Assembly (NCBI GenBank): GCA_034226945.1
Contig: CP120460.1
Coordinates: 62,001-126,000 of the forward strand
Length of the DNA stretch: 64,000 bases
From: Picochlorum sp. SENEW3
Taxonomy: Eukaryota
Direction: 5' to 3'
Numbering within the stretch: position 1 is the stretch's first letter; the number at the start of each line of letters is the position of its first letter. The notes under the pieces are model-generated. The model did no database searches. It was not told the origin of the DNA and worked only from the letters and a program-made list of their open reading frames with translations. This document shows positions 1 through 64,000 of this stretch, piece after piece. A program made the position numbers and the translations under genes.

Positions 1-536
1 GGCAAGGCCAATGCATTGCCCGACGCGTCCGTCAACCTCTTCAGCCGCATATTATCTTCTGGAAGAATACCTTCATTTGCCTGGTTCGCCACAATATTAA
101 TATTTCTGTACTCTTTTGGCTTTGCCGCTTCTAGTAACTCTGGGTCAGGAGGAGGCCCAGGCAAGCGTGTGTGCTTAAATCTGCACGCCGGCCCATAAAT
201 GCAAAAACCTAGCTTATACATATTACACTCCTTTATCTCTTCCGTTGAATGCTTATACGGGCAGTCAGGCTCCTTGCATGTCCCATACTTTAGCAAATTT
301 CGACACACAGGCATTTTGTTCGGGTCGAACTCGTGCAGAAAACCGCACGTATCGCCCTTCATACACAAACCACGCAGCCAATATGTACAAACTGTCTGTC
401 TATAATTGCGTGGCTTGCCAACAGCGACAGCCGGTGCTGCACCCTCATCTTTCTGAGCAGCCTGCTCATGCTGTGGGGCACTTGCGTGGTCTTGCAGCGT
501 CTGCTCAAAATCAAACGTTATATCTTCGTCATCCAT
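1..536 (-). CDS. CPSF30: Cleavage and polyadenylation specificity factor 30 kDa subunit (three CCCH zinc fingers); 3' end runs off the window
   Basis: Not in the ORF track. Manual translation from ATG 536 gives MDDEDITFDFE...RNYRQTVCTYWLRGLCMKGDTCGFLHEFDPNKMPVCRNLLKYGTCKEPDCPYKHSTEEIKECNMYKLGFCIYGPACRFKH, the plant/algal CPSF30 pattern. Confidence 0.92.
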   Translation of the reverse strand, partial: MDDEDITFDFEQTLQDHASAPQHEQAAQKDEGAAPAVAVGKPRNYRQTVCTYWLRGLCMKGDTCGFLHEFDPNKMPVCRNLLKYGTCKEPDCPYKHSTEEIKECNMYKLGFCIYGPACRFKHTRLPGPPPDPELLEAAKPKEYRNINIVANQANEGILPEDNMRLKRLTDASGNALAL

Positions 537-701
537 ATTTCTATAATGTAATTAAATACTATAGTTTATTTGATAATAATAATGCCGCGGTGCTGCTCCC
601 ACCACGAATCAGTCAATAGCACTTGTGATTTGAGAATCTTCAAGGATGAAAAACTTTCGATATTCTTCTGAAAGGCCCCAGTGCTATGTCGATGGTATGA
701 T

Positions 702-1691
702 ATGAATCAAGACGTGTTGCGGGAAATCAAGGTGATTGCTGCCGTCTCAATATGGTTCACACTGCTGATCCTGGTGGTCGTTTGGGTGCTGGCGACATTG
801 GTCCTGGCGATTTTTTTCCCACTCTTGGGGTTTCCAAACCTTTTTATAATTATTGTATCCCTACTCATACCTTTGGATGTACCGTGTCCTCTCGTGATTT
901 CTTGGTTCATGGCCTACAGCATAAAGGCATTTGAGGAGTTCCTGCCAGTGAAGGTTTTATGTGAAGATGGCGGGAGTTTCGGTGATAATGGGCCTTACAT
1001 GATTGCGTATGAGCCTCATGGCGTGCTGCCTCAAGGGATGTGCACATTTTGTCACGTTGAGAAGCCAGCAGGAATGAAAATTCCCAAGAACTTGGACGGT
1101 GCGGCAATTCTTGTCTCAGATGGGATTTTCTACATCCCGCTGTTGCGACATTTGTTTTGGTGGCTGGGTTGTAGGCCAGTGTCGCGTTCGTCCATGGAGT
1201 GTCTGCTGGACGGAGGCAGCTCCGTGGCTTTATGCCCAGGAGGAGTTCATGAATGTTTGCTGATGGAGCATACCGTGGAATCTGTGTATTTGAAACGAAG
1301 GAGAGGTTTTATACACTTGGCCATGCAGAAAGGAGCAGCTGTCGTTCCTTGTTTTGGGATAGGTCAGAGTGATCTCTACAAATACTGGAGGCCACTGTAT
1401 GATCCCCCGACACGTTCATTTGCCAGACACATGTTTACGAGGCTGTCCAGGAGTCTTGGCTTCGCCCCGATGCTGGCCTGGGGCCAATATGGAACCCCCG
1501 TGCCATACAGAAATCAACTTACGATCGTGATCGGTAGACCAATCAAAATGCCGAGAATACCAGACATTCAAATTGATGATGCACGTGTCGAGGAGATGTT
1601 GGATGCTTTTATCGACAAATTGAGACACGTCCATCGTTTCGGACTGAATTCTCTTGGAATACCTCATGAAAAACCCTTGATTATATATTGA
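702..1691 (+). CDS. DGAT2: Diacylglycerol acyltransferase type 2 (DAGAT family)
   Basis: N-terminal TM segments; motifs YEPHG, PGGVHE, LKRRRGFIHLA, VVPCFGIG, IVIGRPI. First ATG at 702 (ORF track starts at GTG 681). Confidence 0.88.
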   Translation: MNQDVLREIKVIAAVSIWFTLLILVVVWVLATLVLAIFFPLLGFPNLFIIIVSLLIPLDVPCPLVISWFMAYSIKAFEEFLPVKVLCEDGGSFGDNGPYMIAYEPHGVLPQGMCTFCHVEKPAGMKIPKNLDGAAILVSDGIFYIPLLRHLFWWLGCRPVSRSSMECLLDGGSSVALCPGGVHECLLMEHTVESVYLKRRRGFIHLAMQKGAAVVPCFGIGQSDLYKYWRPLYDPPTRSFARHMFTRLSRSLGFAPMLAWGQYGTPVPYRNQLTIVIGRPIKMPRIPDIQIDDARVEEMLDAFIDKLRHVHRFGLNSLGIPHEKPLIIY

Positions 1692-1911
1692 ACAGAGACG
1701 CTGTCAATGCAGGAAGATGGTACCTCAGGAAAAAAAAAACAAAAAACCTACGTTAGCAGGAATGAAATGCCCATGAATCGACTGAAATGTCACGAACAAG
1801 GCTTTGGGCAGTGATAAATAATCATAGGCATCGGATGAAACAGAAACTGATGTGATGGCGAGCGCGGGTGGATAGCAAAAGGACTGAAGAAGGCCGACGC
1901 CAGTGTCCACG

Positions 1912-1921
1912 TATTTATAAA
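1912..1921 (+). promoter_or_regulatory. TATA element upstream of the permuted tRNA
   Basis: TATTTATAAA lies about 25-30 nt upstream of the start of the leader (about 1947) that pairs with the tRNA trailer. Confidence 0.55.
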
Positions 1922-1968
1922 GTGTAAAAAATTACTCCCCGTAATTGGATCATCGCATCCAGCCAGAC

Positions 1969-2070
1969 AGCTGGGGGTCCCGTGTTCGAACCACGGTAGA
2001 AGCAAACATGATGCCCCTCACGTAGGGATGTGCTTCTATAGCTCAGTTGGTTTAGAGCACCAGCCTTGTA
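1969..2070 (+). tRNA. trnT-UGU: Circularly permuted tRNA-Thr(UGU): 3' half 1969-2004, 27-nt spacer, 5' half 2032-2070
   Basis: 5' half is GCTTCTA-TA-GCTC-AGTTGGTTTA-GAGC-A-CCAGC-CT-TGT-A. The 3' half lies upstream: A-GCTGG-GGGTC-CCGTG-TTCGAAC-CACGG-TAGAAGC-A. All four stems pair perfectly when the halves are rejoined at 37/38. Confidence 0.93.
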
Positions 2071-2102
2071 TCTAGGAGGGCATGACGTCCTCTGCGAGCA
2101 AC

Positions 2103-2108
2103 TTTTTT
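2103..2108 (+). terminator. RNA polymerase III terminator (T6)
   Basis: TTTTTT about 30 nt after the 5' half, just past the BHB-forming trailer. Confidence 0.7.
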
Positions 2109-2166
2109 ACTGTTTTTATGGATATGGATATGGATATGGATTACATAGATTTAATAGATTTTTCCA

Positions 2167-4153
2167 TCAGGCAGCTGATGCTTGCATCATGAGTTCACTC
2201 TCAGATCTGTACTCCCTTAGGACAACTGGCACACTTGTTGGTGGCAGAGCACCGACCTCGGTGATTATTACCGTGACAAATTCCGCGGGAGTTGTATCAT
2301 ACACCAAGTTGAGCAGCGACAAGTTTGACTGTCCGTCTTCCTGCTGGAGCGACTCGGCAAGAGGACCAGCCTTCTGCAGCAGTGCGGCAGGATTTGCCAA
2401 TTCATTGTTGGTGATGCTGTCTAATTGGACTCTCTCATGGAATTTGTACGTTTCCGAACAGACGATAACGGGGACGTTGGCCAGCGATGCTGACATGGCC
2501 ACTGCTGCCGTCCCGACTCTTGACAAGACTGCACCATTTGACATGACTGCTGCAGCCCCTAGCATCACTTTGTTAGCCTGATTCATACCAGTTTCCAAGC
2601 TGTTTAGAAGTAAATACTCGCATGGAATACCAACGCGCAATAATTCCGTCAGTAATTCCTTGCCCTCATACAAGGGCCCTGCATCTGCTATGACCACGCT
2701 AAACTCTTTACCCGCTGCCACAGCAGCTTTCAGGGTCTGCTCAACAGTTGATGAGCATGCATACGTCAGAATTATGTCACCATCGCTTATTTTACTTGCC
2801 GCCGTTCCAGACAGAGCTTTTTGAGCAATTGTTATCTTGTCTTGGGCAAATGTCGACACAAATCGTCTCAGTCCATTCTTTGCCTCCTCATTTGACAATT
2901 CTGTGTCCGCTGCTACATGCCCAAGTTCTGCCTTGATCGACTTGACCACGTTCCCCACAGCAGGGGATAGCGGCCGGCATCGAACTAAAAATGATACCAT
3001 ATTTTTCACTGCCACAGTGAATTCTCTGGTGAAAGATTGCCCCTCGGACAATTCGAATGACGAAATCACTCCATCAATCATCTGCAGGAGGGCCAGACTC
3101 CTCTTGTTTGTCCCTCTGAGGGATCCATCCAGCATTTTTTTACCCAGAGCCACACAGGAGACTGGAATGAACTTTTCTAACGCAGAAGATGCCAATTCTT
3201 CCATCGAAATAGACTGTTGTTTTGGTAAATGATCAAAAAATGCTGCAGGACGGGGCACACTGGCAGGATGCCTACTGGAACTCTCCTTTCTCGTCACGAC
3301 ATCCTTTTGAACGTCCTTCTTATTACTACGATGTTCTTCATCCACATTTCGTTTCTTTCCATCTGGTTGCTGCTGGTTCTGTGCGTTTGCAGCAGCCTTT
3401 GCAGCCCTCTGTGCCTCCTGAAGAGCCCTCCTCTCTGCTTTGGTCATCTGCTTTTTAGGTGGAATATCCCTATGCCCTTGCTCCTTCGTCTTTTTTTCTG
3501 TCGTACCTTCTTTTTTCACCGCTTTGTCTTCGTCTGCCGTCGAGGGTGTCGCCAGAGAATCTTTTCTCGTCAGCGACTGTTGCTGGAGAGGCTTGTCCTC
3601 CTCCTTGAACACTGTGACCGACACATCATCATGCTGCTCTACAGTCCCCAAAATGCTGTTCGACTCAATGGGAGTCAACGGCAACGGCTCCTGATCCTTT
3701 CCACGTGTAAATGAGGATGTGCCCGCTGGATTGTCTAAACTGCTCCTTCCACTCGGTGGCCGGTGCGTGGGAGAATACCTCGACCCGGCCGCTCGTCCAG
3801 GCTCGTCTATGCTCGTCCGCTTGCTCCCAGGAAGCTGACGGGGCGACGTCTCAGGAGTCCTTTGTCCCTGTACATTTTTCAATCCAATCAATGGTATGGA
3901 AGATGAATCACAACGCGCAGTACGTGTCCACGCTGTAGGTGACTGCACACATCGTACGCACCTGAAATGAGGGAGGGATGATCACCGGCGACAATGAGCC
4001 ACTTTTGATATTTTGTTTCATGAGCTCATCATTCTGAGGAGATGGCGTTGCACCTTCGACATGGAACCCAACCACCTTGCGAGTGGGGGCGTCAATGCCT
4101 TGCGACGACTGGCCGGTCGTGGATGTCCGTGACAAATCCGGCAATTTTGACAT
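2167..4153 (-). CDS. EIF2B4: Translation initiation factor eIF2B subunit delta; 2 exons, intron 3868-3961
   Basis: TKAERRALQEAQRAAK, CRPLS, MSNGAVLSRVGTA, CSETYKFHERVQLDSIT, YDTTP, LPPTSVPVVLRE. A GTGCGT...TACAG phase-0 intron joins ORF 3908..4153 to ORF 2167..3948. Confidence 0.93.
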
Positions 4154-4849
4154 TATTAGTGGAATATACTTTTTGAAATCACGGCACCTGCTGATGTGCC
4201 ATCGAGGTGCTTGGATTCTCGGGTGTCATCTCACCGCCAAGGCCATGGCCACGTGGCCCGACCAGGGTCCAGTATATCTGGAGACCAATCACATCGAGAC
4301 TACTACTCTCTACAACGCTCCAATATGCCTCAGAGGACGTCTCATATCTGCAAGGATGTGCCACAGGCGAAGGTGTTTGTATATCTTTGCATCTCATTCA
4401 TGCATGAGCATGACAATCCATCCATGCACACAGTCCTGTCATCTCTCAGTGGCCTCATGTGCCTGCCTCATCTCTTGAAGAAGTCGTTCAACCATTCTCC
4501 ATAGAGCATAGATAATACCAGTCTCGAAGGGTGGGCGACCTATGACCTGTCTCTACTGAGCCGGGGTTTGTTCATGAGGGATTTTCCAAACTTGTTTCCT
4601 TCTGCGTGATGCAAGATCACGCAGAAGTTCTTGCATAAGAACACGTATCCGTTGATACACCGGGTAAATAAATATTAAAAAATTGGTATACTACAGGCAT
4701 ATATGCCGTCTTGTTTCCTTATCCAGGGTGCTTTGAAGCGAGTTTGTACTCATCACCTCGCCCGCGTGGTTTCTCTACAGGACCCTCTACAGGACTGCAG
4801 CGTTCGAGTGGGGCAATAGAATTCATAGGAAGATTTTAATAAACATATA

Positions 4850-6460
4850 ATGACTATCACGGCGGAGAAGCGGATACTCTGTGTCCAGTACGGAAAGACT
4901 GTGGAAGATGTCATTGATATGCTCAGCAAAAGGGACGGCATCCTGAGGGATATATTACTCTATGGTCAGGATATGAGATCAAAGCAAGGAGGTGCTGGAC
5001 AGCCGTATGACGGGCCGGGTGGAAGCGGTGGGGCAGCGAGGGCCATACCTCGTATGCTGGCTTTGGCTGTGCCATATGTTCCGGTGGATACCCGGGTGGC
5101 TCACAAAGTTCTGAAGGACCCGATTGCGAGCGAGATTGTAGAAGACATTAGGAGTTTTAGACCGACTTGTGTGATCATTCACGCTGGGCTCAAGCCGAGA
5201 CAGGGATGTGATGCTGGTGCAGAAGTTCTTGATTCGATTCCGACCCCAATCCTGAAGATACAAGGCGAATTGATCGAGGCTTTGAATGATGTCGGCGTAG
5301 ATATCTTATACTTGGATGCTACCAATTGTGACCAATTAGCGCATCGTGTGAGACAGGAGACGAAAGCAGACATTGTTGCGTGGATGTGTGGAGAACCACC
5401 TCGTGTGTTCCATGCCTACAACTTTCTGTTTGGCTTTTTTGGCGCTCTAGATATTGGGTCTACGACATCTGCGAATGCGTTTGCACTGGCCTCAGAGTTG
5501 AGCTGTGCATTCTGTCTCTCAAAACAGACACCTAATGGACCAGAGCTTCCGCCGAGCTTGCCACATCTATTCAGTGATAAAGTGCCAATGTTGCCCGGGA
5601 TGGAGGACCCTGAGAACTTGAGTGAACGGGATGGATCTTGTGTGGATCCTGCGAAGGAGTATCCAGGGTATAGGGACATGAGACTGTGTTCGCCAAGTGC
5701 CGAGGTCCGACTCCTTGTGGCATGTTTGCCTCATATAATGTCGTCTGCCAGATTGGGGTCCCTGTGCCAAGGCATACGGGGAATAGTAGCAGCTGAAATA
5801 TCATCAGCAAGTCTTTTGAACAAAACACAGGTATTAATACCTCCTCCATATTTGCCAGAAGGTTCTTGTGCGTATAGGTGTACAATGAAATCCTCCAGTG
5901 GTATTGCTTTTGATGTTGTTGCTGGCGGTCCTTTTGGGATCATGAAACGGGACGATATTTTGGAGTATGCTTTGCGTGATACTCTGACTGCTGAGGCTCA
6001 TTCCATCCAACTGAAGCTGCCTCCTCTCGGGGCTCCACTGCCACCCTACCATAGCAGTCAGACTGTTGCATCAGGTGCTCCAGTCGTCGAGGTTTTAGCA
6101 TCAACCTCTTCCTGGGTAGTCTATCTTATGAAGAGAATCTGTGAAAATCCAATCTATCGAGCATTTGTGATCGCTGGGATTGGAGCAGTGAGCTCAACTG
6201 TGAACAGTGCCTTTTCAAAACGAGATGCTTTGCGGCAGACAAGTATAGTCACTAATGGACTCCTCTCCAGGGTTAGACCTGCCACTGGCTTAGTAACATC
6301 CGATATGCTTGTGGGGGCACCTATGGAAGCGGCTGCATTGGCCACCATGACTTCTCACGGAAACCGAATGATTCCAACTCCTGCAGCTGTACCAAACATT
6401 GCGGAACCGACAGACTCGAAGGAACCCAATGGCCCTTCTCCGACTGTAGGATCACACTAG
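4850..6460 (+). CDS. Protein resembling the N-terminal/central region of plant ARID4, with no ARID or PHD domain visible
   Basis: Long single-exon ORF. VVEVLASTSSWVVYLMKRI...YRAFVIAGIGAV...AFSKRDA resembles my recollection of plant ARID4 N-terminal blocks. TGTAA at about 6502. Confidence 0.55.
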   Translation: MTITAEKRILCVQYGKTVEDVIDMLSKRDGILRDILLYGQDMRSKQGGAGQPYDGPGGSGGAARAIPRMLALAVPYVPVDTRVAHKVLKDPIASEIVEDIRSFRPTCVIIHAGLKPRQGCDAGAEVLDSIPTPILKIQGELIEALNDVGVDILYLDATNCDQLAHRVRQETKADIVAWMCGEPPRVFHAYNFLFGFFGALDIGSTTSANAFALASELSCAFCLSKQTPNGPELPPSLPHLFSDKVPMLPGMEDPENLSERDGSCVDPAKEYPGYRDMRLCSPSAEVRLLVACLPHIMSSARLGSLCQGIRGIVAAEISSASLLNKTQVLIPPPYLPEGSCAYRCTMKSSSGIAFDVVAGGPFGIMKRDDILEYALRDTLTAEAHSIQLKLPPLGAPLPPYHSSQTVASGAPVVEVLASTSSWVVYLMKRICENPIYRAFVIAGIGAVSSTVNSAFSKRDALRQTSIVTNGLLSRVRPATGLVTSDMLVGAPMEAAALATMTSHGNRMIPTPAAVPNIAEPTDSKEPNGPSPTVGSH

Positions 6461-6792
6461 TACAAAATGAAATGTATGCAAAACTGATAAGAACAATGTA
6501 CTGTAACTACAGCAGACCTTCTCGTGAAACGCGCGTTACCGCGCGACGTTGCTTCTGCAAGGGCGCACCTCGCCCAGGTGACGCGCCATCTACGCTTGCA
6601 TACGCAACGGTGCCATGAAAGGCTCATCGATTCCTACCAACAAGAGCATATCTTTTAATGTATATTATTTGCAGTGATCACCATTGATACTCCACGTTGA
6701 AGCGATTTTTCTTGGTGCACGGAGGAACAGATCGGCCACCAAGACATTCTTAGCTCGACCTATTGAGTTTGCCCTTCTTGGGTACTAGAGGA

Positions 6793-8680
6793 ATGGATAT
6801 GTATACAGTAATATTTATGTTGGTAATGTCACTCGTATTACCTTGCGTAGGTGCGTCCATATTCGTATGTCGAGGGAGTTGACTGACAACTGTCAATCAA
6901 CCGTTAATCTATCACCTCAAGGATCCATCGGAATTTCCATGGTTACGATGTAAATTCAATTCATTATGGCTCAAAAATAATAATTTACCATGTAGAATCG
7001 AATAAAGGCCCCAAGGTATGGGGCCTCCACGGCGAGTCCTGGAATAGGGACCTGCTGCTGGACTGGTCGTACAGTGGATATGCGGGCAAAGAGCGAGGGT
7101 ATCCTGAGCCACCTTTTGGTGCGAATGTTTTAGATTTTGGTGCAGTCGGTGACGGAATAGTCGACTGCACGGGGCCTTTCCTGGCTGCGATAGACACAGT
7201 GTCAAAGCATGGAGGTGGCACCATTCTGATTCCAGCTGGAAGGTACCTCCTAAAAGGAAGACTTGTCCTGTCAGGGAACAACATTGTTCTCAAAGGTGAG
7301 GGAAACGAGAAGACGACTTTGTATTACGAGCATCCGCTGTCCTCGTATGATGATTTTGATGTTGAAAGACATCTAACAAAAGGCTTTCTGCAAAGCCCAT
7401 ACTCGTGGCGTGATGGCGTAATCCAGATTGTTGGGCATGATCGCGGTAGCAAAGATACCAGTAAAATGCCACATGGTTGGGTGGTTGAGCCGTCAACGAT
7501 TGGACAAAGGCATCTAATTCTCGATTCTGTGGATGGGCTTGTCCCAGGGCAATGGGTCAGGCTGATGCAATCAGATGTTGGAGGATCCCTGGCATCCCAC
7601 CTCTATGGGACAGATTTTGATAAAATTAGTCTAATGAAAACAACAGCGGATGACTGCGAGCCCCAATGCGCGTCTGACATATCAAACGAACAAGATTTAG
7701 TCAAATGGGTCTCCAGAATTTTAGAAATCCAGAATGGCAATGTGGTCGTCTTGCAACGTGCCCTTCCAATGGATGTATCACCAAAATGGAAAGCGAGGCT
7801 TCTTCCGATGCCGGATTCGATGCCAAAAGAGAGTGGTGTACGAGACTTGACGATTGAGTTTGCCTGGGCATCTGCTGGGAAGCATCATCATGATCAGGGG
7901 TACAATGGAATTCTGATTCAAAATGCTGTGAATGCATTTGTCTACAATGTGCACACCATCAACGCCCATCAAGGGTTCCTTGTGAAAAATTCCCAAATGG
8001 TATCCTTAGATTCTGTCAAAGTGGGTCGTACAAGATCAAGGAGGTCCAAGAGCATGCCATGGGATGGCCACATTGGCATTGGACTCTACGACAGCTCGGA
8101 TGTCGAGGTTGCAGAATTTGATATCCGTGGTGAGTGGTTGCATGATATATCGGTACGGGGTTGTCTCATGTCTGCATTTCACTCAGGAAGAGGAGACAAC
8201 CTGCGCATAGACACCCACAGGTCTGCACCCTATGCCATTCTTTTCTCAGACATTTATGTTGGGGAAGGCACGAGGACATTTGGGACTGGTGGATTTCTAT
8301 CACGAGGCCTCCCAGTTGCAAAATATACAACGTACTACAATATCAGGAATAAAAAGCACAAACCCATTGAGCTGCCTGCTTCCACAGTCGCCGGTCCATG
8401 CACTTGGGGTAAACAAGTCAACTACATTGGAAAATGGACAGGAAACGAGTGCCCAGGATATCACGTAGAATTCATTACAGATAGCCAGGTTCACCCAAAG
8501 GATCTATATAGCGCAATGTTGCGAAGAAAAGTGGAGACTCGAAATGACTTCCCAACAGGAGTCATCCCTGCCCTGCAGTCTCGACTGGCAAAGACCACCA
8601 GCAACACCGATCAACCTCCGAAAATATTCCCCGCTGGTGATGGATCCTATCCTGTTGTACACTATCCTGAAACATATTAA
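6793..8680 (+). CDS. Secreted right-handed beta-helix protein (pectate-lyase-3/GH28-like superfamily), paralog 1; intron 6851-6995
   Basis: Signal-peptide exon MDMYTVIFMLVMSLVLPCV, then WGLHGESW...DWSYSGY...NVLDFGAVGDG...AAIDTVSKHGGGTILIPAGRY...IVLKGEG. Confidence 0.8.
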
Positions 8681-9132
8681 GACATTCATAGACTGGACTT
8701 CTTCGCTATGCCAGCTGTCCCACCGAGGGGACAGACTCAGGTACCCACAGGTCTGCTCCAAACCGACCACGTGAGTCGATCAGCCCGCGGTCGCGACCGC
8801 TGCTGACTGCGCATGACATGCGGTTCACGGGGAGGGGATGGTTCTCGGCTCCAATGCATTCAGACGGCCTCCATGCACATCAACAATGCGCATTCTTACT
8901 TGCACGATATTTATTACAATTATTGCATTTATATTCGTACTGATATTCAAATAGTCCATAAAGATTGAGTCTTGGTTCATCAGAGTGGTCGGCGTTGTGC
9001 CCACGAGGAGTTGGCACAAAGGGGATCTACCGAGTTCTACTAGAACCACGCGTTGGTTGGACTATTGTGCTTCTTGCCGTAGGCAAAGAAATTGATTGAA
9101 TGATATTCGCTGTAAGTATCGAGGAATTTGCG

Positions 9133-10766
9133 ATGAGAAAGCACTGTTCCATCTGTGCCCTTCTGGTGACTCTTCTAGGTACGTGCCCACCTCGGACGGA
9201 GGATTGCAGTCGTGGATTCGTGGTGTTTTGATAAATATAGAATTTATATATATATATACAGGTCTAGCTCAGGTGAACCTGTCAGCAGCCATGGATCTAC
9301 GCTCTCCTGGGGTCATGAGTCTAGACTGGAGTTATGCAGGGCGTGGTGCTGGATCGGATGACTCTGCATACATCCCATCAAAACGGGTTGACATCAGGGA
9401 TTTTGGTGCCAGAATTAATGGTGTTACGGATGATTCGCGCGCAATTCAGGATGCAATTGACAACTGCGAATTTTCCGGAGGTGGGGTTGTGGAATTACCT
9501 CCAGGGACCATACTGCTGGAGGACCAAATCACCATAAGGTCATCCAATATCATACTACTGGGTGCTGGAAAAAATGAAACCATCATTAAAATTCCACATT
9601 CCTTGAAGTATTATGACCTCCAAGCGGGCACAGATGACGACACCTATTCCAGATCCAAGGGTTTCATTCAAATCAAAGGACGGAGGATCAGGAGTGGCCG
9701 TGGGAGTACCTATGCTACAGACGTCGTGAGCAATGCCAAAGCTGGCTACCGAGCACTGCAAGTCAGAGACACTTCAAAATTTTACATCGGGCAGTGGGTG
9801 AGGCTGTATATGAGCGACCCAAAAAGTGGGCCGGTCAAGAGCTCGCTGCTGGGGAACATGTACTACAACCCAAACAGGAGGCACGACTGCGGCGAAGACT
9901 GCCTATGGAGGCTGCAAGGTCATAAAGACATGGTTCGATTCATGTCAAAAATATCAGAAGTTCGTTACAACGAGATTGTCTTGGAGAGAGAACTCCCAGT
10001 GGATGTCAGGACAAACTGGAAACCAAGAATCCATATCGTGGACAAGCATGATGTTCCCCAGAATTGTGGCGTTCAAGGCTTTACGGTAGATTTCCGCTGG
10101 ATTAGGTCCAAAGAGCATTTGAACGAGGCCGGTCATAATGCGATTGTGCTTGAGGAGACAGCTTTTTCCTGGGTTCGAGATGTTGCCGTGGTGAACGCTG
10201 ATCTGAATTTTGTCATCAGATATTCCAATTTTGTATCGGTCACTGAAGTGGAGGCCCGTGTCACGAAAGATAGGAGCAATAAAAAATCTAAAGGAAAACA
10301 AGGGCATATTGCCATTGGAATTCACGACAGTTGTGACATTTATGTATCCGAGTTTGATGTGCAAGACACATGGTGGCATGATCTTTCAGTAAGGGCTTCG
10401 ATGCTTTCTGTGTTCAGAAACGGCAAGGGAGCAAATATCAACATGGATCTTCATAAATCAGCACCGTACATGATGCTGTACACGGATATCTATCTCGGCA
10501 AGGGAACCAGGGCTTTCACTACTGGGGGAAAGAGTGGCACAGGAATGCCAAGCGCTGGATACACAACTTTCTGGAACATAAGGAAGGAAGGTGGGGAGCC
10601 CATTGAATTGCCTGGGTGCTCATATGGCCCATATTTGAATTTTGTTGGGAATTTTGAGGGAAAGAGGTGCCAAGGGCACACTTTGAGAAAGGATGAAGAA
10701 ACATACCCCAAGGATTTGTTTGTGGCTCAAATAAAAAAGAGACGAAAACGTCTTGCTTTGAAATAA
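9133..10766 (+). CDS. Secreted beta-helix protein (pectate-lyase-3/GH28-like superfamily), paralog 2; intron 9179-9261
   Basis: Signal-peptide exon MRKHCSICALLVTLL, then DWSYAG...DIRDFGA..GVTDDSRAIQDAID...GGGVVELPPG. Collinear with paralog 1 (GQWVRL, GHI.IG, HD.SVR, D.H.SAPY, YTT..NIR). Confidence 0.8.
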
Positions 10767-10940
10767 TGCAACGCACAGCATTAACACGATCTCAAGCAGG
10801 TATTAAGGTTAATAATAAAGCACAATTTTTCTTTGTAGGAGCCTAGTAAGGCCATGTGCGCATGTCAACAGATTTCTCTTTAAATGCATACTGTCAATGT
10901 AAATATCAACATTTATGGTTTGTCCTAATTGCATATTCGA

Positions 10941-12867
10941 TCAATCTGTCGGTCCAGAAGAAAAGATTGTCCTCTGTTTATGCTCCTTGAGTTTCATCTC
11001 CAAGACATTCTCAAATATAGATGGGGTGAGCACAGACTCATGCGAACCATACACTGCAGCTTGTACTGATGCCATGAATTTTGCCAATTCTCTCCCAGAA
11101 AAACCGCTCGTTTTTTCAGCGGCATCCCACAGCATCTGTTCCGTTACACCGTTGACGCGAATCTCATCTGCCTTTGATTTTCTTCTCAGGATGAAATTCT
11201 TAACTCTCTCAGAGAATGAGACTGCTGGTCCTGCAGTCGCATGTGTGATGTACTTGTCAAAGTATATGTCAATGATCTTTTTTCTTTCCTCCAAAGAAGG
11301 AAGCCCAAATTCCAAAGCCTCATCCATTCTATCAATGACTGCAGGGTCGAGGTCTGATGGTCGATTTGTTGCAAGGACTACACAAAAGTCCTTCGACTGG
11401 TCTCCTGTCCTGAAAAGCATTGCATTGAGTGCACCTCTCAGGCCTTCACTCATATTCCCACTTCTCCTTCCCAAAAATGCATCAGCTTCATCAATGAACA
11501 GCAACAAGCCTTTTCTTGATTTCTCTGCCCAATCAAATGTTTCGTGCAATTGAGTCACAGCACCGCCCTGTAAAGGGGCAACATCGCCTCCACTCAGAAT
11601 AGCGTAATCTAAACCTGAAGTTCGCGCCAGTCTTTTTGCTGCCATGGTCTTTCCTGTACCAGGAGGGCCGTAAAACAACATGTGCCTGAATGGTGCACCG
11701 TGTCTTTTTGTGTTTGAGGTGACAGCTGCCAATGCTCGGACATGATCCTGCAATTTAGGCTGCAGAACAATATCACCGAAGTCTTTCTTTACTTCTCCCA
11801 GAGATTTACCAACAGAAACAGACCCTTTCCCTATCAACGGCTTCCTTGAGGTTTCCCGGACTAGTTTTGGCGTTCCAAACCATTTCTCAAAGGCTTTGCC
11901 TGCGACACGAGTTGCTTCCCGAGATGAGTATACCCCCAGTGCAAGAAGGGACAATCCTCCCACCAGAGAGACCAACTTGGTGCTATCTGTTAGGAGATCC
12001 TTTGCACCAGCGCCCATGTTCGTGAATATCGCATTGATTGTCTCAATGGCCCTTTTCCTGTCTTCCTCCAACTTCAAGGACAGCTCTCTCCGATAAATAT
12101 CCTCATTGGCTCTCCTTTCTTTCGCTCTCCCTTCTGCCTCTGCCAAAGCTCTCTCTCTTTGGACCGTCTTCTCCATATCTGCTCTATACTTCTCAGTAGC
12201 ACGCCTCTCTGCCTCTATCTGTGCTGCAACAGCAGCCTTCTGCTCCTCCTGACGCCGTGCACTCTCCTCTTGGAAGCGAACCATTTCCATATTCCTTTGT
12301 CTTTGCTTCTCATGCTCCGCTTCGGCCCTCTTTCTCGCCAACTCGTCATTATACTGTGCCAGCTGTGCTTTTGTCTGTGCATCCTGCTGCATAGCCTTTC
12401 TTTGCTCCTCCCACTTGATTCTCTCATGCTCTATGGCAGCCTTCTCAGTGGCAGCCTTGAACTCTGCCTCTTTTACCTTGAGCTCCTGCTGCTTGGTCTG
12501 CTCCTGCGTTTTGATCTGGTCGAAAACTCGCTTGGCATAAGGAGAGTTCTGTATTTCCCTCAGAGCCTGCAAAAGCACCCAGAATGTCATCGTCACAAAC
12601 CCATCCTTACAATATACTAAGAATTCGAATCCATAAACATAATCACACAATCATCGGCGTGTCTCGGAATCACTGGTTGAAGCAAATCAGTGGCCATGAC
12701 AAAAATAACCCATGCCATACCTTTGCTCCACGTTCAAGAGCATCCGGGTCAAAATATTTATCCTTGTCAGATGCGCAATGTATGAGACTACTGGACCCCC
12801 CGATAAGTCCTGAACTCCCCACCAGAGCAGAAGCACAAGCAGTGCCAAGTCTGTAGATGTTTGACAT
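10941..12867 (-). CDS. ATAD3: ATPase family AAA domain-containing protein 3 (mitochondrial); intron 12567-12720
   Basis: FDPDALERGAK|ALRE across the splice; coiled coil; PKLVRETSR; Walker A GPPGTGKT; Walker B FIDEAD; LATNRP. Confidence 0.93.
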
Positions 12868-12987
12868 GGCGGCACACTGTTCTACGATTGAAAGGGTGAC
12901 CTACTCTAACATCTAAATTACATTAATAACGATGACGAAATCAGCTCGATGTCAAATCCTGTGCCAGCATTGTAGAACATCAACGCA

Positions 12988-14505
12988 TCAGCCATGCTGG
13001 GGACATCCACCCTTGCCAAAATGGGCTCCACTCCTTCTTCGAGGAAGTATTTGTCGACACCTGGAGCAATAATACTGCGCACAACTCCAGCAATGAATGT
13101 GATTGTTTCCTGCAATCCGGAAATTGCATTGGCCGCAATTGGGGCAGTATGTCCTGGTATGGTGCTGCAGCGGTGGAGGGAGTGCAGCCTCTGCAGGCTG
13201 TTCCTGGCCACCCATGAGTTCCCATTGCCTTTCCCATCGCAGAATCTCCTGATGATCAAATAGCACGCAATTCTTTCCATCTTTGTAATGGTCATATCCC
13301 ACGTCTGAGATGTCTGCGCCACATTTGTAGCAGAAAAAGCATCCACAGTTTGCACAAATCATCTTGTTGCAGCCCTGGACCTTGTGGATCGCCATGCCGC
13401 ACGCCGGGCATGATTTGCTTGTCTTTCGAATTTCAATCAAGTTTTGGTACTCTTGCTCTTTCCGTCGAAGATCTGCGACCGCTGACCTCCCTCCCCCAGC
13501 AGCCTTCTTCCGAAGAATCTCCAACTTGGTTTCAGGACCAACACACTCTATCCCTGGGTGCCGACCCTCCTCACACAGTGTACAAAATACAAAAAAACAT
13601 TTAGGACAATCCGCTGAATTATCTTCAGTGTCTTCGATGGACACTGAGGAGCACCGAGGACAGTAAGCTGCATCTGGCATGGCAGACAGAAACTTGTTCA
13701 GGGTGATATCTTGCCAACGCTCAAACATGTCGGTATCAACAAGTATTTGAACCTCATGGGGTTCCAGCATGTCTCTGCAATCGACATTAGCACATCGTAT
13801 TGATTCTACATCTCCCTCTGTGATACTAATTTGCAGCTGGGACTGCAGGCATGATGTGCAAAAATAATGCCCACAGTGGAGAGTTGTACACCGAGACCCT
13901 GGCAACTCTTCATAACAAATACTGCATGTGTGCATGCCATCAGCAAATAAATCATTCTCCCTTGCACTTGTATATTGTAATAAAAGTCGAACGGCGTCGT
14001 CAGATGGCACTTGAATACTCTGCAGATCCCTCCCTGATTCGACCAACATGCTCCGTACATGCTCACAGCATGCAAAAAGAATCGGCGATCCATCCAACTC
14101 CCATGCGTTCAGATCCTCTTCAATCCTAGAAGTCATAGCATCGCCCAACCAGCAAGAGGACACCCGAAACCTGGGGCCTGCATGGTCAGGGTACCCAGGC
14201 TGCATGCTAGCCTCAACCCTCACAGGTGGCAGATGCTGAATAGTAGCCACCACAGCATTGCCAGCTACACGCTCATCACCTCTAGATATTTCTATTCCTC
14301 CACAGGGAACCTCCACCTCTATGTCGATCTCGCAAGTGATGCTCCATGCATTCGGCACTGGTTCCAAACCCCTCAACCTCTCAACCAGACAGGCTTCCAC
14401 CTCTTCATCTCCCAGCACACCATCGACATGGAAACTGAACCTGTCCTCTCCGTAAATAGATTGCAATGCCTCCACCTCATCAAGCTGATCCCACCAACCC
14501 GACAT
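12988..14505 (-). CDS. RWD-RBR E3 ubiquitin ligase (RNF14-like)
   Basis: RWD domain (EVEALQSIY, HLPP, YP), RING1 (CSIC..CGHYFC..C), IBR (CPRC..CPKC..FC..C..HPG..C), RING2 (CPAC..GCNKM.C..C..FC..C). Confidence 0.9.
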   Translation of the reverse strand: MSGWWDQLDEVEALQSIYGEDRFSFHVDGVLGDEEVEACLVERLRGLEPVPNAWSITCEIDIEVEVPCGGIEISRGDERVAGNAVVATIQHLPPVRVEASMQPGYPDHAGPRFRVSSCWLGDAMTSRIEEDLNAWELDGSPILFACCEHVRSMLVESGRDLQSIQVPSDDAVRLLLQYTSARENDLFADGMHTCSICYEELPGSRCTTLHCGHYFCTSCLQSQLQISITEGDVESIRCANVDCRDMLEPHEVQILVDTDMFERWQDITLNKFLSAMPDAAYCPRCSSVSIEDTEDNSADCPKCFFVFCTLCEEGRHPGIECVGPETKLEILRKKAAGGGRSAVADLRRKEQEYQNLIEIRKTSKSCPACGMAIHKVQGCNKMICANCGCFFCYKCGADISDVGYDHYKDGKNCVLFDHQEILRWERQWELMGGQEQPAEAALPPPLQHHTRTYCPNCGQCNFRIAGNNHIHCWSCAQYYCSRCRQILPRRRSGAHFGKGGCPQHG

Positions 14506-14919
14506 CCTGGTGGAGTTACACTGAGCACCGAATCAACTGAATACCCAATCCTATGGCGACAAGACTCCCACCACACCACCCAACCAATAGAGGAATCCCT
14601 ATCCCATACAATACATCAGGAACCGTATCTGTAGCCCAGTACTTTCCTGTCTCTATGGTATCAACTATAAATGGCTGCATTCAGCAATGGACACAAACTC
14701 AGGTTCATCCCGTGGTTCCCTCATGTATAGTCTTTCCTATTTAAAAATACAAGACATCCCTCTCTGTATTGACGAATGCCAAGAACACCCACGCACCGTC
14801 CCGAGAATCCAAATCGAGTATGCCGCATACACCAAACAAATGACAAAAAGCAAGACTTTGGGACGCATTCATACATACTACAGGTATTATTGGTAAAAAT
14901 ATCACTCTGAAGTCAACAA

Positions 14920-15516
14920 TTAATTAGTGTGGGTTACAGTCATGCACTGAGGTATCTGGCGAATGAGACAGCGAAGGAAACAAAAGTGATCTTCCAAGGA
15001 AAATACAAGTGGCACATGGACGAAAACCGATACTGCTCCTTTACCCTGTAACGCAGCAGAACAAAGGGATTTGTAGTATAGGTAATTGCACACATATCTA
15101 CCTGGATCTGTAGATGGCTGCACAGGAAAATCCTGCAGCCTTTCAATCAGTCTCTCCACACAAAGTGTTGTCTGCACACATGCACCCAATGGGGCATCGT
15201 TCGAAATGCGCTCATGGACTGGTTGATATCCTCTTGCATCTGGAATCCTAAATGTAGCTTCGTTATATGCGCATGACTCAATCTTGTAGCAATCGCTGGT
15301 TTCACAGACACCCAGATGGAGAAATACAGCATCATCCCATGCAGTGTGGCTCAACCACTCGTCTACATCCTGGGCTGAGACTGGTATGACTGATGTAAAG
15401 ACACTGTGATCCTCCAGGGATAGTTTCTCCACGAGTGCCTGGGTGGGATTCTTGGTTACCGACCCAAATGGGCCAAAGCCAGTCACTATGAGGGGTGTTG
15501 TCTTCTTCTCTCCCAT
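14920..15516 (-). CDS. Pyroglutamyl peptidase I (peptidase C15)
   Basis: VTGFGPFG..NPT, HLGV, E..AYN, DPGRYVCNYLYY, FVHVP (Glu-Cys-His triad). Likely start is ATG 15516. Confidence 0.9.
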   Translation of the reverse strand: MGEKKTTPLIVTGFGPFGSVTKNPTQALVEKLSLEDHSVFTSVIPVSAQDVDEWLSHTAWDDAVFLHLGVCETSDCYKIESCAYNEATFRIPDARGYQPVHERISNDAPLGACVQTTLCVERLIERLQDFPVQPSTDPGRYVCNYLYYKSLCSAALQGKGAVSVFVHVPLVFSLEDHFCFLRCLIRQIPQCMTVTHTN

Positions 15517-15767
15517 GATGATCCTCACAGCGAAGAGACAGGTACTCTCTTTTAGTAGTATATTGGTAAAATTACATGTATGTATGGTACCATGCAAGTA
15601 TAAGAGGATTGTACCTGTTTTTGAAAAGTGGACACTTTTGAATAGCCAGTATCTGTGTCGATGTATCAAGCTATGATACCACTATCACCAGTTATAAAAT
15701 AGATATTTATATTTATAATCATAGATTACACGCCTGTGATTGTCTAATCGGTTGTATTTTGTCCGAG

Positions 15768-16832
15768 ATGGCATGCTGTGGGGTAGCGGCGACCCAGCTG
15801 TGCCTGTACGACGACCTACCAGTGGCACGAGAAGGGTTTACAGAGCCAGGGATGCTGACCATGTACGAGAGATTCTGGAAAGGATGCGATTGGGAGCTCT
15901 TTATTGTGCCAGAGTATCATGGTGGGGGCGTGGAGCAGCAGTGGAAGGTTCATGCTGGCTCTGCACCCAAATCCCATGCAGCAGTATACGAATTTGCTGT
16001 GTCGGCGCGGGCATGTCCTCATGCCAGGATTCCAGTCTATGTTGGAGAGAGTACAAATGTACAGAACAGGCATCGGGATTATGGAAAAGATGGGAGTTCG
16101 TTGCGAGAGTATTTTGATGAGGTGGTTGGCAAGCAGAGGCTTTTGTTGTGGAGACGAATTAGGTATGTGCGGGATAAAGGACAGGCCGAGAGGTGGGAAG
16201 CTCGATTCCTCATATCCTATGACTACGCGTGGAATGCAAAACTCAACATGGCAAAGAGGAATATCCAGGTCTCTCTGCATTCCTGCATGTGGTGTTGTAT
16301 GCTGGGTGTGCTTGTGCAAAGCTCTCCACGTGGTCGTAGTACCACGCAAGCAGTAATTCTATCCAAACCTGTGGCTGCAGCAGTATGGTATACACACCTG
16401 TTGTGCTGCATGGTCCAGACTATCGCGAGCGTGTCCATGATATCCATCGTGGCAATCCACCTCAGTCGTGATGCAGAATGTGCACTCACCAAACCGTATG
16501 CGTGTTCGTACACATATGCTGTCGGGGCTGTCAATATAGCTTCAAGTATGGGTTTGCTCCTAATCTTGGCATTAGGCCGTTCACCAGCGCCGCGAGGTCT
16601 CTGGGTCACAGGATTTGTGTGCCTCCTAGGCATGTGTGTCTGGATGTTGGCATTCTCAATCATCTTTACTGGCGCACAGACAACCGCAGTCAGCACTACT
16701 TCATGGAAGATTGCAGTCGAAATCATGGGTTGGGTGTCTTTAGGTTCCTGGATTGTTCAAAGTTGTGCATGGCTGTTGAACACCATGCTGTTGTGTCGGG
16801 GAAACCCATGTACCTGCGCCAGTCCCGTATGA
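15768..16832 (+). CDS. GIY-YIG domain (Effector of Transcription type) fused to a C-terminal 4-TM MARVEL-like region
   Basis: DWELF..AVYEFAV..VYVGESTNVQNRHRDYGKDG..AERWEARFLISYDYAWN..N..R, followed by four hydrophobic helices. Confidence 0.7.
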   Translation: MACCGVAATQLCLYDDLPVAREGFTEPGMLTMYERFWKGCDWELFIVPEYHGGGVEQQWKVHAGSAPKSHAAVYEFAVSARACPHARIPVYVGESTNVQNRHRDYGKDGSSLREYFDEVVGKQRLLLWRRIRYVRDKGQAERWEARFLISYDYAWNAKLNMAKRNIQVSLHSCMWCCMLGVLVQSSPRGRSTTQAVILSKPVAAAVWYTHLLCCMVQTIASVSMISIVAIHLSRDAECALTKPYACSYTYAVGAVNIASSMGLLLILALGRSPAPRGLWVTGFVCLLGMCVWMLAFSIIFTGAQTTAVSTTSWKIAVEIMGWVSLGSWIVQSCAWLLNTMLLCRGNPCTCASPV

Positions 16833-16926
16833 TTAAACTCTGGTAGACTACTAATGATAAAACCATACTCATAATGAATTTAGATATGAATGGGTTATAG
16901 TCAATTTAATGACACGTGATTCTAGA

Positions 16927-18962
16927 ATGGGGGATACGAAGACAGAAGACACCGTACCGAAACTGTTGTTTCAAAAATGGCAGGTTGGTTTTCTTTGCGA
17001 CCTTCGTGACGTACTATAACTGTGTAGTATGACAACTATATGTTTATGCAGTATATTTTTGAGCCTGCATTCTGGTCTCAGTTGGGAGACTACAAACTTC
17101 ATACGCTTGCCCTGAGCGACGAGCCTCACGACATAGTTGGCTATTACAATCCTTTTCATTCATATCAATCCCCCGTCATGTACCTGGATGCACAGCATGA
17201 GGGATACAGATGGTCTGGTTCTTCTGCTGTTCCCTCATCCATGTGTGCCTGTCCTGGGACTGTGGTGTGTTTGAATACCAGGGAGTCTCTGTGTTCGGGT
17301 GACGTCAAGTCCTACAGTGCTCCCATTGCACAAGGCATGTGGGATTCGATTGTGGATGGGCAAAGTCTGCGTACACCGAGTTCGCTCTGTCATTTTATAC
17401 TGCTGGTGTACTGTGATTTGAAGTCGTACAAGTACTATTACAGGATTGCATCTCCTGTGCTGCAGCCGAGGGAGGGTGTATGCATTGCCTCATCGCAGTC
17501 CCTGGTTGGCTTGGATCCTGGGGCATGCCGTGTTCTCGAGTCCATGTTTCGGGACAGGTCTGGTATTCCATGTTATCTTTTAGTGCGCAATGACTCGGGG
17601 TGGAAGTCTGTCGCGTTGGATGAGATGCAGCAATCAAATGGGTGGGGGGATTCTCAGAAGGAACACGTTCACGTGGTCTTTTGGGACTCGTGTGGGAGAC
17701 AAGAATATCCAGGATGGGCTTTGAGAAACATGCTCGTGCTTATCGCGTACCAATTTAAACTCAGAAATGTTTCAGTACTGTGTATGAGGTCAGATTCGAA
17801 ATCTATCAAGTACGATATGAGCATGAGATGTGATGTGCTTTTGCCAGTTGTGTCTAGCATGGATGATGTCAAGGTTGTTCACGCATGGGAGGCATTGCAC
17901 GTGGTCGACTTGGGACAGTCTCTTGATCCAAAACAGCTTGCAGTATCTGCTGTTGATTTGAACATTCAATTGATGAAGTGGAGGGCACTGCCTTCCCTGG
18001 ACACAAAGGCCTTGTCACAAAAGAAGTGCCTTCTTCTTGGAGCTGGTACGCTGGGGTGCTCGGTTGCCAGGACTCTTTTGGGGTGGGGTGTACAGCACAT
18101 TACTTTTGTCGATAATGGTCGAGTGTCCTTTTCAAATCCGGTGAGACAGTCTCTCTTCACGTATCATGACTGTCTCGATGGTGGGAGATGCAAGGCAGAG
18201 GCTGCGGCTGCAGCGGTAAGGGATATACATCCTTGTGTTCATGCCACAGGCGTACAGCTGGATATACCCATGCCTGGTCACGTTGCATCTGAAGAGGAAA
18301 CGAGAGAAAATAGTAAAACTTTAGCAGCATTGATTGAAGCGCATGATGTCGTGTTTTTATTATTGGACACCAGAGAGGCTCGTTGGGCACCGACAGTCTT
18401 GGGCACTGCTATGAACAAGATTACGATAACTGCTGCATTGGGTTTCGATAGTTACCTTGTCATGAGACATGGATCAAATTCACCGCAGAAATTAGGGTGC
18501 TATTTTTGCAATGATATCGTTGCTCCGAGAAACTCGACCAAGGATCGCAGCATGGATCAACAATGTACAGTTGCCCGACCTGGGTTGAGCGGTATTTGCG
18601 GTAGCCTCGCAGTAGAGTTAGTAGCAAGCATTCTCCAACACCCTCTTGGATACAATGCACCGGCATCGACGTCTCCAGAGGATGCATCCTCACCCCTTGG
18701 CAAGGTTCCACACATGATTAGAGGAGCACTGACTGGCTTCTCACAGGAATGCTTTGTGGGTTCAGCATTTGATCTGTGCCCTGCTTGTGGACCGCGTATC
18801 ATATCTGACTATCGATCTAGAAAAGAGGAGATGATATTGGATGCCATAAAGGATGTAGACTACCTGGAGAGGGTGAGTGGACTTTTGGACCATGTCTACA
18901 GGGAAACCACCCATGCTGCACCAGATGTGGGGGATGATGACGAGGATTGGACAGAATTATAA
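16927..18962 (+). CDS. ATG7: Ubiquitin-like modifier-activating enzyme ATG7; intron 16984-17051
   Basis: PGWALRN, DLNIQLMKWR, GAGTLGC, SNPVRQSL, LGCYFCND, catalytic DQQCTV.RPG. Confidence 0.96.
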
Positions 18963-19059
18963 ACAACAACATACAAAATATCTGTTTCGACATAGAATGT
19001 CAATGATAGAAGTGTAATACATTGCAACGGCGCTTCTGGAGGTTTGAAAGGGTTTCCCA

Positions 19060-20025
19060 ATGAACTTGGCTCAATCTATTGAAACGCACGTCCCTATGAT
19101 AGATTTATGTCATCCCAAGAGTTCAGATGAGGAAATAGCAGCGATTGTAAGGGACGCAGCCATAAAGCATGGGTTCTTTGCTGTAACTGGACATTCTGTT
19201 CCGAAGGAAGTCATTTCGAGACACGTCGCGGTGCAAAAGCAGTTTTTCAGCCTTCCGCTGGAGAAGAAGATGCAAATATCTGTTAATAAAAGCAATTGTG
19301 GGTATACTGTGATAGGAGAGGAGACATTGGACGTAGAAGGCTCGACGGTTGATACCCGGGAAGGCCTGTACTATCGGCGGTCTTCTCCAGGGAATCCCCT
19401 CGATGGACAGAACCAATGGCCTGGCGAGGAAGATGTACCCGGGTATCGCTCTGCTGTAGAAAGATATATGGATGAGCTGACAAAACTTGGGTATCGCTTG
19501 TTGGAGTTGGTGTCTTTGTCGCTTGGATTTGACAAGTCATACCTGAATGCATTCTTCAAAGAGCCCATGATCACGCTGCGACCATTAAAGTATCAACCTG
19601 TGGATTCGGATGAGCGTGCAGGGATCTATGGCGCTGGGAAACATACCGATTATGGATGCTTGACCATACTGTATGCTCCTCAACCAGGGCTGCAGATTTT
19701 TCAAAAGGGGGAATGGGTGGCAATTGATCCATTGCAAGATGGGTTTGTGATCAATATTGGGGACATGCTCGAGTATTGGACCTGCGGGTTGTACAAGAGT
19801 ACGATTCACAGGGTGATGACGGGGCATGAGAAGGAAAGATATTCATTCCCCTTCTTTTTTGAGCCACAATTTGATGCTCAAATTCAACCTCTGCCAGGGT
19901 ATTTGCCAGAGGGAGGGGCACAAAAGTACCCACCAATCACGTCTGGGGAATATCTCCTCCAAAAGTATGCAAAAACGCACGCAGAATTTTCAAAGACAAT
20001 GGAAAATTCGCAAAATGTTATGTAA
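19060..20025 (+). CDS. 2-oxoglutarate/Fe(II)-dependent dioxygenase (DIOX_N + 2OG-FeII_Oxy)
   Basis: HGFF..GH, HTDYG (HxD), NIGDML..W..G.YKSTIHRV, RYS.PFF. Confidence 0.92.
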   Translation: MNLAQSIETHVPMIDLCHPKSSDEEIAAIVRDAAIKHGFFAVTGHSVPKEVISRHVAVQKQFFSLPLEKKMQISVNKSNCGYTVIGEETLDVEGSTVDTREGLYYRRSSPGNPLDGQNQWPGEEDVPGYRSAVERYMDELTKLGYRLLELVSLSLGFDKSYLNAFFKEPMITLRPLKYQPVDSDERAGIYGAGKHTDYGCLTILYAPQPGLQIFQKGEWVAIDPLQDGFVINIGDMLEYWTCGLYKSTIHRVMTGHEKERYSFPFFFEPQFDAQIQPLPGYLPEGGAQKYPPITSGEYLLQKYAKTHAEFSKTMENSQNVM

Positions 20026-20076
20026 TGATATGCAACATAGAAGAGCAAAGGTCCTTTTGATGGTCACTCTGGAAAA

Positions 20077-23000
20077 CTACTCCTCCTGCTCTGTCCTCGG
20101 ACCCTTTGCTTTGTCAACAGCACGAGAATGCTTCCAATGCTCCATTCTTGGTGACCGCTGTACCTCCGGTCCCTGGATCTCACCCTGTCTACTCATCATA
20201 TCCATGCCCACGTAGCCCGGCATCATATGATGAGGGACATGGCCTGGGCTTGCAACTGGGTTCACAAACTGTGTTGGCATCATTTGAGCATGCTGCATGA
20301 CGGGCACATAGTGGACAGGACTGTATGGATACAAGAACCCTCCATTATACATTGCTTGATCCATCGGGTGCAAGCTGGTATATTGCTGATTATACCCAGA
20401 CTTGTACAGATCTTGAACAGATTGTTGCAAGGCATGGCTTTGGGTCAAGCCTTTCTCTGCATTATTGCCCCCCATATGTAGCTGTCTCGGGGTATTTCTT
20501 CTTGAACCGTGACTGGGAGTGCTCTGATTTGAGAACCCCTGTCGTGGACTTCTTCTCGTATTCGGATCGCGAGGACTAGGCTGCGTTTTGATGCGAGGCC
20601 TTGGGCTGGGTTCGGACTTTGCATCTTCCCCAAGTTGCATTTCATCCAAAAATGCACGCAAATCCATGGAACTAGGTAAAGAACAATCTCCAACTCTAAC
20701 ACAAGGAAATCCTTCGTACACGTTCGAGTTCTGCCTACTGAATTGTGACGATGATCTCCTTATGAGTGCATCTGACAGGGTCGAAGGAAGCTGCTCGATC
20801 GTGTTGGAGAGGCTATGGTTCGATTCGATTCCACCTAGATTCTCTTGAGAACTACCGGAGGCGTTATCGTGTGTCACGCTCGAATCTCTGGGCACTGTAG
20901 CAGCTTCTTGCTGACGTTGTAGCCTTTCCAAATTCTTCAAATGGCGCCTGCCTTTTTCATGCTCTTTCAGGTGGGCTTCTGATGTTGTCACGATACCACA
21001 TATTGAACAGATACGTCTCTCAGTATCGGGAGGGCGTACATCTTGTGTATTTGTCGCTCCTGTGAAGGGAGATTGAGGAATGTTGGATGGTGAGGTACCC
21101 TGCCCCATCAACTCTCCTGGGCGCACATACCCTTGGCCCGCAGTCTCCCATGGCTCCTGGCGCTTCACAATAGATTCCACTAACAATTTAGTCTGCCAAT
21201 ATGCCGATATTGTGCCTGAATTCGCAAGGGAAACCAGTGCTGCCTCAGCAGCTGCATCCCTGGCCTCAGAAGATGATGCAGCCAACTGCCCAACAAATGG
21301 ATTCTGCAACATTAAAAAGCGATATAGAACAAATAAAATACACGCGGTATCAAATAAGAAGAAAGTACCTGTTCGGAGCCTCGTTTTCTGCTAAGTACGT
21401 GGCCAAAATCTTCAGCAGTCATGATCAATGCCTCTGGGAGAATGGCTGTTGCCTGCCACAGTCCATTACCTGAATGGGGATCTTCCACTTGTACTTGATA
21501 CAGGTTAAATTTTGGAGGATATCCAGATAATCCCAAACACAGTGTGTGCAGAATCGTCGAAGGTGGCGGAACAGCAAGTGATAGCGACTGCAGGTGACTC
21601 ATTTCATGGAAAAATGCTGACTTTCCATGCACAGTAAGTTGTGCCAAGCTCTCTTCCAGTGAAGCATCCCCACAGTGTACAAATTCTGCTGCTGCAAGAA
21701 GCATTTGATCTGCTTTAGAAATTTCAATCCACGCAAGGGATTGCTCTCTTGTTGCAATAATATGACAGCATGGACCAGCAGTTGCGTCTTTCTGCTCTGT
21801 ATGCTGTGGTGCCCCCGTACCACAAATGTCACGAAGGACATTCAATGCAGTAGACTCATAATCAAATCCAGCTGCATGAATCACACTGGCTGGACTATAC
21901 CAAAGAATGTGGCCATTCGACTGTTTAATCTCATTCAGTCGATCACTTGATTCAACATATTCTTCAGTGATGAAATACAACATCTGGAGTTCCGCTGGCA
22001 CCGGTTCCATCACCTCCTCAACTTGTAAGAGATTATCTTTTGGTAAATGTGTGCTCAAAAATTCAATCAAAGAACGAGCAGAGGCTCCATCCTGCACAAC
22101 TACATACACGGGCCTATCCAAGTCTGGGCAACCCAAGTCTTTCAATAATGATGCACACATGTCCATCCTTGATGATCTATTCAGAGAATCCTTAAATTTA
22201 TCACAGAGAACGACTTTTAGTTCCTTGCATAGATCCACACCCAAAGACTGAGCCAAGGGAGAGGATTCCAGTGCTGCAACAGCATCCTTGGCAACTCTGG
22301 TCTCCAGGCTATCCTCATCTTTCGAGTCATATAAATCACCTAATTTCTCTCTAAATTCTTCAATACTGGACACAAATATATCAATTGCTGACTTCATTGT
22401 TTCGCCCATGCATACAACAAGGGCTTTGATGCATGATCTCACATGCTCCATCACCAAGAGTGCTGCATCACTCCTGCAGTGCGCAGCACCAGACTTTGGC
22501 AAATTTGCCGTGAAAGCAATCGAATGCTCTACCATAAGCATGATCTGTTCCCAGTCATGATGGACTGGGTTCACGTATAAATCCTCCCTCGCTTCCTTCT
22601 CTCCATCTTGCACACTTTCATTCACTGTAGGGAAATGAATTAGCCTGCCGAAGTGGTTCTGACTGTGCGCGTGCAAAACATCCCACACATGAAGTAAGTG
22701 TTTCTGAATCGACCCAATCAGGAGAGATTCGTCTTCACAGGGAGTATAAGCATGAAATGCCAGCCGGGAACTGTGAATTTTCTGTGCAAGGGATTCAAGT
22801 GCATGCCCTGTTGGTAAGCAAATCCCAGCCTGAGCACTATGCGACAATCTTCGAATAACCTGCCTCAATTTATCGAAAGGCCGTTTCAGTGTATGGGTCT
22901 GTGGAAGCATTGTTCCCAGTAACTTTGGCCTGACAACCTCCTCTGAAGAATCCTCTGTGGCAGCAAGTTTCCAGTAGTACTCTCTGACAAGGGTATTCAT

Positions 23001-23527
23001 CGGGTGATTTCGAACTGCATGGAAAGCATCATGAAGAACCAGTAATGAACTTTGATCCAAGCGGTACACCCCCAGCTTTGTGAGCCTCATCAGCAATCCC
23101 GCTGTGAAAACGAGGACTCGATTCTGCTCAAACTCCTTGGGGAAATCATACAGAAAGTCTCCCCCGCAGTACCTGCACAAAAAATACCACCATTACGATA
23201 GTAATACGCACATATGCACGAGACATACACTCCCACAACGTACGCTCCCACAGGCACACGGCCCTTCAACGATCTCCTCAGCCTTTGAGCTCCAGACAGC
23301 ACTTGAGCAGGTCTCAGCACACACACCACAACATGCTTCTCAGGAAACCTCGAGAGCATGGTATCAATCACCGCATCAACTACTTTCATCTGACCAAGCC
23401 CAGTCGGAAGAAATGTGATTTCATTCCCAGGAGATTTGATAATTTGCTCAATCATCTGATGTCGGAAATTCTCCGCACCCCCTCTCCTCGACTGCACATG
23501 CGATCCTGCTGTACCTTTCTCGGACAT
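20077..23527 (-). CDS. Dicer/RIG-I-type SF2 helicase-like protein with degenerate ATPase motifs, a dsRBD/DUF283-like domain and a U1/matrin-type C2H2 finger; introns 23173-23243 and 21304-21368
   Basis: Three ORFs join through canonical introns. Motifs: FLPTGLGQM, VLVFTAG, LVLHDAFHA..NHP, PKLLG, SEARDAAAEAALVSL, CSIC..HLKEHEKGRRH. Confidence 0.7.
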
Positions 23528-24086
23528 AATTTTTGCCTCTCTCTGCGACAATATCCAACACAATCGCAACGCGCACTCAGTCGAAGAATGCAACGCAACT
23601 AGGACTATCTGCGAAAACTCTACTCCCGCAGAGATGCACCCTGTCCTAGACTAATTTGATTTTATTGTAATAAATTGAGAGTTCTGATATCAATGATGGC
23701 TCCTGTTGCTGTCGCTGTTACACCCATGGTTGGGTGACAGCCAAGAATAATGTCGCCACTCCATCTATTGTATCAATCAATGGTGAAAATAATTCCATTT
23801 GTAAATAATTTTTATCGACAATTTGTCGTAGGTGCTGCATGCATGTATTCTGATTGGATTTCATGCCAATGATGATGGCATAGTAGCACCGCTGAGACAA
23901 GTATGGACATTACACGCTATAGTAGTAGTAGTGAGGGAAAAAAAACTGCAAGGATACTCGAATAGACACATATATGACTGGTATGGACAGTAGAATGTAA
24001 GATGGTCATGGTCTGGAGATCAACTCATCATGCATGGATCATCCATATGGATTATCATCCTGGGAGAGGAGGACCAAAAATGTCTC

Positions 24087-24713
24087 TCATGCTCCATCCC
24101 TGGCAAGTATCTGTTGTTGCAAGGATGCCACCGTCTGTCGTAACTTTTTATTCTCTAAGTCCAAATCTCTCATCATCGTCTCAAGCTGGTGGACTCGCTC
24201 GCTGTGCATCTTCAACTGCTCGCTCATCTCCTGGATCAGTTGTGCCTTGCGTTCCCTTGCTCGTTTGGCTGATGCTCTGTTTGATAACAATCTTCTCGTC
24301 TTCTTCTTCTCCTCCTCGGATAGATTTGGATCAATCATTGATTCGTATTGAACTCCGGGACGGCCCCTTGTACTCCTCCTGTGAGACGAGTCCCCTCTGC
24401 CTGGAACCACTGATTGGCCTGTCGGGTGTAATGCATAATCATTCACAGGCACATACCTCATTCTCTCGGATTCCATCCGTTGGGAAGAACCACTATTTAA
24501 GAATGGTATAGAAACTCCATCTGATCCTGAGGGGGTGAGCTCCGTATCCAGAAAATTCAAGCCGCAATCTTGAGTACCGACCAAGAGGTCGACCTGCTGT
24601 TCTGATCCACCGGCGGTATCCACTATGCAAGCATCCCAAGGGCAGGCTCCAACTCCATCTGATGTGTCGCGATGATCCACGACCTTGGACCCAGGTATAT
24701 CAGAAGGATTCAT
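24087..24713 (-). CDS. bZIP transcription factor
   Basis: RRLLSNRASAKRARERK (N-x7-R basic region) followed by a heptad zipper. First ATG 24713. Confidence 0.88.
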   Translation of the reverse strand: MNPSDIPGSKVVDHRDTSDGVGACPWDACIVDTAGGSEQQVDLLVGTQDCGLNFLDTELTPSGSDGVSIPFLNSGSSQRMESERMRYVPVNDYALHPTGQSVVPGRGDSSHRRSTRGRPGVQYESMIDPNLSEEEKKKTRRLLSNRASAKRARERKAQLIQEMSEQLKMHSERVHQLETMMRDLDLENKKLRQTVASLQQQILARDGA

Positions 24714-25304
24714 AGTGCGATGATGGCTCGACTCGAACGAAAGCACAGTTCTTTGCTATCGCCAACGCCGTTGATAATGATTGATATTGATGCGGAGAAC
24801 CGGTTCCAGTCTTTATGCTACGACACGCCCTCTCGCTAGGTCGGAACAGAGATGCGACCGAAACTGCAGTGATTGAGCGGCAATATTCAGCTGATTTAAT
24901 TTCATAAAGTGTATGAAATCCCTTCAGAGCAGTATAAACCCACTGACGAAGGATTCTTGGCGCACCGTTATATACCCGAGAAGAAGACTGGACAGTGCGT
25001 CACGGGCCTGTCGACACCGCTGTAAATGTCCCAGCGATGTCAAATATGAATATTCGAAACTTTTTATATGTATTGTATATATATAAACGATGATGCCATG
25101 GATTCGAATCTGTTGTATACCATTTGCCCAGAGCATGATGGCTTGCAACGCATTGCGTTATAAAAACGAGTCATGCCCACGTCATATACTAATGGGCCCA
25201 TCAAGCGAGTCCGTGGACCGAAGGAGATTGGCGCCCAGGTGCATCCTCCTCGAAAGTCCCTAAATAGACAAATATGTACATCACTAGCGTCAGGCTGGAT
25301 CCTT

Positions 25305-25397
25305 CACCGGTCCTTCACTGGTCCATTCGGGGTCGCCCGCCAAACGGGGCGAAGGACCGGTGACGTTACATTTCGTCACCCATGGACCAGTGAAGGA
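25305..25397. repeat. Subterminal inverted repeats at the left end of the CACTA element
   Basis: TCCTTCACTGGTCCAT (25311-25326) with exact reverse complement at 25382-25397; CACCGGTCCTTC (25305-25316) with reverse complement at 25351-25362. Confidence 0.85.
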
Positions 25398-25925
25398 TCG
25401 GTTCCTCCTCGCTCTCACTACCGCCCCTATTAAAATTATTTCTGGTATTCATTTATAATATTACACTCAATAGTATATATTAATGTCACAGACACAAATA
25501 TGAGCAGCATTTGCCAGGGCTACTTCACAGATACCTTGTATCACCTCCAGTTGTCCATACTCCCAGTTCTGAAATTTCCAACCTGCAGGCTATCAGCTGC
25601 AAAGAATCCTATTATTTCTGCAAGCCCGTTACCATCCGACACCTTTAACTTATTTACAGCCACTCCAATTTCCCTAAAGACTCAGCCTGCACTTAGTACA
25701 CCTTTTTCCCAGCCCTAGCAGCCTCCACTTCACTACAGTACTTGAGCTTTGGTGGGTTTCCCCACCGAACTCTCGTTACATGTGATAAATAGAATGTTAT
25801 ATGGTTTTATACTACATTTCAGCTCAAAAGAACGACAGAAGAATCACACTAGCGTGATATCGGTGTTCACTGGGGTGTTCTCACTCCTTTCTTTTCTTCT
25901 ACATCTCTCAGCTCTATCTTTTGCG

Positions 25926-27233
25926 CTAGAAATGTATCTTCGACCATCTTGTTGCCATGCCTCTACATTTGAACATCCTGCCGGTCTTCGCTTCCTGTTT
26001 CTTGGCTGCTTGGCTCTTGATTTCATCTTTTAGAGATCGTATTTCCTCATTCTTCTTTTTGATCACTTGTTGTAAACCAGAATCATCCTTCTCCTTGGCA
26101 GCCATTTCTCTAAGCGATTTCACGTCGTCTTGTAAAGAAGTTATTTTCCTAAGCAAACTTGCTTGTTTAGGGACATCGAAAGCTGATGCATTTGCATGCA
26201 GTTGGGAGTCAAGTATTGCATTTGCATGGTCATCATCCACTTGACACATCCTACTAGGCTGTTCTCGAAGGTCTTCATCATCGCTGCTTTCTATGCCTGG
26301 CGTGTAATCATTCCTATTGGAAACGGTTCCTCTTGCTGCAGAAGCCTGGATGATGTTTGATGTCAACCCCATGCTGCATACATTGGAAGCATCAGGTGAT
26401 GGTCTCGACAACCATTGCATTACTTCCTTCCAGTCGTCTCCTGGTGGGACTAACCCTGCATAGGCTCCGTTGTTGTCCCTTATATACCGCCCAAAGTTGT
26501 CCCAGTAGACATCAGCAGATCCTCTTAGTGCAGCTACAACTTGGCTTCGCAACTTGCCCAACCGAAGGTTGGATGTTGTGTTGTTCGTATAGGTCGTCAC
26601 GTACTTGAAGAATTTGGTCAAGTCGGTAATTTTTCTCCTTCTGCCTTCCTTCTGAATTTCATAAAGGACTCGCACCCGGCCAGGTTCCCAAAAGTATTTA
26701 TCCACAATACCCTTTCGTCCCCTTGGCCTCTCTAGAGCAAAGGCGCCGTAAACTTCCCCATATTCTTCCTGATCCTTGTGAATTCTTGGCCAATACTGGT
26801 ACAACATGCCCAATATCCATTTCTTGAAGTCGGCGTCTTGGGGGCTATCACTCTGACGAGTTGATATGGCAGTTGAGCCATGAAACCCGCTGGTGCCCTG
26901 GGTCTCTAGGCAATCTTCTGCAGTAAATATAATAGTAATATGAGAAATATCATCGCTTTCTGATCTCTTCTGCAGTCTGCAAGATAGACAATTCGATAGG
27001 GTCCGAAGGCCAACCGTTTTCTCTTCGCTGCACTTTTCCACATTCAGGTACAAGCGAATTTTTTTCCCTTTCTCACACTCTAATTTTTTAATTGTTTCCT
27101 CCAACTCTTTCAGGATCATATCGGACGTCCAACCCTCGTAAACTGTGCACAACTCGTGCACGTCGGTGCCATCTGGACTCCGCAAACGAACAGCCGTCTC
27201 CAATCCAGGACTGAGGAAAACCTCTTCGCTCAT
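25926..27233 (-). CDS. CACTA second ORF of unknown function (possible TnpA-equivalent or cargo), C-terminal coiled coil
   Basis: 435-aa ATG ORF inside the TIRs, divergent from the transposase; no domain recognised. Confidence 0.6.
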   Translation of the reverse strand: MSEEVFLSPGLETAVRLRSPDGTDVHELCTVYEGWTSDMILKELEETIKKLECEKGKKIRLYLNVEKCSEEKTVGLRTLSNCLSCRLQKRSESDDISHITIIFTAEDCLETQGTSGFHGSTAISTRQSDSPQDADFKKWILGMLYQYWPRIHKDQEEYGEVYGAFALERPRGRKGIVDKYFWEPGRVRVLYEIQKEGRRRKITDLTKFFKYVTTYTNNTTSNLRLGKLRSQVVAALRGSADVYWDNFGRYIRDNNGAYAGLVPPGDDWKEVMQWLSRPSPDASNVCSMGLTSNIIQASAARGTVSNRNDYTPGIESSDDEDLREQPSRMCQVDDDHANAILDSQLHANASAFDVPKQASLLRKITSLQDDVKSLREMAAKEKDDSGLQQVIKKKNEEIRSLKDEIKSQAAKKQEAKTGRMFKCRGMATRWSKIHF

Positions 27234-27505
27234 ATTTACTAATTTGATTTAATAAATAAATATCTGGTAATTTGTTCTGGTATCAGTCATGCGGGATGTC
27301 GATGGATGTATTGTTGACAATGATTGGTAGTTATTCGTCAGTTGCAGTTACATGCACCTTATCATCCCCATGTTGAAGACGTCTCGTTGGAAGATTGGCA
27401 TAACCATATCTATATGATATATTTATGTACAAAGATTTGATCTTTCATGAAAAATCTTGTCTGATCGTATCTGGATAACCTATTTGTTCTTGAAAGTTGG
27501 TTGCC

Positions 27506-30490
27506 ATGACTCAGGACCTTTGCCACAACTGTCGCAGGACGATGCCATCCTCTCGCAGTGGGAAAGCACATCACATTCAAGGTAAATGCAAGTCGATTTT
27601 CACAGGGGAGCTCACTGTAGGTGATGCACCTCCCATGATAGCCACGGAGCAGTTGAGTCCAGATACAGCAGAAGTGCCTACACCCGTGCAGAATTCAGGT
27701 GAAGATGCTGCAGAGGATGGCACTCCTTTTGAATATTACAATACTTACACCTCTATTCCCAAGAAAAACACAGTCGAGTATTACGTCAGCATGATGAACG
27801 AGCCTGTTTTCACTGGTGCAAACCAAACGTTGAAGGAATACTTGCAGTCATCATTTGCACTCTATGTCTCAAGTGGTATGGGGAAAGCAACATTCGAAGA
27901 GCTATTACAACGAGATCGAGTCTTATTGGAGAATTTTGATCCCATCATCCCCAAATCCCTGTATCTCGTGAGAGAATCCCTTGGCATTCCCAAGGCTGAC
28001 CAGGTTGAGCATCACATTTGTACTTGCCTGCAGTACATATTCGACCGTCTTCCCAAGGAGCAATGGATCTCACACAAGGATGATAAGTGTAAAGGTTGTG
28101 AGAAGCCTCGATTCAACGTAGTGAGAAATTTTGATGGTTCTCTCAGGGTCACGCCCAGGAAGGTACTCATCTCTTGTCAAATAGTATTTACTATCCATGA
28201 GACCTATCGATTCTGATCTTATTTGCCTGCTCTGCAGAAGTTTTATGCATTCAATCTTGAAAGTCAAATCAAGCGTCTCTTCCGTATACCTGACTTTGCG
28301 CAGAAAAGAGGGTCGCAAAGGGAGCAGAACTTAGTCTACCAGTCCGAGCACTACGAATGGTTAGTAGGAGCCACCCGTGGGGGGGTGGCACAGGTCAGCA
28401 ATAGTGTGTATAGTGTTGGGTTTGATTGGTGTCAGGCTACTAAATCAAAAGAGCATTCTATGGGAGTTGTAAGCATGCGATGCGAGGACTTGCCAGCAGA
28501 TCTAGCCCACAAGGACAGCATGACAGTGCCATTGCTCTACTTACCGGGCCCCAAAGAGCCAACCTGTCTGAATGCGTTGTTCAATTTGATCGCTGCACAA
28601 TTTACTAAGGCAGCAGAGTCTGGTATTCAAGTGAGCTATATTAACAGCGAAGGCAAGCAAGTGGAAATACTCCACAAACCGTATTGGGTATTTATCCACT
28701 GTGATTCCCCTGCACGAAGCAAATTAGGTTGCTTCAATGGAGCTAATGCTACCTTTTGCTGCCCATACTGCCGTCATCCTTCAGTTCGAGTTGAAAAAGC
28801 ATTGAAGCCCTTGGGCTACCTCGAGCCTGTCTCTTACTTGCATTATATATGTGTGACACAAAAAAGAGGAAGAGCAACGACTTCTGACCTACCAAATGGG
28901 TGTCAGAAGACAGCGATTGTCCCTAGAAAACATGGAACACCGGGAGAAGCTGTTTATGTACTTGATCAAGAAAGGGAGATATCAGCACGAGGAGATCAGG
29001 AAAGAGTTGGGCATCAATGGGAAATGTGACCTGTTTGGGAAAGTGACCACACTACACCGTGTGCATGCCTTTCTCCTTCCCTTTTACCATCTCATTTTTC
29101 TTGGAGTACTCAAAACGTTTTTCACTCTTCTTGTGAAGAAGGACCCGAAAAAGAAGGCTAGGAAGAAGAGAAATAGAACAAAGGACAGGGATGAAGATGG
29201 ATCAGATACAAATGAAGTTACGATCTTCCGCCTGAGCAAGCTCAAGGAATTGAATAATTGTATCATCTCAACATCTGACCTGGGAAGGCCACCGAGATGT
29301 TTATCAAATATTGCGGCATTCCTTGTCGAAGACGCGAAGAACCTTTGGGAGTTTCAAGGCACTCTCCTTATGCACCCAGCAGTAACAAGTAAAGTCCTGG
29401 GTCTCGAAGACGGAGTGCTTCCACCACTAGCAAAAGAGGCATGGGGATATTTAAGAAGAGGAATTGACTTTTTTTATGGATCAGGACACAGTGTCTCTTG
29501 ACAAGCATGGCCGCACAACACTGGCTGCAAAGGAAGCACAAGAGAGCCTGCTGGAGTTTGCCAAGATATGCGAAAAGGTATGTGGAGATGCATGTGCCTC
29601 ATTACGCATTGCGCCTCCTTTCAAAATTTAAACATCGTAATTTGCAGAATTTTATGCCAGTGTGCACGCAAAACCTGCACATCCTTATCTGCAGACTATT
29701 AGATCAGGAGAAGGCAACAGGAAAAGCCAAGTTCATGAATGAGTTGCACATTGAGAGATCGCTTCAATTCTTTAAGAAGAATGCCACAGGAAAAGCAGAA
29801 CCAGAAAAGGTTGCATTACAGAAACTGTTGGACCACTACTACCTGGAGGAGTGCTGTGGCAAGTCATCTGCTTCCAGCATCACCCAGGTATCTCAGAGCA
29901 AGAGCAGCCCTTTCATTGCATCGGATGAGGATTTCTTTACAGGCCCAACAAAGGCCACGGAGAAACAGATGGAACGCATTCAGGCGTTCTGTCGACGTTC
30001 CAACATCAGGGCACATACATCAGATTGCAAAGTTTACAAAGTTGCTGAACTACACCGAGATGGCAAGATTGAGAGAGTAAATTCATCTTTGTACAACAGG
30101 GAGCGGACACGACAGTCAAATACTGTGCTTGTTGACATGAATTCATCGGGCTCATCGCACCACCTTGGAGTTGGCATTGTGAAATTTTTCTTTTCTGTAG
30201 AAGTCGATGGGACAGAGACAATGGCAGCAGCCATCCAAATATATCGTGATGACCAGGTTGAATTTCATCATGATCACGACTTTGGCACAGTAATTGAAAT
30301 CAAAATCAATCGGGACCACAAGCTGATACGTATTCGATGCCTTCCCTTGGAGAAGATACTGACAAAGGTCGTTCGTTTAAACTGCAGTGACCTGGACAAG
30401 AACGGGAATCCCACCGAGGAAACACAAGTCAAATATAGCGACTTTGTTGTACCAAAATCTCAAAAGTGGCTCAGACATATCGATTCGTAG
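27506..30490 (+). pseudogene. CACTA TnpD-like DDE transposase; introns 28163-28237 and 29578-29647; two apparent +1 frameshifts (near A6 28860-28865 and at T7 29469-29475)
   Basis: HIC.C..C.GC.KPRF, GFDW (D), HCDSPARSK (D), CCPYC, FYHLIFLGVLK, CTQNLHIL, NELHIERSLQFFK (E). The reading frame is restored only by the two introns plus two single-base removals. Confidence 0.8.
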
Positions 30491-31088
30491 ACGTGAGATG
30501 CTCAACTTCGGTCAAGATGTGACATCAATGCCTTGGAAATGCTCCTCACACCAAGAGCCATGTTTGGGCCATATATCTTGTCATATGATATAATTATCAT
30601 TTAATATATGTTATATGACGCTTGGTGCTTCCCTGACGCAGCAAACTGGTCAACTCGGAGAAGGCGAATTGCGAGCAGAGTGGACCGACCCGTTTCTTGA
30701 CAAAACTCATATTTCAGGCCAAACTGGCCTCGGTTATACATTATTATAGTAAAATTGTAAATATTTATGGCACCAAGGGGTCGTTTTGGTCCACTTGAAA
30801 TTTCACGAAGTATCAATGAAGGAACCTCGTGACGCTAGTGCATGGGGCTGCTTAACCTGGGTGGCTTGAAAAGATGAACACTCCATTGTCAACAGCACTC
30901 ACAACAGTAGCATTAACTTTGTAGTAATTTGGTCTCAGAATTCCCTCTGGATACGCCCACTTGTAGGTTTGTGGGAGCGAGTTGAGTTGAGTTGAAAACA
31001 GCAGTATCTGAGGATGGAACAACGCATTATTCAACGAATTTCAATGAAATAAATAGAAAAAGATCAGTGATATTGTATTTGCGGGGGT

Positions 31089-34000
31089 ATGTTTGTTAGT
31101 ACGTTTGTGAAACGTGCGCAGCGGCATGCGAGGGAGTTGGCGAGCCCCTCTTTTCCTTTGTGGGACAAGGGGCGACGACAAGGGGCCGCACTCGTGCGGG
31201 AAGATTTCCTTGTGTATGATTGTGGGGCAGATGCAAGGGGCTGTCGCGGGTTTTCTTCTCTTATAAGGCAGGCGAACTTGTGTTTGGCAGCGGAAGTGGA
31301 TGTGAGCTCGGGGGAGACGGCAAAGGAACCCGTGTCATCATCTTTTGACATCGATCATGACAGTGCTGCTCGAAGAGCGTATTCAGAGCTCGTATCGACG
31401 ATACTGCGGCAAGCTTCTTCAAATCAAGGTGAGGGTGCTCAAGATGATGGTCAGCAGCCATTTGAGTTTGAAGGATTGCATTTGTTTGATGAGCAGCAGA
31501 GTGCTCACGATGGTCACATGTCCGGAAAAGGTTTGAATGTCAATCCATCTCATATTCAAAGGTCGTTGGCTGCGATTCAATATCATCAGTCTCTCATGGA
31601 TGGGACGCCCAAAGGGAGGAGGCTACAAAAGAATTGGCAGCGTCAGATAACATTGGAGACTAGGGCTGTGGATGCTGCGATAGCGCGATACAAGCGCGAA
31701 GCAGAGGCAGCCATGAAGAGAGGCGCTGCTGCAACTTTACCGCCGGCCAGAAAGTTGCTTGTGAACTGGTTCAAGCCGTTAGCGCAAGCAATTCAGGAGG
31801 AGCAGTATAAAATTGCAAATGGGAGCGCAGGAATTGATCGTTCTGTGTATGGCCCATATCTTTTACAGCTGGATCCAGAGCAATTGGCTGTGATAACGAT
31901 GCATGCGGCCATGAATTGTTTCATGTCTCCAGAGAATGAGGGCGACGCTGTTGGGGCTCGGCCAGGAGCCACGAGGATGACAAAACTTTCAACAGCAATA
32001 GGTAAGGCCGTGGAGGCACAGCATCATATTGACAGATTAGAAGCAGAGATTCATGAACGAAATATGAGGGTAAAAGAGATTAGGAATATCTATGACGAAG
32101 GGAGGGCTTTGAGGGCAGCATACGAGGAACAAGGTGATTTGACTAGTCAAGAGTGGAAACAGTGGTTGGATGTTGGGAGTAGGTTGCGAGATCTTGGTGA
32201 AATGCTGCCTTTGGATCATTTGGATTGGTTTAAGGATGTTTCGGTCGAGATGCGAGTGCAAAAGCTCACAAAGCAATTTCAGAAGGAGGCATCGTCTCAG
32301 CAAGAGATGCGTGCGATGTCTCAGAGAGCAAAGCGTTTATTGGCAGATGCACCAGATTCCATTGAATGGAGGCCAGAAATGCAGGCAAAAGTAGGAGTCA
32401 TACTTATCAAACTCCTCACAGAGTCTTGCAAAATTGATTCCTGGCGCGATGGAAGGCTTGAAAGCGTACCTGCATTTTGGCACAAGCTTGAACAAGGTCC
32501 AGATCCAAAGCTCAAGGGGGTGTGGAAACGGTATGGTCTTTTAATGGCTGATCAAGAAGTGATGAAACGAATCAAACCCCACCACATGACAGAGGCTTTC
32601 ATGCCTCAGTTTTTGCCAATGGTTGTGCCCCCAGTACCATGGCAGAGAAGAAATCTAGGCGGTCATTTGACATTGCGAACCTCAGTTATGAGAGTCAGAG
32701 GGTCGGCAGCGCAGCGACAGAGGCTTGAGGAGGCAGATAAATCAATGATTGAGGGCACCAGCGATGGGCTTTCACCCGTGTATGAGTCATTAAATGCTTT
32801 GGGGGAGACTGCGTGGTCCATCAATCAGGATGTCTACAAGGTTGTCGAAGCCATATGGGCTTGGGGTGGGGGAATATGTGAAATCCCAGCACGAGCAGAC
32901 GTTGTGGAACCTCCTATTCTTAAACCTGGATATCGGATACGTAGAATTAATGAGAAGGGGCCAATGTACATTTTCAGCATTCCAAAAGCTGATGTGAGCG
33001 CCAGTTACTATAATGCTCAGAGAGCCAAGAAAAAGAATAACGAATTGCACTCCTTACGGTGTGATATGGAATACAAATTGGCAATAGCACGAGAATTCTC
33101 TCATGAAGAGAGGTTTTATTTTCCTCACAATGTCGATTTCCGAGGACGAGCATACCCTATGCACCCTCATTTGAATCATTTGGGCTCGGATATGTGCAGA
33201 GGCCTGCTCCAATTTGCTGAGGAGAGGCCACTGGGTCCCAACGGCCTACGATGGCTATACATCCAGGCAGCAAATTTATGGGGCAAAGGAATCGACAAAC
33301 TTTCTCTGGACGGCAGAGTCAAATGGGTAGATGAGCATATTGGCTCAATCATTGATAATGCGACAGATCCATTTGCGTATTATGGGAGTTTGTCCGACTT
33401 GGAAGATCACCTTGGTGTTCAATTAAATGAAGACGCATCCACTGCGGGCTCAGCAATTATACACCTTCTCAAATCGAATGAAAATCCACACACAAAAGGG
33501 GGAGGTGCTGCGGTATGGTACAAAGCAGAAGCTCCTTTCCAATTCTTGGCCACATGCTTTGACATCTACAGGGCGCTCTCATGTGGAGATCCAGCAAGTT
33601 ATAGATCGCGATTGCCAGTCCACCAGGATGGGTCTTGCAACGGACTACAACATTATGCCGCTTTAGGAAGAGACTTGTCTGGAGGCTGGGCTGTGAATTT
33701 GTGCCCAGTAGATCGCCCCCAAGATGTGTACAGTGAAATTAGCAGGCTTGTTGCCAAGCGAGTGGAAGCAGATGCAGCATCTGGAGTTCCGGAAGCCCAG
33801 ACGCTACTGAAATCTACGGAAATCGACAGAAAACTGGTCAAACAGACGGTGATGACTAGCGTGTACGGTGTGACATTTGTCGGGGCACGGGCCCAGATAG
33901 GGAACAGACTTAAGGAAAGAGGATTTGAGGACAATCATGCCATGTACAAGGTATCATGCTATTCTGCAAGGGTGACTCTGGATTGTCTGCACGAGATGTT

Positions 34001-34520
34001 CCAGAGCGCCAAGCATATTATGCAATGGCTCTCAGAATGTGCACGATTGATTGCCAAAGAAGGCCGTGTTGTCACCTGGACAACTCCCCTTGGTCTCCCT
34101 GTGGTCCAACCCTATCGCAGGAAGACACAGCAGCATGTGAGGACAGTACTACAGCGTCTCGTCCTTGCAACAGAACACGATACCAAACCAGTGATGAAGC
34201 AGAGGCAGAGAACAGCCTTCCCACCAAACTACATCCACTCCATTGACTCATCACACATGATGATGACTGCTGTCGCCTGTAGAGAACAAGGTTTAGACTT
34301 TGCTGGCGTCCATGACTCATTCTGGACCCATGCTGGGCATGTAGATCAGATGAACTACATTCTCCGCTCCAAGTTTATCGACCTGCACTCGCAGCCACTC
34401 TTGGAGACATTGTTGGAGGAATTGCAGACAGAGCATCCAGATATCGTCTTCCCGCCATTACCTCCACGCGGTGATCTGGATCTCGAGGACATCAAATCCG
34501 CTCAGTACTTCTTCAGTTAG
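31089..34520 (+). CDS. RpoT: Nuclear-encoded phage-type (T3/T7-like) organellar RNA polymerase
   Basis: DFRGRAYP, PVHQDGSCNGLQHYAA, RKLVKQTVMTSVYG, PPNYIHSIDSSH, GVHDSFWTH; N-terminus resembles a mitochondrial presequence. Confidence 0.97.
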   Translation: MFVSTFVKRAQRHARELASPSFPLWDKGRRQGAALVREDFLVYDCGADARGCRGFSSLIRQANLCLAAEVDVSSGETAKEPVSSSFDIDHDSAARRAYSELVSTILRQASSNQGEGAQDDGQQPFEFEGLHLFDEQQSAHDGHMSGKGLNVNPSHIQRSLAAIQYHQSLMDGTPKGRRLQKNWQRQITLETRAVDAAIARYKREAEAAMKRGAAATLPPARKLLVNWFKPLAQAIQEEQYKIANGSAGIDRSVYGPYLLQLDPEQLAVITMHAAMNCFMSPENEGDAVGARPGATRMTKLSTAIGKAVEAQHHIDRLEAEIHERNMRVKEIRNIYDEGRALRAAYEEQGDLTSQEWKQWLDVGSRLRDLGEMLPLDHLDWFKDVSVEMRVQKLTKQFQKEASSQQEMRAMSQRAKRLLADAPDSIEWRPEMQAKVGVILIKLLTESCKIDSWRDGRLESVPAFWHKLEQGPDPKLKGVWKRYGLLMADQEVMKRIKPHHMTEAFMPQFLPMVVPPVPWQRRNLGGHLTLRTSVMRVRGSAAQRQRLEEADKSMIEGTSDGLSPVYESLNALGETAWSINQDVYKVVEAIWAWGGGICEIPARADVVEPPILKPGYRIRRINEKGPMYIFSIPKADVSASYYNAQRAKKKNNELHSLRCDMEYKLAIAREFSHEERFYFPHNVDFRGRAYPMHPHLNHLGSDMCRGLLQFAEERPLGPNGLRWLYIQAANLWGKGIDKLSLDGRVKWVDEHIGSIIDNATDPFAYYGSLSDLEDHLGVQLNEDASTAGSAIIHLLKSNENPHTKGGGAAVWYKAEAPFQFLATCFDIYRALSCGDPASYRSRLPVHQDGSCNGLQHYAALGRDLSGGWAVNLCPVDRPQDVYSEISRLVAKRVEADAASGVPEAQTLLKSTEIDRKLVKQTVMTSVYGVTFVGARAQIGNRLKERGFEDNHAMYKVSCYSARVTLDCLHEMFQSAKHIMQWLSECARLIAKEGRVVTWTTPLGLPVVQPYRRKTQQHVRTVLQRLVLATEHDTKPVMKQRQRTAFPPNYIHSIDSSHMMMTAVACREQGLDFAGVHDSFWTHAGHVDQMNYILRSKFIDLHSQPLLETLLEELQTEHPDIVFPPLPPRGDLDLEDIKSAQYFFS

Positions 34521-34548
34521 TATACAATTATTTATTATTAACACTTTA

Positions 34549-35487
34549 ATGCACCATCTACAGCGTAACAGCATGCCTTTGGTGCATGGGCAATCAATGC
34601 CATGGGCGACGTGGCAGGTTCAAGCCAATTCGAAGGAGATTCGGGGATCTGCACAGCATTTTCAAAGATATAGAAGGTACACATCCCCGATGTACACTCG
34701 GAATCAGGTGATTACACGCAGTTCCTTGAAGGATTCTTCTGACAGCCTGTCTCTTTCAAATATCAGACGTTCTCTCATTCTCATGGAAGATACAATCATT
34801 TTCGGTTTGGTCGAGCGCAGCCAGTTTGCTTTGAATGATCCTGTCTACCATCCAGGAGAAATACCAATGTATACGAGAGATGGACGGCAGCTATCTCTGC
34901 TGGAGTATCTCCTGCTGGAAACAGAGCATGTTCACGGAAAGATTCGCCGTTACACAAATCCAGACGAGAATGCGTTTTTCCCGGAATACTTGCCGCCTCT
35001 GATACTCCCTCCTCTGGTATACCCAAACGTTCTGTGGACACCTGCTGCATCAGTGAATGTCAATGATAGGATCATGACCATGTACAAAGAGCACTTGCTG
35101 CCAGGCATTGCTGCTCCAGGAGACGATGGTAACTATGGATCGAGTGCCATGTATGATGTCATGATTCTTCAAGCTCTGTCTCGTAGGATCCATTACGGTA
35201 AATTCGTGGCAGAGTCTAAATTTTTGCAGCAGACAGAAGAGTACTCTGACCTTATTCGAAAGAGAGATGCAGATGCCATTATGGAGCTTCTGACCGATAG
35301 GGCTGTTGAGCTCAAAGTCATCGACAGGGTTAAAATGAAGACATCCATCTTTGGTAGAGATTTGAATACAGATGAGCAAATGCTTCGCTTAGACCCAGAT
35401 GCCGTTGGGGACTTGTATGATACATGGGTCATGCCATTGACCAAGGATGTGGAGGTGGAGTATTTGCTCAGACGTCTGGATGAATAG
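34549..35487 (+). CDS. Chorismate mutase (eukaryotic AroQ type, plastid-targeted)
   Basis: LSNIRRSLILMEDTIIFGLVERSQF, RRYTNPDE, DGNYGS, LQALSRRIHYGKFVAE, MPLTKDVEVEYLLRRLD. Start is ATG 34549 or 34573. Confidence 0.93.
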   Translation: MHHLQRNSMPLVHGQSMPWATWQVQANSKEIRGSAQHFQRYRRYTSPMYTRNQVITRSSLKDSSDSLSLSNIRRSLILMEDTIIFGLVERSQFALNDPVYHPGEIPMYTRDGRQLSLLEYLLLETEHVHGKIRRYTNPDENAFFPEYLPPLILPPLVYPNVLWTPAASVNVNDRIMTMYKEHLLPGIAAPGDDGNYGSSAMYDVMILQALSRRIHYGKFVAESKFLQQTEEYSDLIRKRDADAIMELLTDRAVELKVIDRVKMKTSIFGRDLNTDEQMLRLDPDAVGDLYDTWVMPLTKDVEVEYLLRRLDE

Positions 35488-35600
35488 AAGGAATTCAATT
35501 TATTAATATTGTAAAACTGTGAATAATAATAATACCCGTAGAGGAAGAGTTTGTCTGTGAACTCGTTGCATGCAAATTGTAGAATTCCAAATCCTCTGAT

Positions 35601-36210
35601 ATGAGGCAATTGAAGCATCATGAGCAGAAATTGCTTAAGAAAGTAAAGTATGTTGTATTTATGTACAGGGGAATACAATATCGGCGACTGACTATGTTCT
35701 TTGTGCAGTTTTTTGCTTTACAAGAATGAAGGGAACCTGAGAGAGATTCAGGTGATGCGGCGGTATCATATTACCAACAGAGATGACTATAAAAAATACA
35801 ATCACATCTGTGGGATGGTGACTGCCATTGTTAGTACGCTGAAAAAGTTGGATGCGACGGATGCGACTCGAATAGACCTCACTGATAAAATACTGGACAA
35901 GTTGTATGATATGGGGGTTATTTCGACGAAGAAGAGCCTTGTGCAGCTTGAAAAGTTATCTACTGCTTCCTTTTGTCGTCGTCGTTTAGCAGTTGTGATG
36001 GTGAGGCTGAAGATGGCGGAGACTCTGAGGGAGGCAGTGACGTTTATAGAACAGGGACATGTGCGGGTGGGTCCTGATACAGTGACAGATTCTGCCTACT
36101 TGGTGACGCGGTCTATGGAGGACTTTGTGACATGGGTTGATACATCAAAGATTAAGAGGAAAGTACTGAAATATAATGATAAATTGGACGATTTTGATCT
36201 TTTGGAATAG
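35601..36210 (+). CDS. IMP3: U3 snoRNP protein IMP3; intron 35648-35708
   Basis: MRQLKHHEQKLLKKV|NFL across the splice; SFCRRRL, IEQGHVRVGP, EDFVTWVD. Confidence 0.95.
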
Positions 36211-36221
36211 AGACAATCATG

Positions 36222-37237
36222 TCATCTATCAAGGAATTTGAATAATGCAACAGGAGCTTCGAATGCCTGGTCCCCTCTCACGAGTCCGAAACTGCCTTCC
36301 ATGGTGGCTCCTTTGGTTTCTGTGTCTGTGCCGCTGTAATATGAAAAGCATGTGTTGGCCTTGATGATTGGCGTTTGGCCCAGAACACCTTTGGCTCCCT
36401 TGGCAACCTCCATTTGCAATTTTCCATCCTTGTCATAGAGTTTCCAATGCCGAGAGAGTAGTTGTACGGGTTCTTTCCTGCAGTACAGGTGATGATGTAA
36501 CGTTTAATGCCAAGGCAGCCATGCGCGATTAGGATGAAAAAAAAAGCATTCATGTGCCTCTCAGGATTGCGTCAGTTGTCTTCATACCACATGCCTATAT
36601 TGCTATGCCAATATTGCTATGAATGGCAGCGTGATCTAGTTTGAAAACAAATCTCTTTGGTAATCATCGAAGCATAGTACATAGGTAGTATTGAGTGACA
36701 CAATGCCATGTCAAATCCAACGCACCCTAGGTTTGTAACCCTAATTCGATATGAATAGTAATACTTGGGAGGACCATCCTCCTCTTCGTCATACATGACG
36801 TCCAGCTCTTTCTGTGATCCCACAAAACATGTCGTCACGTCCACTCGGACGCCATCAGTGCACGAGGAGCTACCACTCCTTGCATAGTACAGCTGCTCCT
36901 CCAGTGCTCGAATAGCTTGAAAAGCTCTATCAATCCTTCCATCAACAGTTTCATCATCCCCCAAGGGTCTTCTAAAATACTTTCTCACACACGATATAAC
37001 AGTCTCCCCAGTCACCTTGCCATACTGTAGTCGCTCGGGATCAACCCAAGGCAGGCCATCTTGGATGGCTTCAGTAGAGTACAGAGGCTCTGGCGACACC
37101 CAGGATGGAGCACCCCCTTTTGTCAACCATGCATCCTTATCCATTGGTTTCGTAAACTGAAATTCGAGCGATCGGCGTGTCATATCCCGACCATGGCGCA
37201 AAAGCAACCTATACAGAGTTTTAGAAATCTGTGACAT
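36222..37237 (-). CDS. ApaG (DUF525) domain protein with LYR-like N-terminus; intron 36478-36725
   Basis: YSYRIRVTNLG|KEPVQLLSRHW..GVLGQTPII..FSYYSGT..MEGSF is the ApaG pattern; N-terminal TLYRLLLR. Confidence 0.85.
36556..36673 (-). ncRNA. Candidate intronic box C/D snoRNA
   Basis: Inside an unusually long 248-nt intron: stem GCTTC, C box ATGATTA, C' ATGAAGA, D box CTGA, stem GAGGC. No target identified. Confidence 0.4.
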
Positions 37238-37517
37238 GACAATGCGGGTAGGAAATTATCGATCCATCATCTATTCAATTATTGTTGTTCTACTACTAAT
37301 ACCTATTCATCATGTATTTTTCAATTACACCCGCATCGATTCATCTTTGGATGTACTCGAACATATAAGCCATGGCCAGTTCTATTTTATTGTTTATTTG
37401 AAGGAACTTTTTCGTCGAATTCTTCTTCTTTTTGAATTACTGTATCCACAACAGAATACAGCCATGACTACAGTCTATATAGAGGTAAAATAAACAAATA
37501 CATTCATAGTCATACTA

Positions 37518-38843
37518 ATGGAGGAAGAAGAGTATAGAATTAATGACACAGTAGACTACATCTGTGGGAATAAATATACATGCATTGCATCTCAGTTTCC
37601 GGATAGTTTGCTTCGACTGGCACCAGAGATATCCAGTCGAATTCAGCAGTATTGCAGGGAAAGGGGTCATGATGTTACTATGTACCTATTGGCTGATACA
37701 ACCTACAATAGCCTCAGTGTGGATGAGGTGGCATCGTCCCATATTCAGGCAGACTGTGTGATTCATTATGGGAGGGCTTCTTTGACTCCTGTGTCACGGG
37801 TGCCAGCATTTTATGTATTTCCGAGGCAGAATGATTATAGAATCGAAGATGTAAATATGATGCAGAGAATCCGCGATGCCCTGGAGGAGACTGGCAGGAG
37901 CAGAGTGATGTGCTGTATTGATCAGGTCTATTCCCATTGTATGGGTACGGTGCAGGAAGAGGTGTCTCGATGTCTTCGGTCGGATACTACTGCTACTATA
38001 GTATATCCTACACTTCGCAGTGAGGGAGAAGCTTGTTGCAGACGAGAGGCCACAGTTGCTGGGTATCACATGCCTGAGGAGGAGGTGTCGGATGATACTG
38101 TGCTGGTGTGGTTCGGGGCACCTGATGCACCATCTAAAAGACATCTTATGATGACATATAATGCGTTTTCCTGGATATCGATCGATCCCGCGTCGAATAT
38201 TGTAGAAACAGGGCTGCCCAAAGATGTGATGCAGGTGCTTCGGAGGAGATATTTTCTAGTGGAAAAGGCACGAGAGGCAAGCATCGTGGGGATACTGGTC
38301 GGTACTCTTGGGGCAGAAGGATACAAGCATTCAATAAATTCTATTCGATTAGCTGCGGAGAAATCTGGGAAGAAAACATACACACTCCTAATGGGAAAAC
38401 CCAATCCAGCAAAATTAGCAAACTTTCCAGAGATTGAGATTTTTGTCTTGGTAGCAGACCCTCAGGGTCAAATCCTGGACTCAAAAGAGTATTATGCTCC
38501 CATTATTACGCCTCATGAAGCCAAGATTGCTTTTTCGGACGATTTAGAATGGGAACAACATGCGTACAGACTGGATATAGACGTATTCCCCTCACCAGAA
38601 CAGCATGCAATGGATCCAGAAGGCCCCTGCCAAACCCTAGCAGTACAGGCTCAACAGGCCCTGCAGATCACAGAGCCCTCCCAGTATGGTAAAAAAGTAG
38701 CAATCCAAAGCTCTGCAGACTATCTTGTCCACAGTCGGACATGGACAGGAGTCGAGGCCCCATGTGCTGGGGGTGAGGAGAAGGAAGCCTCTGTGATTGT
38801 CAAGGGTCAAGATGGAAGGGCAGCGCACTATTCACATGAATAA
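37518..38843 (+). CDS. DPH2: Diphthamide biosynthesis protein 2
   Basis: QFPDSLL, LADTTY..VDEVA..HYG, RRYFLVEKA, GILVGTL, GKPNPAKLANFPEI, PIITPHE, C-terminal RTW.G and G.AAHYS.E. Confidence 0.9.
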   Translation: MEEEEYRINDTVDYICGNKYTCIASQFPDSLLRLAPEISSRIQQYCRERGHDVTMYLLADTTYNSLSVDEVASSHIQADCVIHYGRASLTPVSRVPAFYVFPRQNDYRIEDVNMMQRIRDALEETGRSRVMCCIDQVYSHCMGTVQEEVSRCLRSDTTATIVYPTLRSEGEACCRREATVAGYHMPEEEVSDDTVLVWFGAPDAPSKRHLMMTYNAFSWISIDPASNIVETGLPKDVMQVLRRRYFLVEKAREASIVGILVGTLGAEGYKHSINSIRLAAEKSGKKTYTLLMGKPNPAKLANFPEIEIFVLVADPQGQILDSKEYYAPIITPHEAKIAFSDDLEWEQHAYRLDIDVFPSPEQHAMDPEGPCQTLAVQAQQALQITEPSQYGKKVAIQSSADYLVHSRTWTGVEAPCAGGEEKEASVIVKGQDGRAAHYSHE

Positions 38844-38985
38844 TAATTCTTGTTTATTATTTCATCGGCATTAAAGTATGTATGAAATACCAATGAAGAT
38901 TGTGTCTTTTAATAGATATGTGTGGCTTTTGAAACTCCTCCTGGCCTGGAGTACCTGAGGCAGTTCAAAGGAATTACCCGGCATT

Positions 38986-41213
38986 ATGAGGTTGTGGCTG
39001 TTTGCCCTGGGTATAATATGCATTACAACGTATTCCATATTCTCATCAGAGCGTAGACACGTCTGTTTGTCCAAGGTTGGTGAAATTACTCGCATAATTC
39101 CATGCTTTGTTCTTCCTTCAATTTATTGATTCTGTCGCAGGATGAGGACTTTTATCTGTTTTATGGTGATGATATACGCCATTTAAAATCCATTGATGCT
39201 GTTGGGTGGGAGGCCGGGGGTGTATGGCCCATTGCAAACCCAATGCTGTTCAAGAACAGTGTTGGTTCAGTCGATGGGTATCTGAGTTCGCCCTCTCTGC
39301 ATGTGCACAAGGGCGTTTTGTACATCCTGTTCAAGGTGTGTTCTTGTAAGAGGATGGGATGTGACGTTGGAGTGGCAAAGAGTACTAATGAAGGGCACTC
39401 ATGGGAGTACATTGGGCGAGCTGAGAGTTTGGAGGCAATTTCTGGTGCAATGACGTCGTCACGATTGTCTCTGTTTCAGAGCCATGAAACCGAGTATTTG
39501 ACTGTTTCAGAGAATGGAAAGATAACGGTGTATGAGTTTCGAGAGTTTCCATCGAGTCTGAAGGAAGGGAAGAAGATACAAGTGGTCCCTGCAGGGTTTC
39601 AGCATGCCAGGGTGACTTGGCACCCAGCATGGAAACAATGGATGTTGCTGGCGACAAAGGGTCCAGGATTTTCTTGGGAGCAGCAATCTGACGAAATATC
39701 GGATATATCTGTCTTCTTTTCGAAGAAGAATGCGATGGTGGGTTGGAAAAGGGTCAAGGTGGCCAGGCCTCCATCGCAAATGCAGCCTGTTGCAGATGGT
39801 GGGGATATGTATATTCACAATAGAACGCATTCATATCGGATTGTGGCTATATGTAGCGCCTGGGGAGAATGTTCTGGTCTCAAATTGAGACGAATGTATC
39901 TTCATAGGATTCGAGATTCCAAGAAATTGGTGTATTCTGAGAGGGATGTCAATGAGAAGAGCGGGGGAAATGTTTTTGCAAGACTGTCTGGTCCAAAGGG
40001 AGAGGTGCTAAGGTATGCATCTATCGCACGACTTCCTTCGGGGAAAGTCATGATGGTTGGATCCAGTAGAAAGAGGCCAGATTATGCCATGCATTTAAAA
40101 TTATATCTGCTGCAAAGCTTGGAGTATCTTTGTCTAGCATATTATATTGCACTAGCATGCTGTGGTGCAATTGTCATTGCAAGCTATATATCGAGTGGGG
40201 CAAAGGCGAATATGAAGAAGAATAAAACGAATACCAGAGTAGCACTGGCTTGGAGCAAGATGTCAAAATTTCATCCTCTCCTTGTACTTGGTGGAGTCGC
40301 TGCCCTACTGTGTATTGCTCTACTACTCAAATATGTACTGTATTATTCAAGACTGCATCAGCCATTCTACAAGGAATCGAGGCCTATTGCAATCGCTGGC
40401 AAGTTCAGTCAATTTACGTTGATGACCATGTCATACTCAAAAAGAGCATCACTCTTGGATGGTTTTATTCAGTACTATAGTCAGTGCCCATCAGTGGGGT
40501 CTATTATTATCGTGTGGAATGGTGACGGAGTTGATGGCATACGTCATTTGCAGACACATAGTAGAAAACCACCTGTCAGTATTCGAGTAGAGCACAAGGG
40601 TTCAATGAACAATAGATACAGGCCAGATGCCCACATTGGCACTCGAGCAGTGTTGATATTGGATGATGATCTCCGTATACCGTGTAGCTCAGTTGAAGCA
40701 GCATTTGCCGCTTGGAGGCGAGAGCCCCATCGTCTCGTGGGATGGTATCCCAGACTCGTAGAGGTAACCCAGGCTGCATACCATGGCGAACCTGAGACGA
40801 TGGCATCATCCAAGTATAATCTAATCCTGACTGGCGCAGCATTCATTGACCATACGGCGTATTTCAAAAAGTATTGGTCGAAGAAGTATGCCAAGCTCAG
40901 AGATCTGGTAGATAAAAAGAAAAATTGTGATGATATTTTGATGAACTTTGTGGTGGCGAGTGAGCATCGAGGGACCAAACCAGTGGTTCAGTACTTGAGG
41001 CCACAAAGACTCATCGATCTGAGTCATACAACAGGTGTTGGCATTAGTCATGACGAGAAAGATTTCATACGAAAGACTGAGGCGTGCCTCAAGGAATTCG
41101 AGAAGATATTTGGGAATCCTTTGAAAACAAACACGTTTCCAGCTTCTTCTGGGTTCAAAAGGCCGGAATGCAATCAGGCGCGTTCTAAACTCTTTTGCTC
41201 GTACCATTCATGA
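38986..41213 (+). CDS. GT64 glycosyltransferase, GINT1-like (glucosamine inositolphosphorylceramide transferase); intron 39076-39140
   Basis: Signal/TM exon, WPIANP block, two TM helices, then GT64 domain (IVWN, SMNNRY, LDDD, VGWYPR, YNLILTGAAF, NCDDILMNF). Confidence 0.85.
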
Positions 41214-41246
41214 CACTATTTATTTTATTACACATTTAAAATGATA

Positions 41247-41899
41247 TCATTTCTCTTCGGAATTCTTGGCACCATCCAAGGCCTTCATGGACTTGGCTGG
41301 ATCTGACGGTGAAAAATTTCCATGCCTCCAGCAATCCATGTCCAGGCAATCTGGTCTTTGGTTAAATGCAGATCCGTCCACAATATCACAGTAATGGACT
41401 CCATCCTTTTCCTCATCGTCTCCATGTTCCTTCAAACTCGCAGATATCCTCTCGAATAATCTAGCTGAAGGAGAGGATGGTGATGTTGGCTGGCTGTGAG
41501 ACGACACCCTATTCAAGTTTGGTCCCTTGGGCACTCCTCGCGGAGAACTAGGCGTATTCATACTGTCTGATACTTTGGGCTTTACTATCCTACATCTATT
41601 TCTTAAAGCACATTTACCCAAGCTTGCCAATTTCACCACAGGGTTTCTGGCAAGTCTGTTGGTATTATTGTGGTGTTCGTCGATTTCTATGGTACTCGTA
41701 TCTTTGTCAATAACTGACATGAAGAATTGTAAGTTATTCTTTCGTATTGTAATGAGATTCCTCTGCAGCACACCGTAAGCATGGCGTTGTAAGTTGTATA
41801 CGTTGATGAAACAATGTGAACCATTGACATGGGTGGTGACACGTCATCACTCCGACACCTCTCCGACACCTCTACCTTGGAGGCTCTAGGCCATTCCAT
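41247..41899 (-). CDS. Hypothetical protein; possible intron 41763-41821
   Basis: Two ORFs join in phase 0 through a weak GT donor and a good TGCAG acceptor; no domain recognised. Confidence 0.4.
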
Positions 41900-42288
41900 G
41901 GGCGGATTTGACGTGATATATAATTTGCATCTCGATATACTCGCACATTATAGAAGAAGCGTCTCATATACCGCGCTGTGTGGGAATATGACGTGCCCGT
42001 GTCGTCAACCACCCCGTCCAAAGGATATCGCAAGAGGCCACTGTGGCCATATGACGCACCTCGTTCACTTTATCGTAACTGTATGTGATAACATAATTTC
42101 AGAATACCCGATAAGGTCGCTTGTGACGACATTTATCCATTGCACAGATGTGTGCTTAATAAGAAATTGAGAGTCATTGCCTCATGATGCATGGTACTGG
42201 TAGCTCTTTGATACAGATGGGTACTTGAAAATAGCAACAATCGATACATATATATACCGTCATAGGTAGAAACATAAACTTGTATGGC

Positions 42289-45135
42289 CTAGAATTCTTT
42301 ATCAGTGCTTTTTTGACGCATTCGGAAAATAATGTCTACAACTTGAGGAATAGACAGGGTGACTGCACCAACAATGCCTGTTGCAAGCCATACATAGGGC
42401 CAGTTGGAGGAACCTGCAATCAGTGTTGCGATGGATACGACAGCAAGGACAAACTGGAGTGGCGTTCCAAATTTCAGAAAGTCTCTCGAGGAGTGTCCGC
42501 CGGCTGCCAATGCGAGTAAATTTGTTTGGTATCCAAAGCTTGACATGAAGACTGCCGAGGCCCCCAGCATGACTGCATAACTCAGGATGTAAATGTCAAT
42601 ATCCATGTTCAGGGATATTGTGGCAGCGATTGGAAAGACCAAGGCTGCTGCCGAATTGTTTGATATTATTTGAGACAGGACAACGGTCGCCACATAGACT
42701 GCACCGATGATGAATCCCTTCCCACCAGCATTCTTGCCAATGGAGATGATGAGGTTGGCAATGGCTGCGGCGCCTCCGGATACCTCTAGTCCAGCAGAAA
42801 CACCAAAAGAGCCCGCAATCATCATATAAATATCCCACTTGATTGCATGTCGAGCCTGTGCAGGTGATAAGCACCCTGTCACAAGCATTGTGACTGCGGC
42901 AATGCCTGCACCAATTAGAATATCAAGCACATTGACAGCATACAGGACAAATGCAGCCACGATAAGCACGACGCAGATTCCCGTATGAAGATATCTCGGC
43001 GGATTGGTATTCTCCATTTCTAAAATTACTGAGAAATATTTGCTGTCTTTGTGCTTGGATGCAAAGGCTGGACCACAGTCAAGCAGGAGAATGTCTGATG
43101 CTTGCAGTTCAATTTCCCCTGGCTTTGCTTTGACCCTCTCTCCCTTTCTTGCAACCGCAATCACTGCTGCGTTAAAGTGTTGTCTAAACTTGATGTCCTT
43201 TGGTGTCTTACCTATAAGCGGGGAACCTCGAGCAACAACAGCTTGGACAAGACGCCTCTCCACATGCTTGACATCTTCCAACCGCGATGCATGCTCCTCT
43301 GCCAATGGTACCAAGCCAGGTGTATTGCGAATAAATTTCACGGAGGATGCATCCCCTGCAAAGCAAAGAATGTCACCATCTTCTAGAATTTCTTTTGGGT
43401 CTACTGCATGAAGAGTGGTAGGCCCTCTCTCAATAGCCACCAGGAATGCATTGGGCAACTTTCGCAATCCAGCCTTGTGGACACTTGTTCCAGCAAGCGT
43501 GCCCGTCACTTGCATGTAAACCATGAATTCATTATTCGATTTCACCTGTCCACTCTTTGATATGCCGGTAAAATTCGCATTGACTTCTGCAGAGGTCCAA
43601 AACTGCGGCCTCACATCCAGCAGCAACTCGTCCCCAGAACGCAACACCTCATCCCCAATGGTTGGCCCAGTCCATGCCAATGGCAGCCCTTTCCTTTTAA
43701 TAGACACCACAGCAGCATGAAATGTTCGTCGAAACATACAATCTCGAATATTCTGACCATCAATTGCAGCATTCTTTTTAATGGTCGCCTGTACCAACTC
43801 CAACGGCGATTCCTTGGGAGATACTGGGACGTCAATGACAGAATCCTCTCTGGGTACGGATATAGTCTCAGTCCCGAATGCTGCGGACAAGTTAGCAACA
43901 TCATGTACATCTAAAACATCGATAGAGTCTGTGTATGGAATCAAATGATGCTTTTCGGCAATTTCTTCAATACCGTCAGGCACCCCAGAAAAATACAAGA
44001 TGTCTCCAGAGGCAAGTATGAATTCAGACCCAACAGCATGCACCACCTTGCCACTCCTTCTGACAGATGCAAGGTACACCCCTTCCAGATGCCTCAACCC
44101 CGCATTCTCAATCGTCATGCCAATCGATGGAGATGATGGTTTTATCATGAGGCCGATGAAAAAATCGCTTGAATCAAACCCATTGGCCTGCTCCATGCCA
44201 TTCCCTTCATCAGATGACAAGGGCCTGTTCCTCCTCAAAAGCGCTTGACCCACTCGTTGGAAGGTTCTCATTCCAGCTCCTCCTGTCAGCAGAAAAGGGG
44301 AGGCATATAATATGTAAATCACACCCCATATAACGTTAGGCAACCCATAGGGCGTGACACCAAACAAGGGAATCTTGGACAACCCTGGCTGGTAGTATGG
44401 ACTGAGGGGATTCAACACCTTTTCAGTAAACTGACCAGTTACGACAAGATTTGTACTCGTTCCTATCGACGTATTCAATCCTCCAAGCAAACAGCAATAC
44501 GATAACGGTATCAGCAACTGGCGTATATTAAGCTCTGCCTTGGATGCCCATGTCATGACGATAGGAAGCATGATTAAAAACACAGGCGTGTCATTAATAA
44601 ACGACGAAATCGTCGCAGCAATCAAACACATCCTTACTTGCGCCAGCATGACATCATTCGGATTCCCAAGAAGCTTGGTGATGAAATAATCTGCTCCACC
44701 TGTCGCTGTAAAACCTTGTGCCACCACAAAGAGAACCACCACAGTCAGCAGGCCAGAATTCGCATACCCACTGATGGCAAGCTGTAATGGAAGAATTTTA
44801 AACACAACCATGAGCAAAAGGACCAAATTCATAGCGAAATCAGCGCCAACGACATCGAAAATCATGAGAAAGAAGCCCATGAAGATCAACACCAGAGACA
44901 GCCATCCTTTGCCATCCAGATCAGAAAACGTGGTATCCAGCGCCGCTTGGTCCTCGTCAGTCCCTCCCCCATCCCCTTCAGGCACACTCTGATCTTTGAC
45001 AGCATCCCCCATCAACAAGGAAGGGACCACCATCAGAACAATCGCCAGTGCAGTCGTCGCCAGAACAAAGCACACATAGACCCGTTCGCTATGCCGTATC
45101 TTGTCCACCTTCTCCTTCACCGCAGATAAAACCAT
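42289..45135 (-). CDS. Sodium/sulfate cotransporter (SLT/SAC1-like; SLC13/CitMHS with TrkA-C repeats)
   Basis: SSFINDTP, IPLSY..LGG..TSIGTSTNL, four TrkA-C repeats, ISNNSAAAL, FGYQTNL, DFLKFGTPLQ. Confidence 0.9.
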   Translation of the reverse strand: MVLSAVKEKVDKIRHSERVYVCFVLATTALAIVLMVVPSLLMGDAVKDQSVPEGDGGGTDEDQAALDTTFSDLDGKGWLSLVLIFMGFFLMIFDVVGADFAMNLVLLLMVVFKILPLQLAISGYANSGLLTVVVLFVVAQGFTATGGADYFITKLLGNPNDVMLAQVRMCLIAATISSFINDTPVFLIMLPIVMTWASKAELNIRQLLIPLSYCCLLGGLNTSIGTSTNLVVTGQFTEKVLNPLSPYYQPGLSKIPLFGVTPYGLPNVIWGVIYILYASPFLLTGGAGMRTFQRVGQALLRRNRPLSSDEGNGMEQANGFDSSDFFIGLMIKPSSPSIGMTIENAGLRHLEGVYLASVRRSGKVVHAVGSEFILASGDILYFSGVPDGIEEIAEKHHLIPYTDSIDVLDVHDVANLSAAFGTETISVPREDSVIDVPVSPKESPLELVQATIKKNAAIDGQNIRDCMFRRTFHAAVVSIKRKGLPLAWTGPTIGDEVLRSGDELLLDVRPQFWTSAEVNANFTGISKSGQVKSNNEFMVYMQVTGTLAGTSVHKAGLRKLPNAFLVAIERGPTTLHAVDPKEILEDGDILCFAGDASSVKFIRNTPGLVPLAEEHASRLEDVKHVERRLVQAVVARGSPLIGKTPKDIKFRQHFNAAVIAVARKGERVKAKPGEIELQASDILLLDCGPAFASKHKDSKYFSVILEMENTNPPRYLHTGICVVLIVAAFVLYAVNVLDILIGAGIAAVTMLVTGCLSPAQARHAIKWDIYMMIAGSFGVSAGLEVSGGAAAIANLIISIGKNAGGKGFIIGAVYVATVVLSQIISNNSAAALVFPIAATISLNMDIDIYILSYAVMLGASAVFMSSFGYQTNLLALAAGGHSSRDFLKFGTPLQFVLAVVSIATLIAGSSNWPYVWLATGIVGAVTLSIPQVVDIIFRMRQKSTDKEF

Positions 45136-45591
45136 AGTGCAATTGATTCAAATAGAGATACAAATGAGATGAGAAAATCGACAATCTCAGCGCAACTGAA
45201 TAAACACGTGACGATTCCCAAGAGTTCTGACACGTCTCATCGCGTCTATCAATCCTATTCGTAGAATTGTTGCATTTGTGAATAATTCATTCAATCATGG
45301 TTTTAGATGTAAAAATAGATATATTCGCAACATCATTCCGACCGGAGATGCTCTGATATAACTGGATTTTGGTCAACGAAGAGATTCAAATCCCAACAAC
45401 GACAAAAAAAAAAAGGAACCGATTCTTATTATTCGTATTCAAGGAAGGCACATTCCTTGATTAGAATATAAAATTGCATTCGAATTCTGCAACGCTTGAA
45501 GAGATCCTGGTAATGCCGTTCAGAATAATGGAAATATCATTGGCATATCGAAGAATTTGAAATTCAAATACCATCGCAGACAATTGAGTCT

Positions 45592-46392
45592 ATGCAACGA
45601 TATCTACTGGGGAGACGAGCACTCCTATTGGTCACTGGAACGAGCAGGAGACAGTTGTCTACTCACTATCCTCGTTATCACAGCGATATATCTGACTTTT
45701 CTTATAGAAGAGAATTCAAGAGCTTGTATTCTACCATTAGAACAGCGATGGGAGCGGGGAATAGTAGAACATTGGATTCTCCACCTCTTGGGAGATTATC
45801 GACAGAAAACACAGCACTATTCATCTGCGATGTACAGGAGCGATTCAGAACAGTCATTCATGGATTTCCTGCGGTTGTGGATGTGGCTCGGCGCATGACA
45901 ATGGCTGCGCATGAGTTGGGGCTGCCAGTGGTCATTACGGAGCAATATCCCAAGGCATTAGGGTCCACTGTATCTGAAGTTACAGAGGTTTTGCAGAGCA
46001 GCGAGGCATCATCACCGTACACGAATATTGTTGCAAAGACAGATTTCAGCATGATGGTTCCAGATGTCAAGGGTCCTTTGGGGACTGAATTGAGCCATGT
46101 GAAGAACATTCTCTTGCTTGGTGTGGAAACCCATGTCTGTATTCTCCAGACGGCGATTGATCTTGTGGAGATGGGATACCATGTTCACATTCTTGTTGAT
46201 GGGGTGTCGTCGCAGAGAGTTGGGGATAGGTCTGCTGCCCTGCATCGATTAGCGCAGCAGCATGGTCACATTCATATTGCGTCATCAGAGATGACGCTGT
46301 TCCAGATGATGGTGAATACCAGTCACCCGTCATTCAAAGCTGTGAGTAAGATTGTCAAGGGTGATCGACCAGAGCAATTGCCTCCCATGTAA
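45592..46392 (+). CDS. Isochorismatase domain protein (ISOC-like)
   Basis: LFICDVQERF, TEQYPKALG, KTDFSM, GVETHVCILQT, DGVSS. Confidence 0.9.
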   Translation: MQRYLLGRRALLLVTGTSRRQLSTHYPRYHSDISDFSYRREFKSLYSTIRTAMGAGNSRTLDSPPLGRLSTENTALFICDVQERFRTVIHGFPAVVDVARRMTMAAHELGLPVVITEQYPKALGSTVSEVTEVLQSSEASSPYTNIVAKTDFSMMVPDVKGPLGTELSHVKNILLLGVETHVCILQTAIDLVEMGYHVHILVDGVSSQRVGDRSAALHRLAQQHGHIHIASSEMTLFQMMVNTSHPSFKAVSKIVKGDRPEQLPPM

Positions 46393-46571
46393 TGTTGGTG
46401 TACATGTGTCGTACTCTCCATGTACATGTGCATAAGCATGAAAATGGGGTACAATGGTACTACCTAGAAATTTGTGATTACTTCCTGAATATTTGAGGAT
46501 TATTTCGATTGATTCTAACAATTATCGACATAAAACAGTCATCATGTGTCTCTGAGCGTGCATCTGCAGCA

Positions 46572-47570
46572 ATGGTTCGTGTCGGTTACATTCTTCCTAG
46601 GCCTTGGAATTGCCGGGTGCCTTTGAGATCCTATACAGCCCAGGCATCATCGCGAAACCATTCTTCTTCCCCTAATAATGCTGGTTCCGAGTATGGAGAG
46701 GGATTCACAGTCTTTACGAGAACAGGGGAACGGACGAGGCTGGATGTCGATACCATGAACGAGTCTTTAAAGGTCCGTGGTGCTGATAGGATGAGGTTTT
46801 CTATGCATCCGGATCAGGCATTTGGGTTACTTTACGATTTGGATGCTCTCATGGATGTTGATGTGTGGACAAAGGGGGCGTGGTTGAATGTGGCCAGATC
46901 TAATCGACTTGGGTTTCCTCATCCATCTGACGCTGTTTGGGATCGGGTGAGTGGCATGATGGCTGAGAGGGCGATACTGGAGGTTCTTCGTTGGACGGAT
47001 GATATCAAGGTGGCACGGGCGTTGGCATTTGAGGTGTATGAGGCAATAGAGGATACAGATGGGGTGGGGGACAAGCTTGTGTATGATGACACTGTTGGAT
47101 GGGTGGAGGTGACGACGCAGGAGTTTAAGATTCCTTCTGCATTGGTGTCATCTATGAGTAGAAAAGCTGTGACTGGGTTGCTGGGGGAGGGCGTGGTGGG
47201 GTACTTTGATGCGCTGGTTACCGGGGAAGATGATATGGAGACGACATCATTGCAGTATTTAGCTGCTGCCTTGAAACTTGGGCGGGCTCCTGAGCAGTGC
47301 GTCGTGTTTTGTACGTCTCAGAATTCTATTGTTGCGGCGCATAATTGTTCGATGAGGGCGGTGGGGGTGATTGGTAGATGCTCTGCGCATCAGCTGCGAG
47401 GGGCTGATTTGACAGTTGGGTCTTTAAAAGAGTTGTCAGTGTATAATATCCGGCGATTGTTTGCGAATAAAGGTGGTGGCAATTTTATGGATTTGGAAAA
47501 GAAAATTGATGATGATGTGGGACAGGAACCTGGACGGAGGGTTCGCCATGCTACAGATGAAGCAGAATGA
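46572..47570 (+). CDS. HAD-like hydrolase, probably plastid-targeted
   Basis: Transit-like N-terminus; YDLDAL, FDALVTGED, LGRAPEQCVVF, AAHNCSMRAV, ADLTV.SL.ELSV.NIRRLF. Confidence 0.8.
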   Translation: MVRVGYILPRPWNCRVPLRSYTAQASSRNHSSSPNNAGSEYGEGFTVFTRTGERTRLDVDTMNESLKVRGADRMRFSMHPDQAFGLLYDLDALMDVDVWTKGAWLNVARSNRLGFPHPSDAVWDRVSGMMAERAILEVLRWTDDIKVARALAFEVYEAIEDTDGVGDKLVYDDTVGWVEVTTQEFKIPSALVSSMSRKAVTGLLGEGVVGYFDALVTGEDDMETTSLQYLAAALKLGRAPEQCVVFCTSQNSIVAAHNCSMRAVGVIGRCSAHQLRGADLTVGSLKELSVYNIRRLFANKGGGNFMDLEKKIDDDVGQEPGRRVRHATDEAE

Positions 47571-47579
47571 ACGAATGAA

Positions 47580-50500
47580 TTATAATCCAAATGTTCTCTT
47601 TTTTGTGGGCCGAGGGCCTCCTATGGATGCAATGGATGCTCGCTGTTTGGCGCGCTGTTTCTGTTTCGCTTCCTCTTCAATATTCTTTAGCTTGGATTCT
47701 TCCTCTTTCACGCTCTGCATCTCGCGCTCCATGGCTATTTGCCTGGATTTGAGCTGGGAGGCATGGTCCAAGCGGGAAGCATCCGTCTCTTTGATGGAGA
47801 AGAATGCGGGGCCGAGTTCAGCAAGCCATTCTGGATCCACTGCAGTAACGCATTGCATGTACTCTTTCGTTGTAAATACGAGCTCGTGGTAAATTATATA
47901 GTCTGGAGTGTATCCTAGACCGTACAATGCGGATGTCGGGTGTAAATGACATGGGATGCCTGTTCGGCAGTTGACATATTCTCCAATGCCCTTGAGCTTG
48001 CCTGCATTGTGAAAGTATGCAGAACATATTGCCTTTCGTATAATATCCCAATCGTTTCCACACGACACGATACGAATCTTTTGCTGCTCCATGATGTCCA
48101 ACAGTTGCGAACGGACCTCTTTTGCCTTCTTCAAGCCTTTTGGCTGCAGGAAGTGTGCGCTGCACCAATCACTTCTGTATCCGTTTGTCTTCCACTGCTG
48201 ATACACGTGAAGGAGCGTGAGATGGTCAGATTCTGGGACAAAGAATTTTTCGCGGGCAGCATCACTCTCTTCAGCTCTGTCTGGTGGTCTGAAAAATACA
48301 GAAGGGACACTAAGCATGGATACAATGGTCAGCACTTCATTAGAGCAACCCATTTCTTCACCCACGAGCAGCATTTTTGCCAGGGGTGGATCTAATGGAA
48401 ATTCAACCATCTTTCTTCCCAATTTTGTGAGGGAACCCGTGTTGTCCAAGGCACCCAATATCCACAATTGATACATGGAGTTGGCAATGTTTTCTTGTGG
48501 AGGAGGGTCCATGAAGTCAAACTGCATCAAGTCCTTGACGTTCAGGCTCTTGAGCAGCAAGACGACGTTGGCGAGGTTGGTCCGCTGTATTTCTGGAACT
48601 GTTGTCGGAAGCATCTCATGAACAAATGCGCTCTCTGTGTACAGTCTCCAGCAGGTTCCTGGTCCGGTCCTCCCTGCTCTTCCAGACCTCTGGTTTGCAG
48701 CAGCCTGTGACTCGGGGAATACTGTCAATGCATCCATTCCAATTTTCGAATTGTACACTTTCATTTTCACGTATCCTGTGTCGATCACGTAAATGATTCC
48801 ATCGACTGTGAGAGATGTTTCTGCTATATTGGTTGATACAATGCACTTTCTGGTTCCCTCTGGTGCTCGCTCAAAAATTTTTGCCTGGAGATCCGAAGGC
48901 AGCTGGGAATAAATTGGTAAAATTAGCAAAGGGTTGATGCCCTCTCCCAAGTGCTCCAGTCTCTCTTGCAAAGCAAAGCACGTTGCTTCGATTTCCTCCT
49001 GACCCGTCATGAAAATGAGAATGTCTCCTGCTGGATGCCCGAGATGTACTGCTATTGCTTGTTTCACGGCAGCCTCAACATAATCCTCTTGGGGAGTTTT
49101 CGAAAACATGACGTCGACAGGGAACGTCCTTCCAGGAATCTTGAAAATTGGAGCACGGCCAAAGAAGTTTGAAAATTTATCTGCGTCCAGCGTTGCAGAT
49201 GTTACTATCAATCTGAAGTCACGCCTTCTGGAAACAACTTTTTTCAGGATTCCAAAGAGGACATCCGTATTAAGAGAGCGCTCGTGTGCCTCATCCATGA
49301 TAACAGCGCTATACCTGTCCAAGTCAGGTTCTGTCAACGTCTCCCTCAACAAGACACCATCAGTCATGTACTTGATGGCAGTATCTTCAGATGTGACATC
49401 CTCAAAACGAATTGAATACCCCACCTCTTTTCCTAGTTCGACCCCCATTTCATCGCTAACACGCTTTGCAACACTCATTGCCGCTACTCTTCGTGGCTGT
49501 GTGCAACCCACTTGACCAACCTTTGTAAATCCTTCCTCATGCAAATATTGTGTCATTTGAGTTGTCTTGCCACTTCCTGTTTCACCAACAACAATGACAA
49601 CTTGATTCTCTCGAATAACTTGTATCATCTCATCTCGCACGCTAAACGCAGGTAAATATTTCCTCTGCTCTGAAATGCTCTTTGTCTTTGCAAACTCGGA
49701 AACTGCCTCAGATTTCTTCATATGAGATTTGAATTGTGATCTTTCCCGCCGCGCCTTTCTGCCTTCTTCCCCTTCCTCATCTGAGTTTACTTCTGTGGGA
49801 TCGACCACGTCATCCCCGGCTTCTTTTCTCAATTCCTCTCGCGCTTTTTCCCCTTCCTCCACCTCTTTCTCTGTCAATCCAGTGATTTTACCAATTTTTG
49901 AGCCAGCCACTTCCCAGAATCGAGCCCTACTCTTATTTGCGTCCTTCTTCTCGCGGATTTCTTTGACAATTTTACTCCCATTTCGTGCGATAACAGCCAA
50001 ATCAGATGTCGGATCCTTCAAAGGCATGACAGGGCCCTTTTGCTTTGTAAACAAAAACCGCCCATCCAAAAAGGGAGGTCTTGTATCATGAACGAGCAGC
50101 AAAACTCTGGAATCGCCATCATGTGTCATATCAAGATCCACCTCAAGAGGGTTGACGACACCGCTAGTAAGAAGTCTATTCTCTTCCCAAGCATTCATGT
50201 CCTTTTGCATTTCAGAAGCCCGTTTGCTCTGAGCCAGTGTCATCAGACTTCCGTCCCTCCTGGTCAATTTCTTCTGAGCAATCTCTTTCCGCCGCACAAG
50301 CGATGGGTCATTCTCAGCATCACCCAAGAACGGATCATGGCTTTGGTCCAAAGCCCCTCCTTCCTCCTGAGCATACCATTCTCGATCAAGCTGCTCTTCT
50401 ATTGCTTCAAGTTCTGCATAATCCACTGCAGGCTCTCTACGACGGTCATCTACTTGATACCTATTTCTACCGTCCTCATCTTCAAATCGAACCCGTCCAG

Positions 50501-51110
50501 TATCCCTCACATCTCTCCTTTGCAGTCGAGATCCAGGCCGTGATACATGATGAGATGCTGATGGGGCGTCCCAGCTGCTACTATAATGAGACGGCCGCCT
50601 TGATTCTCTCCTCTCACCTCCTCTTGAAGGAGTATCTTGCCAAGAAGAAGACGACGGCCTCCTATCATCATCATATCTCCTTTTATATCGACTCGATGAA
50701 TACCCACCTCCATCCCTCCGTCTTGCTCCCCGCTCCTCATCCGCATCCCTGTCCCGCGCTCGAGACGTATCATACTCTCGCTTCTTCCTCGAACTATGCT
50801 CTCGCCTCCGGAACCCCTGCTCTTTCCCAACGCCGTCCTCCTCTTCATCCAACCCACTAAACGATATTGCCACACCTTGCTTCTGCTGCTTCTCTCGCCT
50901 CTTTTGAGCAGCCAGCTTATCTAAACCTGAAATACGGGTACAATATTTTAGAATATATGCTATAATATGAATTATATGCCTACTGTACGCACCTAGAATA
51001 GACCGGCGAGGTTCCGGTGCCCGAAAAGTATGCTTGTCCTCCTGCTCCTCCTTGTCCCCACGTCGCTTCATTATTTGAAGCCCTCCCACATCAGAACCAG
51101 ATTCCTCCAT
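47580..51110 (-). CDS. PRP16: Pre-mRNA splicing DEAH-box helicase PRP16/DHX38; in-frame intron 50927-50992
   Basis: [40 protein letters not shown]16-specific LDREWY and [10 protein letters not shown]. Confidence 0.96.
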
Positions 51111-51300
51111 TTTAATAATTTAATTATGCATGCTATGTGGCATCCAGTACTCACATGTGATGTACATTGCATAGGAGATGCATGAAATTCCTTGAATGGG
51201 ACATTAAAACTCTCCTGCATTTCAAATCTTCCATTTTGAATATTCTCCCAGATCGTTGGTTGAAAAACATAATAAAATCATCAAACGTGTACGTCATATC

Positions 51301-51798
51301 ATGTCCGCAAAGGACAATGGCCAAAAGACCGGGATCGGCAAGCCAACTTCTCCAGTTGACGTAGATGCTCTTCTCAAAGACTCAGAAGAAGCTTTAAAGC
51401 GTATTGAAGCAATTGAACAGAGAAAGAATGATCCATGGACTGTGAAAATTCAGAGACATGTGAAGAGAAACTCCCATCACCTCGTAAACCTTGGTCTGGC
51501 AGCAGGTCTTGTGGGTCTCTCGTTGGTGCGGTATCATGAGAAATATGCCCAGCAAGACAATATCGCAGGCCTCCAGGAGCGCATAGATGAGATTGAAGAG
51601 AAATTACGTCAAGCGAATGAACATGCTCGGGCTGGCAACGAGTTGGCAGCTGCTGTGGAGGATGCCTTGGAGAGCACCTCTGCCTGGCAGATCAAGTCTG
51701 TATTACAGCAAAAGATGGAACGATATAGGAATGTGCCTCGTATAGCAGAGAATGGTGATCGCCCAGCGACTCCAGACACGGCAAGGCCCTTCATTTGA
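51301..51798 (+). CDS. Hypothetical single-TM coiled-coil protein
   Basis: ATG ORF with one hydrophobic segment followed by a heptad-rich region. Confidence 0.55.
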   Translation: MSAKDNGQKTGIGKPTSPVDVDALLKDSEEALKRIEAIEQRKNDPWTVKIQRHVKRNSHHLVNLGLAAGLVGLSLVRYHEKYAQQDNIAGLQERIDEIEEKLRQANEHARAGNELAAAVEDALESTSAWQIKSVLQQKMERYRNVPRIAENGDRPATPDTARPFI

Positions 51799-51954
51799 TC
51801 GATTATAACATATCAGTGGATGCACAACACAAAAGCATTAGTGTGGATTACAGCATACACACATGTGTGTTTCAAAAATCCTGAGAGATGGCATTGCCAC
51901 AACCACAACGTTTTGGCCAAGGTACCTCAATTGCTATACATTCTGGACATCTTA

Positions 51955-51978
51955 ATTATTATTATTATTATTATTATT
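51955..51978. repeat. (ATT)8 microsatellite
   Basis: Read directly from the sequence. Confidence 0.9.
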
Positions 51979-51999
51979 CATTAGTAGTAGAATCCAGTC

Positions 52000-53258
52000 A
52001 TGCCCGTTCCTGTGAGTGTGACCCATAAGAACGGTTCTGGGCTGGAAGCAGCTCAGCACGACGTCCTGCCCACCTCCTCCAGTCTGTTTGATCGGTTGGG
52101 TTCCGGGTCTGGAAAAAATGTCAACAACAATGTGGGTGTGTCAGAGGGTGCGCGTAAGAAATCCTCCCCTTCAGAAGTCGCAGTGCAAGAGGACTCTGAC
52201 GTGCCAGCAGTTCGAACAAATAACCTCAGCTTCTGGTACTGCGATATAGGTACATTGGTGTTCATATGAATATATTTGATATACTACATGGTAAAATGGG
52301 TGATTATTGATCGCAGATGGACGGCCATTGTCGAATCGCCAAGCTGTGGTTGAGAACTTGAGTGTAGACATTCCACGAGGGGCAACGGTGCTTCTGATCG
52401 GGCCAAATGGGGCTGGTAAGACGACGCTATTAAAAGTATTAGCTGGGAAGCATATGGTGCCTGCTGGAGCTGTGCAGGTATTGGGAATGTCCCCGTTTCA
52501 CTCGACTGGTTTGACTTCCTCTGGGTCTCTTGCATATGTTGGGGGCAACTGGGAGCGGGATATTGCATTTGCTGGATACTCCATTCCACTTGCAGTACGT
52601 GTATGATATGTAATTACTTGACACTAGCACCAAGAGATGCGTCCAATGATGACAAGTACATGGCATGTAGGGAGATATTCCAGCTCGGCAAATGCTGCAT
52701 AGCATGCCTGATGTGGACCCGAAACGATTGGAGCGGCTCATCAATGTGTTGGATATAGATCCAGAGTGGAGAATGCATCTTGTATCAGATGGTCAGAGGA
52801 GGAGGGTGCAGATTGCGATGGGTCTGCTCAAGCCATTTGATGTCCTCCTCTTGGATGAGATTACTGTTGATTTGGATGTCCTTGGTAGGGCGGATTTGAT
52901 GAATTTCTTAAAAGAAGAATGTGCATCAAGAAATGCGACGATTATCTACGCGACGCACATATTTGATGGATTGGAATCGTGGCCCTCCCATGTGATGTAT
53001 GTCGCACAAGGGCAGTTAAGGCTGTTTGAGGAGGCACGCACAATTCCAGAACTGCAACAGGGCAAGCTTCTTGGTCTGGTAGAGGGGTGGCTGAGGAAAG
53101 AAAAAGCAGAAAGAGAAGCTATTGAAGGACCTGTGAAGGTTACGTACGACGGAGACAAAGGGTCTGGTGAGCAGGCAAGAGCTGAATGGAATAATGGGTG
53201 GAAAGCTGGCAGAATATCATCAAGCATGAAGCTGAGCAGCAACGCTGTGATTCGCTAA
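52000..53258 (+). CDS. Soluble ABC ATPase, ABCI19-21/CAF16-like; introns 52250-52316 and 52595-52670
   Basis: GPNGAGKTT, VSDGQRRRVQI, LLLDEITVDLD, YATHIFDG. Confidence 0.9.
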
Positions 53259-53289
53259 TATATTACATATATATAGTATACATATAGTA

Positions 53290-53955
53290 TTATCTTTTGG
53301 CACGAAGCATGAGGAATGTGGACCATCCGAATGACACGGAGTTGAGCCACAAGACTCGTAATGACAAGGGAACATAAAACTGATTAATCAGACTTGCAAT
53401 AGGCCATATGGCAAAACCTTTCATTTGAACATGCGCATATTCTTTTTTAACCTTCTGTATAGTATCTTTGAAATTCTTCTGTTCAATGACGTGCCCGATG
53501 AAGGACAAAAATACAATGTTGGCAAGAGGGCCATAGACAAGCTGATCAATGATTGTCTTGCGAAGAGCCCATGCTGTTCGAGATTCTCCCCGCCTACGAG
53601 GAACCAGTCGTTCTAGTGCATTCTGCCAATAATGAACCGATGGACCAGCCCATACGATGCCAAAGGCCACATATTTCATGACCATGTGCCACGACACATG
53701 ACGTTTGTTGTGGCGACCTCTTGTTTTCTGAGCAACCACATTTGACAGCCCATTCAACACACCCGCCGTCAGAGACTATAGACACATCATCAACACCCCA
53801 TTAATTCTTCAACCCTTTATGACATAAAATGGATCGTTCAGCCCACATCGCACCTTTGTCAAGAGAGGATCCTTTTGAAGTTTGTTCAGGTATGCCCTCC
53901 ATACCAGAACAAGCAACGACCTTGTCTGCTTCCTGCCACCATCCTGCGGTGCCAT
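53290..53955 (-). CDS. Mpv17/PMP22 family membrane protein (peroxisomal PMP22-like); intron 53776-53853
   Basis: WRAYLNKLQKDPLLTK|SLTAGVL..VAQ, GPSVHYW, DQLVYGP, WP..INQFYVP..RV. Confidence 0.88.
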
Positions 53956-54182
53956 CACAGATACAATATAGAGGTTTATAGTCTGAGTTATGAGAGCGGA
54001 ATGGCACCCATCAAGACCCTATTGATGGGTGCCAGACAAGGCCATGTGTCCCCATGGGGCTCTTCGACTCCGATAAGAATTGATAGCGGCTGAAGATTTG
54101 AATACGCCACGATCCTCTCTGATGAGGATATCTGATATTTTATTATTTTGCTATTTATTTTATGGATTTTATTGAGTAGAGA

Positions 54183-55955
54183 ATGGAGTTACTTCCGAGT
54201 ACGAGACATGCGTGCCCTCGTTCTGCTGCCATGTCTTGCCTCACAGGGGCAAAGGGATGGCATCGTTCTTCTCTTGAAAGAAAACAATTTTCAAAAAGGA
54301 ATGCTCATGTGCGACAGGCTGTGATATCGCCAGACATTCTGAGTTCTATCCACGACACATGTCAACATGGCATGTCAGCGTTGTTCACGTTTGCGTACGA
54401 GCCTGTAGTTCTTCCTTGTTCTTCGATGAATTGCGGGGATATAGTGTATCGGAGTACCTTGGATCCTGTGCTTCGAATGGAGCAGAGAGTGCTCTCGCCC
54501 CAGGGCCTCTTGCTTCTTGCAGCTAGTTTGTCGTATCTGTTTTCAAAGCCAGGCGTTCTTCAGGGTATGGTGGACACATATTTTTTAGCTCCTCTGCAGA
54601 GGGTAACGACTCCAGTGTATTGTATCGATGATGTCAAGGTTGGGAGGAAGATTGCAAGTGGTGGGTTTGGGTCTGTGTATTCAGGGCGGTTGGTGGAGAG
54701 TGACAAGCCAATCATTTTGAAGAAGGCGATAGAGTTTGGTGAAGCGGAGGTGTGGATGAATGAGAGGATTATGAGAGCATCTCCAGAGATTGCGGCGACG
54801 TATGTTACTGCGTTTCCAGATGGCCCAGATCCTCGTCCAGGGGATCCATTGTGGCTCATGTGGGAATTTGAAGGGAATAAGACTCTGGCAGATTTGATGA
54901 AATCAAGAGAGTTTCCACGTAATACAGAGAAAGTATTATTTGGAAAATTATTGAGTGTGTTGCCCGGGCCGAACAGGCGAGCAGCAGCTATTCGGGTAAT
55001 TATGAAACAAGTCTTGGAAGGGCTGAGGGCGTGTCACAATGTTGGGATCGTCCACAGGGATTTCAAGCCTCAGAATTGTGTCCTTGCGGAGAAAGATAAC
55101 AGATTTAAGCTGATTGATTTTGGAGCAGCTGCGGATTTGAGAGTGGGAATTAATTATGTCCCGAATCAGTATTTATTAGATCCGCGATATGCTCCACCAG
55201 AGCAGTATGTGATGAGTGCGCAGACCCCGAGAGCACCTCCTCAGCCGGTGGCAGCATTTTTATCACCTGTTCTTTGGCAGTTGAACGGTCCAGACAAATT
55301 TGATATGTACAGTGCTGGTATCACGTTGCTGCAGATGGCATTCCAACCACTCAGGACTGATAATGGGTTGATTGCTTTCAATAAAACTCTCGGAGACAAG
55401 TTCAATGGGGATCTGCGCGCATGGAGACGCTCGATGGAGAAGAAAGGTGCCAAGGAGTGGGTCGAAGGATTTCAGACGTTGGATGCTTTGGGAGGAGGAG
55501 GCTGGGATTTGGCTGTCAAGTTGGTTCAGAAAGAGCCAGCTGATAGGATCACAGCCACAGCAGCTCTGTCGCACCCATGGTTTGATTCTTCCTTTATGGC
55601 AACAATGACATCCACTGTGGATTCAATTGGAAGAACGGCGGCCAAGGTTACAACTGCCGACGATGGCTGGTTACAGAAGCAGATTGCTCGCTCTGGCACC
55701 TCTGAAGCAGGAGGATTCACAGAAGCACAACTCAGCGAAGAATTGGATAACCTGGGCTTGAAAACAGCCCCTCCTCCTATGAGAGGCTCAAATACTATCA
55801 CGTGGTGGCAGTCTCGACAAAAGGCAGCGCGTCAGCAGCTCAGGCAGCGGCGGAAGAGTATCGGTAGAAATTTGAAGCGAGCCAGAAAGACCTTGGCAGA
55901 GTCTAGTGACAAGGCAAAATCTTTTGGGTTTGAAAAGTTGTCATTTTGGAAATAA
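54183..55955 (+). CDS. STT7: Thylakoid state-transition Ser/Thr kinase
   Basis: Transit peptide, lumenal C-x4-C pair, TM then PGVL; HRDFKPQN; DFGAAADLRVGINY.P..LLDPRYAPPEQY; LSPVLWQLN.PD.FD. STN7/Stt7 family. Confidence 0.88.
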   Translation: MELLPSTRHACPRSAAMSCLTGAKGWHRSSLERKQFSKRNAHVRQAVISPDILSSIHDTCQHGMSALFTFAYEPVVLPCSSMNCGDIVYRSTLDPVLRMEQRVLSPQGLLLLAASLSYLFSKPGVLQGMVDTYFLAPLQRVTTPVYCIDDVKVGRKIASGGFGSVYSGRLVESDKPIILKKAIEFGEAEVWMNERIMRASPEIAATYVTAFPDGPDPRPGDPLWLMWEFEGNKTLADLMKSREFPRNTEKVLFGKLLSVLPGPNRRAAAIRVIMKQVLEGLRACHNVGIVHRDFKPQNCVLAEKDNRFKLIDFGAAADLRVGINYVPNQYLLDPRYAPPEQYVMSAQTPRAPPQPVAAFLSPVLWQLNGPDKFDMYSAGITLLQMAFQPLRTDNGLIAFNKTLGDKFNGDLRAWRRSMEKKGAKEWVEGFQTLDALGGGGWDLAVKLVQKEPADRITATAALSHPWFDSSFMATMTSTVDSIGRTAAKVTTADDGWLQKQIARSGTSEAGGFTEAQLSEELDNLGLKTAPPPMRGSNTITWWQSRQKAARQQLRQRRKSIGRNLKRARKTLAESSDKAKSFGFEKLSFWK

Positions 55956-56209
55956 TGAGCATAATAATCTGTAATACGGTTTTATGAAACTATGCAATCA
56001 ACCTACAGTCTCTTCATGGCTCTGCCGATGCTTGGAGGTGTCTTGAAGAGTAGGAGTGCTTCTTGTCACTCGGATGAATCCGGTTGCGCAACCGCCTGGA
56101 AGTCAGGTACCTGTCGACAGGGACGCGTTGATCTACGACCCTCATGGTCTGAGCTGGAATTAAGTTTTATATTGAAAAGTTCAATTCTTTATTTATATGT
56201 GTGAATAAA

Positions 56210-57875
56210 ATGCGAGTCTCGATGGGAATGAAGGCTGTTGTTACAGTGCTGCTTTCCCTACTGTTTTCCGTGGCAGACTGCAGAGTAACCGGTGGTCATC
56301 TGAAATGGATGTTTGATGCAAATGATGGATATTCTCCGTATAATTCACCATTTGTTCCACCTATATTAAAAGGCACAGCACCTGGAAATGAGCGGGTAGC
56401 TGTTCTGAGCAGAACTGCCAACGGCAATTGGGCTGTCGATGGTCTTAGCATCGTAAATGGTCAGTTTTTGGTGCTATTCCCTTGAGAAAAGGTGTGAAAA
56501 GGTATTCACGGCGCGTATTTTGACTATGCAGGCAGAAGAATATGGGACGCTGTGCTGCCTTTTACCGAAGAAGACCAGGTTGGTCGTGGGGTTTTCTCAG
56601 CGAACCCGCAGCAGTTTATTGACAATGACATTAACTTGGCATTTGTACAAGTGCCTGGTATTCTCATTGCGCTTGATGGGGTGGATGGCACGCCCAAGTG
56701 GCAATGGCCCATCCCAGTGAATAATAGTTTGCAGTATGTCAGTGGTTGGAACAATCACCTAGGATTGATTTTGCAAGGCCAACCGATCGTCAGCCCTTAC
56801 TTCCCTGCAGTCATTCGACCCACTGTTCTGGCGACAATAAATGCTGTCGATGGATCCTTGTTGTGGCTTCAGAATGCGACTGATGTCCTTCCCTTGTCTC
56901 AGGCCGATTCAGCATCATATGCTGTAGAAGCCATAGAGGGGACACGGGAGGGTCTCTTGTACTCTAGGGCAAATAAGCTGCAGCTTTTGGACTGGGACGA
57001 TGGATCAGTTATTTGGAAGACGCAAGTCTCATTGGAAGGCAGTGTTGGCACTGGGCAGGGGGCAAATATCACACACCTGAGATATGTTCCAAAACACCCT
57101 CTCCTGGATGCACCTGACAGGATCCTGTTGAATGCAAACAATTGGGGATTCCAGCGCTTCGTCATGTTGGCATTTAATGAAACAAATACTACTGGTGCGT
57201 CATGTTTGACAATACGATTCGTGATGATATTATGCCCCTCACAGGTGATTCCATCAATTGCAGCACCACCAGAGACACTTTGGCGATCTCGATTCCCAGA
57301 AACGTCCCTGTTAGACGTCGAATTGACATCTCCAACAATCGACAACTCCCCTGATATCGAAATGTTCTACTATTGGGCAAACAGAACAAATTGGAATGTG
57401 GGTGAGAATCCCACATCAGAGGTATGCCATGCATGGAATGGTTGTCTCTCATTGGTATTTCTAACACAAACATGATGCGTGTATGCAGACATACTTGGTC
57501 GGCAAAAAGATGTCAGATGGATCTGAAGTTTGGTCAGCTCGGCTTGATCCAATCGGTCTCCCGTCGACATTCTATGGGAGGGTGTTTGTGACTGGAAAGA
57601 ATGGACTGAACGCAATTCAAGGTAGTAGCGGGTCCACTTTGTGGACAATCGCAGGAGATCCCACCACGAATTATTCATACGAATCATCACCTACGTTTGC
57701 AAATGAGACAGGTCTCATGGTGGCTGTGCGATGCATGCAAGCTGATATACCAACGCTCTGCATGTACAGTGCATTTGACCCGTACGGCAGTGGTCATGCC
57801 TCATTGTTCCACCCGTGGAGTACCGCCTTCTTTACCCTCATGGGTTTCATGCTATATAGTTGTTTAAAGCTTTAA
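56210..57875 (+). CDS. Secreted PQQ-like beta-propeller protein with hydrophobic C-terminus (TM or GPI); introns 56460-56531, 57195-57263, 57422-57488
   Basis: Signal peptide; repeated A.D..DG...W motifs; canonical splice sites restore a single frame. Confidence 0.7.
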
Positions 57876-57888
57876 TAAATAAAGATTC

Positions 57889-58854
57889 TCACTCCAACAA
57901 GCTCTTCACCACCAACACAACAAACATGAGAATAATCATCACAAGCAACACCAGGACACACGAGGCCAGAATCCCCCTTCTCTGCGCCTTCTCGGCTCTC
58001 TTCAACTGAGACACGCCCTGATCAACCATGGAGGAAGTCTGCTCTAAATTATAGTCAATTCTGTCCAGTACTGTTCCTTGCTCGATGACTAACGTGGACA
58101 AATCTTTCATAATCTGTGCCAAATCATGGATGGATGTCATAATCTTCATCACTTCCTTATCCCTTTCTTGAGCTAATGCTGACGACGACGCCACTGCCAT
58201 AGACTGCAACTCTGACAATCCAGGGTCATACGTTGCGTCATTTTCATTCCCAGATTCAAACAAATCCAGAGCACTGGCAGCAACACTATCACCTCCATCC
58301 CTTTCTCGTAATCTCACCAAGTATGTCTTTTGCTGCTTTCTAAAATCCAGAGACAGTTTCTGCAACTCTAATGCCAATGTCTTTTGCATATTACTCTGGA
58401 CCTTTGCGTCTAAAGAATCTCGGGACACGCCATCAAATCGTCTGCTAAAATCTTGCAATGACTTCTCACACTTTCTAAACAACTTTGTAATCTGCTGCGT
58501 CGTCACCTCCACAGCAACTTCGTCATCTCTAGCATCATCAAACGTATTCAAACTCGCCTTTCCGTGCAGTATCCGTATCTCCTCCATCAACTCCCGTATA
58601 GATGCCATATCCTGACGAATCTCATTCCGCATCTCCACATACCAAGGAACATGCCCCATCTCCTCCCCGAGCTCCACATCCGACATCCCCATCGCCGTCG
58701 CAAGCAACTTGGACGTCTCATCTCCAATACTGGTCGTCGTCGTCGTCGACATCAACCGCCTTCCCTTCTCCCGAAGCTTGAGAAACTGGTCAGTCCTGTT
58801 CCTGATTGTCCCCAACATCGCAGACCGCTGCTGCGAGGCACTGCTCTGATTCAT
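57889..58854 (-). CDS. Qa-SNARE syntaxin, SYP4/STX16/Tlg2 type
   Basis: RNRT..F N-peptide, FRKQQKTYL, SNARE motif IEQGTVLDRIDYN, C-terminal TM. Confidence 0.92.
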   Translation of the reverse strand: MNQSSASQQRSAMLGTIRNRTDQFLKLREKGRRLMSTTTTTSIGDETSKLLATAMGMSDVELGEEMGHVPWYVEMRNEIRQDMASIRELMEEIRILHGKASLNTFDDARDDEVAVEVTTQQITKLFRKCEKSLQDFSRRFDGVSRDSLDAKVQSNMQKTLALELQKLSLDFRKQQKTYLVRLRERDGGDSVAASALDLFESGNENDATYDPGLSELQSMAVASSSALAQERDKEVMKIMTSIHDLAQIMKDLSTLVIEQGTVLDRIDYNLEQTSSMVDQGVSQLKRAEKAQRRGILASCVLVLLVMIILMFVVLVVKSLLE

Positions 58855-59223
58855 TATATACTATTCTAATGTATCGTACTCTCTGATGGTCACGGCAGTC
58901 GACGTATCAAACTCCTGTAGGAATAATCTTTCATGGCAGTTGGTGGGTATTACCGCGGTACCCGGTCACGCTCCCTCCAAGACCAGACAGAGGTTATTTT
59001 TATGCATACACAAATATGGTATGAATGCTCTGCCCAAACCCCGCGTGGCACCATGAGAGTTGTACAGAGAAACTCTGGTATTTCGTAATTGATATATTGT
59101 GTATATTATACATAATATTCTCAATTACAGAAAGCGCATTCAAATGGACCGTCTCAGAATCATTCTTCGTTCGTTTCTCCCTCCTAATTACGTATACCTA
59201 ATGAAATACTATGAATTCTTAAT

Positions 59224-59799
59224 ATGGATGAGTTTCAAAATATTTGGTTGAAAGTGTTGGATAAGGCGACACGGTCGCGATTAGACAGATTAGAAGACCT
59301 CGTGGGTAGACTCGCAGAGGGCGGTGGCTACCACTATGGGAGCATCATATGCAGCACCATGATTGAATATCTATCTAAAAAGGAATTAAACACGGAGAAG
59401 AAGATGCGCTGTGTATATGGTATGAGTAGCGTTCTGAGGGGTCGTTCAACGACGTTTGACCGCCGGTCGAGTCGCTTTATGCGGGGACTCATGTCTGAAC
59501 TCGAGAGACATGTTGACACGATAGCAGATGCGTTCAAGAGTATAGCGCACCAAGGGCAAGGCGATAAAGTGAACAGGATATTGAGGCTGTGGCGAGCGGA
59601 ACGAGTGCTGGGAGTAGGTGTCCTGGACACCTTGGGTGCATCTCTTCACACAACAGACAAAGGGTTTGATCATGCCGTGAAAACACCTGATGTAGATGAC
59701 ACAGATCAGGTGCAAAAGAGCATCTTTGAGGAGAGGATGGCACGTATGCAGCAGTCTAGTGCCCGTGTTGAATACATGAAGAGCATTGATATGGAGTAG
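59224..59799 (+). CDS. Small CID/ENTH-VHS-like helical protein
   Basis: K.RCVY..SSVLR and KVNRILRLW..V patterns resemble a CTD-interacting domain. Confidence 0.5.
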   Translation: MDEFQNIWLKVLDKATRSRLDRLEDLVGRLAEGGGYHYGSIICSTMIEYLSKKELNTEKKMRCVYGMSSVLRGRSTTFDRRSSRFMRGLMSELERHVDTIADAFKSIAHQGQGDKVNRILRLWRAERVLGVGVLDTLGASLHTTDKGFDHAVKTPDVDDTDQVQKSIFEERMARMQQSSARVEYMKSIDME

Positions 59800-59854
59800 T
59801 AACCCATTGTCGCGACCCAAATTTCTACTACGGTAGTATACATGTATATAATTC

Positions 59855-61117
59855 TCAGAGTATTGTACACATGCGACGGTTGTCGCATTCTTGTTCCCGA
59901 GTACCATCATCCTCAATCTGTTGTTGACGATGCTGCATGTCTCTCCTTGCCCTATCCGCAATCTCCTCAAGCTCATCCGCGTGAAAATCATGCTGACCAA
60001 AATCGTCATGCAACGCTTTTGCCAACCCAAGGCTTGTTTCTCGCCTCATTGTTGTACTAAACTTTAAGGATTTTGCCATGCAAGCCAATTCTTCATTCTC
60101 CAATGCACCCGCAGAATGATACGATCGAGAATATTCAGACTCATCCGAGTGAGCCATCCTCGACCCCGAATGACTCCTCCGAATCGACGATGGAGCACTC
60201 CTCATCAATATTCCTTTATTCCGAGATGATGATCTGGCCTCGTGCAGCGAGTCCATGCCGGCATCCTCTCCATGTGAGAGGGGACCCTCCTCATCACATC
60301 CTTGACAGGATGCCAGCTCTGCTTTCAGCAGGCTCGTCGCAACACTCCTCACCACCCGTGGCGTCCCACCATATCTCGCATACAATTCATCTATAAATTT
60401 ACCATGCTTCACCCCAGGCGGCCGAGCCTCTGCGAAACTTGCAAGCGCAGAATCCACAGTCATTCCATGGGCCTGACACAGATACGAGCACACAATAAAC
60501 CCCGTCCTATTGAACCCATACGCACAATGTATAGCAATATACTGATCAGGATGTCGCGACCAAAACTCCTTCGCGACACACTCCACCTCGTCCACCGCAT
60601 CCTTTGAAGGCAACACCTTGGCAACAAGCTGCACATGTGCATACTCCAACCCACCCTCTGGCAGATCATCCTGATACAGACATTCATGGTTCGCCAGATC
60701 TATAATCATACCAACACGCCGTTGAACCTTATTCTGAGACTCTATCAACTCCTGAACCGTCAAGACATGCCTCGGCGGATCCTCCAGTGACCAGTTCTCA
60801 ATGATTTCCCGAGACATGGGAGTCTTCATCGGCAAGAACATTGTCGGAGACACTGGCTGGCCAATAGACTCATAATCAGCCCATTTCTGAAGCTTTGTTA
60901 ACACAGTGGGCGTCTGATCCGTCACAACAACCCGCCCATCGCTATCGAACAAGACCGAAGAACTCCCTCCCCGTCTCTCACTCCCGAAGAGAGACTCATT
61001 ATCCTGAACACAACCCTGACTTTTACTACGACTACCATCACGATGAATGTCCAAGGGATGCGTATCAGGCTCGGCTTCTCCTGGTGGATTGAACCCCGAC
61101 CTCACCAATCCTTCCAT
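59855..61117 (-). CDS. Cys-based RNA 5'-triphosphatase/dual-specificity phosphatase (DUSP11 or capping-enzyme TPase-like)
   Basis: FLPMKTP, IIDLAN, HCAYGFNRTG (CX5R), FAEARPPG, FIDELYARY. Start codon uncertain. Confidence 0.85.
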   Translation of the reverse strand: MEGLVRSGFNPPGEAEPDTHPLDIHRDGSRSKSQGCVQDNESLFGSERRGGSSSVLFDSDGRVVVTDQTPTVLTKLQKWADYESIGQPVSPTMFLPMKTPMSREIIENWSLEDPPRHVLTVQELIESQNKVQRRVGMIIDLANHECLYQDDLPEGGLEYAHVQLVAKVLPSKDAVDEVECVAKEFWSRHPDQYIAIHCAYGFNRTGFIVCSYLCQAHGMTVDSALASFAEARPPGVKHGKFIDELYARYGGTPRVVRSVATSLLKAELASCQGCDEEGPLSHGEDAGMDSLHEARSSSRNKGILMRSAPSSIRRSHSGSRMAHSDESEYSRSYHSAGALENEELACMAKSLKFSTTMRRETSLGLAKALHDDFGQHDFHADELEEIADRARRDMQHRQQQIEDDGTREQECDNRRMCTIL

Positions 61118-61554
61118 ATCTTCCACAGACCTATAGATCAACTCAACTACTGAGTACAACGATGCATCCTTTATTGAAGAGACCTGTAATTCAGAGTATG
61201 GCAGAAGTCTACTGCTTGCTTGCTTGCTTGCTTTTCTTCTGAGTGCATTCGACGACTGTTCCCATCCATGCACGACTCATCAATCAATACTACCGCAGTA
61301 TTCTTATTGTTGGTTGGTTGGTATTCCTTATTTATTTTTTTAATTTGGAAGAAGTGCGCGAAAGAAATAGTAATCCTGTGGAACAGAATATTGTCATGGG
61401 TTGAATTCAGTTCTGAATGATTTTGAGCAAACAAATATACATATTATGCCTTGATAATAATACTAGGGAGCGCTCCCAAGACCAGATGCATACCATATGT
61501 TGCATGTGTTGAGGAGCATGCGATGCTGTCTATAGATATGGTTCAACAACTGGG

Positions 61555-61617
61555 GATGATGATGATGATGATCCATGGAAAAGAATTCTTCTTCTTCTTC
61601 TTCTTCTTCTTCTTCTT
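61555..61617. repeat. (GAT)6 and (TTC)10 microsatellites
   Basis: 61555-61572 and 61586-61615, read directly. Confidence 0.9.
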
Positions 61618-61815
61618 TCTAAGTAAGGAAACGTACCATCTGGTTGATTCAGATTCTGCTCACCTGTCAAAGTACTCTTCTGAAGGGAAGAGATGTCAGA
61701 AAAGATTGGATAGCGCGCTTCACTTGACTAGAATTCTATTTTTTGAAAGATACGAGTCATTGTGCAGAATTGAGCAATTCATCATCATTAATTGTGCTAT
61801 TATTAGTATTGAACC

Positions 61816-63493
61816 ATGGATGTGGTCAAATCGATTGATCTGCGGGACAGGCAGAGCCAGATTGCTGTTGTTGCTGCTGCTGCAGGTGTTGTTGGTGGAG
61901 GGTATTTGCTTCGTCGAGTGATACGTGCTCGTCGTGAAGCTGCTCCGATTCCATCTGGTCCGTATGCGCCAGAAACTCTTCCAAAGGATTGCTACGATGC
62001 TGTCATTGTAGGAGCTGGTGCGTTGGTCTTTGTGTGAGGTTTTTTTCTGTCTTCTTGATGGTGTGCCCGATGGGAGAATGTGGGGTATATGTGTGCTTAT
62101 GTTTTGATGTGATGAGTAAACCCATGGTTGATCGCTCGATGGGATGTATCCCGAGATGAAAGTGATCTGGCGGCAATCTGACCGGGAATGTCATTCGACC
62201 GTTGCAGGTCCTTCTGGGTCTGTATGCGGGTACTATTTGGCTAAGAGCGGGGCTAAAGTTGCGCTTCTGGATAAGGAAGTGTTTCCACGTGAGAAGATTT
62301 GTGGGGATGCTGTGTGCACGCCAGCTATTCATATCCTCAAGGATATGGGAGTGATTGATGGTTTGGTGGCGGAAGGAAAGGCCAAGTATGCTGATAGTGG
62401 AGGATTTGTGAGTCCAGCTGGGTTGTCGTATATTGGGAACTCTGTGCATGAGTTGGGTGAGAGTGCTGCTTGTGCTATCAAGAGATATCATTTGGATAAT
62501 GCTGTTGCCAAGAAGGCACAGGAGGCTGGTGCGGAGCTTATGGAGAAGTTTGAGGTGGGAAATGATGTGACTTTTGATGCTGAGAAGGGTCTATGGACTG
62601 TCAAGTCGGTGACTGGCAGTGTCGTGAAGGGACGCATGTTGGTGTGTGCTGATGGTGCGACATCCAGACTTGCGACTCGCTTGGGTCTTTGCAAAGCACC
62701 GGCGTTGGGAGTGTCTTCTCGCGCGTACATATCAAACCATAATACGGAATTCGATGGAGCTTGCTTCTACCCTCGGTGGTCTCTCCCAGGATATGCTGCC
62801 ATCTTCAGACATGCTGATGGGGAGCTGGGATACTGCTACTATCTCATTCCAGCTGGTCCGAATGCGAATAAGGGACAGCTTGGGCGTGTTACTGCGGATG
62901 ATTTGAAGCGTCTTCATGAAGATGGAATCAAGAGCGATCCATTTATTTCGAGAGCTATGGGTCCAGAGCCAAAGTGCCAGCGCATGAAGGCTGGATCCCT
63001 TCGCGTTGGAGGGCAGGGTGTGCCAAAGACGTATGATGAGCATCTGGTGATTGTTGGTGATGCCGCTGGCCACATTGATCCATTGACTGGAGAAGGTATT
63101 CATACTGCCATGATGGGAGGAAAGATTGCCGCTGAAACTATTTTGAAGGCACGTGCTGCTGGAAATTTCTCTGTGGATGCCACCAAAAAGTTCCAGGAAG
63201 CTTGGATGAGGAGATATGGTCACGACTTTTACTGGTCTCAGGCATTTGCTGAGGCTATTTATCGTTGCCCTATTTTGATGGATGCCGTTGCGAATGAGAC
63301 GCGGCGTACTGGGGACAGATTCATGTCAGTGTGGGCTGAAGTTGCCACATGCATGCGCCCCAAAACTGACTTCTTTAGACCAACTGTTGCCGTCCCTCTG
63401 ACATTTGCACTCATCCGTGAATTCTGGAGCCAAAAGATTATGGGAAATAACAAGGGATATTCTATGCCTTTGGTAAATGGAAAGGCTGCATGA
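61816..63493 (+). CDS. Geranylgeranyl-reductase-family FAD oxidoreductase with N-terminal membrane anchor; intron 62018-62207
   Basis: YDAVIVGA|GPSG (GxGxxG), FPREKICGD, ADGATS, VGDAAGHIDPLTGEGI. Confidence 0.88.
62104..62186 (+). ncRNA. Candidate intronic box C/D snoRNA
   Basis: Inside a 190-nt intron: perfect C box GTGATGA (62109-62115), D'-like CCGA, C'-like ATGAAA, D box CTGA (62178-62181). Confidence 0.45.
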
Positions 63494-63724
63494 TGTTGCT
63501 GACTCTGCTGCTGGTGGTATTGATTCAAAAGTGTCTCACCCACAGCATGCGTGCACGTATGAAATTGCGAGGAGGCATGGATGGACCAATCAACCAAAGT
63601 TTTACTTGGCAGTATATCGAGTATTGTTTATGAATATTACAGAGAATATGTCGGAGAAGAAGGCTCATCATTATTGAATTATCATTGTTTTCATGCCATG
63701 ACATTTTCCTTGAAAAGGAAAAAC

Positions 63725-64000
63725 TCAACTGTAAAACCAGTCTACAAAAAGAAGTGCCAGCGAAAAGACGAAAAGAAGGAAGAGTAAACACTTTCTGGAA
63801 CTCTTATTCACCCGCACCGTCTTTTCCAGTTGCACGTTACCCATCTGAATGTTCTCAGATGCCTGCACTGCTTCATTGTACAATGTTTCAATCTGTTCTG
63901 CCTGCTGAAAAATTGCCGCACTAAATGCCTGATTGAGCGATGCTATTTCTCGCACAGATTTTTCTGCATGTTGCACTCGATCGGATAACTGCACCAAGTC
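63725..64000 (-). CDS. Qa-SNARE syntaxin SYP81/STX18 type, 3' end only
   Basis: EIASLNQAFS..QQAEQIE.LY..A..NI..GN.QL, C-terminal TM ending LLFVDWFYS. Confidence 0.88.
   Translation of the reverse strand, partial: DLVQLSDRVQHAEKSVREIASLNQAFSAAIFQQAEQIETLYNEAVQASENIQMGNVQLEKTVRVNKSSRKCLLFLLFVFSLALLFVDWFYS

What the first reader, a model, noticed from the sequence alone, without database searches (positions are those of the whole stretch)
1947..2108. Circularly permuted tRNA-Thr(UGU) gene with a BHB-like processing motif
Seen: the tRNA 3' half (nt 38-73; 1969-2004) precedes the 5' half (nt 1-37; 2032-2070). Rejoined, they give a perfect cloverleaf: acceptor GCTTCTA/TAGAAGC with A73, D stem GCTC/GAGC, anticodon stem CCAGC/GCTGG, T stem CCGTG/CACGG, anticodon TGT. 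The break is at the canonical 37/38 intron site. The flanks form a bulge-helix-bulge. The 3-nt bulges are AC|A (1967-1969) and TA|T (2069-2071). The central helix pairs CTTG with CCAG (3 of 4 pairs, including the C32:G anticodon-intron pair). The outer helix pairs GGATCATCGCATCCAG (1947-1962) imperfectly with CTAGGAGGGCATGACGTCC (2072-2090). Established: permuted tRNAs mature via splicing-endonuclease cleavage, a circular intermediate, and RNase P/tRNase Z opening. They are known from Cyanidioschyzon merolae, prasinophytes (Ostreococcus, Micromonas), the Bigelowiella nucleomorph and the archaeon Thermofilum. Inference: this host looks like a compact trebouxiophyte, and I do not recall permuted tRNAs being described there. 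Standard tRNA finders would miss it and report the isoacceptor as absent.
Basis: partly seen in the sequence, partly recalled or inferred. Interest (0 to 1): 0.93.

Follow-up and report, generated by a model that had tools for sequence, protein, structure and literature searches.

The report
Back-to-front threonine tRNA gene in Picochlorum
A small green alga (Picochlorum) writes its threonine tRNA (anticodon UGU) gene with the second half before the first, a rare layout already known from a few other algae, so it adds a new case, not a new kind of gene.

Summary
Window 1969-2004 (3' half), 2005-2031 (27-nt spacer) and 2032-2070 (5' half) rejoin into a perfect 75-nt tRNA-Thr(UGU) cloverleaf. 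Standard finders miss the native locus. It is not chance: 1 of 201 candidate arrangements passes ARAGORN in the window, against 0 in 30 shuffled windows. It is not a misassembly: contigs from two other studies span the same arrangement. A TATA-like box lies upstream and a T6 run downstream.

The host is a Picochlorum, a trebouxiophyte.

The junction is at 37/38 with a relaxed hBH-type motif.

The leader looks like a decayed copy of the 5' half, in register (10 of 5000 shuffles). [quoted passage not shown]

Expression was not shown. No whole genome was held, so I could not test whether a conventional Thr(UGU) gene is absent.

Permuted tRNA genes are already published for the trebouxiophyte Auxenochlorella (2025), and a permuted Thr(UGU) for the prasinovirus BpV1 (2013). 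Verdict: real, a new member of a known kind, moderate interest.

The parts
1912..1922 (+). TATA-like box (TATTTATAAAG), 47-57 nt upstream of the 3' half; probable upstream RNA polymerase III promoter element
   Evidence: Read directly. Soma 2014 (section 4) reports a TATA-like sequence within about 50 bp upstream of the 3' half of most C. merolae permuted genes. In relative X9, positions 1921 and 1922 differ, but the TATAA core is kept. Promoter function is inferred.
1945..1964 (+). Leader segment that resembles the D-loop to anticodon-stem part of the 5' half (TTGG...CCAGCC); probable decayed 5' half of an ancestral upstream tRNA copy
   Evidence: Local alignment gives 15 identities in 20 columns, in register with the junction. 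Among shuffled leaders, 61 of 2000 score as high, and 10 of 5000 score as high and are in register. Among random window 49-mers, 23 of 5000 are in register. ARAGORN also accepts the leader as the D/anticodon part of a tRNA-like fold with a 4-nt 'agac' anticodon. The test was post hoc.
1963..1969 (+). 3' side of the junction motif: CCAG (1963-1966), which pairs with nt 32-35, then the 3-nt bulge AC|A (1967-1969); predicted 3' cleavage between 1968 and 1969
   Evidence: Sequence. Pairs are C2065:G1966, T2066:A1965 and G2068:C1963, with a T2067/C1964 mismatch. Cleavage is inferred from the 37/38 rule (Soma 2014, section 8).
1969..2004 (+). tRNA 3' half, nt 38-73: anticodon-stem 3' strand, variable loop GGGTC, T arm, acceptor 3' strand, discriminator A73; no encoded CCA
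   Evidence: No difference from the window in independent contigs X5 and X9.
2005..2031 (+). 27-nt intervening sequence between A73 and G1; to be removed by RNase P and tRNase Z after circularisation
   Evidence: Published intervening sequences range from 1 to 74 bp (Soma 2014 Table 1). It contains no T-run. X9 differs at 2007 and 2010, and the 2007 change breaks a predicted pair, so the spacer hairpin is not conserved.
2032..2070 (+). tRNA 5' half, nt 1-37: acceptor 5' strand, T8, D arm with G18G19, anticodon-stem 5' strand, C32 T33, anticodon TGT, A37
   Evidence: No difference from the window in X5 and X9. Rfam tRNA model reaches 19.0 bits over 2032-2100, below its gathering score of 29.
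2069..2071 (+). 5' side bulge TA|T; predicted 5' cleavage between 2070 and 2071
   Evidence: Sequence. Cleavage is inferred.
2071..2102 (+). Trailer. It folds on itself in predictions. Its end, TGCGAGC-A (2093-2100), can pair at 6 of 7 positions with the acceptor 5' strand, so it may be the decayed 3' half of an ancestral downstream copy (weak).
   Evidence: Folds. The below-threshold Rfam tRNA alignment uses 2093-2100 as the acceptor strand. Similarity to the 3' half is not significant: 1129 of 2000 shuffles score as high. The 6-of-7 pairing was counted by hand.
2103..2108 (+). T6 run, probable RNA polymerase III terminator (a second T5 lies at 2113-2117)
   Evidence: Read. A downstream T-stretch is a feature of permuted genes (Soma 2014, sections 4-5). 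Function is inferred.

Best explanation
This is a functional, circularly permuted (type II, junction 37/38) nuclear gene for cytosolic tRNA-Thr(UGU) in a Picochlorum green alga.

Inferred pathway:
1. RNA polymerase III starts downstream of the TATA-like box (1912-1922) and stops at the T6 run (2103-2108). The transcript is leader, 3' half, 27-nt spacer, 5' half, trailer.
2. The two halves fold into the tRNA body. The acceptor stem is closed by the spacer, and the anticodon stem is formed by the start of the 3' half and the end of the 5' half.
3. The tRNA splicing endonuclease cuts after A37 (2070|2071) and before A38 (1968|1969). It is guided by the mature domain, the C32:G1966 anticodon-intron pair and a relaxed hBH motif.
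4. tRNA ligase joins A37 to A38, giving a 102-nt circle.
5. RNase P and tRNase Z remove the spacer, and CCA is added.

The gene most likely arose from a tandem pair of Thr(UGU) genes whose outer halves decayed. The leader still carries a recognisable remnant.

Shown here: the gene layout, the perfect cloverleaf, the flanking signals and the presence of the layout in independent assemblies. Inferred: transcription, every processing step and function.
For: - The rejoined halves give a perfect 75-nt cloverleaf with T8, G18G19, G15/C48, T33, A37, TTCGA T loop, A73 and no encoded CCA.
- The native locus is invisible to ARAGORN, with or without introns, and to Rfam at gathering score.
- Chance control: 1 of 201 candidates in the window, 0 in 30 shuffles, 0 of 195 in the reversed window. 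A wider search at any junction position tested 618 candidates and 99,912 rejoined sequences and hit only this locus.
- The same arrangement sits in single contigs from two other studies. X5 (3243 nt) has no difference between 1741 and 2247. X9 (7726 nt) has 8 substitutions at 1921-1951 and at 2007 and 2010, and none in the 75 tRNA nucleotides.
- The TATA-like box, the T6 run and a 27-bp spacer without a T-run match the published anatomy (Soma 2014).
- ACA is the commonest Thr codon: 161 of 438 Thr codons in 17 Pfam-supported ORFs. A UGU tRNA is therefore needed.
- The leader is a decayed in-register copy of the 5' half, while the inner halves are intact. That pattern points to selection on exactly the permuted pair.
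- The host is Picochlorum (99% identity to a Picochlorum sp. BPE23 protein). The related genus Auxenochlorella has published permuted tRNA genes.
Against: - No RNA evidence. The two RNA runs laid do not cover 1866-2092 and show no joints.
- No genome is held, so a conventional Thr(UGU) gene elsewhere cannot be excluded.
- The lack of substitutions in the halves in X9 is not significant on its own. With 8 changes in 426 covered intergenic bases, I calculate by hand a chance of about 0.2 that none falls in 75 nt.
- The central helix has only 3 of 4 pairs, the outer helix is at chance level, and BHB-enforced folds cost 5-7 kcal/mol more than the alternatives.
- The unconstrained minimum-energy fold pairs leader CCAGC with the 3' half's GCTGG and does not form the anticodon stem.
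- No orthologue from a more distant relative was found, so there is no covariation evidence.
Confidence: 0.85

Rival explanations
1. It is a non-functional relic. A tandem pair of Thr(UGU) genes is decaying, and the two inner halves merely happen to be intact still. A conventional Thr(UGU) gene elsewhere supplies the tRNA.
For: The leader looks like a decayed 5' half. No expression data cover the locus. No genome was available to check for another gene. The conservation seen in X9 is not statistically significant (hand calculation).
Against: All 21 stem pairs and all checked universal nucleotides of the inner halves are intact. The outer halves have decayed: 15 of 20 identities survive in the best-preserved leader stretch, and the trailer shows no significant similarity. 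Neutral decay should not spare exactly the two halves that complement each other. The TATA-like box and T-run frame the permuted unit. Published tRNAscan-SE counts for Picochlorum nuclear genomes are low at 24 and 42, which leaves room for undetected genes (PMC6141220 Table 1).
Confidence: 0.08
2. It is a tRNA-like non-coding RNA (a Y-RNA-like / YrlA-type mimic) that is never circularised or used for decoding.
For: The best Rfam match over 1972-2062 is YrlA, because that family has the same order of T arm, acceptor hairpin and D arm (21.4 bits, E 0.097). A pattern built from this locus retrieved capped tRNA mimics in viral tRNA arrays.
Against: The YrlA score is far below the gathering score of 69, and there is no hit at gathering threshold. 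Here the acceptor is closed by a 27-nt spacer with a free A73, not capped by a 3-5 nt loop. The ends also reconstitute a complete 7-nt anticodon loop with TGT exactly at 37/38, which a mimic does not need.
Confidence: 0.03
3. It is an assembly artefact of a tandem or conventional tRNA gene.
For: None found.
Against: Single contigs from two other studies (X5 from a gut metagenome, X9 from organism B) span the leader, both halves and the trailer in the same order. Collapsing a tandem repeat would give a conventional single copy, not a permuted one (inference).
Confidence: 0.02

Closest known systems
Type II (37/38) permuted tRNA genes of Mamiellophyceae (Ostreococcus, Micromonas, Bathycoccus) and the Bigelowiella natans nucleomorph (Maruyama et al. 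2010, not read; as tabulated in Soma 2014, PMC3978253 Table 1, and Michely et al. 2013, PMC3673656 Table 1)
   Same: The 3' half lies upstream of the 5' half on one strand. The junction is at 37/38 with a relaxed hBH motif. The intervening sequence is within the published 1-74 bp range (27 bp here). There is an AT-rich/TATA-like upstream region and a downstream T-run, and no encoded CCA.
   Different: The host is a Picochlorum, class Trebouxiophyceae. Thr(UGU) is not among the 34 genes of Soma's Table 1. The leader keeps a recognisable remnant of the lost 5' half.
Permuted tRNA genes of Auxenochlorella UTEX 250-A (Plant Cell 2025, PMC12636532; main-text passage and Supplementary Fig. S1 legend seen)
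   Same: Trebouxiophyte (Chlorellales) host with a streamlined genome. tRNAscan-SE gave an incomplete set, and permuted genes fill it. In the helicase search, Auxenochlorella is among the nearer named relatives of the window's organism, at 86% identity.
   Different: The only example I could see there is trnP-UGG. I could not see a full list, so I do not know whether Thr(UGU) is permuted in Auxenochlorella. The genus and GC content differ.
Permuted tRNA-Thr(TGT) of Bathycoccus prasinos virus BpV1 (Michely et al. 2013, PMC3673656, Supplementary Table 5, read whole)
   Same: Same isoacceptor, marked 'permutated'.
   Different: It is a viral gene with a different sequence (a different acceptor stem and D arm). 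There is no indication of common origin with the Picochlorum gene.
Cyanidioschyzon merolae permuted tRNA-Thr(CGT) and Thr(AGT), type II (Soma et al. 2007, not read; Soma 2014 Table 1)
   Same: Threonine tRNAs permuted at 37/38, with 31- and 24-bp intervening sequences and upstream TATA-like boxes. Expression through a circular intermediate was shown experimentally in that species (abstract, and section 5).
   Different: Red alga, other anticodons. C. merolae also has junctions at 20/21, 50/51 and 59/60 and extra introns.

Membership tests
Circularly permuted tRNA genes, type II (junction 37/38) | The 3' half lies upstream of the 5' half on the same strand, separated by an intervening sequence (published range 1-74 bp) | tested here: met
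   1969-2004, then a 27-nt spacer, then 2032-2070, all on the + strand. Range from Soma 2014 Table 1.
Circularly permuted tRNA genes, type II (junction 37/38) | The rejoined halves give a canonical cloverleaf with the eukaryotic consensus elements (U8, R15:Y48, G18G19, U33, U54U55C56) and no encoded CCA | tested here: met
   ARAGORN tRNA-Thr(tgt), 75 nt, all stems paired. Segments listed. AAC follows A73. Consensus list from Soma 2014, section 4.
Circularly permuted tRNA genes, type II (junction 37/38) | BHB or relaxed hBH motif at the junction (3-nt bulge, 4-bp central helix, flanking helix) | tested here: inconclusive
   The anticodon stem (h) and both 3-nt bulges are present. The central helix has 3 of 4 pairs. 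The outer helix is at chance level (121 of 500 shuffles), and BHB-enforced folds are 5-7 kcal/mol worse. Green-algal junctions are described as hBH.
Circularly permuted tRNA genes, type II (junction 37/38) | Upstream TATA-like sequence, downstream T-stretch, and no promoter or terminator signal in the intervening sequence | tested here: met
   TATTTATAAAG at 1912-1922, T6 at 2103-2108, and no T-run in 2005-2031. Criteria. Function not tested.
Circularly permuted tRNA genes, type II (junction 37/38) | Expressed: a circular intermediate and a mature tRNA carrying the 37/38 junction | not testable with these tools
   The one read-laying run showed no RNA cover of 1866-2092 and no joints in two RNA runs kept as contigs. 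This says nothing either way.
Circularly permuted tRNA genes, type II (junction 37/38) | Needed for decoding (no conventional gene for the same anticodon) | not testable with these tools
   No whole genome is held. Within the 64-kb window there is no other tRNA of any kind. ACA codons are frequent.
YrlA / Y-RNA-like tRNA mimics (Rfam RF02553) | Match to the family model at or above the gathering score (69 bits) | tested here: not met
   21.4 bits, E 0.097. No hit at gathering threshold.
YrlA / Y-RNA-like tRNA mimics (Rfam RF02553) | The acceptor-like stem is capped by a short loop and there is no anticodon loop | tested here: not met
   A 27-nt spacer with unpaired A73, and a complete CTTGTAA loop on rejoining. 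That these features define the family is taken from the Rfam consensus line and from recall.
Conventional or tandem tRNA gene | A contiguous tRNA detectable in the native sequence | tested here: not met
   ARAGORN finds 0 genes with or without introns. The Rfam tRNA model reaches 19.0 bits against a gathering score of 29.

The most novel reading that the evidence does not exclude
The permuted gene is the only Thr(UGU) gene of Picochlorum and is evolutionarily young. Its leader, and perhaps its trailer, are the still-recognisable outer halves of a tandem pair of intron-less tRNA genes. If so, this locus is a natural snapshot of the duplication-and-loss route to permuted tRNA genes, starting from an intron-less ancestor where the published model uses an intron-containing one. 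Comparing the same DAGAT-eIF2B intergenic region across Picochlorum, Nannochloris and other Chlorellales could then catch the intact tandem stage. Permuted genes would also explain the low tRNAscan-SE counts (24 and 42) reported for Picochlorum genomes.
Probability: 0.3. Interest if true: 0.55.

Novelty: new member of a known kind. Interest (0 to 1): 0.4.

Why it matters
**Annotation.** Standard pipelines will report Thr(UGU) as missing in Picochlorum, a genus used in biotechnology and aquaculture. Codon-usage and tRNA-supply models built on those counts would be wrong.

**Evolution.** The finding adds a second trebouxiophyte genus to the hosts of permuted tRNA genes. That bears on whether the trait is old in green algae or arises repeatedly in streamlined genomes.

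**Origin.** The remnant of the lost 5' half in the leader, if confirmed in sister species, is direct sequence evidence for the tandem-duplication origin, which has been mainly a model.

It is not a new kind of gene or mechanism.

Tried and rejected
- **Whole-genome search.** No genome is held for this window, so there is no genome-wide tRNA census.
- **RNA evidence.** Two metatranscriptome runs, X15 and X16, were kept only as contigs. They give no cover of 1866-2092 and no joints, which says nothing about expression.
- **Orthologues by DNA pattern.** The metagenome scan gave 5 loci, all in viral-type tRNA arrays and none algal. Genome contigs gave 1 locus in a Moraniibacteriota MAG. Viral contigs gave 2 loci on the same two contigs as L003 and L004. 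So there is no covariation test of the cloverleaf or of the junction.
- **Conservation in relative X9.** There are 0 changes in the 75 tRNA nucleotides against 8 in the flanks and spacer. I calculate a chance probability of about 0.2, so this does not count as evidence of selection.
- **Strict hBHBh' motif.** Rejected.
- **Trailer as a relic of the 3' half.** Not significant (1129 of 2000 shuffles).
- **Spacer hairpin as a conserved feature.** Rejected, because X9's change at 2007 breaks a predicted pair.
- **Earlier notes of this scan.** Nothing by place or by sequence.
- **ATG7 for taxonomy.** Uninformative: named hits are all at about 40-43%. The DEAH helicase settled it.
- **Supplements.**
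  - The bioRxiv copy of the Auxenochlorella paper holds no 'permuted' text.
  - In the Plant Cell copy I saw only the legend of Fig. S1, so a full list of permuted genes may exist that I did not see.
  - Supplementary file 1 of PMC3673656 was not searchable.
- **Literature on Picochlorum.**
  - 'Picochlorum' with 'permuted' gave 7 papers, 5 listed, and none of the listed titles or abstracts is about Picochlorum tRNA genes.
  - 'permuted tRNA' alone gave 74 papers, 40 listed.
  - The six-term search gave 1,506 papers, 20 listed, and only the Auxenochlorella paper among those listed holds 'permuted tRNA'.
  - 'Picochlorum' with 'tRNAscan-SE' and 'tRNA genes' gave 6 papers, 4 listed.

Full report
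**What is in the sequence.**
- 1969-2004 holds A38, GCTGG, the variable loop GGGTC, the T arm CCGTG/TTCGAAC/CACGG, the acceptor 3' strand TAGAAGC and A73.
- 2005-2031 is a 27-nt spacer.
- 2032-2070 holds the acceptor 5' strand GCTTCTA, T8 A9, the D arm GCTC/AGTTGGTTTA/GAGC, A26, CCAGC, and C32 T33 TGT A37.

I sliced the two pieces from the window file and rejoined them in a script. ARAGORN calls the result a 75-nt tRNA-Thr(tgt) with every stem fully paired. After A73 comes AAC, so CCA is not encoded.

**Standard tools miss it.** ARAGORN finds no tRNA in the native 64-kb window, with or without intron search. Rfam at gathering thresholds finds nothing in the whole window. With relaxed thresholds over 1500-2600, the tRNA model reaches only 19.0 bits (gathering score 29) over 2032-2100. 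The best match is the Y-RNA-like family YrlA at 21.4 bits (gathering score 69) over 1972-2062. That family shares the order T arm, acceptor hairpin, D arm.

**Chance.** I scanned both strands for a T arm directly followed by a 7-nt strand that pairs at 6 or more of 7 positions with a strand 1-159 nt downstream. I rejoined each candidate and asked ARAGORN.
- The window gave 201 candidates and 1 confirmed, this locus.
- Thirty dinucleotide-preserving shuffles gave a mean of 184.9 candidates each and 0 confirmed. The reversed window gave 0 of 195.
It again hit only this locus.
- The window therefore holds one permuted tRNA gene and no other tRNA gene.

**Artefact.** One read-laying run put Logan contigs of four runs on 1650-2450.
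- A 3243-nt contig from a gut-metagenome study (X5) spans the whole stretch and shows no difference between 1741 and 2247.
- A 7726-nt contig from a related organism (X9, coded organism B) spans 1741-2450. It differs at 1921, 1922, 1934, 1937, 1943 and 1951 (upstream and leader) and at 2007 and 2010 (spacer).
- X9 has no difference in either tRNA half, and none from 2011 to 2247.

The permuted order is therefore present in independent assemblies. The absence of changes in the halves fits constraint but is not significant alone. With 8 changes in 426 covered intergenic bases, I calculate about 0.2 for none falling in 75.

**RNA.**
- The oligo-dT metatranscriptome X15 covers 2093-2450. It has a poly-T loose end before 2093, which is the poly(A) site of the minus-strand eIF2B-family mRNA.
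- X16 covers 1650-1862, downstream of the DAGAT ORF, probably its mRNA's 3' end.
- Neither covers the tRNA, and no joints were seen.
- Expression is therefore untested.

**The junction.** With a break at 37/38, the canonical positions give bulges AC|A (1967-1969) and TA|T (2069-2071). The central helix pairs 2065-2068 (CTTG) with 1963-1966 (CCAG): three pairs, including C32:G1966, and one T/C mismatch.

The best leader/trailer duplex is -14.8 kcal/mol against -12.7 +/- 3.1 for shuffled trailers, and 121 of 500 shuffles do as well or better. With the four tRNA arms enforced, the best fold (-50.1) lets leader and trailer form their own hairpins. Enforcing the central helix gives -44.7, and enforcing the first outer pairs as well gives -42.8.

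The unconstrained minimum-energy fold (-52.2) pairs leader CCAGC with the 3' half's GCTGG.

Soma's review classes the junctions of green-algal and nucleomorph permuted pre-tRNAs as relaxed hBH motifs at 37/38. That is the form suited to the eukaryotic endonuclease, which also reads the mature domain and the anticodon-intron pair (PMC3978253, section 8). The locus fits that relaxed form. It does not show a strict hBHBh' motif.

**Flanking signals.**
- TATTTATAAAG lies at 1912-1922, 47-57 nt before the 3' half.
- A T6 run lies at 2103-2108, 33 nt after the 5' half, followed by a T5 run at 2113-2117.
- The spacer has no T-run.

The review describes the same anatomy: a TATA-like sequence within about 50 bp upstream, a T-stretch downstream, nothing in the intervening sequence, and intervening lengths of 1-74 bp (sections 4 and 5). 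The unit sits in the gap between two convergent mRNAs, which end near 1862 and 2093.

**A remnant of the lost half.** The leader 1945-1964 aligns with nt 16-34 of the 5' half, from the TTGG of the D loop to CCAGCC, with 15 identities in 20 columns.
- The alignment ends one base out of register with the junction.
- By score alone, 61 of 2000 shuffled leaders do as well.
- By score and register, 10 of 5000 shuffles and 23 of 5000 random 49-mers of the window do as well.
- Four cross-controls (leader vs 3' half, trailer vs 5' half, spacer vs either half) were unremarkable: 1719, 1579, 1406 and 1444 of 2000.
- ARAGORN accepts rejoinings that use the leader as the D and anticodon part, with a malformed 'agac' anticodon.

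The trailer is not significantly like the 3' half (1129 of 2000). Its end, TGCGAGC-A at 2093-2100, can pair at 6 of 7 positions with the acceptor 5' strand (my count), and it sits just before the terminator.

This was a post hoc test, so I treat it as suggestive. It fits the published duplication-and-loss model (section 10 passages). There is one twist: the remnant abuts A38 with no room for an intron, so the ancestor would have been an intron-less tandem pair.

If the flanks are decayed halves, the intact state of the inner halves argues for selection on the permuted pair.

**Need for the tRNA.** In 17 Pfam-supported ORFs of the window (9442 codons), ACA is the commonest threonine codon. The counts are ACA 161, ACG 105, ACT 101 and ACC 71.

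**Host.**
- The window is gene-dense eukaryotic nuclear DNA of about 44-49% GC with long open frames.
- The core of a DEAH-box helicase (47580-51110, minus strand) is 99% identical to a protein of Picochlorum sp. BPE23 and 93% to a JGI 'Picsp_1' protein.
- Next come Nannochloris and Micractinium at 87% and Auxenochlorella at 86%.
- Published Picochlorum genomes are about 13.3 Mb and about 46% GC. Their nuclear tRNA counts by tRNAscan-SE are 42, 24 and 75 (PMC6141220 Table 1, passages).

**What is known.**
- Soma 2014 lists 34 permuted genes in C. merolae, two Ostreococcus, two Micromonas, the B. natans nucleomorph and Thermofilum pendens. Thr(CGT) and Thr(AGT) of C. merolae are type II, and Thr(TGT) is not listed (Table 1).
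- Michely et al. 2013 count 7 permuted genes of 33 in Bathycoccus and one in the prasinoviruses BpV1 and BpV2 (Table 1). Their Supplementary Table 5 marks the BpV1 Thr(TGT) as 'permutated'.
- The Auxenochlorella genome paper (Plant Cell 2025) says tRNAscan-SE gave an incomplete set and that permuted tRNA genes were then found, with trnP-UGG shown in Supplementary Fig. S1.
- A 2026 review still names only red algae, O. tauri and B. natans (passages).
- My searches found no paper describing permuted tRNA genes in Picochlorum.

Permuted tRNAs are therefore already described in trebouxiophytes, and a permuted Thr(UGU) is already described in a virus of a green alga. New here are the genus and the cellular Thr(UGU) case. 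The remnant in the leader may also be new.

**Verdict.** This is a real, very probably functional, type II permuted tRNA-Thr(UGU) gene (confidence 0.85).
- Shown: the anatomy, the non-chance cloverleaf, the flanking signals and the independent assemblies.
- Inferred: transcription, cleavage, circularisation, end trimming and use in translation.
- It is a new member of a known kind.
- Interest is moderate (0.4). The value lies in algal genome annotation and in the origin of permuted genes, not in a new mechanism.

Noticed in passing
L001:3433-3471(+), L002:439-477(-), L003 and L004:5001-5039(+), L005:5001-5038(-); L007 and L008 are the L003/L004 contigs in IMG/VR; L006:1501-1538(-) in a Moraniibacteriota MAG: The pattern built from this locus retrieved capped, back-to-front tRNA-like elements inside dense tRNA arrays (13, 15, 15, 21 and 6 ARAGORN tRNAs in L001-L005). 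Two of the contigs are catalogued as viral. Each element has a T arm, an acceptor 3' strand, a 3-4 nt loop, an acceptor 5' strand and a D arm, with complementary leader and trailer. T-stem pairs change in a compensatory way between loci. Rfam gives no hit at these places at gathering score. They look like YrlA-type tRNA mimics, not decoding tRNAs. The arrays of L001-L005 also hold a conventional tRNA-Thr(tgt).
   Followed up: partly
window:2093: An oligo-dT metatranscriptome contig ends at 2093 with adaptor plus poly-T. This marks the poly(A) site of the minus-strand eIF2B-family mRNA (ORF 2167-3948). That mRNA's 3' end overlaps the last ~16 nt of the predicted tRNA precursor up to the T6 run, so a Pol II and a Pol III unit converge and overlap.
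   Followed up: no
window:2121-2140: A short GGATAT microsatellite lies just downstream of the T-runs. Read laying flagged 2107-2147 as a skipped repeat where contigs seem cut, and depth dips there in X5 and X9.
   Followed up: no
window:1740-1744: Downstream of the DAGAT ORF, probably in its mRNA's 3' untranslated region, contigs of X9 and X16 carry small A-rich insertions (AAA, AAAAC) and a C>A change. X9 shows two alternative contigs here, which suggests strain or allele heterogeneity.
   Followed up: no
window:4850-6460(+), 7199-8680(+), 21312-23090(-), 25926-27233(-), 29507-30490(+), 46572-47570(+): Six long open frames (327-592 aa) have no Pfam family at E <= 0.001. They may be lineage-specific Picochlorum proteins.
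   Followed up: no
window:15768-16832(+): A 354-aa ORF carries a GIY-YIG domain (PF19239, E 1.2e-11). Several overlapping ORFs on both strands lie in the same kilobase. It could be a nuclease of a mobile element or a repair protein.
   Followed up: no
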